IMG/VR virus record: IMGVR_UViG_3300036760_000101
Span: 1 to 54,244 of that record
Reading direction: 5' to 3' (one strand)
Source: a virus
Lineage: Duplodnaviria > Caudoviricetes
DNA length: 54,244 nt
Below, piece after piece: positions 1 to 54,244 of this stretch; position 1 is the first letter of the stretch; the number at the start of each line of letters is the position of its first letter. Position numbers and translations under genes: made by a program. The notes beneath the pieces were generated by a model. The model was not told the DNA's origin, made no database searches, and was given only the letters and a program-made list of their open reading frames with translations.

Positions 1-255
1 GGACTATACTTTCAATGGTTGGATAGATAGTAATTCCATTTTTGGTAATGTAAGCCCTGACCCTTCAATTACAGGTGCATCTACATTTCCAATTTTTGCT
101 TGTGTAACAAAAGGCTTTGATGGAATTAATCGTTTAGTTGCATTAGATATGCTTCCCAATGGTGGTGCATATCGTTGTAATTCACGTCTTATATATGCTA
201 CAGATTCACTTGCTTATTTTAATGGTTTACAAGTTGGTGGACTTGGAACGTGGGG
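1..255. repeat. Terminal direct repeat, copy 1 (circularity overlap)
   Basis: 1-255 matches 53990-54244 except A27/G54016 and A128/G54117. Confidence 0.95.
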
Positions 256-595
256 ATTTGATAATAAAGCGAGACTATCAAAGTTGTATTTCTTTAGGGG
301 TGGAGTGGCAGCAGCAGACGCAATTAATCCAGCAGCAATTCAAGGTTCATTTGAAGACCCTGTTACTGGAATACCGTATGTTCTTTGTAGTCAAAATCAG
401 GGCGTGGAAGTTTATAATGATGAATGTATTTTGAACATTGCATCGATAGATTATTACTATAGATGTATGTATCCTACACTAACCCCACCACACACAATTA
501 TGTTAGCAAGTAAATTTTCTAACTTTAATGCAGCAGTAGTTCCATCAAGAACAGGTGGAGACAAAATACTTACTTATTGGGTGAGGAGAGTATAG
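1..595 (+). CDS. 3' part of the junction-spanning putative virion protein
   Basis: Frame open from position 2 to TAG at 593-595; same frame as the 53661 start. Confidence 0.8.
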   Translation, partial: DYTFNGWIDSNSIFGNVSPDPSITGASTFPIFACVTKGFDGINRLVALDMLPNGGAYRCNSRLIYATDSLAYFNGLQVGGLGTWGFDNKARLSKLYFFRGGVAAADAINPAAIQGSFEDPVTGIPYVLCSQNQGVEVYNDECILNIASIDYYYRCMYPTLTPPHTIMLASKFSNFNAAVVPSRTGGDKILTYWVRRV

Positions 596-598
596 TTA

Positions 599-1948
599 AT
601 GGGTTGGTTGACTGGTTGGACATATAGAAAATCTCATATTATAAATCCTGCTTCTGGTGCTGATAAAAATTATCAGAAAAGAATAGTAGTGCATTATGGT
701 GCTGGAGTTGATAGTGATGAAGAAGTCTATCTTGATAGTAAATGTAAAACCGATTTTGGAGATATAAGATTTACAGATAGTAGTGGAACTTTCCTACTGG
801 ACTATTGGATTGAAAAGAAAGTTGACAGTAATTATGCTATTTGTTGGGTTGAAATTATTGACGATTTGAGTGTGTATGATAAGAAAATTTATACCTATTA
901 CAGTAATGCAGGAGTAACTTCAATAGCCAATGGAGATAATACGTTTGTATTCTTTGATGATTTTGAAGTAGATTTAAGTAAATGGTTAAATAATCATGCT
1001 TCAATTTCAACAGACTATGCTTATAATGGTAGTAAATGTTTAAGATTGGATGTTGTAGGTGGAAGTAATGGATTTGTTTCTAAACTTCTCACTCAATTAA
1101 ATGTAGCAATTCATACCCATTATTATGATATTGAATCTGCCGAAGTTGAACTTCATGCTCTTATGGTTTCAGATGGTGCTGGACATGATTCTGCCATAGG
1201 TGTAGTAAGTGATGGTTCGCAGTATGAATATATGCCTGACGCATTTAATCCTGTTCCTATAAATAGTGGAATAGACAGAACTATTGATTGGCATGAATTT
1301 ATAATTAGATGTCATGCTAATGATTTGGCTCAACCTTGGCTTGGAGGTTCAAGACAATTTCTTATAGATGGAATCGTAATGTCAAATACTACATTAAATT
1401 ATGCAAATATTTTCTTACTAACATCTTCCACAGGAGGTGGTACTGCAACTGGGAAATCTTATTGGGATACGGTTTTTATAACAAAATATATTAATCCCGA
1501 ACCTGCTCATGGAACTTGGGGTTCAGAAGAAGATGATGGTGTAGGAATAACAACATTTAATGCGGAAGATATTGTGCAGTCAGACGAAGAAGCACCCATA
1601 GAGTTGGAAGATATTATTTATTCTTTATCACAAAGTCCTGAATTAGTTGAGAATGTAATATATGGTTTATTAAAAACTCCATTACATGTAGCAATATTAT
1701 CTGAGGATATTTTGGTAGTTTTAAATAGATTAAAAACATGGCTTGTTGAAGATATAATGGTTGCACTAACAGGTTCTTTGCATGTTCCAGTATTATCAGA
1801 GAACATACTGGTTGAATTATTAAGGATAAGGATTTGTGAGGTTGCAATAGAATTTGGTATTTCCGAGCAAGAAATTGTAAATATAATTATGACTACACAA
1901 GGGGAATTATTAAGAAGATTAACCAGTAAATTATATGAGAAACTTTAA
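599..1948 (+). CDS. DUF2341-domain virion/fibre-associated protein
   Basis: WLTGWTYRKSHII...DFGDIRFTDSSG...LDYWIE and FFDDFE signatures; C-terminal EDI/ENI repeats. Confidence 0.75.
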   Translation: MGWLTGWTYRKSHIINPASGADKNYQKRIVVHYGAGVDSDEEVYLDSKCKTDFGDIRFTDSSGTFLLDYWIEKKVDSNYAICWVEIIDDLSVYDKKIYTYYSNAGVTSIANGDNTFVFFDDFEVDLSKWLNNHASISTDYAYNGSKCLRLDVVGGSNGFVSKLLTQLNVAIHTHYYDIESAEVELHALMVSDGAGHDSAIGVVSDGSQYEYMPDAFNPVPINSGIDRTIDWHEFIIRCHANDLAQPWLGGSRQFLIDGIVMSNTTLNYANIFLLTSSTGGGTATGKSYWDTVFITKYINPEPAHGTWGSEEDDGVGITTFNAEDIVQSDEEAPIELEDIIYSLSQSPELVENVIYGLLKTPLHVAILSEDILVVLNRLKTWLVEDIMVALTGSLHVPVLSENILVELLRIRICEVAIEFGISEQEIVNIIMTTQGELLRRLTSKLYEKL

Positions 1949-1957
1949 GGGGAGTAA

Positions 1958-2323
1958 ATGAAACAAAAATCTATGGTTACAGTTTCAAAATATTGGAATA
2001 ATCCAAAGATAACTACAGAAATTTGGTTAGAGGGAATACAATTAACTAAAGATTTAGATGACTTTAAGGAATCGTTGAAGTATGAGGTAGGGAAGTTAGT
2101 TCTTGATGCTATAAATAATAGACTAAAGGGCAGAGTTAATGCCTTGAAGGGTGAAGTAGGTTCTCCTATTTTTTATATCACCAAGAAATCCATAGGAGAT
2201 GTTATTGATAAAGTATTGGGGCAAAATGCTTCTTTGGATAAGGAGGAACTATATAAAATATTTGATGAAGCATTTGATAGTATTATTAACAAGATAAAAG
2301 AAGAAAGTGCTAAGGTTGTTTAG
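1958..2323 (+). CDS. Hypothetical protein
   Basis: 121-aa ORF, GGGGAG RBS, within operon. Confidence 0.7.
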   Translation: MKQKSMVTVSKYWNNPKITTEIWLEGIQLTKDLDDFKESLKYEVGKLVLDAINNRLKGRVNALKGEVGSPIFYITKKSIGDVIDKVLGQNASLDKEELYKIFDEAFDSIINKIKEESAKVV

Positions 2324-2376
2324 CACTAATATGTTAATCTTTACAAATAAAGATAACTAAAAAACGGAGGATTAAT

Positions 2377-3027
2377 ATGTGGAATAAGTTAAGAGATGTA
2401 GTAAGGTTCGTTAGTTTCGATTCTGTAAGTGGTGAGGCATTTTTAGGTAATGTTCCATTAAAAAATTACATTTCCTTATTTGCTCCAGCAGCACCAGCAA
2501 CGGCAGTTGCGAATCGGTATGTAACATCTACCGCTATGGTAAATGCTGGATATTCAATAGCAAACAGTGGACTTCCTGGAGATGGTCTTTGTAGGAATGT
2601 TACATGCACACGAACAGTTGTTACTGGTGCTGATACTCCAGGAATATTAACAGTAACAGGTACAGATTATAATGATAAGGTAATAACGGAAGTCCTTATT
2701 CCAGGAGCACATACTGTTCTTGTTAGTGGAAAATTAGCGTTTAAGTCTGTCACAGCAGTTGTGGGTTCTGGTTGGGTTGTTGATTCTGGTGTTGCTTATG
2801 ACACAATAGTTGTAGGATTCGGAGATGTAGTTGGTTTTTCAAGTGTATTGTCTAAGGGCGATATTCTATTGTTTGTATGGAATCAGGCGATTCTTACTGC
2901 TGCAACTACTCCAGCACTTCCAACATTTACTTATAGTAAAGAAGTAAGTGGATGCACAATTCCACTTCCTGCTGCTGCTAATGCTGCAAAGAAATTAATA
3001 GCTATATTACTACAATTTAAAGGATAG
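2377..3027 (+). CDS. Putative virion structural (decoration-like) protein
   Basis: GGAGG RBS; beta-rich A/G/T/V composition; RNVT...TVTGTD...ITEV...AFKSVT motif. Confidence 0.6.
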   Translation: MWNKLRDVVRFVSFDSVSGEAFLGNVPLKNYISLFAPAAPATAVANRYVTSTAMVNAGYSIANSGLPGDGLCRNVTCTRTVVTGADTPGILTVTGTDYNDKVITEVLIPGAHTVLVSGKLAFKSVTAVVGSGWVVDSGVAYDTIVVGFGDVVGFSSVLSKGDILLFVWNQAILTAATTPALPTFTYSKEVSGCTIPLPAAANAAKKLIAILLQFKG

Positions 3028-3038
3028 GAGGTACTAAA

Positions 3039-3953
3039 ATGACATTCAGTAAAGTAGTATCTCTTATAGAACAACTTTTAGCAAGTGGTGTTGCGAAGGT
3101 AACGCTTCCATTATCCAATGATAAATTATGGCTTGGTGGTGTAGATGGAATAGCACATGAACAAAGCATGTCTGGTGCAGGAACAATAACCAACGCTGGT
3201 GTATTGGCTATCACTGGACAGATATTACCATCAAGTATACTCATGGGTGATGGAACCACAAAGATTGCATTTGATAGTGTAGGTGCAGATTTTGCACATC
3301 TTTCGTCTGGCGTAGCCGTTACTGAAACTGGAACTAATGATAATGATATTAAAAACATAAGATGTCAACTTACGTCTATGGAGGCATTAACAGGAAAACA
3401 TCTTAAGTCAATTTATTCAAGGGTTGACGTAGACCATGCGTGTACTGATGCTTATTGCTTCCAGGGAAGTATGCGACTTACTGGAGTTGTATCTACAACT
3501 GGATATGGTATAAGTCAGACTGTTGTTATTAAAACTGGTACTCAACCAGAGGTTTACGGTTCATATATTACATTTGCTGGACATACATCAGACCATACTC
3601 AACATACTGGTACGGTTTCGGGTGTTTCTGCTGTTTATAACGGAGGAAATAGTCACGCTGGATTCAAGGCAACGAGTATATTTCGTGGTGGTGGTGCTGC
3701 ATACTGCTCAGTAGGTGCTGTGCTTCATGCTGCTGGAGAGGCTGCTATTGATAATATAATACAAGTTAGTAATGGCGAAGGTACTCCTAAATTTGTTAAG
3801 TTTGATGTAGCAACGGCAGTAAATTGTATTACTTCAAGCGGTGCTGGAACAGCTACAAATCCTGGTGCGGTTGGATTCTACAATATCGTAATTGACATTG
3901 CTGGAACTCCATGTTATATATTAGCAACTAAAAGTCCTTGGACAAATACTTAA
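3039..3953 (+). CDS. Putative head or tail fibre protein
   Basis: AGGAGG RBS; G/T/S/A-rich; C-terminal IVIDIAGTPCYI typical of fibre ends. Confidence 0.55.
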   Translation: MTFSKVVSLIEQLLASGVAKVTLPLSNDKLWLGGVDGIAHEQSMSGAGTITNAGVLAITGQILPSSILMGDGTTKIAFDSVGADFAHLSSGVAVTETGTNDNDIKNIRCQLTSMEALTGKHLKSIYSRVDVDHACTDAYCFQGSMRLTGVVSTTGYGISQTVVIKTGTQPEVYGSYITFAGHTSDHTQHTGTVSGVSAVYNGGNSHAGFKATSIFRGGGAAYCSVGAVLHAAGEAAIDNIIQVSNGEGTPKFVKFDVATAVNCITSSGAGTATNPGAVGFYNIVIDIAGTPCYILATKSPWTNT

Positions 3954-3965
3954 TAGGAGGAATAA

Positions 3966-4196
3966 ATGCACATAAGAGTAGAAAAAGCTGCTGACGGAAC
4001 TTATATCGTTGAAGTCCCTGCCAAAAAGAAGAAAGACAAAAAGGGCATGGAAATGTGTAATGAAGATTTAAAATATACAGCTAAGACAGAAGAGGAATGT
4101 ATTAAGGTTATTAAGGAAGCATTGAAAGAAATTGATGCTCCTAATGATGAATATGGTATAGCGTTTAACGAAGCAGTAAAAGAACCAAAGGGATAA
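3966..4196 (+). CDS. Small protein with a scaffold-like C-terminal motif
   Basis: AGGAGG RBS; ends DEYGIAFNEAVKEPKG. Confidence 0.7.
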   Translation: MHIRVEKAADGTYIVEVPAKKKKDKKGMEMCNEDLKYTAKTEEECIKVIKEALKEIDAPNDEYGIAFNEAVKEPKG

Positions 4197-4199
4197 GTC

Positions 4200-5459
4200 A
4201 TGCAATATATGACCCTATCCCTAAAAAAGTTTAAAGGGTTAAATAATATCCTCCCTACTTATGACCACGCAAGGGTTGAATTTGTAGGGAGGACAGCTAT
4301 CACGGAAGCCTTCCTCATGGAAGCTAAAAATCTTGACCTAACGGATGAATTTCATCTCAGGATGAGGAAAGGACATGACCCAATATATAACCAATCCAAT
4401 GGAAATATTCATTCCCTATGGAGCAATAATGATATTTGCTTACTTAGGGAGGGTATAAATCTTAAATATCTTTCTACCGATTATCTTTCTCATAATCTAA
4501 GGGAGAACTTAACTCCCCAGAAAATCAATATGTCTTATTTGGATTTAAATAATAAGATTTATTATTCAGATGGGATAGATACTGGAATAGTAGAAAATTA
4601 TACTTCAAGAAGTTGGGGATTGGATATTCCACCGTCTCCTGTATTAACTGAAACTGTTGGTCAAATGAGGGCAGGAACTTACCGTATTGCATTGTCCTAT
4701 GTAAGAAATGATGGACAGGCATCTGGAACTAAATTACCATCTGTCATTACTATAGGAGAAAATAAAGGAATAAGTGTATCGAATATTATTCCATCAACAG
4801 ATAGTACGGTAAGTTACATTAATGTATATATTTCAAGTCCAGACGGTGAGGCATTATTTCCATATACAGTAATAGATAATGCAAATCAGACATTTTCCAT
4901 ATTGGGGAATAGTTTACAGTCTGGATTATCCTTACAATTATTTAATTTAGTTAAGGCTCCAGCAGGAAGTATTCTTGAGTATTACAACGGAAGGATATGG
5001 ATAGTAAGTGGTGACGTAGTATGGTATTCCGAACCATTTGCCTATGAATTATTTAGGTTAGCATCAAATTATTTGATGTTAGACTCTCCGATTACTATTT
5101 TTTCGGCAGTTAAGGATGGGTTATGGATAGCCACGGAAGATAATACCTACTTCTTCCAGGGAGATAATCCACCGTTTAAGGTAACCGTTAAGGCTAACTA
5201 TGGAGCAATAAGAGGAACCTTACAGAAAATCTCTGGTACGTTTATGGGTAAGGGAGATAATAATATGGTTTCCGTATGGACTTCCAAAAAGGGAATATGT
5301 GCTGGATATGACGGTGGGGAGTTCAAAAATTTTACAAATGAAAATTATGATTTACCAATAGGATTATATGGTACGTCAATTTTTCGTCAAGAACGTGGCA
5401 TGAATCATTATTTGGTATCACTTAAAAATATAGAAGAAGCAGGCAATATTTATGAATAG
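4200..5459 (+). CDS. Putative tail nozzle/stabilization protein (beta-propeller)
   Basis: N-terminal FKGLNN and NLDLTDE...RKG; YNGRIW..SGDVVWYSEPF repeats. Confidence 0.6.
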   Translation: MQYMTLSLKKFKGLNNILPTYDHARVEFVGRTAITEAFLMEAKNLDLTDEFHLRMRKGHDPIYNQSNGNIHSLWSNNDICLLREGINLKYLSTDYLSHNLRENLTPQKINMSYLDLNNKIYYSDGIDTGIVENYTSRSWGLDIPPSPVLTETVGQMRAGTYRIALSYVRNDGQASGTKLPSVITIGENKGISVSNIIPSTDSTVSYINVYISSPDGEALFPYTVIDNANQTFSILGNSLQSGLSLQLFNLVKAPAGSILEYYNGRIWIVSGDVVWYSEPFAYELFRLASNYLMLDSPITIFSAVKDGLWIATEDNTYFFQGDNPPFKVTVKANYGAIRGTLQKISGTFMGKGDNNMVSVWTSKKGICAGYDGGEFKNFTNENYDLPIGLYGTSIFRQERGMNHYLVSLKNIEEAGNIYE

Positions 5460-5468
5460 GAGGAATAT

Positions 5469-6332
5469 ATGAGTGTCAAAATTTCGACAGGATTACGCAA
5501 CAAGTTAGCAGGTATTTATGCAGAGAAAGTAACCAACGGTGGTTTCAGTTCTGCCACTACAGGATGGACAGCAGTTGCAGGTGTATTGGCAAGTGTAGCT
5601 TCTGGTCAGTCTGGTAACTGCTTGAGGATTACAACCAATAGTGCAAACGTAGCAAAGGCGTATCAGGACATTACCACAAAGGTTGGTCATGTTTATATTT
5701 TTGGTGGTTATCAAAAACAGGGCGATGGTACTGGTGGTAGAATAATGATAGGCACTACTGGTGATGAAAATGCTTATTATGATTCTGGAGATTCCAATCC
5801 TGCATCATGGACAGTTCAGGAATTTTTCCTTAGAGCCACAACCACAACTACAAGAATTACATTACAGAACGACGATACAACCAATACTGGAAAGACAGCA
5901 CTATTTGATACCATTACAATGTCATCGTTTATGAAATCAGTACAGGATGTAATGAAGGGATGTTTCTTGGATGTATGGAGTGGCGCTCAGCCTTCATCTC
6001 CAGATGCACCCATGACAGGAACTAAGTTATTGACACTATTTTCTGATGGTTCAACAACTGGTTTAAACTTTGATGATGCGGTAGCTGGTGTTTTAAGTAA
6101 GGCAGTAGCAGAAACATGGTCTGGTGCTGGAATAGATACTGGAGTGGCTGGATGCTGGAGATTAAGAACTGCTGGTGATAGTTCTAATGACCAGAGTGAG
6201 ATTAATGAAAGAATAGATGGTACGGTAGCATTATCTGGTGGAGATATGACGATGTCTCCGTCACTTAATATCGTAGTTACTGCGATACAGACACTATCAA
6301 CATTTACGGTAACTGTTCCGATAGGGGCATAA
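5469..6332 (+). CDS. Virion structural subunit with an inserted carbohydrate-binding-like module
   Basis: MSVKISTGLRN...WSGAQPSSPDAP.TGTKLL...RIDGTV core interrupted by an NGGFSS..TGW...YQDITT CBM-like domain. Confidence 0.65.
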   Translation: MSVKISTGLRNKLAGIYAEKVTNGGFSSATTGWTAVAGVLASVASGQSGNCLRITTNSANVAKAYQDITTKVGHVYIFGGYQKQGDGTGGRIMIGTTGDENAYYDSGDSNPASWTVQEFFLRATTTTTRITLQNDDTTNTGKTALFDTITMSSFMKSVQDVMKGCFLDVWSGAQPSSPDAPMTGTKLLTLFSDGSTTGLNFDDAVAGVLSKAVAETWSGAGIDTGVAGCWRLRTAGDSSNDQSEINERIDGTVALSGGDMTMSPSLNIVVTAIQTLSTFTVTVPIGA

Positions 6333-6336
6333 TATT

Positions 6337-7080
6337 ATGGCAGACGGTTATGTCCGTTCTGTATATATACAATTAGAACCACTGATTGTAAATGCAACCA
6401 TTACAAACACTCAAGGTAATGAGTTAAGCGTTGAAGTTGAATTATCTTCAATAACGGTAGAATCCGAAGTTATATCTGGTATATTACTTTCGGCAGAAAT
6501 AGAACTTTCTGCATTTACAACAACAGGAACCTTAGCTCAATCATCTGGAAATGCACTTAGCGTTAGTATTGCATTACCATCCCTGAAAGTATCTGGTCTG
6601 TTAGAGACAATTCTAAGAGAAATCCTAAGTACATTTTGTATGAATACCAGAAACTCAGGATTAACCTCATATGATAATTATAATTTTAATAGTTTCTGTA
6701 AATTTAATGGTAAGTATTTTGGTGCAACATCAGGCTCTATTTCCTTGCTCGACAATGACAGGGATGATATAACAAATATAGACTTTGAATTAGCAGTAGA
6801 CTTGTCGGATGTGGGTGTTGATAAGTTAAAAAGAATTAATGATATTTTTATGAATATGAAGTCAGATGGAGATTACGAATTAAAGATAAGTATAGACGAA
6901 GAAGATGAATATATTTATCAATTCAAGGATGATGAATGGAAACTCCATATGTCCAAAGTCAAGATTGGTAAGGGCATGAAGGGAAGTAACATTAAAATAT
7001 CATTGATAAATAAGTCTGGTTCTGATGTAGAATTAGATTCCCTGGAAGCAACAATAGAGACCCTATCGAGAAGGACATAA
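6337..7080 (+). CDS. Virion structural protein
   Basis: N-terminal beta-strand repeats; MNTRNSGLTSYDNYNFNSF motif. Confidence 0.6.
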   Translation: MADGYVRSVYIQLEPLIVNATITNTQGNELSVEVELSSITVESEVISGILLSAEIELSAFTTTGTLAQSSGNALSVSIALPSLKVSGLLETILREILSTFCMNTRNSGLTSYDNYNFNSFCKFNGKYFGATSGSISLLDNDRDDITNIDFELAVDLSDVGVDKLKRINDIFMNMKSDGDYELKISIDEEDEYIYQFKDDEWKLHMSKVKIGKGMKGSNIKISLINKSGSDVELDSLEATIETLSRRT

Positions 7081-9215
7081 TGGAACCCGAAGATTTCTGG
7101 ACTCCAAGATTGAGAATTGACGTTAGGGGTGGACGGGAATATCTTGGATTTGCCAAAAAGAAACTTCGACAAATGAAAAGTAGAATGAAAGACCTTGGAC
7201 TGAATATTCTAAGAAAAAGATTCAAGACTCAAGATGTAGACATTACAATTCAATCTATTCAAGAAAATGATTTAATAAGAATAAAAAGAGTATTGATTGA
7301 AAATGATATTTTGATTTTATATTGTATGATTCCATATGTAACACCAGGAATGGGAAATGATTGGATTTTTCTTCCCTTGACTTGGTATCCTCAGTTATAT
7401 GAAATAAAATATGATAAAAAGAATGAAATATATAGCTTAAATCCAAGATTAACTAATCCCACAATAGTATTTAATAAGGATACAATAAGAACATCATTTA
7501 TACAAGATAATAATGGTAAAAATGAGCATGTATCATTTATACCAAAAGTGGTTGTATATTCGGAACCACAATCTTTTGCTGTTATATATGAAGATAGTAC
7601 ATATAAGGGAATAGGAACGAATACCTTAGGTGGTATTGTAGCTCCATCTGGTACTTTTATACCATTATTGATTGGAAATAAGATAGTATGGGGATGGGAT
7701 GACTTTCAATATATTCCAAGTGATTTAGTAATAGATGGTAATACGTTTGTGGAATTGGCACTTGGCAGATATAATTATACATTACAAAATAATGGTGCGG
7801 TAGATAGAACTAATTATAGAGTTGTAAGTATAGCAAATATTGAAAGTGGGGAAGCAACTACAGGATTTCTTTATTATTTGGGTGGATGGAACCTGTCCCC
7901 CACATTATTACCATATCCAGTTTATGATATTATTAATGGTGAAAATGAAGATAAAGCAGAGTTAGGTATTTATTCATATATAGACAATGAAAAGGCATTG
8001 TTGGATTATAAAATAACAAATAAGGTAACTGAAAGTTCTGAAAGTTCAGATAGTAACGATACCAAAATATGTGTTGGCGTGATGCATATAGAATCGAGTA
8101 GTTCATCACAAACTGTATCTAAAAGTCAAAATTTAAGTGTAATATTTGGAGATGAAGTTTTATATAATGACATAAGAAATATAGAAAGTAGTAGTTATTC
8201 TTCTGAATATAATGGGTCAGCGTATGTGGGTGAGGGATTTGAAGTTCCATTTAGCGGATTAGCGGAAACGTCTTTTTCTCAAACACTCAGTTCCTATTTG
8301 ATAACCCTTGGATGTTTTGATTATACCTATGACAATAGTTCTTTTATAACCATAGTTTCTAAATATGAGGCAGAATATAATTTATCATATAGTTTACATG
8401 ATGAATCTTATCATGGAAACCATGTATTTTATACATGGAACGCACCACCCTATGAGTGTATACCCATGTTTGACCATTTTGGTTCTTCAAGTGGAATTGG
8501 TAGTGGTAGTGAGTCAAGTGTTAAGTCTTGGTTTTTATTATATAAAATTAATAATGGTGCATATGTAGAGATTCCATTAAATATTTCACTTACTGCAAGT
8601 AGGTCATTTTCTGGTACTGGTTATCCTATTATAAATTATCAATATTCCGATTGGATATATATTGGAAAAACAATAAGCAATAGTTCAGTAAAAATAGACT
8701 GGAATAAAAAGTATATGGTATATACGTATATTATTACTACAGAATATAATAATGGGATATGGTATGCAGATAGTAGGGTTATCGGATTGATAGATATAAA
8801 AACTGGCGATAGACAGGAATGGACTTACCCCATTTTTGGGGAAAGTTTACAGATAGAAAATATAGAAGGAACAACCATAGATGGTGGAAATATATGGTGG
8901 ACATACCAACAATTTTTTATAATTGCATGTAATCCTACTTGCGTATCTTCCCCTGCTGAATTTGATTACAATATTGAAGGTGCAAGTTATCAACATAAGA
9001 AATCGGTATTGTTAGAATGGGATAAGGTAACCGATGCTACCTATTATCTTATATTTGCAGGACAAAGTTTGGTCGGGATTTCAGATACAAATAGTTATTT
9101 ATTTAATGGAAATGTAATGGATACCAATTATGATTTTGGGGGAAGCCCAAATGCAACAGTGGAGCCTAACCATTCCAGTATAGGATTATATACAATAAAG
9201 ACAAAGGGAGGATAA
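7080..9215 (+). CDS. Putative tail/receptor-binding protein
   Basis: 711 aa; basic N-terminal anchor-like segment followed by Y/S/N-rich beta sequence. Confidence 0.55.
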   Translation: MEPEDFWTPRLRIDVRGGREYLGFAKKKLRQMKSRMKDLGLNILRKRFKTQDVDITIQSIQENDLIRIKRVLIENDILILYCMIPYVTPGMGNDWIFLPLTWYPQLYEIKYDKKNEIYSLNPRLTNPTIVFNKDTIRTSFIQDNNGKNEHVSFIPKVVVYSEPQSFAVIYEDSTYKGIGTNTLGGIVAPSGTFIPLLIGNKIVWGWDDFQYIPSDLVIDGNTFVELALGRYNYTLQNNGAVDRTNYRVVSIANIESGEATTGFLYYLGGWNLSPTLLPYPVYDIINGENEDKAELGIYSYIDNEKALLDYKITNKVTESSESSDSNDTKICVGVMHIESSSSSQTVSKSQNLSVIFGDEVLYNDIRNIESSSYSSEYNGSAYVGEGFEVPFSGLAETSFSQTLSSYLITLGCFDYTYDNSSFITIVSKYEAEYNLSYSLHDESYHGNHVFYTWNAPPYECIPMFDHFGSSSGIGSGSESSVKSWFLLYKINNGAYVEIPLNISLTASRSFSGTGYPIINYQYSDWIYIGKTISNSSVKIDWNKKYMVYTYIITTEYNNGIWYADSRVIGLIDIKTGDRQEWTYPIFGESLQIENIEGTTIDGGNIWWTYQQFFIIACNPTCVSSPAEFDYNIEGASYQHKKSVLLEWDKVTDATYYLIFAGQSLVGISDTNSYLFNGNVMDTNYDFGGSPNATVEPNHSSIGLYTIKTKGG

Positions 9216-9217
9216 GT

Positions 9218-10357
9218 ATGGCAGACGTAGAAGCCCTAATAACAGGAATGGAAACTTATGCTGATGATGCAGTAGTGGAAGCTATGGCAGATATTGATAA
9301 TATAGTTTCTGCTGTTGGTGCGTTGGCAAATGAGTTAGATTTTGCTAATAATATTTCACAATGGAGCTACGCTACCCTTGGTAATTTAGCTCAAACTTTT
9401 ATAAACACATTAAATCAGGGTTATAAAAATGACCCAACCCTACCATCAGGAATTGGTATTTTTCCAGATGCGGGAAATATTAATTATCCCATTGCAGATA
9501 CGTCAATTATAAGACAAGACTTGGCTGCATGGGTTAATACATTAAAGTTAATACCAGAAAAAATAAGTAAAGCTATTATAACCTTTGATGCTGTTAATAC
9601 GAGAATTTTAACAGATTTGAATAATGAGACCTATGGAATTAATCCTGCGGATGAAATGGCATTATGGGAAAGAACAAGAGATAGGGAATCTATACTTGCA
9701 AATCTTTTACTTAATGAAATAAAGAATCAATTTGCAACTTACGGTATTCCTATTCCACAGGGAGCTTATGTTGCTGCAATAGAAGGTGGATTAAATAAAA
9801 CACAGGAAAATATGTCTACGGTTAATAGGGACATCTCTATTAAACGAGCAGATTTATATAGAATAACAAGAGAAACATCAATAAAACTTGCTATGGAATT
9901 AGGAAATGCACAACTTGGGATAACAGATACCCAAATCAAGGTATGGAGGGAAGTTGTTAATGCTGAATTGGATGAGATTAAAACTAATATGGATTCATAT
10001 AAAACAAAACTTTCTCAGTATGAATTTGAGCTTAGCAAGACAAAAGAAAAACAAGGTGCTGCCAATGCACTATACGCTGAGTATATTAAGGCATGGGGTA
10101 CAAGATTGGATACTTTAAGTAGGGCTTATGCTGTATATCAACAGGCTCAGGCTGACCAAATTAGGTCAACAGAACTTACCCAAAGGGGAGAAGTTGAAAG
10201 AGCCAGGGTTAAGGTAGAAGCCTTTAATGCACAGGTAAATATTAATACCGCTGCCCTATCTTCCAAGGCTCATGTTCTTGCTAATAAGGTTGCTGGTGCG
10301 TTATCTGCCCTTAATGCAGTAATCGGTGCATTGGAAGAAAAAACAGGTTCAATATAA
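9218..10357 (+). CDS. Putative internal virion or tail coiled-coil protein
   Basis: Helical, Ala-rich; ALWERTRDRE...FATYGIPIPQG. Confidence 0.55.
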   Translation: MADVEALITGMETYADDAVVEAMADIDNIVSAVGALANELDFANNISQWSYATLGNLAQTFINTLNQGYKNDPTLPSGIGIFPDAGNINYPIADTSIIRQDLAAWVNTLKLIPEKISKAIITFDAVNTRILTDLNNETYGINPADEMALWERTRDRESILANLLLNEIKNQFATYGIPIPQGAYVAAIEGGLNKTQENMSTVNRDISIKRADLYRITRETSIKLAMELGNAQLGITDTQIKVWREVVNAELDEIKTNMDSYKTKLSQYEFELSKTKEKQGAANALYAEYIKAWGTRLDTLSRAYAVYQQAQADQIRSTELTQRGEVERARVKVEAFNAQVNINTAALSSKAHVLANKVAGALSALNAVIGALEEKTGSI

Positions 10358-10371
10358 TATAGGAGGATAGT

Positions 10372-11316
10372 ATGGCTGATGAAGGAAATGATGTATTAAA
10401 AAGATTAATAGGAAAGGGGCTACCAAAAAAGATTACCCATCCTTCTGTTACTGGTGCTACATATCCATATACTGCTACTACAATAAAAGAAAAGAAACCT
10501 ACAGAGCAGGAACTTGCTGGTAAGTATGCTGGAATAAGGTATCCTACTGGTGCAACTAAGGATGAAATTAAGGCTGCTGTTGAACCACTCGCAAAGGAAC
10601 AGGTTATACCTAAAGCAGAAGAAGCACCCAAGGAAGAAAAGTTTCAAGCGTTACCTACAGCAGAACGTGTTAAGGCTGTTCAAACATTAGCTGCTGCTGG
10701 TCATGTATTCACAAATGAAGATTTAAAAAAGTTTTACGGTACTGGTTTACCTCCTGCAAGTATGTTAGATACACTTATGGAGAGAGCTAATACTATATCA
10801 AGCTATTTAACATCAGGAGTATATAAGGATAGGGCTGCTAAAGCTGCAAGACAAGAGTTGACTCAGCTACATGAAACAGCAAGAAGTTTAATAGGAGTTA
10901 CTGGTGAGGCTGAATATAAGAAAGCATTAACAGAAGAAAAGAAAGCCGAGACTGCTGCCATTCCAGAAAAGCTAAAAATAGAACATGAGAAGGCTGCTGC
11001 ATTAGGTACAAGATGGGAAGCACAGGAAGAAGAAAAAAGATTAACCGAAAGAAGTAAATATATAGAAAAGAGAAAATCTGAGGGAAGAACTGATGCGGAA
11101 GCAGAGGCAGATGCAGGAACATACTTTGACCCATCCTGGGAATCGGCAGGTGGTGGTGCAACTCCTGGAAAAGTAACGCATCAAAATGTAATAGATGAAG
11201 TTAGTAAGGGTTCTGGATGGAAAGAATCAACAAAACATCCTGGAATGATGGAAGGTACAATAAGAGGAAAGAAAGTCCTTTGGGATAAAACTAAAAACAC
11301 GTTTCATACGGAGTAA
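10372..11316 (+). CDS. Putative internal virion (ejection) protein
   Basis: AGGAGG RBS; charged and helical; directly upstream of the largest ORF. Confidence 0.55.
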   Translation: MADEGNDVLKRLIGKGLPKKITHPSVTGATYPYTATTIKEKKPTEQELAGKYAGIRYPTGATKDEIKAAVEPLAKEQVIPKAEEAPKEEKFQALPTAERVKAVQTLAAAGHVFTNEDLKKFYGTGLPPASMLDTLMERANTISSYLTSGVYKDRAAKAARQELTQLHETARSLIGVTGEAEYKKALTEEKKAETAAIPEKLKIEHEKAAALGTRWEAQEEEKRLTERSKYIEKRKSEGRTDAEAEADAGTYFDPSWESAGGGATPGKVTHQNVIDEVSKGSGWKESTKHPGMMEGTIRGKKVLWDKTKNTFHTE

Positions 11317-11321
11317 TATAT

Positions 11322-14300
11322 ATGGCACTTAGACAAATAAGTCCAGAAGAATTAATGGGAACGCAAAGTCAACTTAAGGAAATAAGTCCAGATGAGTTAA
11401 TGAAGGCTCCTACTGGAACAACTCCAATTCCCATTGAAGAAACTAAACCTACTGGACAATTAAGAGAAGTAACACCCGATGAATTAATGGGTGTAGTTCC
11501 ACCCAAAACAACTAAACCTATAATCCCTACCGTTCCTGCTCCTAAGATAGTAACGAAGTTTGCAGATATGGTAGGTGGTGCATTAACCAGAATTGGTGAA
11601 GCTACTGGCGTAGAACCCATAAGGGGTGCTGGTACAAGTATAACAATGGGTTCTAAGATGATGCAGGAGGAAGGTTTGGGTGGTAGGGCTGCTAAGATTC
11701 CAGGAATGGCAGAACTTACTCATTTTTTGAGTGGTGCATTTCCTATAGGAGAAGCAATTCCAGCAGAAACAGACACAAGAAGGGTAACAAGTGGTATTGC
11801 ATGGCTTTTGGGTGCTGGATTATCCACAGCAGCACTTGGTGGTGCATTGAAGGCTGTTGGTATATTACCTAAGGCTGCTACATTTATGAAGTTTGGATTA
11901 CCCCCAACAATAGCTGGAATAGCTGCAAGGGGAGCATCTGGTACAGCCATTGGTGGTTTATATGGTGGATTTGGTGCAATGTTTTTACCTAAAGACCAGA
12001 GTAAACTTTTACATATTGGTAAAATGGCAGCAACATTTGGTACATTTGGTACTGCTGAAGGAATATTAGAGGGTCTTGCTGCTGAAATTCCAGCAGTAGG
12101 TAAAATATTAGGAAAGATAAATAGGGGAGAAATATTAAGTCCACAAGAAAGGACTATATCTAAAATAGTAGATGTTGCAAGGCAGAGTTCATTAGGTGCT
12201 GGTGCTGGTGTTTTGGAACCTACTAAGGATTGGGGAGAAAGGATAAGGAACGCAACGTTAGGTCTTATTACATTCGGTGCTACAGGATTAATACCCTTTG
12301 GTGCTGCTAAGGCGTTCAAGGAACTACCACCAGAAAGACAGGCAGATATAAAAGAATCAATGAAGAAGACTGACATACCACCAGAAAAAAGACTTGCTGA
12401 CTTATTGACTGTTGTTAATAAAGTAAGGGAACAGGGTGGAGATAATTCATATATGGCAGACCTTCTATTTAATTATGGAAAGTCTCAAATAAATGATGGT
12501 CAGGAAGTGGACTTAAGTTACTTTTCAGAAATGATAGCACATGCTATCCACGATGGTGAACAGAATGCAAGACAAGCATGGTTTGATATGGAGATGCAAA
12601 AGAAACCAGCATTTACTCAACCATCTGCTGATGCTCAAACTGCATGGCATGGTGAAGTTAAAAATATAACACCACCAGAGCAATTAAGTTTATTCAAAGA
12701 AAAACATGGAGACGCATGGTTTGACCAAGTTCCTGCAAGTATTTTAACTCCAGAAACTCACGGAAATAGATGGTATGAGGCTGCACCATTACCTACTGTT
12801 ATAAGAGAAGGTGGTGTTCCTGCTACCATTACAAAACAAGAATCTGAATTAATGGCTACTGGAATAGACCCATTAAGGGCAGAAGATGACCTTAAACATC
12901 AAGCATTAAGGTCTTTAAATGAAAAGTTTGAAAGAAAATTAGAAGAAATAAATAAGTCAGATATTGATATAAACGAAAAAAGAAAGAGAGCAAGGGAATT
13001 ATTTGAGTGGCATAATACAGAAAGAAGGAATATGAATCTATTTGATATAGATATACCTATATCAGAAAAGAAGATTCCAGTTGAGGCAGAACCTACTATA
13101 CTTAATAATATAGGAGATATTCCAAGTGAAAACATTGATACGTTATTAGGTAAGGGTGATAGTAAATTAACAGAGCAAGTTAAGAAATCCTTAGTAGATG
13201 GAACAGCAACACCAGAATCTATTATGGCAACTATCAACGAAAAGGTTGCTGCTGCATTAGATGTTCCAGAAAATGTTAGGGCTGATGCTACTATTAATGT
13301 TAGAAATGCCCTTGATGAAATAAAGAGAACTATTGAAGAATTTAAATCTGGTAAGTTGATTGAACCTAATAAGGTTTATCAGGATAAAATAAATAGAGTA
13401 AGAAATCTATATGATGAAGTAATAAGGGGAATTACTACCAAAAGAAAAGCCCAATCTGAAATTCTACAAATGACAAGAGATGAAAGGGGAAAGCCAGGTT
13501 CCGAAGATTTCTTAGCTGAGGCTGGAAGAATTAAGAACCAAATAAGACAATTTAAACAAGTTAAGAAAGCTACCCTTGGTTTTATGGGAACCCAAACTGC
13601 TTATGAAGTTATGGTAGATGAGGCTAAAGGTTTATATGATAAAGCCAAGGAAGTAACTCCTGAAATTAAAGGTAAACTTGTTGATATAGGAAAACATATA
13701 TATCAAGTTGGTCAAAAACTAAGTGAATTTGTAAAAAGTATGAAGGTAGCACTTGGAGATTTTTATGGCAAGGTTAAGGATTTCATGGTTTCTATATTTT
13801 CACAGGTTAAGGAAGCATACAAGAAGATGCCTATAATTTCAAGTGAGGCTGGTATAAGTCCATTTGGAAAATTACAGGATACTATAGATAAGATAACTGG
13901 AGAAAAGCATAAGGAAGTTAACATAGAAGACGTAACTGATGCACTTAATAAGATGGATAAACCAACCGATACAGTTAAGAAATCCATGAACTTGGGTATG
14001 GACATAGCCAAAAAGGCTTCCGCATCTAAGGATGCTATGTCTGGTCTATTTTCTGACTTGAAAGGTATAACATCTGGACTGTTTAATAAATTAAAAAATA
14101 CTCCTGCATTTACAGATTATAAAAAGATAGTCGGGGAAAACTTACAATCGAGATGGTTGGCATCATTTAAAACAAAAGCATTTGCCAAAACAGGATTAGA
14201 AGTATTCCCTGACGCAAGAGTAAGGGCAGGACTACAAAAGTTTGTAGAAGCTAACGGAGATGAAACAACCTTAAGAGATGCTATTAAGTTTGCTCCTCAA

Positions 14301-16352
14301 GATGTAAAAGCTAAATATGAAGCTGCACTTAATCTTACACCAGAACAGAGAATGTTTGCAAACCAAATAAGGGATTATTTTAATAGTAAGGAAAACTTCC
14401 TACAGAGAATGGGATGGTTAAGGGAAGGTCAGGAGCATTACATAAGGAGATTAATAGAAAAAGGTCACAAGGGTGCAGAGAAACTATTAGCTCAATATAG
14501 GTCTGGAATATTCAAAACAAGTGCTGGATTCTTGAGACAGAGAATGTTTGAGACATCCTTAGAAGGTGAAATGTCTGGAGTAAGATATAAAGATGATGCA
14601 ATAATGTCTATGACTGAATATGATAGGTCATTGAATGAAATGATAGCTAATAGAATGACATTAAAATCCATGATAGAAACTGGTAAGGGAACTGATGGTA
14701 GACCATTGGCTGCTGTGTCTGGGATAGGAGTTGAAGTTCCAAAGGGTGCAGAAGAACCAGATGCTATATTAATAAAACCGAAAGCAAGAACATCTGATAC
14801 GTTTGATTATGTGTCTTATGACCATCCAGCTATGAGAAAATGGTATTGGCTTACATCTGACACGGATGGTAAACCTATAGTGATGCAGGGAGATATAGTT
14901 CTACATCCTGAAATAGCAAAACATTTTAAGAATATGACAGGATATTCTGCGTTAAGGCAATTTGCCATTGGTAGGGGTGCATTGAACTTAGTTAGGGAGT
15001 TTAAGGGTGTTTTACTTGCTGCATCTCCATTCCATCAGGTACATGTTGGTAGTCATGCTATATATCATAAAGTCAATCCATTTAAACTTCCTGAGATTGA
15101 CCCTAATAATATGTTGCTACGAGAAGGTGTATCTCATGGTTTAAATATTCATGCTGACGATTCCCTTGAGATGTTTGAGGAAGGACTTGCAAGTACAGGA
15201 ATATTGACGAAAATACCTGGAATCGGTGATTTAATGCGTAAATATAATAATTATGTTTTTGCTGACTTCATTCCGAGACTAAAGGCTAAAATGTTCCAGG
15301 ATGCTTTTGGCAGAAATCTTGAACTATATAAGAATAAACTATCAAGAGACCAGATACTTGAAAAGACAGCAAACCAATCTAATGCTGCTTTTGGTGAATT
15401 AAACTATAAATGGATGGGTAGAAATCCTACCGTTCAGGATGCAATGAGACTTATGTTACTTGCTCCTGACTTTTTAGAGGCAAGGGGTAGATTTTTGGGT
15501 CAGGCTATAAGACCAGGTGGTTCCGAACAATCTGCTGCTCTTTTAAGGGCAAGTTTGGGAATGATACTCATTACTAAAACACTTACTGCATTACTTGATA
15601 AGGATAATAATCCACATTGGGATAGACCCATGAGTTTAGTTGTAGGTGAAAAGGAATTTATGATGAGGTCTGTTCCTGGTGACTTAATACACTTACTATC
15701 TAATCCAAGAAGTTTTATTTATCATAGGCTTAATCCCACACTCACAAGAACATTACTTGAAGGACTTAGTGGAAGAAATGAATTAGGTCAACAGAGATAT
15801 GTTACAGAACAAGTAAGGGATTTCTTTGCTACACATATTCCTATTCCATTACAATTTGTAAGGGGAGAAACACAGAAGAATGTATTGGATTCTGCATTGA
15901 CATCTATGGGAATAAGTGAGTATCAATATAAGACACCTTTTGAACGTGAGATGTCTACTTATATATCAGAACATGCACCCAAGGATGCTAAGACTTTAGA
16001 TGAGATACATACACAGAGGGACAAGAGAAATATATTTGTAGCACTTCAAAACAAGAAGCCAGAAGCCATGCAGATGTTAAATGAAGCTGTTGAGGCTGGA
16101 GAAATATCTCAATATGATAAAGTTAAGATGCTAAAGGATGCACATAAGGCTCCTATGGTATTGGGATTCTCTAAGGTTCCATTTGAGGATGCTATTGATA
16201 TGTTTAAAAAAGCTGACGATGAGGAGAGGAAAATTATCATTAGATATATTCCCAAGAAGTTTACTAATGCCCTTAAACATGCTTCCGAAAATAAGAGGAA
16301 GGAATTAAGGGTTAGGTTCGATGAATTTATGAAAGAGTATGGAGGTAAGTAA
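11322..16352 (+). CDS. Large internal virion/DNA-ejection protein
   Basis: 1676 aa, helical, with Gly/Ala-rich membrane-like segments; position typical of podoviruses. Confidence 0.65.
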   Translation: MALRQISPEELMGTQSQLKEISPDELMKAPTGTTPIPIEETKPTGQLREVTPDELMGVVPPKTTKPIIPTVPAPKIVTKFADMVGGALTRIGEATGVEPIRGAGTSITMGSKMMQEEGLGGRAAKIPGMAELTHFLSGAFPIGEAIPAETDTRRVTSGIAWLLGAGLSTAALGGALKAVGILPKAATFMKFGLPPTIAGIAARGASGTAIGGLYGGFGAMFLPKDQSKLLHIGKMAATFGTFGTAEGILEGLAAEIPAVGKILGKINRGEILSPQERTISKIVDVARQSSLGAGAGVLEPTKDWGERIRNATLGLITFGATGLIPFGAAKAFKELPPERQADIKESMKKTDIPPEKRLADLLTVVNKVREQGGDNSYMADLLFNYGKSQINDGQEVDLSYFSEMIAHAIHDGEQNARQAWFDMEMQKKPAFTQPSADAQTAWHGEVKNITPPEQLSLFKEKHGDAWFDQVPASILTPETHGNRWYEAAPLPTVIREGGVPATITKQESELMATGIDPLRAEDDLKHQALRSLNEKFERKLEEINKSDIDINEKRKRARELFEWHNTERRNMNLFDIDIPISEKKIPVEAEPTILNNIGDIPSENIDTLLGKGDSKLTEQVKKSLVDGTATPESIMATINEKVAAALDVPENVRADATINVRNALDEIKRTIEEFKSGKLIEPNKVYQDKINRVRNLYDEVIRGITTKRKAQSEILQMTRDERGKPGSEDFLAEAGRIKNQIRQFKQVKKATLGFMGTQTAYEVMVDEAKGLYDKAKEVTPEIKGKLVDIGKHIYQVGQKLSEFVKSMKVALGDFYGKVKDFMVSIFSQVKEAYKKMPIISSEAGISPFGKLQDTIDKITGEKHKEVNIEDVTDALNKMDKPTDTVKKSMNLGMDIAKKASASKDAMSGLFSDLKGITSGLFNKLKNTPAFTDYKKIVGENLQSRWLASFKTKAFAKTGLEVFPDARVRAGLQKFVEANGDETTLRDAIKFAPQDVKAKYEAALNLTPEQRMFANQIRDYFNSKENFLQRMGWLREGQEHYIRRLIEKGHKGAEKLLAQYRSGIFKTSAGFLRQRMFETSLEGEMSGVRYKDDAIMSMTEYDRSLNEMIANRMTLKSMIETGKGTDGRPLAAVSGIGVEVPKGAEEPDAILIKPKARTSDTFDYVSYDHPAMRKWYWLTSDTDGKPIVMQGDIVLHPEIAKHFKNMTGYSALRQFAIGRGALNLVREFKGVLLAASPFHQVHVGSHAIYHKVNPFKLPEIDPNNMLLREGVSHGLNIHADDSLEMFEEGLASTGILTKIPGIGDLMRKYNNYVFADFIPRLKAKMFQDAFGRNLELYKNKLSRDQILEKTANQSNAAFGELNYKWMGRNPTVQDAMRLMLLAPDFLEARGRFLGQAIRPGGSEQSAALLRASLGMILITKTLTALLDKDNNPHWDRPMSLVVGEKEFMMRSVPGDLIHLLSNPRSFIYHRLNPTLTRTLLEGLSGRNELGQQRYVTEQVRDFFATHIPIPLQFVRGETQKNVLDSALTSMGISEYQYKTPFEREMSTYISEHAPKDAKTLDEIHTQRDKRNIFVALQNKKPEAMQMLNEAVEAGEISQYDKVKMLKDAHKAPMVLGFSKVPFEDAIDMFKKADDEERKIIIRYIPKKFTNALKHASENKRKELRVRFDEFMKEYGGK

Positions 16353-16353
16353 A

Positions 16354-16539
16354 ATGGCAGATGATTGGAGAAAACCCATAGGGGAACGTGTAAAAAACTT
16401 TACTGATATTTTAGAAAAAGAAAAGAAAGGTAAGGGGTTGCCTGATAAGGAAGTTGTAAAAGCGTTAAGGAAACGTGGCTTAGGGTTTAAATCAACAAGA
16501 AAACAGAAAGAACTTCCGTCAGAGAAAATAGGTAAATAA
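16354..16539 (+). CDS. Small basic protein (KGLP motif)
   Basis: GGAGG RBS before ATG 16354; Lys-rich. Confidence 0.7.
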   Translation: MADDWRKPIGERVKNFTDILEKEKKGKGLPDKEVVKALRKRGLGFKSTRKQKELPSEKIGK

Positions 16540-16541
16540 AT

Positions 16542-16781
16542 ATGGCAGGTTATGTGCCAAGGGAGGTTAAGGATATGGCGAAGGGATTACCGAAAAAGAT
16601 ACCCGAAAAGGTTCTTGAATGGAGAGCCAAACAAAAAGAAGGTAGTATCATGAAAACCGAGACCTTCAAGAAAATAGAAAAGGGTGCAGCTAAGGATGTG
16701 GGCAAAGAGAGGGCGAAAAAAATCGCTGGTGCAAGTTACTGGAAATCTGTGTTTGCTAAATACAAAGAACGTAAAAAATAA
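16542..16781 (+). CDS. Small basic protein (KGLP motif)
   Basis: 79 aa, Lys-rich; AKKIAGASYW. Confidence 0.75.
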   Translation: MAGYVPREVKDMAKGLPKKIPEKVLEWRAKQKEGSIMKTETFKKIEKGAAKDVGKERAKKIAGASYWKSVFAKYKERKK

Positions 16782-16798
16782 ATCAAAGGAGAATCAAT

Positions 16799-17206
16799 AT
16801 GTTTCACATTGATTTTCGGTGCGAACCTTATTCCGCAAATATTGTCTTCTATACTGATTGTTCTCCTATGGACTTTAAAAAACATGTGGAGAAAAGTTAT
16901 GAAGGAGTTACCATAGATAGTGAAAAGGGAGATGCTGGTTGTATAAATAGCTTTGCTCCAGTATCAGAAAATGAATCTATAAGATATTTTATATGGGTTA
17001 GGCTTTGTGAAGATATAGCAGTTTTGGTACATGAATGTATTCATTTAGCATATCGTGTTTTGGAAGATAGGGGCATTAAAATTTCACAAGAAAATGATGA
17101 GGTCTTGGCATATTATCATGGATATTTATTCAAGACCCTTTGGAATGAAATGACGATACATACAGATAAGAAAGCAAAAAGAAAAGCTAAAAAGGGAGGC
17201 AAGTAA
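16799..17206 (+). CDS. HExxH zincin-like protein
   Basis: LVHECIH...NDEVLAY motif. Confidence 0.6.
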   Translation: MFHIDFRCEPYSANIVFYTDCSPMDFKKHVEKSYEGVTIDSEKGDAGCINSFAPVSENESIRYFIWVRLCEDIAVLVHECIHLAYRVLEDRGIKISQENDEVLAYYHGYLFKTLWNEMTIHTDKKAKRKAKKGGK

Positions 17207-17207
17207 A

Positions 17208-17429
17208 ATGGGAGCATTGGGAATACTTAAGGAAGTGTTAGGTTTAGAAAATATAAATGTTGAGAAGTTTGGTGGAACTACAGACCCAAGACTTACAAAA
17301 CCAAGAGAACCAGGCAAGGGATTGCCAGCAAGGAAAACCCTAAAGGACTATGAAACATTTGAGGCTTACAGGGGTGGTGGTGGTGGTAAGACAAGGGATG
17401 AATGGACAGAATGGAAGAAAGTGAAGTAA
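17208..17429 (+). CDS. Small protein (KGLP motif)
   Basis: GGAGG RBS; 73 aa. Confidence 0.7.
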   Translation: MGALGILKEVLGLENINVEKFGGTTDPRLTKPREPGKGLPARKTLKDYETFEAYRGGGGGKTRDEWTEWKKVK

Positions 17430-17430
17430 C

Positions 17431-17583
17431 ATGCCATACAAAATAAAAGGAAAATCGGTAGTTAAAGCAGATACGGGCAAGATTGTTGGTCATTCCAAGA
17501 ATCCCAAGAAATACCTCCGTATGTTACAGGCAATAGAGCATGGTTTTGTTCCTACCAAAAAAGGACTACCAAAGAAAAAGTAG
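17431..17583 (+). CDS. Small basic protein of 50 aa (not in ORF track)
   Basis: Translated by hand: MPYKIKGKSVVKADTGKIVGHSKNPKKYLRMLQAIEHGFVPTKKGLPKKK; fills the operon gap. Confidence 0.7.
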   Translation: MPYKIKGKSVVKADTGKIVGHSKNPKKYLRMLQAIEHGFVPTKKGLPKKK

Positions 17584-17591
17584 GTGATTAA

Positions 17592-18773
17592 ATGAGTATA
17601 ACACATAGTTTTACAAGTACAAAAACTGATGGTGAAGATACCAGTTTAGTTAGACCAACTAACTGGAACGCTGTTCATACTATTTCTGGATATGAGACAG
17701 GACAGGTATTGTTCGGTAATATGTCACAGGATGCTGGTTTATTTTGGGATAATACATCTAATAGTAAAATATTATCTATTAAATCAGATGTAAATAATTA
17801 TTGTGGTATTTTACGGTTAGGGTGTCCATCGCTTGCGAGTACATATAACGATTTGGGGTTCGTGCAATTCTGCAATGGAACACAAATAAATGCACAAATT
17901 TATGCAAAGCCAATTGGTTCTAATTTAGATTCTGGATCATTAAGGTTTTATACTCGTGTAACTGGTGGTGCATTAAGTTTACGTCTTACAATATTCGATT
18001 CTGGTGAGGTAGGCATAGGTGCTCCAAGTCCAACCAATATTCTTAGTTTAGGAAATACTACTGCACAAAAATTCTGGATAGAAAATAGTATTACTGATGT
18101 AGTAGGTAGAGCATTAACTATTGCTGCTGGTGGAACTATTGCTGGAACAAACGTAGATAATGTTATTGGTGGTAATCTTATATTACAATCTGGTTTAGGT
18201 ACTGGTACTGGAGAAAGTACAATTTCATTCCAAACAGGTACTACCCTAACAACTGGAAAAACATTACAAACAATGTCTACTAAGATGACTATTTTGGGTA
18301 ATGGTAATGTTGGTATAGGGATTGAAAATCCAACACATATACTTCAAGTAAGGGGTTCGGGATATGCTCAAGTTTCAATAACAGATGAAGATAATAGGCA
18401 TATGGAAATAGGTATTAGTGGTGCAGCAGTACATTATGGTGCAGGTATATGGATGAGTAGTACACAACAAATTAACCTTTATAATGCTGGAATATCTCTT
18501 GGTAGTTTTGTTTCTAATGACCCACCAGCAGGGGGGCTTTCTTGTAGCGGAAGTGTAGGTATAGGCGACCCCTCACCTGGAGAATTATTGGATGTAGCTG
18601 GAAATATAGACTTAACTGGTGTGTTAAAAATAGACGATATTCAAGTTGTAAGTAATCGTGTTGTTGATTCCAGAATATCCAATACACCCAATTCTGGTGA
18701 TGCAACTACGGATGATTTAATAGATGCAATGCGTGATGCCATGTTGTCACACGGATTAATGGCTGCCTCGTAG
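17592..18773 (+). CDS. Tail/fibre protein
   Basis: N-terminal ITHSFTS...LVRPTNWNAVH; repeated G.VGIG...P...L.V.G fibre motifs. Confidence 0.7.
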   Translation: MSITHSFTSTKTDGEDTSLVRPTNWNAVHTISGYETGQVLFGNMSQDAGLFWDNTSNSKILSIKSDVNNYCGILRLGCPSLASTYNDLGFVQFCNGTQINAQIYAKPIGSNLDSGSLRFYTRVTGGALSLRLTIFDSGEVGIGAPSPTNILSLGNTTAQKFWIENSITDVVGRALTIAAGGTIAGTNVDNVIGGNLILQSGLGTGTGESTISFQTGTTLTTGKTLQTMSTKMTILGNGNVGIGIENPTHILQVRGSGYAQVSITDEDNRHMEIGISGAAVHYGAGIWMSSTQQINLYNAGISLGSFVSNDPPAGGLSCSGSVGIGDPSPGELLDVAGNIDLTGVLKIDDIQVVSNRVVDSRISNTPNSGDATTDDLIDAMRDAMLSHGLMAAS

Positions 18774-18780
18774 GAGATGT

Positions 18781-19476
18781 ATGGCATTTAAACAAGACAG
18801 TTTCCAGAATGATACTTTTCAGCTATATACTTTTGGTAGGGTATTTGCTGGAAGTGTGACATTTATAGGAAATATAATCAGAAGTACAGGAAAGGTATTG
18901 TCTGGTGGATTAACTACAGCAGGAAATATTATAAACCAAACCAGTAAGGCATTAATTGGTAACTTAACTTCTTCTGGAAATATCATAAAGGAAATATATA
19001 GAACTTTAATTGGTAATCTGACATTAACTGGAAATCTTGTGAAGTTAATATATAAGACCTTTGCTGGTGCTATGGATTTTATGGGAAATATTATAAAAAT
19101 TACTGGTAAAGTATTGAGTGGTGCATTAAGTTCCATAGGAAGTATTACAAAAACAATAAATAAAATATTACCTGGCATCTTATCCCTTACTGGAAATATT
19201 ATAAAAGCAATAAGTACACATCTATCTGGTATATTATCTTTTATTGGAATAACTGGTAAATTATTTAAAATTACCATACATGGTACTATATTTTTCTCTG
19301 GTATAATAATTAAAAAAATTAATAAAGCATTACATAGTATAGTATCATTTATTGGTAGTCTCTATAAAATTCAATCAATACAAACAATATTAAAAATAGT
19401 ATTCACATTGAGAAATTCATTCTCAAGATTTTTATTTAGGAAACCTAAGATTTATTTTAATAAGGAGGATGAATAA
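18781..19476 (+). CDS. 18-aa repeat virion protein A
   Basis: About 10 tandem K.l.G.l...G.i.k units. Confidence 0.75.
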   Translation: MAFKQDSFQNDTFQLYTFGRVFAGSVTFIGNIIRSTGKVLSGGLTTAGNIINQTSKALIGNLTSSGNIIKEIYRTLIGNLTLTGNLVKLIYKTFAGAMDFMGNIIKITGKVLSGALSSIGSITKTINKILPGILSLTGNIIKAISTHLSGILSFIGITGKLFKITIHGTIFFSGIIIKKINKALHSIVSFIGSLYKIQSIQTILKIVFTLRNSFSRFLFRKPKIYFNKEDE

Positions 19477-20669
19477 TGGCATATTCCTATACGGTAAATT
19501 TATCATGTGCCAATAGAGCAGCAGCCCTAACGGAAATATGGGTTCGTATGGCTGCTATGGGTTGGACTTTACATGATGACATGTCTGGTTCAAGTTATCA
19601 AGTATGGAAAAGTAACGGAGAAAATGCTGACAGAATATATGAATATATACAAATAGAATATGTTACAGCAAATACCATAAAGTTTATAGCATTTGGATAC
19701 TGGAACGCATCAACCCATGCGGGAACTAATGGAACTGGTTTGTCTACACAATCCGTAACCACATCCGAATCTGGATTTTACTTATGGATATATGGAAATA
19801 AAAGTCTCGTTAAGGTAGAAACAAAAATTACAGCAACATACTATCGTACATTATTCGGACATTTACCAACTATATATTGGAATACACCAGTAAGCGATTT
19901 AACACAAAACGCAACATCTGGCTCAAGTGTAACCCTACACGTTACAAGCACTACTGGATTCGTAGCTGGAAGTTATTATCAAATATTTGGTGCTACTGGT
20001 GAGGGAAGGGATAAAGTTCAGGTATCTTCTATAACTAATCCTACAGATATGGTAATAGCAAGTTTACCAAGAAATTACAATACAGGTTCTTACATAGGAA
20101 CATGCCCATCGAGTTTTGGTGTGGGTGATGGTAATACTTTTTACAATACATGCACATGGCTTACTGCTGGAACTGGTACTGCTTTTGGTTCCTGTGCTCG
20201 ATATATTCCTGTTAATGTTGCTTATGAAGTTCCAGATGTCAGAACGGCAAAGGATTTAATATATCCAATGATATATCAATGCATATACGCAAGTAATTAT
20301 GGAATGATAGGATATTGTGATTCATATTTATTTGCTGCTTATGATGCTTCTTATTCATCTGAAGACACATACGGAGTAACGCAACAAGACTCTGGAACAG
20401 CAGAGAGTGGTGGAAATGATTCATTGACAGATTCAAATAAGTCATGGTCTACAGACCAATGGATTAATAAGGCAGTTATTATAACATTTGGTACTGGCAT
20501 TGGTCAGATAAGAAAAATATCATCCAATACAGGAACAATATTAACCGTATCCGTTAACTGGTCTACAAACCCAAGTTCAGATTCTCAATATGCTATTTGT
20601 GATGAAGCATATAGGGTATTGGATATAACAAGCACAACCCTGGGTATGGCATGTAGGGAAGGGGTATAG
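19476..20669 (+). CDS. Virion structural protein (possible fibre tip)
   Basis: MAAMGWTLHDD N-terminus; C-terminal LTDSNKSWSTDQW...GTGIGQIRKISSNT domain. Confidence 0.65.
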   Translation: MAYSYTVNLSCANRAAALTEIWVRMAAMGWTLHDDMSGSSYQVWKSNGENADRIYEYIQIEYVTANTIKFIAFGYWNASTHAGTNGTGLSTQSVTTSESGFYLWIYGNKSLVKVETKITATYYRTLFGHLPTIYWNTPVSDLTQNATSGSSVTLHVTSTTGFVAGSYYQIFGATGEGRDKVQVSSITNPTDMVIASLPRNYNTGSYIGTCPSSFGVGDGNTFYNTCTWLTAGTGTAFGSCARYIPVNVAYEVPDVRTAKDLIYPMIYQCIYASNYGMIGYCDSYLFAAYDASYSSEDTYGVTQQDSGTAESGGNDSLTDSNKSWSTDQWINKAVIITFGTGIGQIRKISSNTGTILTVSVNWSTNPSSDSQYAICDEAYRVLDITSTTLGMACREGV

Positions 20670-20815
20670 TGGCTAATCATATTGCCATAAAGGTAAGTTC
20701 TAATTTTTTTTCCACCATGATTAGGGTTGCATCATGGTTTAGTGGTGGAAATATTGTACCAAGAGAATTTCATCAAATAATTAAATTTAAAAAGAAATTA
20801 CATAAGAAGGGTTAA
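20669..20815 (+). CDS. Small protein of 48 aa, GTG start
   Basis: Overlaps the upstream stop and downstream start; MANHIAIKV resembles MAHHSAIVI of the next ORF. Confidence 0.5.
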   Translation: MANHIAIKVSSNFFSTMIRVASWFSGGNIVPREFHQIIKFKKKLHKKG

Positions 20816-21642
20816 TGGCTCATCATAGTGCAATAGTAATTACGCTTGCTGAGGAATATTCACATGATACATCTGGTGATGTAGATATGTCTGGCGTTAT
20901 AACAAAACAAACAGACAAGATAACATATGGTGGATTAATCTTTTCGGGCATACTTGATACCCTTAAGGCTTTCTTTTGTCCATTAACTGCATCTCTTAGC
21001 TTTGCTGGAGATATAATAAAGAAAACATATAGAAATTTACATGCAAGTATGATTACATATGGAACTATATCCAAATTAACTATAAGAATTGTTAATGGAG
21101 CTATAGGTTTTATTGGTAATATAACCAAGATTCCCGATAAAGTCCTGAGTGCCATTTTAGGCTCATCGGGTTCCATATCCCATGCTGTGTATAAAGTTAA
21201 GGAACTTATTGCAGCCTTGGGCTTTTCAGGAAGTCTTGTAAGGAATATAAACAAAGAATTGACTGGTATTGTAACATTCTATAGGGTATATACAAAACTT
21301 ATACAAAAATATATGTTAAGTATATTTAATCCAAATGGAAATGTGTATAGAAAATCATACAGGTCACTACAGGCTGCATTATCCTTTATCGGTAATGTAT
21401 CGTCAATTTTCCTGGAATTATATCATAAGGTTCTTAACGGAATCGTAGGGTTTAGTGGAACAATATTAAAGACACCCAATAAGGTTTTATTCGGTGTTTT
21501 ATCCATAAATGGAGTTCAGGGTTTAGTATTAACAATAGGAAGAATATTGGGATTTCAAAATCCAATAGTTAAATTCCTATTAAGAAAGGCAGGGATTGAC
21601 CTTACCAAAAGGGAATCGTCTGCTAAATTTAGAATGAGATAG
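20815..21642 (+). CDS. 18-aa repeat virion protein B
   Basis: Same repeat unit as 18781..19476. Confidence 0.75.
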   Translation: MAHHSAIVITLAEEYSHDTSGDVDMSGVITKQTDKITYGGLIFSGILDTLKAFFCPLTASLSFAGDIIKKTYRNLHASMITYGTISKLTIRIVNGAIGFIGNITKIPDKVLSAILGSSGSISHAVYKVKELIAALGFSGSLVRNINKELTGIVTFYRVYTKLIQKYMLSIFNPNGNVYRKSYRSLQAALSFIGNVSSIFLELYHKVLNGIVGFSGTILKTPNKVLFGVLSINGVQGLVLTIGRILGFQNPIVKFLLRKAGIDLTKRESSAKFRMR

Positions 21643-21651
21643 GAGGGACTA

Positions 21652-22143
21652 ATGTTTAAGTTTTTAAGGAAAATCTTTCTCGGATATAATCCAGAAGATG
21701 TGTTGGTTTTTAAATCAGAATTATTTGCTAAAGTAATTCATGCAAATGGTAAAGTAAGAAATTTGGGTCTTATCTGCACAAGAGTTGTAACAACTGCTGG
21801 CGTTACTTATTTGGCTGCTGACTTTGCTGGTGGGTCAAACCACATAGGTCTATTTAAATATCATGGTTGTGGTACAGGAACTAACGATGAAGACATAGAG
21901 AACATAGCATTACAGACACCAATAGAATCAAGGTCAACTGGTAGTCAGGGTTCGGTTGACAATGTCTATACAACCATAGCAACTATAGCCATGACAGACA
22001 CGCATCAGGTTACTGAACATGGACTATTTTCTGCCCCAACAAGTGGAACGCTTTGGGACAGGTCTAAATTTTCAGTAATTAATGTAATAAGTGGAGACTC
22101 AATTCAGTTTACCTATGCACTCACTTGCACAGCTGGGGGTTAA
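21652..22143 (+). CDS. Fibre subunit (tail-collar/fibre-like fold)
   Basis: VVTTAG...YHGCGTG...VTEHGLFSAPTSGTLWDRSKFSVINVISGDSIQFTY. Confidence 0.7.
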   Translation: MFKFLRKIFLGYNPEDVLVFKSELFAKVIHANGKVRNLGLICTRVVTTAGVTYLAADFAGGSNHIGLFKYHGCGTGTNDEDIENIALQTPIESRSTGSQGSVDNVYTTIATIAMTDTHQVTEHGLFSAPTSGTLWDRSKFSVINVISGDSIQFTYALTCTAGG

Positions 22144-22144
22144 T

Positions 22145-22477
22145 ATGGAATTTGCATATGCAGGTTCAAATTCATTCCTGGATGTAAAATTTATAGATGA
22201 TTTAGGTAGACTTGTGGTTCCTACTACATTATACTATAGCATAATGGATTACGATACTGAAACCATTATTAGAGCAGAGAACTCCGAAGCTATAGTTCCT
22301 ATTACATCTACCCATACTATTGAAATTGTACCTGTTGATAATATTATTATAGACACTAATAAGACAGAAGAAAATCATACGGTAAAGGTAAGATTCACCT
22401 ATGCGGGCGTTGGTGGAAGTAAGACTGGAATAGGAAGATACGAGTATCAAGTAATAAATACTAATGTAATTCCATAA
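22145..22477 (+). CDS. Small Ig-like virion protein
   Basis: Likely start MEFAYAG right after the upstream stop; beta-rich. Confidence 0.6.
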   Translation: MEFAYAGSNSFLDVKFIDDLGRLVVPTTLYYSIMDYDTETIIRAENSEAIVPITSTHTIEIVPVDNIIIDTNKTEENHTVKVRFTYAGVGGSKTGIGRYEYQVINTNVIP

Positions 22478-22758
22478 TGCTTAAGATAATTCTATTTATA
22501 CTTTTTATATTACTTCAAGCAGGTGATACGGTTACTACCCTTATTGGTATCAAGTGGGGATGTGTAGAAAAGAATCCATTAATAAGGTTTTTAATGGGAA
22601 CCTTTGTTGGACATTATAGTTTGATATTATATAAGATTGCATTAGTTTTATTAATGCTATTAGCGTTTAGGTACGTTCCTTGGTATGTATTATTAATAGT
22701 AAATTTAATATATATTTACGTTGTAATACATAATTGTATCATACTGCATTATAGTTAA
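22477..22758 (+). CDS. DUF5658-like membrane protein
   Basis: D..TT.IGI..G..EKNPL motif; three hydrophobic segments. Confidence 0.7.
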   Translation: MLKIILFILFILLQAGDTVTTLIGIKWGCVEKNPLIRFLMGTFVGHYSLILYKIALVLLMLLAFRYVPWYVLLIVNLIYIYVVIHNCIILHYS

Positions 22759-22793
22759 AAAATAGAGGGGAAGAAATAAAGCCCCTTCCCCTC
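22757..22793 (-). terminator. Intrinsic terminator where the two arms converge
   Basis: GAGGGGAAG (22765-73) / CTTCCCCTC (22785-93) stem preceded by an A-tract. Confidence 0.6.
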
Positions 22794-22794
22794 C

Positions 22795-23232
22795 TTATGG
22801 AGATAGTCTTTTTGGTTTTTGTGGTAGGGATACTTTAAGGATTTTTAATTCATTCAATAATATCTTCTCGTATTTCTTAAAAAAAGAAACCATATCTACG
22901 TCTGTTATTACAATTTTAGACTTCTCATATAATTTCAAATATTTTTTCTCTCCACCTACATATTTAACAAAACATTGCCTCATGCCTTCGGGGTCTTTCA
23001 TTAATCTCCAATGGTGACAATAATAGCAAAGTAAAATACCTGTCTTGGGGTCGAACCGAATAGATAATCCACGATGAAATATGTGGTGAGCATCAAGTTT
23101 ACTTTCATTTACGGACTTTCCACAATAAGCACACCTATTATTTTTTGAGTGAACACATAAACCCCACAGTAAATCCAACCAACGAACCCAAGTTTGTTTT
23201 AGAGTCTTAACCTTCCTTGTCTTCACTTTCAT
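22795..23232 (-). CDS. NinG-like HNH endonuclease
   Basis: CAYCG...LDAHH...RFD...GILLCYYCH. Confidence 0.75.
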   Translation of the reverse strand: MKVKTRKVKTLKQTWVRWLDLLWGLCVHSKNNRCAYCGKSVNESKLDAHHIFHRGLSIRFDPKTGILLCYYCHHWRLMKDPEGMRQCFVKYVGGEKKYLKLYEKSKIVITDVDMVSFFKKYEKILLNELKILKVSLPQKPKRLSP

Positions 23233-23239
23233 TTCCTAT

Positions 23240-23248
23240 ATTATAACA
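23240..23248 (-). promoter_or_regulatory. Extended -10 promoter
   Basis: TGTTATAAT on the minus strand, 7 nt before the HNH ATG. Confidence 0.45.
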
Positions 23249-23438
23249 CCAGATTACCCTTGGCTTATCCTCATCTATACATTTCTTTTTACTTTCTGTA
23301 AATAACCCTAATTGTCCCATTTATTCCCAATACCATATAATGTCTTGATTTATCCATCCACATATTAAACAAATATCCTGATGGTAGTTCCCATAAACCC
23401 GTATTGGTTTAAAAAACAAGTTACCGCACTTTTGGCAT

Positions 23439-23858
23439 TTATACTTTTCTTTTTGCATGACATTTACCTTTCCAGGGATGATCTTTTCCAGACCACGACA
23501 TTTTATTTATCCCATATCCTTTCTTCTTTTTGATTTTCAAGACCTTACCGTCCTTTATCATTTCAAGTCTATCTTTTTTATAGATACCTAACTTATTTGC
23601 TTTTTTAGTGCAAGAGGAAGAACAGCTTGACTTATTTCCCCTTTCCATTATATATATTAATCCACACACGGGACACTTAACTTCCTTCTTAACAAAAAGA
23701 GGCATTACCTTTCCAGAACATATAACACATTCCCTATCTCCACATTCCGTTACGAAAGGAATGCCACATTTTTCACATTTGGCAAACTCAATATTTGTAT
23801 TACCTAAAATCCTTTCTTCTTTAACTAATTCCTTAAGGTAATATTCTACATTAAGCAT
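23439..23858 (-). CDS. Zinc-finger protein
   Basis: CxxC pairs: CEKC, CVIC, CPVC, CSSSC. Confidence 0.65.
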   Translation of the reverse strand: MLNVEYYLKELVKEERILGNTNIEFAKCEKCGIPFVTECGDRECVICSGKVMPLFVKKEVKCPVCGLIYIMERGNKSSCSSSCTKKANKLGIYKKDRLEMIKDGKVLKIKKKKGYGINKMSWSGKDHPWKGKCHAKRKV

Positions 23859-23859
23859 A

Positions 23860-24417
23860 TTATAGTTTTTTAATAGTACCCTTATCCATGTCTACTTCAT
23901 GGAATGGTGGTTGACTAAATGGGTATCTATCTTCATGGTCTTTTATCAGTTGCTCAAGATAAGTTATTCCATCTTCATAGGTAGAAAATATAATATCAGC
24001 AGCTTCAACAACAAAGGCATGATTATGAATATTAACTGGATTGCCATTTTCATCCAAAGAAGTATCCATAACCAACACAGTATGTTTTCTATGAATATGA
24101 CCAGCAATAAGTTCACCCACACAACCTATTGACACTTCGTTCCTTGCATTGGCACATTCCAGATTCATAAAAACAATATCTGACTTTTCTACCATCCATA
24201 GGTCTCTTTGTAAAATTGCATGGTTACTGGAACAGGGTATTCCTTCATATCCTTGACTCTTAAATTTTATCTCATTTCTAAGCGACTCTTTTCCTGTTAG
24301 TGGATGTAGGACAGTTGCACCACAAGCCTTTAATCTTCTACATGTAGAAAGATAATAAGTAACGGTTTCGGGAAATGAACATCCAGTTATAGGTCTGGCT
24401 ATATAGCAAACTAACAT
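23860..24417 (-). CDS. Nucleoside 2-deoxyribosyltransferase/nucleotide N-hydrolase-like protein
   Basis: YIARPI...RDLWMVEKSDIVFMNL...SIGCVGEL; AGGAGA RBS before ATG 24417. Confidence 0.75.
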   Translation of the reverse strand: MLVCYIARPITGCSFPETVTYYLSTCRRLKACGATVLHPLTGKESLRNEIKFKSQGYEGIPCSSNHAILQRDLWMVEKSDIVFMNLECANARNEVSIGCVGELIAGHIHRKHTVLVMDTSLDENGNPVNIHNHAFVVEAADIIFSTYEDGITYLEQLIKDHEDRYPFSQPPFHEVDMDKGTIKKL

Positions 24418-24555
24418 TCCATATTCTCCTGATAATAAACAATATATTTTCCCTGTAGAGTTTTGTGCATACTTACAATTTCTTCCCAATTCATTGACAA
24501 TACCGCTTCCACAAAAGTGTTATAGATTCTCCATTTAGTTACTATTTCACACACA

Positions 24556-24780
24556 TTATCCTCCTATTAAATGTTTTAATAAACCAAAGGTAGCGATTAT
24601 TACATACAAAGTCCAAAGCCATGCCTGACCATATTCCTTTATTCGATAATTATAAATCACCATGAGAGGATTGGACAATATCCATACTATATTGGCATAT
24701 AAGGACATATTAAGAGCAACAAATATACATCCTATGATACCACCACACATCCCTGCAAGTAATTTTTTCTTCTTAATCAT
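24556..24780 (-). CDS. Small 3-TM membrane protein (PnuC-like half)
   Basis: VWILSN...YGQAWL..LY motif. Confidence 0.5.
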   Translation of the reverse strand: MIKKKKLLAGMCGGIIGCIFVALNMSLYANIVWILSNPLMVIYNYRIKEYGQAWLWTLYVIIATFGLLKHLIGG

Positions 24781-24786
24781 ATTCCC

Positions 24787-25005
24787 TTATTTTCCCATAC
24801 CCCTGTTCCTTGCTAACACAATTACCCAAGTAACAAGTAATATAGCCACACCTAACCTTTCATCTACATGAGTCAATTCCTTAAGTCTAAAATGTATCCA
24901 AAGAAAGCGAACCCCAAGCATTATAAGAAGGGTGATTACAAGAATACCTGCCATGTATAATCTAAATATTTCACCCATAAGTTTACCTTTTGGGGATATT
25001 TTCAT
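24787..25005 (-). CDS. Small membrane protein
   Basis: Two hydrophobic segments. Confidence 0.6.
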   Translation of the reverse strand: MKISPKGKLMGEIFRLYMAGILVITLLIMLGVRFLWIHFRLKELTHVDERLGVAILLVTWVIVLARNRGMGK

Positions 25006-25256
25006 TATACATCACCACTGGTTTTAATTTTTTCATCTTCGTATGGACTCACACGCCTACGGTAGAACTCCAATTTGGAACATTCCAACACTCCCATAAC
25101 TTCATTATATCTTTGATAATTTGGCTTATTTCCTAAATATTTTAAACATAATTTTGTGATAAGATAATTTAGGTCACCAGGACTATGGAACATAGGATTT
25201 CCGTTATCGAAAATATAACCATACCTTATCCTGTCTTCTGGTTTAATATATGGCAT
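25005..25256 (-). CDS. DUF6899-like protein
   Basis: MPYIK...GDLNYLIT...YNEVMGVLECSKLEFYRRRVSPYEDEKI..SGDV. Confidence 0.7.
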   Translation of the reverse strand: MPYIKPEDRIRYGYIFDNGNPMFHSPGDLNYLITKLCLKYLGNKPNYQRYNEVMGVLECSKLEFYRRRVSPYEDEKIKTSGDV

Positions 25257-25257
25257 A

Positions 25258-25434
25258 TCACACCCCCTCGCCCCTAAGTTTATGATAGACATCCTTAACT
25301 TTATTTAGCTCCTGCCTCGTTGCATAGACATCCTTAACTTTATTTAGCTCATGCCTCGTTGCCCTGAGTTTCTTTGATATTCCCCTGATATATAACAATA
25401 AAGAAAATATTATAAAAATTAATAGATATGTCAT
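25258..25434 (-). CDS. 58-aa membrane-anchored protein with a 13-aa duplication
   Basis: Translated by hand: MTYLLIFIIFSLLLYIRGISKKLR-ATRHELNKVKDVY-ATRQELNKVKDVY-HKLRGEGV. Confidence 0.6.
   Translation of the reverse strand: MTYLLIFIIFSLLLYIRGISKKLRATRHELNKVKDVYATRQELNKVKDVYHKLRGEGV
25285..25362. repeat. 39-bp tandem duplication
   Basis: atagacatccttaactttatttagctc(c/a)tgcctcgttgc twice. Confidence 0.95.
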
Positions 25435-25467
25435 ATTATTCCTTTCTACTTGAACATATCTTGGTTT

Positions 25468-26604
25468 TCATCTTACCTTTCGTTCACCAAGGTCAATAGC
25501 ATAAGCAAATGTCACTGGTCTATTTTTTGAGCAACCCCAAATTAGTTGTATAGGTTCCGCTTCTTCTGCTAATTGTTCCGTATATTCATCCGAACCTACC
25601 AATGAACCACCCTTTATGATAGTTATTCCTAATTTATCACCAATAGAGTAATGATGATAGTGTCCCGAAACAATAACATCACAATTATGTTTCCTTGCCC
25701 ATCCTAAAAATTTAGCCTTACCAGCAGCAGTTTCGCCTTGTTGCGGAGCAATGTGTCTTATGTGATATTTCCATCCCTGAATGGATAAGTTAAGATAGTC
25801 CAACTCAGAATAATGTATGGTAATGTTACTATCTTTTATGATGGCTTTAGCCCAAAAATCCAAAACTAAATATAACATAAAATCCCAATTGGCATTGGGG
25901 TCTTTCGCCTTTCCCTTATCTCCCCTAATTTCACCATGATTACCCCTAACCGCTTGCATGGTTACGTTTAATTTTCTTTTTAATAATGCTAAAATAAAAT
26001 TCTGTATAACCTCAACGGCTAACATAATTTGGAATGGTGGTGAAGTCTCAGATACAGATTCTTGTGATGCAAATATACCCATGCCATCAACAATATCTCC
26101 AGTAGAAAGAATAACAACATCCTTAATAGGTGTTCCCTTAATAATATATTGGTCTAACAGGGTTAGAATTTCTATTAATAATTTATTTACCCTTTCCTTG
26201 AAAACCTCAATGTTGTAAATTTCTTTTCCATCTTCGTTCCTTACGATACGTCCAATATGCCAATCTGTAAAATGAACGATTAGGGTATCTCCTTCTTTGG
26301 GTTTATATGTAGAAACCTTAATATCTGTTTTCGGTAATTCGGATAATTTTACTTTAAGTTCTTCTATTAAATCTACAGGTCTTGATTTCGTTTCCTTTTT
26401 GGGTAGTAATCCACATTCTTCTCTTGTGAACGTTATAGACCCCCGATAGTCTTCTGGTTTTAAAGGACTATCCTTAATTTTCTTCACCTTTTTCTGAACA
26501 GAATCATAGCTTCTTCCGAGAGTTTCACATAAATAATCCATACCCTCGGTGACGTAAAGGTTTCTTACTGTTTCTTCTTCTTCCTCAGTCCAAGGTTTTA
26601 TCAT
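25468..26604 (-). CDS. Calcineurin-like metallophosphoesterase with an N-terminal Myb/HTH-like domain
   Basis: TDWHIG, GDIVDG, GNHG and GHYH motifs; WTEEEE N-terminus. Confidence 0.85.
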   Translation of the reverse strand: MIKPWTEEEEETVRNLYVTEGMDYLCETLGRSYDSVQKKVKKIKDSPLKPEDYRGSITFTREECGLLPKKETKSRPVDLIEELKVKLSELPKTDIKVSTYKPKEGDTLIVHFTDWHIGRIVRNEDGKEIYNIEVFKERVNKLLIEILTLLDQYIIKGTPIKDVVILSTGDIVDGMGIFASQESVSETSPPFQIMLAVEVIQNFILALLKRKLNVTMQAVRGNHGEIRGDKGKAKDPNANWDFMLYLVLDFWAKAIIKDSNITIHYSELDYLNLSIQGWKYHIRHIAPQQGETAAGKAKFLGWARKHNCDVIVSGHYHHYSIGDKLGITIIKGGSLVGSDEYTEQLAEEAEPIQLIWGCSKNRPVTFAYAIDLGERKVR

Positions 26605-26786
26605 TAAAAACAATTCCTTATTCTTTCTTCTATTACTTCCATAGCTCTATCATATCCAGCATCATATCCATCTTTATATCCATCCCTTTGACCATCATCA
26701 TATCCATCCTTATAACCACCATCTTCACCATCTGCCCTTCCCTGTTTATATCCAGCATCATAATCTTCGTTCATCTTATCCTCCAT
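26604..26786 (-). CDS. Small protein with GxxxG/YDxGY repeats
   Basis: YDAGYKQG...YKDGYDDG repeats. Confidence 0.65.
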   Translation of the reverse strand: MEDKMNEDYDAGYKQGRADGEDGGYKDGYDDGQRDGYKDGYDAGYDRAMEVIEERIRNCF

Positions 26787-26794
26787 TTACCTAT

Positions 26795-26823
26795 AGTATA
26801 TCATACTTTTTTGGAAATGTCAA
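26795..26823 (-). promoter_or_regulatory. Sigma70-type promoter
   Basis: TTGACA-N17-TATACT with extended TG. Confidence 0.8.
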
Positions 26824-26826
26824 GCA

Positions 26827-27654
26827 TTAAAATAGGTCAGCTTCGTTTTCTGTAAATATCTCATGCTTTGGCTTTCTTTTGGAATCTTCCTTGGGTTCAT
26901 CCTGAATCTCTACTAAATATTTACCTAATTTCATTAGCTTAATCTTCTTATTAAAAACACCCTCACCCCTGTTTTTGGCTATCTTAAGTATGGCACGATT
27001 TTCTGTATTAATCAATCGCCATATGTAAAACACGTTGTCACTGGTCTGCTCGATAAAAGAGCTATCCCTTGTGCATCCCAATCCCAACTCCGTTTCGTCA
27101 TTAAATTTAATAGATTGTGTATGTGCTAATAAGAAAAAAACAAGACCTTCCTCTATAGCCAACTCCTTAATTCTCATTACAATCTTCCCTATATCAAGAC
27201 TTGGATTTCTGCTAATAAGAATATCTGCAAGGAAATGGAGGTGGTCAATGAATACAGTATTTATATTATATTTGTCCTTGGCTTCTTTTATTCTATCAAA
27301 AATCCAATTTATGTTTCCACTTTTCATTAGGGATGGTAGATAAAAATTTGGAATAGGCATTTCAAAACTTCCGAGAAATTGTCTTGGGGTTACTTCATAT
27401 TGAAACCACAAGGGAACGTTTCCAGACTTTATTAAGGCATCGGTGAATGTTTTTGCTAAGGTCGTTTTTCCATTCCCTGTCAAACCACTAATAACTGTTA
27501 AGTCTCCAGGAAGAAAGCCCAACATTGAATCGTCTAAGGATTGTATTCCAGACTTAATATATTTAATATTGGGATTCTTCTTAAGTGCTTTTTCGTATAA
27601 TTCAAAGGAACTTATTACCTTATCTTCACCCTCATAATTAATCCAATTTTCCAT
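26827..27654 (-). CDS. DnaB-like replicative helicase (C-terminal ATPase domain only)
   Basis: Walker A GLTGNGKT, VFIDHL, DSSFIEQTSD, IAKNR. Confidence 0.85.
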   Translation of the reverse strand: MENWINYEGEDKVISSFELYEKALKKNPNIKYIKSGIQSLDDSMLGFLPGDLTVISGLTGNGKTTLAKTFTDALIKSGNVPLWFQYEVTPRQFLGSFEMPIPNFYLPSLMKSGNINWIFDRIKEAKDKYNINTVFIDHLHFLADILISRNPSLDIGKIVMRIKELAIEEGLVFFLLAHTQSIKFNDETELGLGCTRDSSFIEQTSDNVFYIWRLINTENRAILKIAKNRGEGVFNKKIKLMKLGKYLVEIQDEPKEDSKRKPKHEIFTENEADLF

Positions 27655-27837
27655 TTATCCCACCAATCTATGATAAAATAAATCTACCGTCCAGTCTCCA
27701 CCATGATAATTTACCGTAAGTAATCCCCTACTACCATCATAAGCACCTACCATTACCAAAATACCAAGATTAAAATGTTTCCCATTTCCATCTCTACCAA
27801 AACCCAAACTAAAGAAATCAATAAAAAAATCCTTCAT
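27655..27837 (-). CDS. Hypothetical protein
   Basis: 60-aa ORF tiling the operon. Confidence 0.55.
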   Translation of the reverse strand: MKDFFIDFFSLGFGRDGNGKHFNLGILVMVGAYDGSRGLLTVNYHGGDWTVDLFYHRLVG

Positions 27838-28401
27838 CTATTCCTCCATCCAATTCTTTTTTATTTGCGGTGTATCATTCCATCTTTTATATATCAAAAA
27901 ACTATGTGCCGAGGGAACATACTTACCGTTATCTTTTTTCCACTGGTCTGATTTTATCCACAATGTAAGGCTATTGACTATTTCCTGTGCAAGCTCGTCT
28001 GATGGATTTAACTTTATCCATTCCCTTTTTGCTAACTCAAAATTTAGCCTTGCGGATTTAGGGTAACTATTCCAAAAATCAAAGAACCCCTTAGATACTT
28101 CGGGCATTTCCACTTCTTGTCTTTCTATAACTTTCTTAACTTGAATCCATGAATTATAATTTTCATTAAGAGAATAAGATATTTTCTTTCCATTAACTTC
28201 CTTAAGGATAACATTCATAGAAACTAACCTATGTATAGACCGATGAACAGCAGAACGCTTTAATCCAGTTAAATTAACAAATTGACTTAAGAAAGTAATG
28301 GTTTTGTTTCTTTTAAGGATAACACTCAATACCTGCCAGCACTCTCCTGGGACTCGGAATCTTGCAAAAGCATCAAGTATTTCGTCTTGTATTTGTATCA
28401 T
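27838..28401 (-). CDS. Replication initiator (lambda O-like N-terminus with HTH; FW..YP C-terminal domain)
   Basis: EILDAFAR...QVLSVILKR; LSQFVNLTGLKRSAVHRSI; FFDFWNSYPK...W.KDNGKYVP. Confidence 0.7.
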   Translation of the reverse strand: MIQIQDEILDAFARFRVPGECWQVLSVILKRNKTITFLSQFVNLTGLKRSAVHRSIHRLVSMNVILKEVNGKKISYSLNENYNSWIQVKKVIERQEVEMPEVSKGFFDFWNSYPKSARLNFELAKREWIKLNPSDELAQEIVNSLTLWIKSDQWKKDNGKYVPSAHSFLIYKRWNDTPQIKKNWMEE

Positions 28402-29497
28402 TTCTTTCCTTTATTGCTATGTAATCCTTAAGTGCGTCACCTATGAGAAATCCCTTATCTCCCATTTCGACAAAGGAACTGTCACTAAAATTTGGTATAA
28501 TAACAACATGAACCTTCTTGCCATCATGGGATAATCTACACTTATCACCCTTGAAATAATCATATAGAGTAGCCCCTGGACTATCCTTTATTTTCAGTTG
28601 TTTCTTCACTTGGCTTTACTATTAAACCTTCTTCTTTTTTTATTAAGTAATCTGTTACCACAATCTTATTGCACTTCACACATTGGCACAGTGTAGCCCA
28701 TTTTAGCTGAACCTTATCAGCTTCATTTATTGCAAGATTATTGTAGGTAATACCAACAACAACATTTGTTATTGGTGCAACTTGACATACATGTGGGACA
28801 TTTTTTTTGATTTTATACATTCCTTATCCCTCCAACTTATCTAAATTATAACCGTTTATTGCCCCTTCAAATAACACATTTCTTATTAAGTAATCAAGTT
28901 CTCCATTTATCCATGACCTCAAATGTCGAGAACAAAAAAATAGAGTTAATTTTCTTCCCTTATTTACTTCCTCATCCCTACCATCAACTACCACGTATCC
29001 CCTTGCTTGTTCCTTACAAACACAACACACAGAATCTTTTACTATTTTATCCATACCATGCCTCTCCCCATTCACTTTTTTTAAATTTATCTTTAGGACG
29101 AAACCACTCAGGACAATTCTCTACTATATCCTGAGCAAAGATAATAATTTTATTCTTCTCTCCACCCTTCACGTAAGAATAGTAATATGAAAATTCTTCT
29201 TCTTTTTCGTTCTGTATTTTATTGAATACAAAGATTGCTCCCTTTTTCATAAAGGGAAGGTCTTTTAATAGTTTATAATCTTTAGGCTTTGGCTTCATGG
29301 CAATCACCACTACACTTGCAACCCCCCTCATGTAATATTTCCATGTAGGCATTCCATTCCGCTTCACTTAAGACATAAACCGTTTCATGGTCAATCTCCA
29401 TGACTTGACTTTTTAAGTCCTTAACTACTTCCACAGCAAGCGTAATATCTCCTGTTGTCTTTAGTGTTTTTGTTTGTGATACATAACCCTTAACCAT
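28373..29497 (-). CDS. Run of small hypothetical ORFs (28373-28609, 28581-28820, 28824-29075, 29047-29298, 29282-29497)
   Basis: Tightly tiled minus-strand ORFs, several with CxxC. Confidence 0.55.
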
Positions 29498-30165
29498 TAA
29501 AGTAAGCCCTCCAGTTTTTTCTGAGATTTACTTAACATAATTGCAGCTTCAAAACAATCCCAGGCTCCAGCCCTATATAGGTCACTCCATGACCAGTTAG
29601 AATGATGAAATGATTCAGAATCTTTTGGAAACCTAACCAAATGAACACCACCTACCAATAGGTCGTCTGGAAAATTCTCCTCCCATGCTTCCTTATAGGC
29701 AATCATTTGAATAAGGTAATTTTCATGTATCTTCTTTGATGTTTTCCAATCAAATAAACTTAATTCATTATTAATGTAGGCAAGCATATCAGGGGTAGCA
29801 CCATACCCATACTTCTCAGAAACTAAATGAATTTCAGATTTTAATATTTTAAACTTAACTGCCCTCATCCATTTAAGGAAGTTTTTATAAGCAACATTTC
29901 CTAATCGTGCAACTTCTTCTTCAAATGTTTTTAAGTATTCCTTGTCAGGGTCTATTTTGCATAAATGACAATCGGCAAGGTAGTGGGCGTACGTTCCCGA
30001 ATCAGCAGCAACGTCCCTTACTGCCTTATAGTCAATTCCCTGCATACCAAGATTCCAACTCCAATACATTAAACCATCCTTCCCCCAGCCTATGTTTTGT
30101 CCAATTATGGTGGTTGTTCCCTTAACCCTCGTTCCGTCCTTTTTCTTGTAAGGTATAGTTGGCAA
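29497..30165 (-). CDS. PD-(D/E)XK exonuclease
   Basis: GTYAH, SE...YGATPDML...LFDWKTS...Q..AY; TTG start with AGGAA/GGAGG RBS. Confidence 0.8.
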   Translation of the reverse strand: MPTIPYKKKDGTRVKGTTTIIGQNIGWGKDGLMYWSWNLGMQGIDYKAVRDVAADSGTYAHYLADCHLCKIDPDKEYLKTFEEEVARLGNVAYKNFLKWMRAVKFKILKSEIHLVSEKYGYGATPDMLAYINNELSLFDWKTSKKIHENYLIQMIAYKEAWEENFPDDLLVGGVHLVRFPKDSESFHHSNWSWSDLYRAGAWDCFEAAIMLSKSQKKLEGLL

Positions 30166-30332
30166 GTTATTCCTCCCTTATTTCCATCTTAATCTCCAAT
30201 TACCAAATGGCAATTTAATATATTTCTTATATCCATATCTCTCAGAAAAACAAAGGGGATAATTTGTAATTAAGAATTTCCATATTCTTATCCAGCCCAA
30301 GTCCGAAAGAAAGTGATATGATATTCTTTTCA

Positions 30333-31291
30333 TTATATCTTCACCTTATTGCAGATAGCCTCAATCACCATATTTTTATTACCTTCTTCTGGATAATAAA
30401 CATTAATAATAACCTCAGCACAATAATCCCTTTCTCCCAAGTATGCGTTGGCGTATCCAATGGTTAGTTCATCTTTTGAATTTTCCGATAGACTATTCCA
30501 TACGGACATTGGAATACTTCCTACAATTACAAACATAAAACATACAATTAAAAACTGTTTCATTACCCCTCCTTCACATATTCCTTTAATATCCAAAGTA
30601 TTTCAAGTGCCTTCGGAATATCCCTATAGACTTCTATTTCATCTATAATGTCATCTAAGTAACTTTGAAGAATGTCCTTGTGCAAATCCGTGCCTAACAT
30701 TATTACACCTCCCTGCAAATTGGTTCAAGATAAAGTAGAATAGCACACCAGTGACAATATACCTTATCTCCCAAATTAATCATATGCAAATACTTGTCTT
30801 CAAATGTTTCTTCGCATAATTCACATACATAAGTATGGCTTAATACCTCATTACACTTTTCGCAATTACATCCGTTGGCTAACAATTCCCTGCCTCATCA
30901 TCTAATCCAGTAACCTCAATACACTTGCATTTAACCTGCTTCTTCTCACAAAATTCACCTTCATCCATACAGGTAGTTTTTGAAGAAGAAAATACAGGAA
31001 CATGTAAGGCACAGTGTTTACAAAGAGATAGTTTCTTTTCTGCATAATCAATATTGATACAATCCCAATCAGACTTATTACAAATAACACGCATCACATT
31101 CCTTCCTTCCATTTATAATTAAGATAATAATCACCACTATATCTTGTTACAAACTTATCTTTATATATAATTTCTATCTCACCGTAACCAAATTGTATTT
31201 GGTCAATATTATTAGCGTATATACTAATCTCACCATTATAAAGGATAAGATTATAAAAATCAACAAATTTACTGGTTAGACGGTCTACCAT
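30333..31291 (-). CDS. Run of small hypothetical ORFs (30333-30596, 30703-30885, 30879-31112, 31094-31291)
   Basis: Tiled ORFs, several Cys-rich. Confidence 0.5.
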
Positions 31292-32119
31292 TTACTTCTC
31301 CTCCATTCCCCTTTCCCCCTCTGGAAAGAAGCATTTTCTACCAGTTTTCTTACAAAGAACATTTCCTAAATCATCCCATTCGGAATTGTCACATGGGTGA
31401 GTTCCCCTTGGACAATCAGTAAGGGTTTTTTCCAACATTATTATTATTCCTGGGACTGCATCATCTGGAACATCATAAAAACTTTCAAATCCAGAGACAT
31501 ATTCAAGAACATTTCCTATCTTTTCTTTATTTTCTCCTGTTATTTTTTTGATTACTCCGAATAGCCTTACTGCACCCTCTCCTATTTTTTTCTTTTTGGT
31601 TGCTGGTACTGATTCCGTTGTTGGTGGTGGTAATTCCTTCGGTTTTTCTTTTTTACCACCGAGTTCTTCTTCGTATATGGCATCATCATCCAATATTCCG
31701 AGATAAGCCTGATTACCTACACCAAAAAGGGCAGAGGTTTTCTTTATTCCGTTTGTTAATGCTCCCTTAAGTGCATCTCCATAAACAGACGAAAGGTGGT
31801 TTCCAATACATTTTCTTGAAATAGTCACTACTTTGTCAATGTCAGTAAGGTGAATATTGATAGTAACCTCAACCGTTATGTCCACATAGGATTTACCACT
31901 TTGAAATGTTCCGTGGGAAGTCTCTAAAATCTTATAATCATAACTCCACCCATCTACATTGCATGTTTCGTTGAATTTATTTACCACGTACTGATAACCA
32001 TAACCGCTTGTTGAGTATCCCTTTTTAGTCTCGTTTTTATCTGTTTTTTGTATCGCTTCTTTGGGCAATAAAGCAGAAAGTTCTCCATATACTTTTGTTA
32101 TGTCTCCCAATAATCGCAT
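31292..32119 (-). CDS. Rad52/Sak-like single-strand annealing protein
   Basis: YQYVVNKFNE...WSY...DALKGALTNGIKKTSALFGVGNQAY. Confidence 0.75.
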   Translation of the reverse strand: MRLLGDITKVYGELSALLPKEAIQKTDKNETKKGYSTSGYGYQYVVNKFNETCNVDGWSYDYKILETSHGTFQSGKSYVDITVEVTINIHLTDIDKVVTISRKCIGNHLSSVYGDALKGALTNGIKKTSALFGVGNQAYLGILDDDAIYEEELGGKKEKPKELPPPTTESVPATKKKKIGEGAVRLFGVIKKITGENKEKIGNVLEYVSGFESFYDVPDDAVPGIIIMLEKTLTDCPRGTHPCDNSEWDDLGNVLCKKTGRKCFFPEGERGMEEK

Positions 32120-32550
32120 TATTCGCCTTTCTTTAAATATTCAAATAAATATCCCATAGCGTTGAATATAAGACCACATAGGGCATCTTCTATTCCTTCC
32201 CTACTTTCATATCCATCATGCTCTAACCACCAATCTATAAAATGTCTCAATCCAGATTTTATATAGGTATCTAATGGAATACCCCTTTTCCAATTATCCG
32301 ATTCCCTGTAGTTTCCATCAGACTGAATCCTGTGCTTATGTAAATATTCGGCATATCTTTTAAGGACTATGGGAGATAGGAAGCCATGATAATCTAACTT
32401 GTCCCTATCCGTATCTCTTGTAGCTCCCGTATTAAATTTTCTAATATTGCCCTCACCTGAATAAGTAAGTCCTTCATCTGGAATAGCTATTGGTGTCTCA
32501 TAAGAAAAATCATCAACACATACAACCTTATTCCTTGGCATTATCGGCAT
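32119..32550 (-). CDS. dATP/dGTP diphosphohydrolase-like protein (DUF5664-like)
   Basis: FNTGATRD...KLDY..FLSP...DNWKRGIP...SGLRH...LIFNAM. Confidence 0.75.
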   Translation of the reverse strand: MPIMPRNKVVCVDDFSYETPIAIPDEGLTYSGEGNIRKFNTGATRDTDRDKLDYHGFLSPIVLKRYAEYLHKHRIQSDGNYRESDNWKRGIPLDTYIKSGLRHFIDWWLEHDGYESREGIEDALCGLIFNAMGYLFEYLKKGE

Positions 32551-32756
32551 TATTCCTCCACTACTGGATTATTTTTAGCATCATAATCCTGAAATGCCTC
32601 ACCCACCAATCCTGGAATTAAATACGATAGGGCATTAGATACCACCGTTCCCATTGCAAAGTCAGCATCCTTACCCATACGAAGATTTATTTCAGAATTA
32701 CCTGCATTTTTATTATAATCATTGTCATATAATGTTAATTCCAACTTATAATTCAT
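32550..32756 (-). CDS. Hypothetical protein
   Basis: AGGAGG RBS; 68 aa. Confidence 0.6.
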   Translation of the reverse strand: MNYKLELTLYDNDYNKNAGNSEINLRMGKDADFAMGTVVSNALSYLIPGLVGEAFQDYDAKNNPVVEE

Positions 32757-32768
32757 TCCTATTCCTCC

Positions 32769-33173
32769 TTAAAATGGTTCTAAATCGTCAGTATCTTCAG
32801 TTTTAGGTTTATTGGTAACCTTGCCTTCTGGTTTAGGCTCTGACTTGTTTTCCATCTTTTCTTTTGTGGTAATGAATCTCACGACCTGACCAATAATTTG
32901 AATTTTACTTTTCTTATTTCCCGATTTATCATCCCATGTCTGCTGTTGTAATCTACCATCAACCAATACACTACTTCCCTTGCCAGTGTATTGTGAACAT
33001 ATTTCAGCTAATTTTCCAAAGACTACCACATCAATAAACATGGTTTCTTCCTTGTCACCATACTTGTCCCTTACTGCTAAAGTAAAATTTCCAACTGCTG
33101 TCCCTGTTGGCAAATACTTAAGCTCAACATCCCTTACTAAATTTCCAGCCTCAATAACCTTGTTAAAAAACAT
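32769..33173 (-). CDS. ssb: Single-stranded DNA-binding protein
   Basis: NKVIEAGNLVRDVELKY...VDGRLQ...W; acidic DDLEPF tail. Confidence 0.92.
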   Translation of the reverse strand: MFFNKVIEAGNLVRDVELKYLPTGTAVGNFTLAVRDKYGDKEETMFIDVVVFGKLAEICSQYTGKGSSVLVDGRLQQQTWDDKSGNKKSKIQIIGQVVRFITTKEKMENKSEPKPEGKVTNKPKTEDTDDLEPF

Positions 33174-33203
33174 TCTAATTACCTCCCTTTTGATACTTTC
33201 CTT

Positions 33204-33232
33204 AGTGTATCACAAATTTTTAAAAATGTCAA
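33204..33232 (-). promoter_or_regulatory. Sigma70-type promoter for ssb
   Basis: TTGACA-N17-TACACT with extended TG. Confidence 0.75.
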
Positions 33233-33242
33233 GTCCTTTCTT

Positions 33243-33395
33243 TGGGTGGATACAATTTAGGGGACACCCATGCCCTATATATATAATATACATTAATAAG
33301 TCTTTTCAGAATAAATACTTTTTCTATTCTGTAATATATATTATTTAAACTAATATATATTATATAAGTTATTAGTAAGAGAAAAAAGTATTTAT
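33243..33395 (-). other. Origin-like module A (inverted repeat, AT-rich core, one iteron-like motif)
   Basis: 13-bp IR at 33311-23/33383-95; two TAATATATATTA; minus-strand GGTGTCCCCTAAATTGTATCCAC. Confidence 0.6.
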
Positions 33396-33409
33396 AGGCT
33401 GAGTACATC

Positions 33410-33891
33410 CTATTTTAGTTCCTTTGGAACATTTCCCAATATACCATGAAGAATTTGAATATCAGAATTAGGGAATACAACCTTAAGCCTTGCAAAAAAC
33501 AATTTCTCGTCTTCCTGTAGGGTAGTCACTGATTGTAATTTACCATCCCTATAAATCGCTATTTCATTTTCTAAGATTTTTATTCTATCACTCATCTCTT
33601 CCTCCATCACCACACCACTTGTCTATAAGATAAGTAATTATGAATAAAATTATAAAAATAGGAAACATGTTTTCCCAACTAAACCACTCTGCCATTATTG
33701 CCCCTTTCTTATTCATGGTTTTTACAGAAAAATGGTTGTTCATATTCCAAAACATTCCTACCGCATTCAGGACAAACGAATCCTTCCCTTAGCCTTGGAG
33801 TTCTTTTACTATAACATATTTCTTTGGAAATGTCAAGGTCTATTTCTTCTGGAAATACGGCTTCATTAAATAAATCTACCAAATCTTTCAT
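33410..33891 (-). CDS. Small hypothetical ORFs (33410-33613, 33709-33891)
   Basis: ORF track; the second has CPEC...CKNH. Confidence 0.5.
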
Positions 33892-33894
33892 ATT

Positions 33895-34743
33895 TTACCT
33901 CACTTTCTTAATCAAAACATCATGTAAATCTTTAAGTTTTTCACCAAAGCCCATAATATTATACCTTATTTTGTATTGCTCACACAATATCTTTCCTTTG
34001 CTTAATGCCTCCCTTCCTGCACTGTCATTGTCGAGTGCAAATATAATAAAGCTCGGTTTATACTGAGAAAATAAATAATTAAGTTTATTAATGTTTCCTG
34101 TTCCATTTAAAGAACAAAGAGATATGCTTTTATCTTGCAATAATCTATCACCAGCTAAGGCATCTATTATGCTTTCTGTAATAAGAAATTTAGACGTATC
34201 CCTTCTTAATAACCATAGGGTCTTAACTCCTAAACATATTCTTTTATGTCCCTCAATAGACCTACATTCAAGACCTATTATATTCTCAGGAAAGGGCATG
34301 GGTATTCCTATAAAATCCACAAGACCATGACGATATATCAAACACTTCATTTCTGGATAATAATTAACATGCTTAGAATTAAAGTATTCCTTAATGGAAG
34401 GTTCTTGTTCTATAGAATAATGATTTTTATATACTTCCTTAATCCATTTTATTTTTTGAGTTCTTTTCTCTTTCCTGTCTGTAAGTTCAGGGGTGATACT
34501 TTCTATTGGAGTTAGGTCTAACTCACCAGCAAGGAAAGCCTTAGCATCCTCAAAGGAAATATCCCTAATGTCCATAACAAAATTAAAGGCATCTCCTGTT
34601 TTGTGACATCCAAAACAATGATAAATAGTTCCCTTAAGCCAACAGGAAGGCTCAAGCTCCTCATGGAAAGGACATATAATCATATTATTATGATTAACTT
34701 CAAAACCTAATTGTTCGGCTACTTCCCTTAAGAAATACTTCAT
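33895..34743 (-). CDS. DNA primase (CHC2 zinc finger plus TOPRIM)
   Basis: CPFHEE..PS...HCFGC; ITESIIDA; LDNDSAG; KDLHD. Confidence 0.85.
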   Translation of the reverse strand: MKYFLREVAEQLGFEVNHNNMIICPFHEELEPSCWLKGTIYHCFGCHKTGDAFNFVMDIRDISFEDAKAFLAGELDLTPIESITPELTDRKEKRTQKIKWIKEVYKNHYSIEQEPSIKEYFNSKHVNYYPEMKCLIYRHGLVDFIGIPMPFPENIIGLECRSIEGHKRICLGVKTLWLLRRDTSKFLITESIIDALAGDRLLQDKSISLCSLNGTGNINKLNYLFSQYKPSFIIFALDNDSAGREALSKGKILCEQYKIRYNIMGFGEKLKDLHDVLIKKVR

Positions 34744-35031
34744 TGTATTAGTTCTTTTCGGTATTTAATAGCTCATTAACCCTATCTACTAATTTTTGCA
34801 AAACAAGATTATTACCAAAGTCCTTTTCAAATTCAATTATTTCCTTGAGGGATGCTTTTATATTCATATGTTTTATTACCTGTAAGTCAAACATTTATTT
34901 CTCCTTATAATTTTTTGTAGGTTTTAAAAGTTTCAATGGCTTCGGTTGTTTATTAACAGACCTTCCCCTTCTTCTTGCTTCCTGAGCCTTGTCTTTGATG
35001 CTTTGCCTTGTTCTGATGGTTATATCACGGC

Positions 35032-35220
35032 TCACTTAATTTTCTCCTTTCTATGGCATATGCCATTCTCAATTAAGTTCATCGCATTTCTACCGAACCA
35101 TCCCTGTAAAGACCAGCATAGTCCAGTATCAATAAGATATTGCCATGCCTCAATATATTGCCCTTCGCTATCACACTCAACAAATCCTTCGGCTATTCCT
35201 ACAGCGTCATACGATGTCAT
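35032..35220 (-). CDS. Small conserved phage protein
   Basis: WQYLIDTGLCWSLQGWFGR motif. Confidence 0.7.
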   Translation of the reverse strand: MTSYDAVGIAEGFVECDSEGQYIEAWQYLIDTGLCWSLQGWFGRNAMNLIENGICHRKEKIK

Positions 35221-35458
35221 TTTTCTTCTCCTTTACTTTTTGCATTTCTTTCTTTGTTCTTCTATGAATTATAGGGTCTTTTGCGATATGCTTTCTCCAT
35301 GAATCGCACTTATCCTTACGGCTACATTTCTTTTTACATATTGCCCTTTCCCTCCATGATTCTTCACGATAACAATATAGATATATCCTACCATTATCGC
35401 ATATCATTGCATTGTTAAAGGCTATACCAGTTTCTTCGTCAATTATTGGTTTTTCCAT
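35207..35458 (-). CDS. Hypothetical protein
   Basis: GGAAGG RBS; Cys-containing. Confidence 0.55.
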   Translation of the reverse strand: MEKPIIDEETGIAFNNAMICDNGRIYLYCYREESWRERAICKKKCSRKDKCDSWRKHIAKDPIIHRRTKKEMQKVKEKKNDIV

Positions 35459-37074
35459 TTTCCTTCCTTTTTTATATTATTAATACTAACTTCCCTTATT
35501 TTCCTATTTTTGTAAATAGTTCGATATATGCTTTATATTCTTCTATTTGTTCTTCTGTAAAATTATGTTCCTTTGCTATTTTTAGTCCTTCTCCTTTGGA
35601 CACTGTAATTGATAATAGAAACAAAGTACATCAAGCGCAAAGTTAATTGTAAATACTGTGTTCATACTACTGGAATACTATAAATAGATATATTGTTATT
35701 ATCACAATATACCTTAACATGCTTAACCCATAACCAAACATCTAAAGCAGACATGGGATTCTCCCAATATTCTAACTGCATTTTCCGGATAGTAAGATAT
35801 AGTTGTTTCATTTCATTTTACTTATCCCTAAAGGTTATAACTCTTTTACCATTTTTCTGGTATCTTACGCCGATAACGTGTTGACACAAACATTCCTTAT
35901 CGGGATTGATAACATTAAGACATACTGGACAGCAACAAAAAGCCTTTGTTTTTTTAACCATGATAATCTCCTTTCCTCCGATTTTAAATTGTTAATAGTT
36001 GAAATGTTCATGTCATTAAATATAGCAAGTCCCATGCCACCTTAAAAAAGCCATAACCCATTGATAAGATTCGATAATGGAAAATCTTTTAATGGCATAA
36101 TGACAGATAATGTTATTTTGGAAGACGAATCTTGTCAAATTCAATCTGGTCTGAATCATCAAATCTAATAATGAATAGATTACTACTTCCAGTAAAGGAT
36201 TGAATACAAGGCATTTAGACAATGGCATGTCAATAGCATATAGCATAGCATGTTATTAATAGTTAATAATCAGTTATGGTGAAGATAAACTATAAAAAAT
36301 AATAAGCGGCATAACATCCAATAAACCATAACCATATTTAATCCGTTTTTAAACCGTATCTAAACTGCATCCAAAAGATACAATGCGCTTCCAATAGTAT
36401 AGCGTATCGAAACACAATACTATAGAAGGTATGTTTAGGGGTAACAAGTGGTGACAGTGTTTCAATGGAATAATAGAAATGTAGATATATCAATATAGTG
36501 TGTCATTTTTGATACAGTTGAGTCGAGTCATATTAAGTATATTGATACGGTAAGGCTCACTATATAGAGGTCTACTACATGTATGATATACCCTACACAA
36601 TCACCACCCCATAACCGCACATGTGAATAAATAACACACCACTATCTCTTATAGCACCCATTAGCATCTCTTATAGAATAGACATCATGTATTACTTTAA
36701 GAGATAAGGGTAACTCATGGGATAATAACAATACTTTATGGTAGAGGAGGGGGTATTCCGCATTTCCAAAAGAGACCCCCTACCACCACAATCATCTCAA
36801 TCACATGTATAATAGGCATCAAAATAAATTGTTACACCATAACATTAAGTTAACAACGTAACCCCTTGATTTCATTAGACTTCTATAATAATACCTATAG
36901 AAAACAACCCCCCTATTCCCAAAATGGTATATCCTGGTAATGTAACCCATTGTCAAATTTGGATTTTCTATAGAAAATATAATAGGACTTTATAAGGCAA
37001 ATAAGTCCAATTCATTTTTTGATAGGTGTATGGAATATCATACAGTCATTTTCAAAAAAGCTGTACACATCCCG

Positions 37075-37157
37075 TAAGAGTATCTTCTTTAACTAATAAA
37101 TTATCTAATATATATTATTTAATATAATACATATTAAAGAGTAAGAAGATACTCTTA
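37075..37157. repeat. 15-bp perfect inverted repeat around an AT-rich core (origin-like module B)
   Basis: TAAGAGTATCTTCTT (37075-89) / AAGAAGATACTCTTA (37143-57). Confidence 0.9.
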
Positions 37158-37207
37158 TGTATTAGTATTATATATATAATATATATTATAGCGGAACAAT
37201 TTAGTGA

Positions 37208-37318
37208 TGTCCTCAATATTGTATACACCCAGGGTTCCTGTAACGTATTGATTCATGGTTCTTTCTTGAGTGGGGTGTCCTCAGTATTGTATACAGGTGT
37301 CCTCAATATTGTATCCAC
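37208..37318 (+). repeat. Three iteron-like 20-bp direct repeats
   Basis: TGTCCTCA(A/G)TATTGTAT(A/C)CA at 37208, 37276 and 37298. Confidence 0.85.
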
Positions 37319-37388
37319 ATGTTATATTCCATGTGCCAAACACGACATGTGCAGCCTACTTATGTCTTATAAAATATAACAATAAGTA

Positions 37389-37418
37389 TTGACATAATAC
37401 TACCCCATATGTTATACT
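37389..37418 (+). promoter_or_regulatory. Sigma70-type promoter starting the + arm
   Basis: TTGACA-N18-TATACT with extended TG. Confidence 0.75.
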
Positions 37419-37424
37419 AATAGA

Positions 37425-37589
37425 ATGGAAGAAGAAACATACATAGGTAGTGGTAGGGTAATGGTTACCGTTATTGACGATAAACTTACCATTATGACAG
37501 ATTGCCCTAAGTGTGGTAGGCTTCTTCAAAAGAAAGAATATATCGCAATCGTAACATGTTTTTGCGGATATGTTTGGCAGGAGTGGTAA
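37425..37589 (+). CDS. 54-aa zinc-ribbon protein, possibly leaderless
   Basis: Translated by hand: ...CPKCG...TCFCGYVW. Confidence 0.55.
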   Translation: MEEETYIGSGRVMVTVIDDKLTIMTDCPKCGRLLQKKEYIAIVTCFCGYVWQEW

Positions 37590-37590
37590 G

Positions 37591-37794
37591 ATGGAATGTA
37601 AGGAATGTGGTTTATCTCTGGAACTCGATAGTTACCAAAATACAGATGGTGATGTAATAGTCACTCTGTATTGTAACGACTGTGATAAGTATTTTCCTGT
37701 TAAGACCAAGGGGGAACTTAGGGAAATACTTAATGACGAAGAGTTGGCTAATTATCTTCCAGTTGATGTAATCTTTGAAATAAATAAATTTTAA
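37591..37794 (+). CDS. Zinc-ribbon protein
   Basis: CKEC...CNDC. Confidence 0.6.
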   Translation: MECKECGLSLELDSYQNTDGDVIVTLYCNDCDKYFPVKTKGELREILNDEELANYLPVDVIFEINKF

Positions 37795-37810
37795 CCTTTA
37801 GGAGGAAACA

Positions 37811-38575
37811 ATGTTTTCTGTTTTAGAGATACCTATTGCCATTGCCGTGAGTGGCACAAGTTTTAATAGTGACCCTGTTTATATTCCAGAAGGGGTTAGG
37901 GTTTTGGGTTGGGAGTTTACCACCCCAGATTATACAGTTGCCCGAACAACTACTATGTCTATTGTGTCTGCTGCTGGAAGGACTTTAGTTTCTGGCTCTG
38001 CTATTAACGAAGCAACTGCAAGCGTTAAACTTTGTGATGAGACGGAAGCCCCTGCTGTATTCTCAGGGTTCTATCTTAATGCTGCACTTAGTGGTGCTGC
38101 TGGTGGAACAGACCCATATACTATGAGTGTTATTCTCTATGTTGAAACTGGAGATAGTGGGGCATTAATGATTCCATCTGGTTTGGTTGCTGCAATGAGT
38201 TTTCAGACACAGGCAGATGCTTTACTTAGTCAAGCTACTCCAGTTCAAAATACTTGGTATACTATTCTTGATACAGTTCATTACGCTAAATTATTTGGGA
38301 TAGCTATTGCCGTTGCTACAACTGGAGAAACCTTAGAAGTAAGACTAACGGTAGATGGTAATGTATACACTGGAAGTCAGGTCGCTGTCGCTGATACTGC
38401 ATATAAGGCAAATCCCTATACTGCACCAACTGGAACTTATTTACTTATGACTACTTCTTCAATACAAAATAGTAATGAACTTGAAGGAAGGTCTTTGAAG
38501 GTTGAGGTTAGAAAAACAACCGCAGCAGGTACGGGAACAATAACTGGTTGCGTTACTTATGCACAGAGAGGATAA
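37811..38575 (+). CDS. Beta-rich putative virion protein
   Basis: AGGAGG RBS; T/A/S/G-rich, apparently two domains. Confidence 0.6.
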   Translation: MFSVLEIPIAIAVSGTSFNSDPVYIPEGVRVLGWEFTTPDYTVARTTTMSIVSAAGRTLVSGSAINEATASVKLCDETEAPAVFSGFYLNAALSGAAGGTDPYTMSVILYVETGDSGALMIPSGLVAAMSFQTQADALLSQATPVQNTWYTILDTVHYAKLFGIAIAVATTGETLEVRLTVDGNVYTGSQVAVADTAYKANPYTAPTGTYLLMTTSSIQNSNELEGRSLKVEVRKTTAAGTGTITGCVTYAQRG

Positions 38576-38576
38576 A

Positions 38577-38954
38577 ATGGAACTAAAGAAAGAAAAAATC
38601 TCTTTATTGGAATTGGTCAATATGCAGCCAACACTCAGGAAGATGGTGACTAAGGAGTTACCTGCGAAGTTGGCTTATCGTTTGGCAAAACTTATTAAGA
38701 ATTTAGAAACCGAATATACTTCATATGAGGAAACAAGAAAGAAGCTCGTTGGGAAATATGGAGATAAAGAAGAAGATAATAGTATCTCGGTTCCTCCAGA
38801 TAAGATTGATGTATTTATGGGTGAACTTAACGAGGTATTAAAAGAGGAAGTAGAAATAACTTACATTCCATTCTCTCTGGATGAGATAGAAAAAATAGAG
38901 CTTACAGTTCAGGATATTGTTAGTATTGAAAGATTCTTGGTAGGGAAAGAATAA
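38577..38954 (+). CDS. DUF1617-like protein
   Basis: ELPAKLAYRLAK...RKKLVGKYG. Confidence 0.55.
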   Translation: MELKKEKISLLELVNMQPTLRKMVTKELPAKLAYRLAKLIKNLETEYTSYEETRKKLVGKYGDKEEDNSISVPPDKIDVFMGELNEVLKEEVEITYIPFSLDEIEKIELTVQDIVSIERFLVGKE

Positions 38955-39245
38955 ATGAATAAACTCTGGTCTGAATTAGTAAGAATATTTCCACTATTGC
39001 TAATCATCCTTGCTGCCATTGTAGTATTTGGTGATGTCTCACAATTGCAAGTTCAATTATATCAACTTTCTATGGTTGCATTTGTAATCATAGCCTTTCA
39101 TATTGCAAGGCAGGTTTTATTTCCCTATATAGACATTAAAGAGATTGTAGCATATACAAAGTATAATGCTATAGCATCTGCTATGGTATTTGTGGGAATG
39201 TTGATATTTATTATAGTAATAATTTATATGGGGGTCATTAAGTAA
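38955..39245 (+). CDS. Putative holin
   Basis: Three TM segments; R..LFPYID motif; upstream of the endolysin. Confidence 0.65.
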   Translation: MNKLWSELVRIFPLLLIILAAIVVFGDVSQLQVQLYQLSMVAFVIIAFHIARQVLFPYIDIKEIVAYTKYNAIASAMVFVGMLIFIIVIIYMGVIK

Positions 39246-39309
39246 TGGTTATTTTTTTAATAATACTTGCCGTTGCACTATACGTTGTATTTATTGATAG
39301 GATTACGAG

Positions 39310-39555
39310 ATGAGTGAATTTGATATTAAAAAATTAAGAAAAAATCAATATGAGATAGATGAGAGAAAAAATTATATTGTTCAGGATATTGAATGTTGCC
39401 TTAATTGTTCCTATAGGGGAAACGAGGTAGATGGTGCAATATCTTGTAGGATGCACAGATTTCATAGAATCGGAGAATCATATTGGTCATTTCCAGTAGA
39501 TAACCTTGGTAAGTGTGATAAATATTTTGATGAAAGATTGTATAGATTAAAATGA
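39310..39555 (+). CDS. Cys-rich hypothetical protein
   Basis: CCLNC...C...CDKY. Confidence 0.6.
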   Translation: MSEFDIKKLRKNQYEIDERKNYIVQDIECCLNCSYRGNEVDGAISCRMHRFHRIGESYWSFPVDNLGKCDKYFDERLYRLK

Positions 39556-40238
39556 AAAAAGTTACTAAGGATTCATTGATAACTTGGGGTATTGTAACTG
39601 GAATAATTATTTTTCTTTGGTTAGTGGTTATGGTTCAACATGCGTTTCCAGTTACTATGCTTGATAAAGCAAAACCATATCTTCCAGTTGTAAGGGAAGT
39701 TGTTCATAAATATTGGACAGACGTAAAAAATGAACACTACATTTGTGGTCAAATTGAACAGGAATCTGGATGGAAGAAATATGCAGAACTAAAAACTTCA
39801 AGAGAATATGGTTTTGGACTTGCTCAAATAACAATAACCCCAAGATTCAATAATTTCCTTGAAGCAAGAAAAAAAATAAAGGAACTATCTGCATGGAATT
39901 GGGATGATAGATTTAATGAGAAATATCAATTAACCTACCTTACCTTAACCGACAAAAGTAACTTTCAGCAAATGCTGAAACTGCTTAATTCAGTGAAAGA
40001 TATATGGGCTGGAACTCTTGTCAGTTATAATGCTGGTAAGGGGACAGTCCTACAGAGGAGAGCCTTGTGTGCATCCTCTGTAGGCTGTGATAAAACAAGA
40101 TGGTTTGGTGGATTAGATTCTGTAAGAATGAATTATGAAAAGAGGGTACTATACGGTAAGGAAGTGGGTAATATGAGAAATGAATACCCACATGTAATAA
40201 TTTTTGTAAGAAGTCCAAAATATAAAAATGTCATTTAA
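39552..40238 (+). CDS. Endolysin: SLT-type lytic transglycosylase with an N-terminal TM/signal
   Basis: QIEQESGW (catalytic Glu), GLAQI, SYNAG. Confidence 0.85.
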   Translation: MKKVTKDSLITWGIVTGIIIFLWLVVMVQHAFPVTMLDKAKPYLPVVREVVHKYWTDVKNEHYICGQIEQESGWKKYAELKTSREYGFGLAQITITPRFNNFLEARKKIKELSAWNWDDRFNEKYQLTYLTLTDKSNFQQMLKLLNSVKDIWAGTLVSYNAGKGTVLQRRALCASSVGCDKTRWFGGLDSVRMNYEKRVLYGKEVGNMRNEYPHVIIFVRSPKYKNVI

Positions 40239-40488
40239 TGATTTCTTAAATCAAGCATATCTAATAGCTGGTGCATTTGCTGTAAGGGAATTTGCTGCTT
40301 GGGGATTCAGGAAAGTATTCAGTGGTGGAAATGCCCTTATTACAAAATTAGATTTTGAAAAAGAAAAGGCACTTCTGGTATCTTATGAAGATTATCAGAA
40401 AGATACTGATAAGTTAGATAAGCGACTTGAGGAAATTTGGAAGAAAGTTGATTTTCTTGTGGAGTTAGAAATTGAAAAGAGCAAATAA
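40228..40488 (+). CDS. Small membrane/coiled-coil protein
   Basis: N-terminal hydrophobic stretch; C-terminal coiled coil. Confidence 0.55.
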   Translation: MSFNDFLNQAYLIAGAFAVREFAAWGFRKVFSGGNALITKLDFEKEKALLVSYEDYQKDTDKLDKRLEEIWKKVDFLVELEIEKSK

Positions 40489-40620
40489 ATTTGTGATTAA
40501 TGGAAGCCCTCAGAGGCAAGGAACCAATCCTACCAAGGTGGATATGAGGGAAATAGACTTTAAACTCAAAAAAATCCTTATGGATTTACAAACACTAAAA
40601 CATCTCAAGGGAGGAACGTA

Positions 40621-41469
40621 ATGGAAAGTACAGACAATGTAATCATTAGGTTGCACAAACAGGTTCTTTATCCTACGGTAAGGGTTCGTACCGAGAAAGC
40701 GGGTGGTAGCGGAACGGTAGCATTTTCAGGTAAGAATTGCAAGGATAAGGTAGAAACTTATGTTATTACAAATCATCACGTTGTAGCAGATGCTATCGAG
40801 GTTAGGAAGATTTGGGATGCAAGATTAGGTAGGGATGTTAAGAGAGATGTTCGTTCAACTGTCTCTGTTGAGTTTTTTAAGTACAATAATTTCTCTCATT
40901 GCATAGGGTCTTTTGGTGTCGAAGCAGACATTATGGCTTATGATGCAGAACAGGATGTTGCATTACTAAGATTGCGTGATGAGGAAAATGTTGCTCCCTA
41001 TATAGCAAAACTATTCCCCTTATTGAGATTAGATGAAGTACATCTTTTTGATGATATTTATGCTTGTGGTGCAGCCCTGGGACATTCACCAATTCCGACA
41101 AAGGGTGAGATTACATTTATGGATGATGAGATTGACAACTACAAATATTGGATGAGTTCTGCTCTTACAATCTTTGGAAATTCTGGTGGTGCTGTCTATA
41201 GATTAAATGAAGTTGGAAACTACGAATGGATTGGTATTCCATCAAGGATAAGTATGAGTATGGCAGGATTTAGTGCAAGTCCGATTACGCACATGGGTTA
41301 TTTTATTCCAGCATGGCGTGTATATAGGTTTTTGGATGTGAACCATTATCAGTTTGTTTATGATGATACTTACACGATAGAACAGTGTGAAGGAAAAAGA
41401 AATCAAATGAAAGAGAAGGAAGTAAATAAACTGGAAATGCAGTTTGGTGTCATAGAAGAAGATAAGTAA
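40621..41469 (+). CDS. Trypsin-like serine protease
   Basis: TNHHVV (His), DVALL (Asp), FGNSGG (Ser). Confidence 0.88.
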   Translation: MESTDNVIIRLHKQVLYPTVRVRTEKAGGSGTVAFSGKNCKDKVETYVITNHHVVADAIEVRKIWDARLGRDVKRDVRSTVSVEFFKYNNFSHCIGSFGVEADIMAYDAEQDVALLRLRDEENVAPYIAKLFPLLRLDEVHLFDDIYACGAALGHSPIPTKGEITFMDDEIDNYKYWMSSALTIFGNSGGAVYRLNEVGNYEWIGIPSRISMSMAGFSASPITHMGYFIPAWRVYRFLDVNHYQFVYDDTYTIEQCEGKRNQMKEKEVNKLEMQFGVIEEDK

Positions 41470-41471
41470 TC

Positions 41472-41741
41472 ATGGAAATATATAGGCTATATACAAGAGA
41501 TTCAAATGCTGGAGTGGTAGCTGATATAGCAAAGAAAAACCTTCCTTGGTATTTACTTATACCGATGTGGTATAGTGATGGTAGTGGAATCCTAAAGCAA
41601 GGTTCTATAATAGAATTTCATGCATATGACAATGATGATATAATGAAATTTATAGTATTCTATGATATATGTGTAGATAGGACTGATGCTAAATTTGACC
41701 AATGCCATTGGAAGGTTGGTAAGAATTTCTTAATTGAATAA
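41472..41741 (+). CDS. Hypothetical protein
   Basis: Tiles the operon. Confidence 0.6.
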   Translation: MEIYRLYTRDSNAGVVADIAKKNLPWYLLIPMWYSDGSGILKQGSIIEFHAYDNDDIMKFIVFYDICVDRTDAKFDQCHWKVGKNFLIE

Positions 41742-42085
41742 TGAGGAAGTTAATGTCAAGGAAAACTATATTTTTTATAGTGGTAGGAATATTGTTTTTA
41801 GTTCTTGTGTCAGGATTTTTTAAGTATAGACCTGACAAAACGATTATTGATAAAATAATTCAGGATAGGATTACTGAAATAAATCAGCAAAAAGATACTG
41901 AAATTAATAGTTTAAAATCACAAATGGAGTTGATAAACAATCAACTGGTTGTTAGTCAAAGGAAATACGACCTATTAAAAAAGAAACTTGGTGGATTAGA
42001 ACAACAGGCAAGTAATATCCACCAACCAGGGAGTATAAATGAAACTAAAGAAAGATTCAAGTCCTTGGGTTATAATCCTAAGTAG
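41741..42085 (+). CDS. Putative i-spanin (Rz-like)
   Basis: N-terminal TM followed by a coiled coil. Confidence 0.55.
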   Translation: MRKLMSRKTIFFIVVGILFLVLVSGFFKYRPDKTIIDKIIQDRITEINQQKDTEINSLKSQMELINNQLVVSQRKYDLLKKKLGGLEQQASNIHQPGSINETKERFKSLGYNPK

Positions 42086-42479
42086 CTTTTTGGCTGCTGT
42101 TGTAATTTATCTTTTCTTGCTTGTATTCTGTGGTAATGTTTATTCAGCAGATACGGATGTTTGTTTTGACCCACCAACAGCAGGAAATATGGTTGTTGAA
42201 TTGGAAAAAGCAAGGATAATGGAAAAGGAAAATATCCTACTTAGGGAAGGTAATAATGAACTCGAAAGACAGATTGGTTTGCTTAAACAGGTCACTGAAC
42301 TCAAGGATAAGCAAATTGATGTCCTTGAAAAAACTAACAAGGAATATGAGGATTTACTTAAGACACAGAAAGACTTATATAGTGAGATGCTTAAACATGC
42401 CAAGCCATCAATTTTTAGTCAACTAAGAGATGCTCTTGGCTTTGTGGGAATCGGTGCTTTATTAATGTTGGTATTGTAA
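42039..42479 (+). CDS. Putative spanin partner
   Basis: Overlaps the previous ORF; signal/TM, coiled coil, hydrophobic C-terminus. Confidence 0.5.
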   Translation: MKLKKDSSPWVIILSSFLAAVVIYLFLLVFCGNVYSADTDVCFDPPTAGNMVVELEKARIMEKENILLREGNNELERQIGLLKQVTELKDKQIDVLEKTNKEYEDLLKTQKDLYSEMLKHAKPSIFSQLRDALGFVGIGALLMLVL

Positions 42480-42970
42480 TGAGTAAGGAATTAATTAAGA
42501 TACCTAACTATAGGTCAAGAAACGCTGCCATTGCAAGGGAAGCAAGAAAGAAGAAAATAATAGACGAAAAGTTAAATGAACTTGATGATAAGGTTAGGGG
42601 TCTTTCTCAGGAAGTTGATAAGAAGATAGAGGAAGGATTAGATAAACAAATAGCCGAGAAGGTTCAGGAAGTAGTAAAGGATTTAAGTTTTGTTTCCAAG
42701 AAAGTAAAGCAAGATTTTCTTGATGCGTTTGATAAATGCGGTGGTGTTGATGGTTTAGTTAATTGGGCTATGGGAGGAATACTTCCTGATGGAAAATTTT
42801 CACTTGGACATAGGACAGATTTCTATAAGTTAATTATATCACTACTAAAGAGTGAAACGGCAAAGCCCGATAGCGGTGGTCAGAAGCAAGCCGTAATTGT
42901 AAATATATCTGGAGTAGGAAAGGGTAAGGAATTAAAAGTAGAGTTAAATGGAGAACCAAGCAATAATTAA
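42479..42970 (+). CDS. Putative terminase small subunit
   Basis: AFDKCGGVDGLVNWA...FYKLI; immediately upstream of terL. Confidence 0.65.
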   Translation: MSKELIKIPNYRSRNAAIAREARKKKIIDEKLNELDDKVRGLSQEVDKKIEEGLDKQIAEKVQEVVKDLSFVSKKVKQDFLDAFDKCGGVDGLVNWAMGGILPDGKFSLGHRTDFYKLIISLLKSETAKPDSGGQKQAVIVNISGVGKGKELKVELNGEPSNN

Positions 42971-43188
42971 TAAAAATAGAGAAATATTTTTATCATATTT
43001 GGCTGGAATTTTTGATGGTGAAGGTTCTATATTTAATTCTTAAAAAGAAACAGGCTGAATGTGTCTTGAAGCTTAGAAAAAATATAGATTTTTATAGCTT
43101 TAGGGGATTTAAGGCTATACCTAAAAATATATTAAAAGAAAGAGATAAGTTATTTCTATTATGCAAGAAATACAACAAGCAATCATAA
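42948..43188 (+). pseudogene. Degenerate LAGLIDADG homing endonuclease (internal deletion and frameshift)
   Basis: 42948-43043 reads MENQAIINKNREIFLSYLAGIFDGEGSIFNS*; the +1 frame 43030-43188 reads YLILKKKQAECVL...ERDKLFLLCKKYNKQS*. Confidence 0.75.
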
Positions 43189-44567
43189 ATTATTCAACCG
43201 ATGATTGTGCTACCCTTAAAAGATTTACGGAATCAGACGCAAGGGTAAGAGGAATAAGGGGAGTAATTGGTTCTGGGAAGTCCTCTGTTTGCGTGTGGGA
43301 ATTAATAAGACGTGGACTTGAGCAAGCTCCAAGCACACTTGACGGTATAAGAAAGACCAGGTGGTTTATTGTTAGAAATACCTATATGCAATTAAAGGAC
43401 TCCACCATAAGGACTGTACTTGAGTGGCTACCAGAGAAGTATTTTGGTGTATACCACAAGACAGACCATAACTATAATATAACAAAATTTAAAGATACCC
43501 ATATTGAGTTTTGTTTTAGGGCATTAGATAGACAAGAGGACATAAGAAATCTTCTTTCTGTTGAAATGACTGGATGTTGGATTAATGAAGCAAGGGAAGT
43601 ACCGAAGGGAATTTTAGATGCTGTTGATTCTCGAATACCACGATTTCCTTCTATGAAGGAAGGTGGTGCTACCTGGTGCGGTATGATTATGGACACCAAC
43701 TCACCAGACGAAGATTCATGGTGGTACAGTACATTTGAAAAGGGAAACATTCCGAAGGGTTGGGAACAATACGTTCAACCATCGGCATTTTCTCCAGATG
43801 CGGAAAATATAAAGAACTTACCACCCAAGTATTACGATAATATGTTAGCTGGTAAGGATGCTGATTTTATAAAAGTATATTTAGAAAATCAATATGGATT
43901 TGTTAAGGAAGGAGACCCTATATTCAATGCTACATGGGTAGACCATTTGCATATGGCGAAAGAAATATTAAACTTCCTTAAGGGATTTGATTTAATTATA
44001 GGAATGGACTTTGGATTAACACCTGCTGCTGCCATTACACAGTTTAGTCCAACTGGACATTTTAATATTCTTGATGAACTTGTATCGGAAGAAATGGGAG
44101 TTCAGAGATTTATAAGAAATAAAATGAAACCTCTTATTTTGAATAAATATAAAGATGCAAATATACTTGTAATAGGAGACCCTAATGCTGTTAATGTTAG
44201 AAGTCAAGTAGATGAGAAGACATGCTTTGAAGAACTAATGAACTCAGGATACCATGTTAGGCTTGCTCCAAGTAATGCACCAGCAGCAAGAATAGGTGCG
44301 ATACAATTATTTTTGAGTGAGTTGAAGGAATATGGTCTTCCATCACTACAAGTTTCACCAAATTGCAAGGTAATAAGGAAAGCCTTTAATGCTGGATATG
44401 TTAAAGACAAGAAAGGTGAACCTAAGAAAAATAAATATTCACATATAATGGAAGCTGTATCTTATGCAGCATTACATTTTCAAGAACTATTAAAAAGAAT
44501 GGGTGGGAGGTCTGGCACTGTTAGGGGAAAAAGTACATACCAAAGACCAACGGTGGCAGGATATTAA
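43161..44567 (+). CDS. terL: Terminase large subunit
   Basis: Walker A GVIGSGKS, Walker B WINEA, DTN coupling motif, nuclease GMDFG, SHIMEA. Confidence 0.93.
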   Translation: MQEIQQAIINYSTDDCATLKRFTESDARVRGIRGVIGSGKSSVCVWELIRRGLEQAPSTLDGIRKTRWFIVRNTYMQLKDSTIRTVLEWLPEKYFGVYHKTDHNYNITKFKDTHIEFCFRALDRQEDIRNLLSVEMTGCWINEAREVPKGILDAVDSRIPRFPSMKEGGATWCGMIMDTNSPDEDSWWYSTFEKGNIPKGWEQYVQPSAFSPDAENIKNLPPKYYDNMLAGKDADFIKVYLENQYGFVKEGDPIFNATWVDHLHMAKEILNFLKGFDLIIGMDFGLTPAAAITQFSPTGHFNILDELVSEEMGVQRFIRNKMKPLILNKYKDANILVIGDPNAVNVRSQVDEKTCFEELMNSGYHVRLAPSNAPAARIGAIQLFLSELKEYGLPSLQVSPNCKVIRKAFNAGYVKDKKGEPKKNKYSHIMEAVSYAALHFQELLKRMGGRSGTVRGKSTYQRPTVAGY

Positions 44568-44689
44568 TATGAAAAAAGACTACGGGAAATTTGATTTCAA
44601 CAAAAGGGACTGGAAGATAACAAAGAAAGAAAAATCATACTATGAAAATTTTGATGGTATTTTTAGAAAAGAAAAAGGGGTAAATAAGA

Positions 44690-45943
44690 ATGACAAGCCT
44701 AAAGAATAAAAGTGTACTGATTTATGATTTTGGTCTCTGTTCTGAGAACGCCGTTAGGCTTGCAAGGGATTTTGAATCAGTTTTTTATTACACACCTTGG
44801 GAAGCAGCGTTTCCCAAATCATCTTATTCTTTGATAGGAAAGAATTTTGAGGGAGTTACAAGGGTAGATAGTTTTGAGGATTATAAAAAAGAAGTAGACC
44901 TAATATGTTTCTTCGATACATATTGTTCAGATATAGTTAGGGACTTAAGGGAAGATGGTTATAGAGTATTCGGTGCTAGTGCATCAGAGGGACTTGAGAA
45001 TAATAGACATCAAGCCAAAAAGTACATGGAAGAGGTTGGTCTTCCAGTTCAACATTATGAATTAATTAAAGGATATGAAGCACTTGAGGAATATTTAAAG
45101 AAACATAATCATGTTGTTGTAAAGTTAAATATGTTTCGTGGAGATGCTGAAACATTCATGCACGATACATGGAATACTACCCAGGCTCAATATATGGGTG
45201 ACTTACTTATGAAGTTAGGAGCCAAGGCAGAAGAAATAGAATTTTTAGTAGAAGATGAAATTAAGGGAGTTGAACCTGGATATGATGGTTTTGTGGTAGA
45301 TGGACAATATTCAAATGTGTCAATGTATGGATATGAAAGAAAAGGAACTGGCTACATAGGAAAGGTTATGCCATATACGGAATTGCCTAAACCACTAAAA
45401 ATGGTTAATGATAAAATAGCTCCGTATTTTAAAAAATATGAGGGTAGAACATTTTTCTCAACAGAGGTTATGGTTAAGGAAGATGGAACTCCATATCTTA
45501 TTGACCCAACTGTTCGTTGTCCAATGCCATGTCCAACCGCTATAGCACTTGAGATGTATGAAAACTTTTCTGAATTTATTTGGGAAGCTGCTGATGGAAA
45601 TTTAATAGACCTGGAACCACTATACAAATATGGTGCTGGTATATGTGTTGATTCTGATTGGGCTGAGCATCATTGGACACATATAGATTTTGATTATAAA
45701 TATAGACAATGGATTAAATTTAGGATGGCTTGTAAGATAGGAAAGGAATATTATGCACTACCTGGATTTAATAGTGTCTGTAGTGTTATAGGATTAGGAA
45801 ATACCATTGATGAATGTATTGACAAAATAGAGGAAATAGTTCCTACTTTAAAAATAAGAGAATCAACCTATACAGTTTCTGGCTTGAGGGAAATATTGGA
45901 TGATGTTATTCCCGAAGGTCGTAAACATGGAATAGAGTTTTAG
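44690..45943 (+). CDS. PurD (GAR synthetase)-like ATP-grasp enzyme
   Basis: LENNR..AK..M..VGLP, VVKL, EDEIKGVE, YERK, IDPTVR. Confidence 0.7.
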   Translation: MTSLKNKSVLIYDFGLCSENAVRLARDFESVFYYTPWEAAFPKSSYSLIGKNFEGVTRVDSFEDYKKEVDLICFFDTYCSDIVRDLREDGYRVFGASASEGLENNRHQAKKYMEEVGLPVQHYELIKGYEALEEYLKKHNHVVVKLNMFRGDAETFMHDTWNTTQAQYMGDLLMKLGAKAEEIEFLVEDEIKGVEPGYDGFVVDGQYSNVSMYGYERKGTGYIGKVMPYTELPKPLKMVNDKIAPYFKKYEGRTFFSTEVMVKEDGTPYLIDPTVRCPMPCPTAIALEMYENFSEFIWEAADGNLIDLEPLYKYGAGICVDSDWAEHHWTHIDFDYKYRQWIKFRMACKIGKEYYALPGFNSVCSVIGLGNTIDECIDKIEEIVPTLKIRESTYTVSGLREILDDVIPEGRKHGIEF

Positions 45944-45949
45944 GAGGTT

Positions 45950-46153
45950 ATGGTGATAAATAACGAAGGATGGGTTTGTCCGAGATGCAACAAGGTAAAT
46001 GCTCCCTGGAAATCTCAATGCGATTGTGTTCCTACATATTATGGTATACCAATTACAGACAATCACTATGGTGGTAGTTATATTTACTGTCCTATATGCA
46101 AGCAATTATATAATACTATCGAACTTCATTTTTGTAAGGCAGAGGTAAATTAA
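45950..46153 (+). CDS. Small zinc-finger protein
   Basis: GWVCPRC..VNAP...CDC. Confidence 0.65.
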   Translation: MVINNEGWVCPRCNKVNAPWKSQCDCVPTYYGIPITDNHYGGSYIYCPICKQLYNTIELHFCKAEVN

Positions 46154-48079
46154 ATGAACTTCCATGAATTAGAAGAATTATCAAGACTTGAATTGGATAG
46201 TCTTGGAACTATACTTAAAAATGAATTTGAATATACCAAGATAGTAAGGCGTGATAAAGAAGTTGAATGGGTTCAGAATCTTAGGCAATATCGTGGTCAA
46301 TATGACCCAGAAATATTATTGAAGATTCACAAAAATGCTTCCCAGGTCTTTCCTAAATATACAAGATTTTGGTTAAAGAAATGGAAAGCTATATTACAGA
46401 ATATAGTCCTACCCGATAATGATAAGAATTGGGGAATATCACCAACCCCCAAGCCAATGGTTGATGTAAAGGATTTACAAAATATAATTGACCAATTAGA
46501 AAAATCTCAAGTTGAAGCTACTCCAGAAAATATAGAGAAAGCTGTATATGAATTTGCTAAAGCAAGATGTAAGAATATGGAACTTGAAATAGAAGACCAG
46601 TTAAGCGATATTAAATATGAAATTGTTATTAAGGACACTATTGATTCTGGCTTGAAGTTTGGTACTGGTATTGTAAAGGGTACAATGTCCAAGAAAGATA
46701 CGTCTAATGAAATCGTATCAGAAGGTGGAGTATTTAAACAAGTTACAAAAACTATACATGTTCCATATATTGAGAATGTTAGGATATGGGATTATTACCC
46801 TGATATGGGAACTACCGATAAGGAAACGGTAGAATTTGAATGGGAAAGAATGGTTCTCACAAAACACCAACTAAGGGAACTTGCCGATAAGGAAGGTTTC
46901 TTTGGTGACTTAATCCTTCAACATTTAAAGGAAAATCCCAAGGGGGATGCCAAATACGAGCAATGGGAAATTGACCTACAGGCTATGGACATAAATAAAT
47001 TTAAGGATATGAGAACTAATAAATATGAAGTTTATGTCAGGCATGGTTATCTTGATATTGAAGAAATGAAATATGCAGGCATTACAGTAGATGAAGAAAA
47101 TGTAGAATTTGAGGTAATGTCAGATGTTTGGATATTGGGAAGTAGGGTAATTAAAGTTGAGGAAAGTCCATTTCTGGAACCACTATATCATTTGTTTTAT
47201 TTTGAAAAGGACGAAACAAGTATTTTTGGTAGTGGACTTCCTAAAATAACAAGAGATAGTCAACAGACTCTTTGTTCTGCTATTAGAATGTCTCTCGATA
47301 ACGGTGCTATTTGTGCTGCCCCTCAAGCAGAGGTTAATATAGAACTTCTTGACCAAGGTGAAGACCCAGATGATTTTAGACCAAGAAGGATATGGAAAAG
47401 GTGGGGAAGGGGCATTGACGCACAGATTCCCGCAATAAGGGCTATAGAATTTAACTCACATATACCTGAATTGTTAAGTATAGTTGATAAGGCTGAAAAG
47501 ATAGCGGAAATGGAAATATCATTTTCTATGTATCCCCAGGAAGAAATGGAAACTCCAACAAGACAGAACTTGGCTGAATCTTCCATGAAGGCATCCTCTA
47601 AGGTTATAACCATTAAGGATGTTGTTAAGGCATTTGATGATTGCAATAAGAGCGTAATTAAGGCTCTTTATGATTGGAATATGGAATATAATAAGAAAGA
47701 ACATATTAAGGGTGACTTTAATGTGGAAGCTAAGGGCGTTGCTACGTTACTTTCTAAGGAAATTCTAACTCAACGTGTTGGATATTTCAGCCAGACCCTA
47801 TCTCCAGAGGAAAGAATGTATATTAAGACTGGTGAGTTCCTGAGACAGAAGGCTAAAATACTCGATTTGGATGTTGATGAATGGCTTAGAACTGACAAAG
47901 AAGTACAAGAGATGCAGGAAGCCAGTAGAGACGCTGAGATGGAAGCTATAATGAAAGCTAAAGCCAAGTCAGATGTAGCCTATACGGACTCTAAGGCTGC
48001 CCATATGAACGCTAAGGCTGAAAAAGCAGTCAAGGATTCAGACCTGGATGTAATTAATACCCTAAAGGGAAGCCAATAG
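46154..48079 (+). CDS. Portal protein
   Basis: 641 aa after terL; FGTGIVKG, WDYYPD, IFGSGLP, GDFNVEAKG. Confidence 0.85.
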   Translation: MNFHELEELSRLELDSLGTILKNEFEYTKIVRRDKEVEWVQNLRQYRGQYDPEILLKIHKNASQVFPKYTRFWLKKWKAILQNIVLPDNDKNWGISPTPKPMVDVKDLQNIIDQLEKSQVEATPENIEKAVYEFAKARCKNMELEIEDQLSDIKYEIVIKDTIDSGLKFGTGIVKGTMSKKDTSNEIVSEGGVFKQVTKTIHVPYIENVRIWDYYPDMGTTDKETVEFEWERMVLTKHQLRELADKEGFFGDLILQHLKENPKGDAKYEQWEIDLQAMDINKFKDMRTNKYEVYVRHGYLDIEEMKYAGITVDEENVEFEVMSDVWILGSRVIKVEESPFLEPLYHLFYFEKDETSIFGSGLPKITRDSQQTLCSAIRMSLDNGAICAAPQAEVNIELLDQGEDPDDFRPRRIWKRWGRGIDAQIPAIRAIEFNSHIPELLSIVDKAEKIAEMEISFSMYPQEEMETPTRQNLAESSMKASSKVITIKDVVKAFDDCNKSVIKALYDWNMEYNKKEHIKGDFNVEAKGVATLLSKEILTQRVGYFSQTLSPEERMYIKTGEFLRQKAKILDLDVDEWLRTDKEVQEMQEASRDAEMEAIMKAKAKSDVAYTDSKAAHMNAKAEKAVKDSDLDVINTLKGSQ

Positions 48080-48080
48080 A

Positions 48081-48287
48081 ATGTATGATATAAGCGAATT
48101 TAATGACCTTATAAGTAAGATTAAGTCATTAGATTATGATTATATACATTATTTTGCTAAATTATTTAAAATAAGATTGGAACATTTAAGGTCTGAGAAT
48201 GATACTGCCAATATGGATGAGGTTAAGATAAACCAAGGTGGAATAAGGGAATTATCCTATATTCTGAATTTACTTAAACGTGGGTAG
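48081..48287 (+). CDS. Small conserved protein after the portal
   Basis: NQGGIREL motif. Confidence 0.65.
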   Translation: MYDISEFNDLISKIKSLDYDYIHYFAKLFKIRLEHLRSENDTANMDEVKINQGGIRELSYILNLLKRG

Positions 48288-48317
48288 TTGACTTAAAACT
48301 ATTAAATGTGTTATAAT
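48288..48317 (+). promoter_or_regulatory. Sigma70-type promoter of the capsid operon
   Basis: TTGACT-N18-TATAAT with extended TG. Confidence 0.75.
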
Positions 48318-48340
48318 AGAGTATAGTAGAGGAATGGTCT

Positions 48341-48505
48341 ATGAATAAGGTAGAGAAGAAAGAAGTTGTATTTCAGGACGGTTTTTACGGTAAATTAATT
48401 CTCGGACTCGAAGACGGAAATTTTATCTATCTTAAAAAAGAAGAAACCATTAAGGACAAGAAAGTAATAAGACAAATACTCGAAAAAGTCCTTAAGGCAT
48501 TATAG
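48341..48505 (+). CDS. 54-aa DUF2292-like protein (not in ORF track)
   Basis: Translated by hand: FYGKLILGLEDGNFIYLKKEETIK; GAGG RBS. Confidence 0.6.
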   Translation: MNKVEKKEVVFQDGFYGKLILGLEDGNFIYLKKEETIKDKKVIRQILEKVLKAL

Positions 48506-48787
48506 TATAGCCTTATCCACCATGTGTGGAAAAAGATTAGCCAACCAGCAATGGTAGGTGGAAACTAAAAGGTTACGACAAACAAGGGGAAATCTACTGA
48601 GTACCCTGACAAATCGTAAGCCCTGGTAGATAGGGAAAGCGGTAGAAATGTCGCATAAAATATATAAAAAAGTGGTAGGTATCTGGATTAAGCCTTAGTC
48701 CATAACCCTACCCCAATAGTATCGAGAAAATCGAGCTATAGAAACGGCTACTTACAGCGAGCCTAAATTCTATAGCTTTTTTGTTTT
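48506..48787 (+). ncRNA. Candidate structured non-coding/leader RNA
   Basis: At least six hairpins, two GNRA loops, loop-loop complementarity, terminal 10-bp stem plus T-run. Confidence 0.55.
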
Positions 48788-48800
48788 AAGGAGACAAAAA

Positions 48801-49688
48801 ATGTCAACTAAAGAAAAAGAAGAAGAAAAAGTAGAAACATTTGAAGATGTTTTTGCTGAGGCAGCAGAAGAACCAGAAGGCAACAAAGCCGAAGCTGGTA
48901 AATCTGACGAACCCAAAAAAGAGGAACCTAAAGAGGTTGAGCCTAAGAAGGAAGGTGAGGTTGAGCCTAAGAAGGAAGACGAGCCCAAAGTTGAGGACTA
49001 TGAACAAAAATACAAGTCCCTGCAAGGCATGTTTAATTCTGAGGCTGAAAAGAGACAGGCTTTAGAGGAAGAAGTTAAAAAACTCAAAGAGCCTAAGCCC
49101 GAAGAAAAGAAACCAGAACCTAAACCCGAAGAAGACAAGCCCGACCCTGAGTTAGATGAGTATTTGAAAGAATACGATACAATCGCTAAAAACGAATCTA
49201 AGCTCAGAAAAAAGGAACTCGCAGCACTAAAGACGGAGATTAAAAAGGAAATGGCAGAAGAATTAGGAGTACCTTTTAGGAAAATAGAGGAACTTCTAAA
49301 TACAAGAGATGAGGAAGCTGAACTTACCCATGTTGCTTCTATCTTAGATGCACATGAGGATTATGGTATTGCTTTCGATAGACCACAAGTTGAAGAATGG
49401 ATTAGTAAACTATCTCCACTAAAAAAGAGAGAATACGGTGCGATTCTCGGAGAAGGTAGCACGGAAGAAGTTGTTGAGCTATTAACTGAATATAAAAAAG
49501 CCAATAACATTTCTTTGAAAAAAGAGGAAGAATCCGATACTACCAATCAAGAAGAAGACGAAGAAAAAGAAAAGAAATTAAAGTCTATGGAAGCTGTCAA
49601 ACATAAGAAGACTCCTGTTGGTGATACTGCTAATAAAAAAGAGGATTACGAAGGAGCCTTTGATGAGGCAGCCAAAAAGAAAGATTAA
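48801..49688 (+). CDS. Capsid scaffolding protein
   Basis: Highly E/K/P-rich; EQKYKSLQGMFN; directly upstream of the MCP. Confidence 0.8.
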   Translation: MSTKEKEEEKVETFEDVFAEAAEEPEGNKAEAGKSDEPKKEEPKEVEPKKEGEVEPKKEDEPKVEDYEQKYKSLQGMFNSEAEKRQALEEEVKKLKEPKPEEKKPEPKPEEDKPDPELDEYLKEYDTIAKNESKLRKKELAALKTEIKKEMAEELGVPFRKIEELLNTRDEEAELTHVASILDAHEDYGIAFDRPQVEEWISKLSPLKKREYGAILGEGSTEEVVELLTEYKKANNISLKKEEESDTTNQEEDEEKEKKLKSMEAVKHKKTPVGDTANKKEDYEGAFDEAAKKKD

Positions 49689-49700
49689 CGGAGGATAAAA

Positions 49701-50708
49701 ATGGCTTATTCTGCAACTCTATACGGAGATATTTCCCCAAGGACAGCAGCCTATGTGGTTGTTGAACTTTTAAAGAGGGGTATGCCTTATTTGGTTCTTG
49801 AGAAGTTCGGTCAGGCAAAAGAACTTCCTATGAATAAAACACAGGCTATGAAATTTAGGAGATACGAGCATCTTCCATTGGCAACTACGCCTTTGGTAGA
49901 GGGTGTAACTCCCACAAGTACAAAACTAAGATACACCGATATTACTGCAATTCTAAGGCAGTATGGTGCTATCGTTGAAATTACAGACATCGTGGCTGAT
50001 ACCCATGAAGACCCGATAATTAAGGAATCAACGGTAATTATGGGTGAGCAAGCTGCAAAGACAGTTGAGACAATTAGGTTTAATGTTGTCAAGGCTGGCA
50101 CTAACGTATTCTTTGCTAACAGTACAGTAAGGGGTAGTGTTAATGTTCCTGTTTCTCTTGCAAAACAGAGAGCAGTTACAAGGGCGTTAGCACGACAGAA
50201 CGCTGTAAAAATTACATCAGTTGTTAGAAGCACACCAAGTTTCAATACTGAGAACGTGCTTCCTTCCTATATTGCTATTGCACATACCGATATGGATAGT
50301 GATATTAGGAGTATGCCTGGGTTTATAGATGTAAAAGATTACGGTCAGCTTCCACCTTACGAAGCCGAAATTGGTGCAGTTGAAACTTGTAGGTATCTGA
50401 CTACTTCAATAGCTCCTTATTGGGCTGACCAGGGTGCAACCGCTAACGGTAGTGGTGTTCAGATGCTTTATACAACAAGCAATAGTGCTTGTGACATATA
50501 TCCAGTAATTTATCTTGCCAGGGATGCGTTTGCAATAGTAGCCCTTAAGGGTAAATATGCTGTAACACCTACAGTTATTAATCCTGTCCCAAGTAAGTCT
50601 GACCCATTAGGTCAGAGGGGAAGCATCGGATGGAAAACCATGCAGACCGCAGTTATTCTTAATGACGCTTGGATGGCTCGTTTGGAATGTGCAGTTACCA
50701 GTTTATAA
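49701..50708 (+). CDS. Major capsid protein, N4-gp56-like family
   Basis: YGDISPRTAAY, KFRRY, LVEGVTP, QYG, SDPLGQRGSIGWK, ILNDAWMARLE. Confidence 0.92.
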   Translation: MAYSATLYGDISPRTAAYVVVELLKRGMPYLVLEKFGQAKELPMNKTQAMKFRRYEHLPLATTPLVEGVTPTSTKLRYTDITAILRQYGAIVEITDIVADTHEDPIIKESTVIMGEQAAKTVETIRFNVVKAGTNVFFANSTVRGSVNVPVSLAKQRAVTRALARQNAVKITSVVRSTPSFNTENVLPSYIAIAHTDMDSDIRSMPGFIDVKDYGQLPPYEAEIGAVETCRYLTTSIAPYWADQGATANGSGVQMLYTTSNSACDIYPVIYLARDAFAIVALKGKYAVTPTVINPVPSKSDPLGQRGSIGWKTMQTAVILNDAWMARLECAVTSL

Positions 50709-50733
50709 TCGTAGGTAAATAAAATAGGAGGTA

Positions 50734-51012
50734 ATGGAAATGACTATGAATGAAACGATTGTTCAGACAGTAAGGGATGCAGCTAATCTCTTTTGTTCTG
50801 AGGCAGAAAGTTTTATAGATAATAGCACTAATGTAGCTCCAGGTGGACAGGTCAATATAGTTAGAATGAGCATCGCTGAGGAAGCGGTAGTGGAAACAGT
50901 TACGGTGGCTCTTTACGGTATTGGCGCTACAATTCTTGGTGCTGACCTTTATGCAAGGTTGGTAGCATTGAAGGCTACACTTGACGTATATCAGTCGGCT
51001 ATTGGTGGTTAA
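50734..51012 (+). CDS. Hypothetical protein
   Basis: AGGAGG RBS. Confidence 0.65.
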   Translation: MEMTMNETIVQTVRDAANLFCSEAESFIDNSTNVAPGGQVNIVRMSIAEEAVVETVTVALYGIGATILGADLYARLVALKATLDVYQSAIGG

Positions 51013-51039
51013 TTAAAGTAAATTAGGAGGTAAATAAAT

Positions 51040-51366
51040 ATGTTACAGGAACTTTTTGCGGTAGGAAAGATTGTAGGTACTGGTTCCGCTATTCATGTTC
51101 ATCTTGGTTTTATTCCAAGATACGTCAGACTCTTTAATGCGTCAGATGCTACAGTTCCGTTCCTGGAATGGTTTCAGGGTATGCCAGCAGGTTACGCACA
51201 TAAAACGCTAATCAGTACAAAAGATTTAAGTTCCTATGCAGCAAGTGGTTGTATTAGTGAATATGCTGGTACTGATGCACAGGGTGATGGTGCTGGTTTT
51301 ACACTTGGAACAGACAGTGACCTTAATGGCTCAACGGATGTAATATTCTATTTGGCATTGAGGTAA
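51040..51366 (+). CDS. Putative head decoration protein, paralog 1
   Basis: GTGSAIHVHLGFIPRYVRLFN. Confidence 0.7.
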   Translation: MLQELFAVGKIVGTGSAIHVHLGFIPRYVRLFNASDATVPFLEWFQGMPAGYAHKTLISTKDLSSYAASGCISEYAGTDAQGDGAGFTLGTDSDLNGSTDVIFYLALR

Positions 51367-51370
51367 AAAC

Positions 51371-51694
51371 ATGATACAGGAACTTTACTCTATAGGACAA
51401 GTTGTAGGTACTGCTGCTGCTATTAATGTTCATTGTGGATTTGTGCCAAGATATGTAAAGTTATTTAACGTTACAGATGCTACACTTCCACAAATGGAAT
51501 GGTTTGATAGTATGGCAGCAGCCCATTCACACAAAACTTATATTAGTACCAATGATTTTTCATCTTATGCTGCTACTGGAATTACTGCCTATGCTGGTAG
51601 TGATGCACAGGGAGACGGTGCTGGTTTTACAATCGGTACTGATACACAGATGAATGGCATCGGAGACGTAATTTTTTATTTAGCACTTAGGTAA
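51371..51694 (+). CDS. Putative head decoration protein, paralog 2
   Basis: Full-length similarity to 51040..51366. Confidence 0.7.
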   Translation: MIQELYSIGQVVGTAAAINVHCGFVPRYVKLFNVTDATLPQMEWFDSMAAAHSHKTYISTNDFSSYAATGITAYAGSDAQGDGAGFTIGTDTQMNGIGDVIFYLALR

Positions 51695-51701
51695 TTTTAA
51701 A

Positions 51702-51730
51702 AAGAGGGATGGAAACATCCCTCTTATTTT
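51702..51730 (+). terminator. Intrinsic terminator after the capsid operon (possibly bidirectional)
   Basis: AAGAGGGATG-GAAA-CATCCCTCTT then ATTTT; A-tract upstream. Confidence 0.8.
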
Positions 51731-51755
51731 CCATAGAAAAAATCAGGAGGATAAA

Positions 51756-52079
51756 ATGTTTGAAGTAGAAGAAGTAAAAAAAGAAGAAGGGATTAAAGAA
51801 CCAACAGAACAGGGTATGGTTCAGAAACCAAAAGAGGAAGATAAGAAAGTTAAAATCATAATCGAGGAACAAGAAGGGGACGAAAACTCTGGTGATGTGT
51901 TTGTAAGCGTAAATGGTTACGGTATGACAATCAAGAGAGGATTTCCTGTAGAGATTCCTGAGAGTTTTGTTGATGTGCTAAGAAAGGCAGTTATTACCAA
52001 AATGACACAGGATAAGGAAACTGACGAAATTAAGTATCGTGACGTTCCCCGATTCAATTTCAGAATAGTTAATGAGTAA
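51756..52079 (+). CDS. Conserved head-associated protein
   Basis: VFVSVNG...IKRG.PVEIPE..V.VL..A motif. Confidence 0.65.
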   Translation: MFEVEEVKKEEGIKEPTEQGMVQKPKEEDKKVKIIIEEQEGDENSGDVFVSVNGYGMTIKRGFPVEIPESFVDVLRKAVITKMTQDKETDEIKYRDVPRFNFRIVNE

Positions 52080-52082
52080 AAT

Positions 52083-53054
52083 ATGACAGTAGGGAAAATA
52101 ATAGAATTTTCAAGATTTCAACTTGATGATACCCAAAAACCCTATAAATGGTCAAGTGAAGAATTAGTTTTATATCATAATGATGCAGAAGCGGAAGCAT
52201 GTAGGCGTGGTAATTTAATACATGCGTATCCATCAGTCGTAACTATTACTGGAAACAGTAATATTTCATTTGCTACTACTAAGAAGATTACAAAATCAAC
52301 TGGTGGTTTTTTGTCTGCTGGTACTGTATCTGAATTAGAGACATTTGAAATAGATGACCAAATAACTATTACTGGAACTGTAAGTAATAACGGAGTTAAA
52401 ACTATATCCAATGTTACAGATACAGAGATTACGGTTATAGAATCATTAGTTGCCGAATCCAATAAAAGTGCTACAATAGAAGCTACCAGAACTGCCACAA
52501 GATTACCGCTTAGGGCTGGTGTCCATACATACAGATTGCATCCAAAAACATTAATGGTTTATAGGGCAAGACCAGAAAGTTTAACTTATCCATTAAGACA
52601 AAGAACACTTGAAGGATTAGACGCTGATATACTTGTTGTTGATACGGATTTAGATGATATGGTTGATTCTTTCTATTATGAATCATGGGAAGAATTAACT
52701 AATTATTTATTTTCTTATATAGAAGACTCTGGAAAAATAAGGATTGTGTCCCCACCTATTGTGGATGATATTCTATGGATGTTCATTTCAAGATTACCAA
52801 AAAAGACATATACAATTAATGATTTTGATTTAACTCCAGAGATTCCAGAACCTTACCATATGGGACTTGTAGATTGGATTTTACATCGAGCCTACATGAA
52901 ACAGGATGGTGAAACTCAGGATTTAACAAAGGCTAAGTCATTTGAGGCATCCTTTGAGTCAAGGTTCGGAAAGAGACCTTCCGCAATTCAGGAGATGAAT
53001 AGAAAACTTTATCCGAGAAATACAAGTTTCAGACCTCGTTCATTTGGATTTTAA
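52083..53054 (+). CDS. Head-tail adaptor protein with an inserted beta domain
   Basis: LDD....WSSEEL..Y.NDA..EACRR; PEIPEPYH.GLVDWILHRAY.KQD. Confidence 0.7.
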   Translation: MTVGKIIEFSRFQLDDTQKPYKWSSEELVLYHNDAEAEACRRGNLIHAYPSVVTITGNSNISFATTKKITKSTGGFLSAGTVSELETFEIDDQITITGTVSNNGVKTISNVTDTEITVIESLVAESNKSATIEATRTATRLPLRAGVHTYRLHPKTLMVYRARPESLTYPLRQRTLEGLDADILVVDTDLDDMVDSFYYESWEELTNYLFSYIEDSGKIRIVSPPIVDDILWMFISRLPKKTYTINDFDLTPEIPEPYHMGLVDWILHRAYMKQDGETQDLTKAKSFEASFESRFGKRPSAIQEMNRKLYPRNTSFRPRSFGF

Positions 53055-53112
53055 TATGAAAGCACATGAACCTGAAAGATTATATGGTGGATATTTTTCG
53101 GTATAATCAAAA

Positions 53113-53649
53113 ATGTTAAAACTTAAAATAACAGACGAAAATGGTGAAGTTATATATGAGGGATTTGCTGAACATCTATCGAATCTTGTAAGTGCTATTG
53201 TAGGATATGATGAAGTAAGTAAAGCATGGATGCCTATTGGGGTAACCGATAGGGGTCTCTCCAAAACTGCAAATTATATTTGGAATACTAATACGTTAGC
53301 ATGGGAATCATCAACTACTGGTGCGGGTGGTCTTGCTCAGGATGTTAATGTTAATAATTTTCCATCTGGAATAGCAATAAATAATCTTCCATCTGATTAT
53401 GCAAAGGAAGAAGGTAATTTAGATAGTATAAATAAAAATTTAATTCCATATAATACATTAATTGACGATTTTAGTTCTATAGATAAAACATATATAGGAA
53501 AGGCATTGTCAGGTTCTTCTGAATCTAATTCAGTGTGGCAAATTAAATGCATAGACGAAACTGGTGATTATATGAAAATTAAATTTGCAGATGGTGTTTC
53601 TACTTTTACAAAAAAATGGTCTGATAGAATAACATATTCTTATTTATAA
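53113..53649 (+). CDS. Putative virion protein
   Basis: C-terminal YIGKA.SGS....WQIK.I...ADG...F...W.DR..Y.Y domain. Confidence 0.6.
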   Translation: MLKLKITDENGEVIYEGFAEHLSNLVSAIVGYDEVSKAWMPIGVTDRGLSKTANYIWNTNTLAWESSTTGAGGLAQDVNVNNFPSGIAINNLPSDYAKEEGNLDSINKNLIPYNTLIDDFSSIDKTYIGKALSGSSESNSVWQIKCIDETGDYMKIKFADGVSTFTKKWSDRITYSYL

Positions 53650-53660
53650 AGGAGAAAAAC

Positions 53661-54244
53661 ATGGCTTGGGTAACTTTTACTTGTGCTGGTACAATTTTTG
53701 ATGCTACCCTTGCTACCAATGCAATAGCAAATGGGTGGACAAGATGTGAGACTGGTTATCAATGGATTAAACCAGCAAATTCAAATAATGTATTTTATGG
53801 AAGGATTACACAATTAGGTGCTATAAGGATTTATACTGAGGTTAATGCCACTGGTTACTTATATACAATTTATGAACCAGCAGTCAGGGAGTCCTATGAT
53901 ATGGGTTCACATACAGGAATAGGATTAGGATGGACAGGTTGGGGTAATCCTATTTATTGGGCTGGAAGAAGCGAAAATGATGTTGCAAGGGACTATACTT
54001 TCAATGGTTGGATAGGTAGTAATTCCATTTTTGGTAATGTAAGCCCTGACCCTTCAATTACAGGTGCATCTACATTTCCAATTTTTGCTTGTGTAACAAA
54101 AGGCTTTGATGGAATTGATCGTTTAGTTGCATTAGATATGCTTCCCAATGGTGGTGCATATCGTTGTAATTCACGTCTTATATATGCTACAGATTCACTT
54201 GCTTATTTTAATGGTTTACAAGTTGGTGGACTTGGAACGTGGGG
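53661..54244 (+). CDS. 5' part of a ~307-aa putative virion protein spanning the circular junction
   Basis: AAGGAG then ATG at 53661; open frame (MAWVTFTCAGTIFDATL...) continues in frame into ORF 149..595. Confidence 0.8.
   Translation, partial: MAWVTFTCAGTIFDATLATNAIANGWTRCETGYQWIKPANSNNVFYGRITQLGAIRIYTEVNATGYLYTIYEPAVRESYDMGSHTGIGLGWTGWGNPIYWAGRSENDVARDYTFNGWIGSNSIFGNVSPDPSITGASTFPIFACVTKGFDGIDRLVALDMLPNGGAYRCNSRLIYATDSLAYFNGLQVGGLGTW
53990..54244. repeat. Terminal direct repeat, copy 2
   Basis: Starts ggactatactttcaatgg and ends cttggaacgtgggg, like 1-255. Confidence 0.95.

Follow-up and report, generated by a model that had tools for sequence, protein, structure and literature searches.

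A structured leader RNA with a kissing-loop core and a terminator-like 3′ end ahead of the scaffold-like and capsid genes of a tailed phage

The head-gene block and its promoter

The stretch of DNA analysed here, which we refer to as the window, is the 54,244-nt viral record IMGVR_UViG_3300036760_000101 (Duplodnaviria; Caudoviricetes), whose completeness is estimated at 72%. Its head-gene block holds a large terminase gene (43161–44567) and a portal gene (46154–48079; phrog_332) with an ATP-grasp-like gene between them, and from the portal gene onward the order is a 68-aa ORF, a promoter, a 54-aa ORF (48341–48505), the region under study (48506–48790), a scaffold-like gene (48801–49688, + strand) and the major capsid gene (49701–50708, + strand). 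A canonical intrinsic terminator (51702–51725, + strand; −17.1 kcal/mol) stands at the end of the head-gene unit. A first-pass annotation, made from the letters of the DNA, had placed the region upstream of scaffold and capsid genes. The capsid gene is confirmed by its family matches (PF25209 and phrog_1357); the scaffold gene is not confirmed as a family assignment, since it matches no family and is called scaffold-like from its position and its acidic, coiled composition only.

Elsewhere the record carries replication genes for a DnaB-like helicase, a primase and an SSB. No gene for an RNA polymerase, a sigma factor, an antiterminator or an integrase was recognised among the 41 ORFs scanned with PHROG and the 49 scanned with Pfam, in an incomplete record (72%) many of whose ORFs are familyless. 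The region itself has no + strand ORF of 30 aa or more inside it, and no tRNA or tmRNA was found. At its 3′ side stand the Shine-Dalgarno sequence AAGGAG and the ATG of the scaffold-like gene (48788–48803, + strand). The best explanation of this arrangement is that the region is a structured 5′ leader of the scaffold-capsid operon mRNA rather than a free-standing RNA gene.

A strong promoter had been claimed ahead of the region, and the sigma-70-type site at 48288–48317 (+ strand) fits that description. It reads TTGACT-18-TATAAT with an extended −10 (TGT), has 11 of 12 consensus bases together with the TG, and ranks first among 38 promoter-like sites in a scan of 43000–54244, an interval of 11 kb. 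This interval is not enriched in promoter-like sites relative to chance, and terminator-like sites likewise occur there at chance level. Only three sites of equal quality occur elsewhere in the window, two of them preceding leftward replication genes and one at 37389. As head and replication genes have this promoter class in common, an extra device that delays the head genes is plausible.

Capsid-protein searches recovered 34 loci in viral contigs, 31 in metagenome contigs and 4 in genome contigs. Most of the metagenome loci were viral contigs already found, and one matched the window exactly; together, these loci and those from genome contigs added only L204 (an identical fragment) and L233. 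The promoter is conserved in L003, L004, L002, L201, L033 and L233. Five loci (L003, L004, L002, L201 and L018) have a promoter, a small ORF of the same family as the 54-aa ORF and leaders of 106–232 nt, and two others (L233 and L033) have the promoter TTGACA-17-TG(T/C)TATAAT, a leader of 70–95 nt and no small ORF, with a hairpin resembling P7, the last hairpin of the window's region, standing alone. The pre-scaffold gap of distant relatives is ~50 nt and contains a sigma-70-like promoter; such a promoter lies 30–60 nt ahead of the scaffold ATG in 17 distinct relatives (24 loci), all of which lack the small ORF. Retention of the promoter directly before the scaffold gene in relatives without the small ORF indicates that the small ORF and the extra hairpins of the RNA were inserted into the leader, downstream of an ancestral promoter and ahead of the ribosome-binding site of the scaffold gene. 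These insertions are patchily distributed with respect to capsid identity to the window, which is 74% for L003, 76% for L233, 65% for L033 and 64% for L018.

A folded region with a kissing-loop core

The seven helices originally listed for the region are all present in the sequence at the places given, apart from a slight shift of the AGGG/CCCT helix, which exists at 48585–88/48604–07, and the minimum free energy fold of 48506–48790 recovers them. The + strand folds at −76.2 kcal/mol (z −3.37), whereas its shuffles give −59.3 ± 5.0 and only 1 in 200 of them does as well; the z score of the minus strand is −1.62. G-U pairs and GNRA loops had been read as marks of a + strand RNA. The G-U pairs in the core and in the 3′ module do assign the RNA to the + strand. 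The GNRA loops are not conserved (GAAA in the window is GGCG in L003). No match at the gathering threshold of Rfam 15 was found in the whole window or in 8 homologue loci, as expected from the claim that the region matches no known family, and a permissive scan of 48200–48900 returned noise only (12–16 bits, E 1.1–8.7; best hit 16.4 bits against a threshold of 49.9). A literature search for a phage scaffold-leader RNA returned nothing specific. These results support a structured + strand RNA outside the described families. They do not sustain the picture of a single unit of ~290 nt: the region is modular, with ~225 nt common to one homologue and only the last ~75 nt more widespread.

The two small hairpins in the 5′ part of the region, TCCAC/GTGGA and ACCA-GCAA-TGGT (48516–48555, + strand), are present as described and are specific to the window. 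The interval 48506–48572 has a z score of −0.86, which 36 of its 200 shuffles equal or better, so its folding is at chance, and both hairpins are missing from L003, the only close homologue. They are therefore not supported as functional elements. Further downstream, P5 (48674–48712, + strand) consists of GGUAGG/CCUACC around UGGAUUAA/UUAGUCCA and is markedly more stable than its shuffles (z −3.70; 0 of 200 as good). Its place is taken by a GGUAGG/CCUAC hairpin in L004 and by an unrelated GGGGGG/CCCCCC hairpin in L003, and P5 is thus a stable hairpin without conserved sequence.

Between these lies a core (48568–48655) built from three hairpins. Hairpin 1 (48573–48619, + strand) comprises P2 (48573–78/48614–19), a 6×6 internal loop, P3 (the shifted AGGG/CCCU helix) and a 15-nt loop; in L003 a P2 A-U pair is replaced by G-C and the internal-loop sequences are identical. 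Hairpin 2 (48621–48635, + strand) has a CCCU/AGGG stem, of which two pairs are changed on both sides in L003 (CCUC/GAGG), and a 7-nt loop, GGUAGAU. This loop had been said to be complementary throughout to ATCTACT in the loop of hairpin 1, and the match is indeed full, with one G-U: AUCUACU (48592–98) and GGUAGAU (48625–31) can form a 7-bp loop-loop, or kissing, helix (48592–48631, + strand). The L003 counterpart is 6 bp long (UCCUAC/GUGGGG), with two pairs changed on both sides and one on one side. When the loops were shuffled, 0.56% of shuffles reached 7 bp in the window (p 0.0056), and the corresponding value for L003 was p 0.074. The third hairpin, GCGGUA-GAAA-UGUCGC (48639–48654, + strand), contains two G-U pairs; L003 keeps its stem, with U-G changed to G-C, but not its GAAA loop.

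Comparison with L003 argues that this fold has been under selection. The alignment of the two sequences starts at 48568, the first ~55 nt of the window's region being absent in L003, and the interval 48568–48656 folded alone gives a z score of −2.43. With the structure written out for the window and L003 only and the loop-loop helix included in the counts, all 87 cells of the 44 pairs are paired (100%). Of the ten pairs that differ, seven have changed on both sides and three on one, and every one of them still pairs, in the loop-loop helix too. When partners are slid by 1–3 columns, 28–46% of cells pair; among 500 shuffles, 6 do as well as the real structure. Sequence identity is lower in paired columns (39 of 53 identical, 14 differing) than in unpaired ones (29 of 34 identical, 5 differing), a pattern seen in RNAs with functional loops and junctions. 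Together, these comparisons are good evidence, drawn from two sequences, that the kissing-loop domain (48573–48654) is a real, selected fold confined to its lineage.

Several searches bear on how narrow that lineage is. A blastn search with 48300–48810 gave no match in 50,697 phage records, and blastn among the capsid-recovered loci found the RNA shared by L003 only. One core pattern scan of viral contigs yielded 42 stretches, of which the script filter passed L003's contig only; in another, L003's contig alone passed the filter among the at least 119 matches listed. A scan with a 14-mer from the core, judged too unspecific, had L003's contig among the matches listed. As P7 is present and the core absent in L004, L002 and L201, the core must be dispensable for whatever P7 does. 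A look-up of sequencing runs containing the sequence listed no RNA run, and DNA contigs compared across the region gave no usable variants in the RNA. Separately, we observed a short DNA contig in run X3 that resembles the L003 form.

Three other explanations of core and leader motifs were considered and rejected. A conserved peptide could be discounted, as the 23-aa ORF at 48558–48629 is broken by a 1-nt gap in L003. A decoy resembling a Cas12a repeat, suggested by AAAUCUACU...GUAGAU, has the wrong spacing, and L003 differs at the site. Triplet repeats of the TRAP or HutP type are not conserved.

The covarying loop-loop complementarity raises the question of whether the RNA acts in trans or on itself, as a pRNA-like oligomer held together by loop-loop pairing, as a ribozyme or as a decoy against host defence. 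Complementarity between two hairpin loops is a property of phi29 pRNA (PMC4201828). The likeness to pRNA lies in two hairpin loops of a phage RNA whose complementarity covaries; the differences are that the present element sits in an mRNA leader, that its hairpins are adjacent in one chain, that it has no Rfam match, and that the replication genes recognised in this record (72% complete) do not resemble those of a protein-primed phage. A strong promoter at the start and a terminator-like site at the end would also suit an independent transcript. Against this reading, a single nucleotide (1 nt) separates the two kissing hairpins, which belong to one chain; the region is in cis, with a ribosome-binding site directly after it; and L004, L002 and L233, close relatives whose head genes are the same, do not have the core. 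The ribozyme or prohead-associated RNA initially proposed likewise found no match even at E ≤ 10 in Rfam, which contains a pRNA model. We consider a trans- or self-acting RNA very unlikely, while the covariation, which fits pairing inside one molecule as well as pairing between molecules, cannot tell those two arrangements apart.

Another parallel, in layout, is the put RNA of phage HK022. According to PMC9378689, put RNA is ~70 nt long, forms two stem-loops downstream of early promoters (putR lies ~270 nt from the start) and suppresses terminators without a protein. The window has, similarly in layout only, two adjacent stem-loops in 63 nt (48573–48635), ~250 nt past the inferred start and before the terminator-like P7, and the unpaired bases of its core are conserved. 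It differs from put in that the core has no Rfam match, contains a loop-loop helix in place of a V-shaped pair with a triplex, and has relatives that keep the terminator-like hairpin without the stem-loop domain. By analogy, the kissing-loop domain may stabilise the leader or may act on polymerase as put RNA does, whose target is the zinc-binding domain of the β′ subunit.

The 3′ module: P6, P7 and the U-run

The last ~75 nt of the region consist of two hairpins and a run of U residues. The stem of P6 has 4 bp, its pentaloop is A-rich and its flanks are conserved; the hairpin reads UCGA-GAAAA-UCGA (48722–34), which AUAGU/GCUAU extends, with a bulged A, to 48716–48739 (+ strand; −7.0 kcal/mol, z −4.2). 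P7 (48735–48776, + strand; −15.4 kcal/mol, z −4.1) pairs GCUAUAGAA with UUCUAUAGC around an inner hairpin, GGCU/AGCC, and resembles a terminator. Directly 3′ of it is the U-run UUUUUUGUUUU (48777–48787, + strand), so that P7 ends 11 nt before the scaffold ribosome-binding site; the hairpin, the T-run and the scaffold ribosome-binding site noted in the first-pass annotation are all in place. A simple terminator scanner missed P7 because its loop is longer than 8 nt.

In contrast to the core, this module is found well beyond L003. A P6-P7 covariance model built from four sequences and searched at E ≤ 0.01 identified 12 instances from 10 sources, of which seven or eight lie before scaffold genes and four at a second site, after paired 107-aa genes in L004, L002, L231 and L197. 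The window has one match and L004 has three, one of them doubtful (inside a 129-aa ORF); searched as whole records, three distant relatives lacking the small ORF gave no instance. Across instances P7 has a stem of 9–10 bp, usually with an inner hairpin, and energies of −15 to −24 kcal/mol (z −4.1 to −7.3). The inner stem of P6 covaries (UCGA/UCGA, CCGA/UCGG, UUGA/UCAA, UCGG/CCGA). Overall, 98.3% of 173 cells in 17 pairs are paired and 14 of the 17 pairs are changed on both sides, figures that are somewhat inflated by coming from a model-fitted alignment, though the changes are plain in the raw sequences. None of 500 shuffles scored as high, and slid partners pair in 33–48% of cells. An alternative identity of P6-P7 as a sigma-70 promoter was discarded, because the would-be “−10” hexamers are without the final T and show the covariation of a stem.

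With these counts in hand, it is scarcely credible that the region is a functionless AT-rich spacer with chance hairpins. Its first 67 nt do fold no better than shuffles, and promoter-like and terminator-like sites are no more numerous than chance would have it; such a spacer is nevertheless hard to reconcile with the z score of the region as a whole (−3.37), with the lack of a single broken pair among the ten changed relative to L003, and with 12 covarying instances of P6-P7.

The geometry of P6 and P7 suggests that the two may compete. Folded alone, the region of P6 gives a hairpin of 9 bp that has a bulged A and takes its 3′ strand from the first five bases of P7 (GCUAU); its energies are −7.0 kcal/mol in the window and −4.1 to −7.6 kcal/mol in five others (z −2.6 to −4.2). 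Since extended P6 uses the first 5 nt of P7, the two helices are mutually exclusive, making P6 a candidate antiterminator. Changes in the shared strand are matched in both of its partners: an A inserted in L004 (instance L004a) is matched by a U in the flank and a U in the 3′ arm of P7, and a U-to-C change in L002b/L231 is accompanied by A-to-G in each partner. Retention of the outer P6 helix is only partial, at 4–8 of 9 distinct rows per pair, one outer-pair miss in L004a being an alignment artefact, and L004b lacks this helix. The A-rich loop of P6 also complements the U-run, and the P6-P7 model gives the reverse strand a weak score; an ordinary terminator with an A-tract and a U-tract would be expected to show both.

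Two known antitermination systems invite comparison with P6. In RAT/CAT antitermination by BglG, LicT and SacY, a weak bulged hairpin overlaps the 5′ arm of a terminator and is stabilised by a protein. P6 is similarly weak, conserved in sequence, bulged and overlapping the terminator 5′ arm, with a ~55-aa protein as a possible stabiliser; it departs from RAT/CAT in that CAT_RBD has no match in four small-ORF orthologues at E ≤ 10, the hairpin sequence is unrelated and the overlap is only 5 nt. The boxB hairpin of phage lambda is a small stem with a GNRA-like pentaloop, and its partner N is arginine-rich. P6 is likewise small, carries five loop bases rich in A (GAAAA in the window) and precedes a terminator within the leader of a phage transcript. 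The GAAAA loop, however, occurs in the window only, and AAAAA or AACAA is found in 9 of 10 instances, so that the loop is not GNRA-like and is unlike boxB; the P6 stem is moreover 4 bp, there is no arginine-rich protein, and no boxA was identified, unlike the lambda system of N protein and nut site (PMC9378689).

The position of the U-run separates the two kinds of site. It abuts the stem in 7 of 8 distinct scaffold-site instances and in 0 of 3 distinct second-site types. A stable G-C-closed P7 followed directly by a U-run, which is how an intrinsic terminator is built, is found in the window and likewise in L003, L004, L002, L201, L018 and L033; L233 has a short P7 and a U-run separated from the stem. 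The second-site copies (L004b, L002b/L231 and L197) have no U-run, indicating that the module has some use other than termination.

These exceptions are what might be expected if the leader were an element of mRNA stability, processing or translation, in which P7 would protect the message or be recognised by a nuclease and the U-run would be an AU-rich translation enhancer ahead of a strong Shine-Dalgarno sequence, the aim being high and lasting output of scaffold and capsid. The leader of T7 gene 10, with a hairpin plus a U-rich stretch, serves as the model for this reading. Second-site P6-P7 directly precedes the ribosome-binding site of another head-region gene (L004, L002/L231 and L197), the Shine-Dalgarno sequence is never sequestered in predicted folds, and head genes need maximal, not reduced, expression. 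An enhancer would not, however, require the U-run to abut a G-C-closed stem as it does at seven of the eight scaffold sites, and this reading leaves both the mutually exclusive extension of P6 and the joint changes of its partners unexplained. We regard it as the leading alternative, though on the unlikely side.

The small ORF and the control of read-through

The 54-aa ORF (48341–48505, + strand), whose ATG is preceded by GAGGAA, had been described as DUF2292-like. The description holds remotely, by way of a profile: one built from seven small-ORF orthologues matches 214 small proteins, mostly of 40–65 aa, and among the best 40 of these 214, seven have DUF2292 (PF10055) matches at E ≤ 0.001, three of the seven passing the cut-off of 22 bits. 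It does not hold directly, as a Pfam search with the window's protein came back empty up to E ≤ 10. For the L004 orthologue the score is 18.2 bits, below the same cut-off, and a six-frame search of the record for DUF2292 found none. Orthologues occur in L003, L004, L002, L201 and L018, a scan with the small-ORF alignment returned L003's contig only, and close relatives of the protein number only 3 among 5.8 billion protein clusters; the third homologue, P0003, is 70% identical. An AlphaFold model of low confidence (pLDDT 66.8) has three strands and one helix, and a Foldseek search of the PDB with this low-confidence model gave nothing at E ≤ 0.001. An ESM Atlas search gave no usable match, no RNA-binding fold or family was found by Pfam or by Foldseek against the PDB, and a literature search on DUF2292/YezD returned nothing about function. 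The protein is rich in lysine and glutamate and has one arginine.

The first-pass annotation had further suggested that this small protein reads the RNA. Consistent with this, the small ORF and P6 occur together in 6 of the 6 leaders that have either, and both are absent from L233, L033 and the whole records of three distant relatives. The two are adjacent and physically linked, so that their co-occurrence is only weak evidence of a functional link.

The ORF might instead belong to a moron-like inserted unit of promoter, small ORF and terminator, of which the folded region would be the 3′ UTR, with the head genes transcribed by a terminator-resistant polymerase from the late promoter at 37389. 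The layout of promoter, gene and terminator is as such a unit would have it, a second strong promoter does lie 11 kb upstream, and the small-ORF cassette is patchy among relatives with 63–79% capsid identity, being present in L018 (64%) and absent in L233 (76%). Yet L033 and L233 have promoter and P7 but no small ORF, and all distant relatives have the promoter by itself, which argues that both belong to the scaffold operon and not to an insert. In L004 and L002, moreover, the small ORF starts inside or before the promoter, which therefore cannot express it from a canonical start codon. We judge the moron-like unit to be quite improbable.

Among the functions first proposed for the RNA, an attenuator or antitermination element fits best, because the region has a conserved promoter on one side and the ribosome-binding site of the scaffold gene on the other, and ends in a stable hairpin abutting a U-run. 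We put the chance that the leader is such an element, with P7 as a terminator, at about even on the sequence comparisons above. Polymerase from the promoter at 48288–48317 would mostly stop at P7. Read-through into the scaffold and capsid genes would occur when some factor, perhaps the DUF2292-like protein encoded alongside, stabilises the P6 hairpin or, by an alternative route, when polymerase has been made terminator-resistant, and the outcome would be timing or dosing of head-protein synthesis. A terminator placed before the most abundantly needed proteins would be costly unless relieved, and neither an antiterminator that could relieve P7 nor a sigma factor or RNA polymerase gene was recognised among the scanned ORFs.

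How phages time or dose their head proteins without a known late regulator is mostly obscure outside a few model phages, and the present locus brings the elements of such control together in a small space: a promoter of host type, a terminator-like hairpin and a conserved hairpin that competes with it, a linked small protein of a family as yet without a function, and a covarying kissing-loop fold absent from Rfam. If the proposed switch is real, read-through control would gain an RNA motif not described before and perhaps a protein partner as well; if it is not, the module would still be a leader motif that recurs in a group of sediment phages and escapes annotation pipelines. A more specific version has the small ORF and the RNA forming a portable antitermination cassette, in which the DUF2292-like protein would bind the conserved, bulged A-loop hairpin that overlaps the terminator, also at second sites, and switch on scaffold and capsid, with the kissing-loop domain acting on polymerase in cis like put. 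This version, which would give the DUF2292 family its first function, we consider improbable.

The attenuator or antitermination reading has one of its nearest precedents by working principle, beside put RNA and RAT/CAT antitermination, in lambda, where the promoter PR′ is followed by a promoter-proximal terminator, tR′, at which the antiterminator Q acts. The window resembles this arrangement in having a strong constitutive sigma-70 promoter, an intrinsic-terminator-like hairpin soon after it and structural genes beyond. It differs in that no Q-like gene was found among the 41 PHROG-scanned and 49 Pfam-scanned ORFs of the incomplete record, in that the promoter lies inside the structural cluster, after the terminase and portal genes, instead of before all late genes, and in that the leader RNA appears selected for structure, which Q does not need. 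Membership in the lambda Q, HK022 put or RAT/CAT systems is not supported. Lambda late control involves sigma-dependent pausing as well as Q (PMC9378689), and a further likeness lies in the first transcribed bases of the window, where a second −10-like hexamer, TATAGT (48322–48327, + strand), can be read from the sequence 4 nt past the −10. The equivalent hexamer at the matching place is TATAGC in L003 and TATACT in L004, making this a possible sigma-dependent pause element.

The leader and its small ORF in relatives

The leader between the conserved promoter and the scaffold-like gene differs among relatives of the phage. By eye, two helices interleave between the small ORF and P6, the bulged A-loop hairpin, on the minus strand of the homologue locus L201 (GCCUGA...UCAGGC and GUGGAU...AUCCAC), an arrangement that would represent a possible H-type pseudoknot; RNAfold applied to this leader returned only the GUGGAU...AUCCAC helix and not GCCUGA...UCAGGC. 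In two other relatives, L004 and L002, the sole canonical start codon of the small ORF (orthologous to the remote DUF2292-like ORF of the window) lies at or 5' of the -10 element, and the conserved promoter therefore cannot express the ORF from a normal start. In these loci the small ORF may be translated from read-through transcripts only, or may be decaying.

Possible insertions and provenance of related contigs

On the minus strand of L197, a free-standing ORF at about 1070-1470 of the reverse complement begins with MTDIDKAYIAGLFDGEGC and is flanked on one side by the paired 107-aa genes and on the other by the second-site copy of the P6-P7 hairpins. We take the MTDIDKAYIAGLFDGEGC motif to be LAGLIDADG-like, on which basis this ORF would encode a homing endonuclease. 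The capsid match in L033 (4001-5438) extends over 1.4 kb yet covers query residues 90-335 only, which suggests that this capsid gene carries an intron- or intein-like insertion. L233, a 4.9-kb contig with 76% capsid identity, was assigned to an archaeal (Methanosarcinales) metagenome bin, despite which its promoter and Shine-Dalgarno sequence are of bacterial type; the assignment is probably a binning error.

Additional genes and a candidate control region in the window

Two paralogous genes in tandem (51040-51366, 108 aa; 51371-51694, 107 aa) follow the capsid gene and precede the terminator at 51702, and both products end in ...FYLALR. Their sole PHROG match, a weak one, is to tail fibre; they may be decoration proteins. 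Between the terminase and portal genes is a 417-aa ORF (44690-45943) with a weak ATP-grasp match (GARS_A, E 0.0054), and an ATP-grasp-like gene is uncommon at this position.

The ~2 kb at 35300-37400, which separates the leftward replication genes from the rightward late genes, contains no ORF longer than 83 aa and may serve as an origin or as a control region. Three direct repeats of ~18 nt each (GTCCTCA[A/G]TATTGTAT[A/C]CA; 37208-37320) that look like operators or iterons stand immediately 5' of a strong promoter (37389-37418), downstream of which are two zinc-ribbon-like small ORFs (37425-37589 and 37570-37794).
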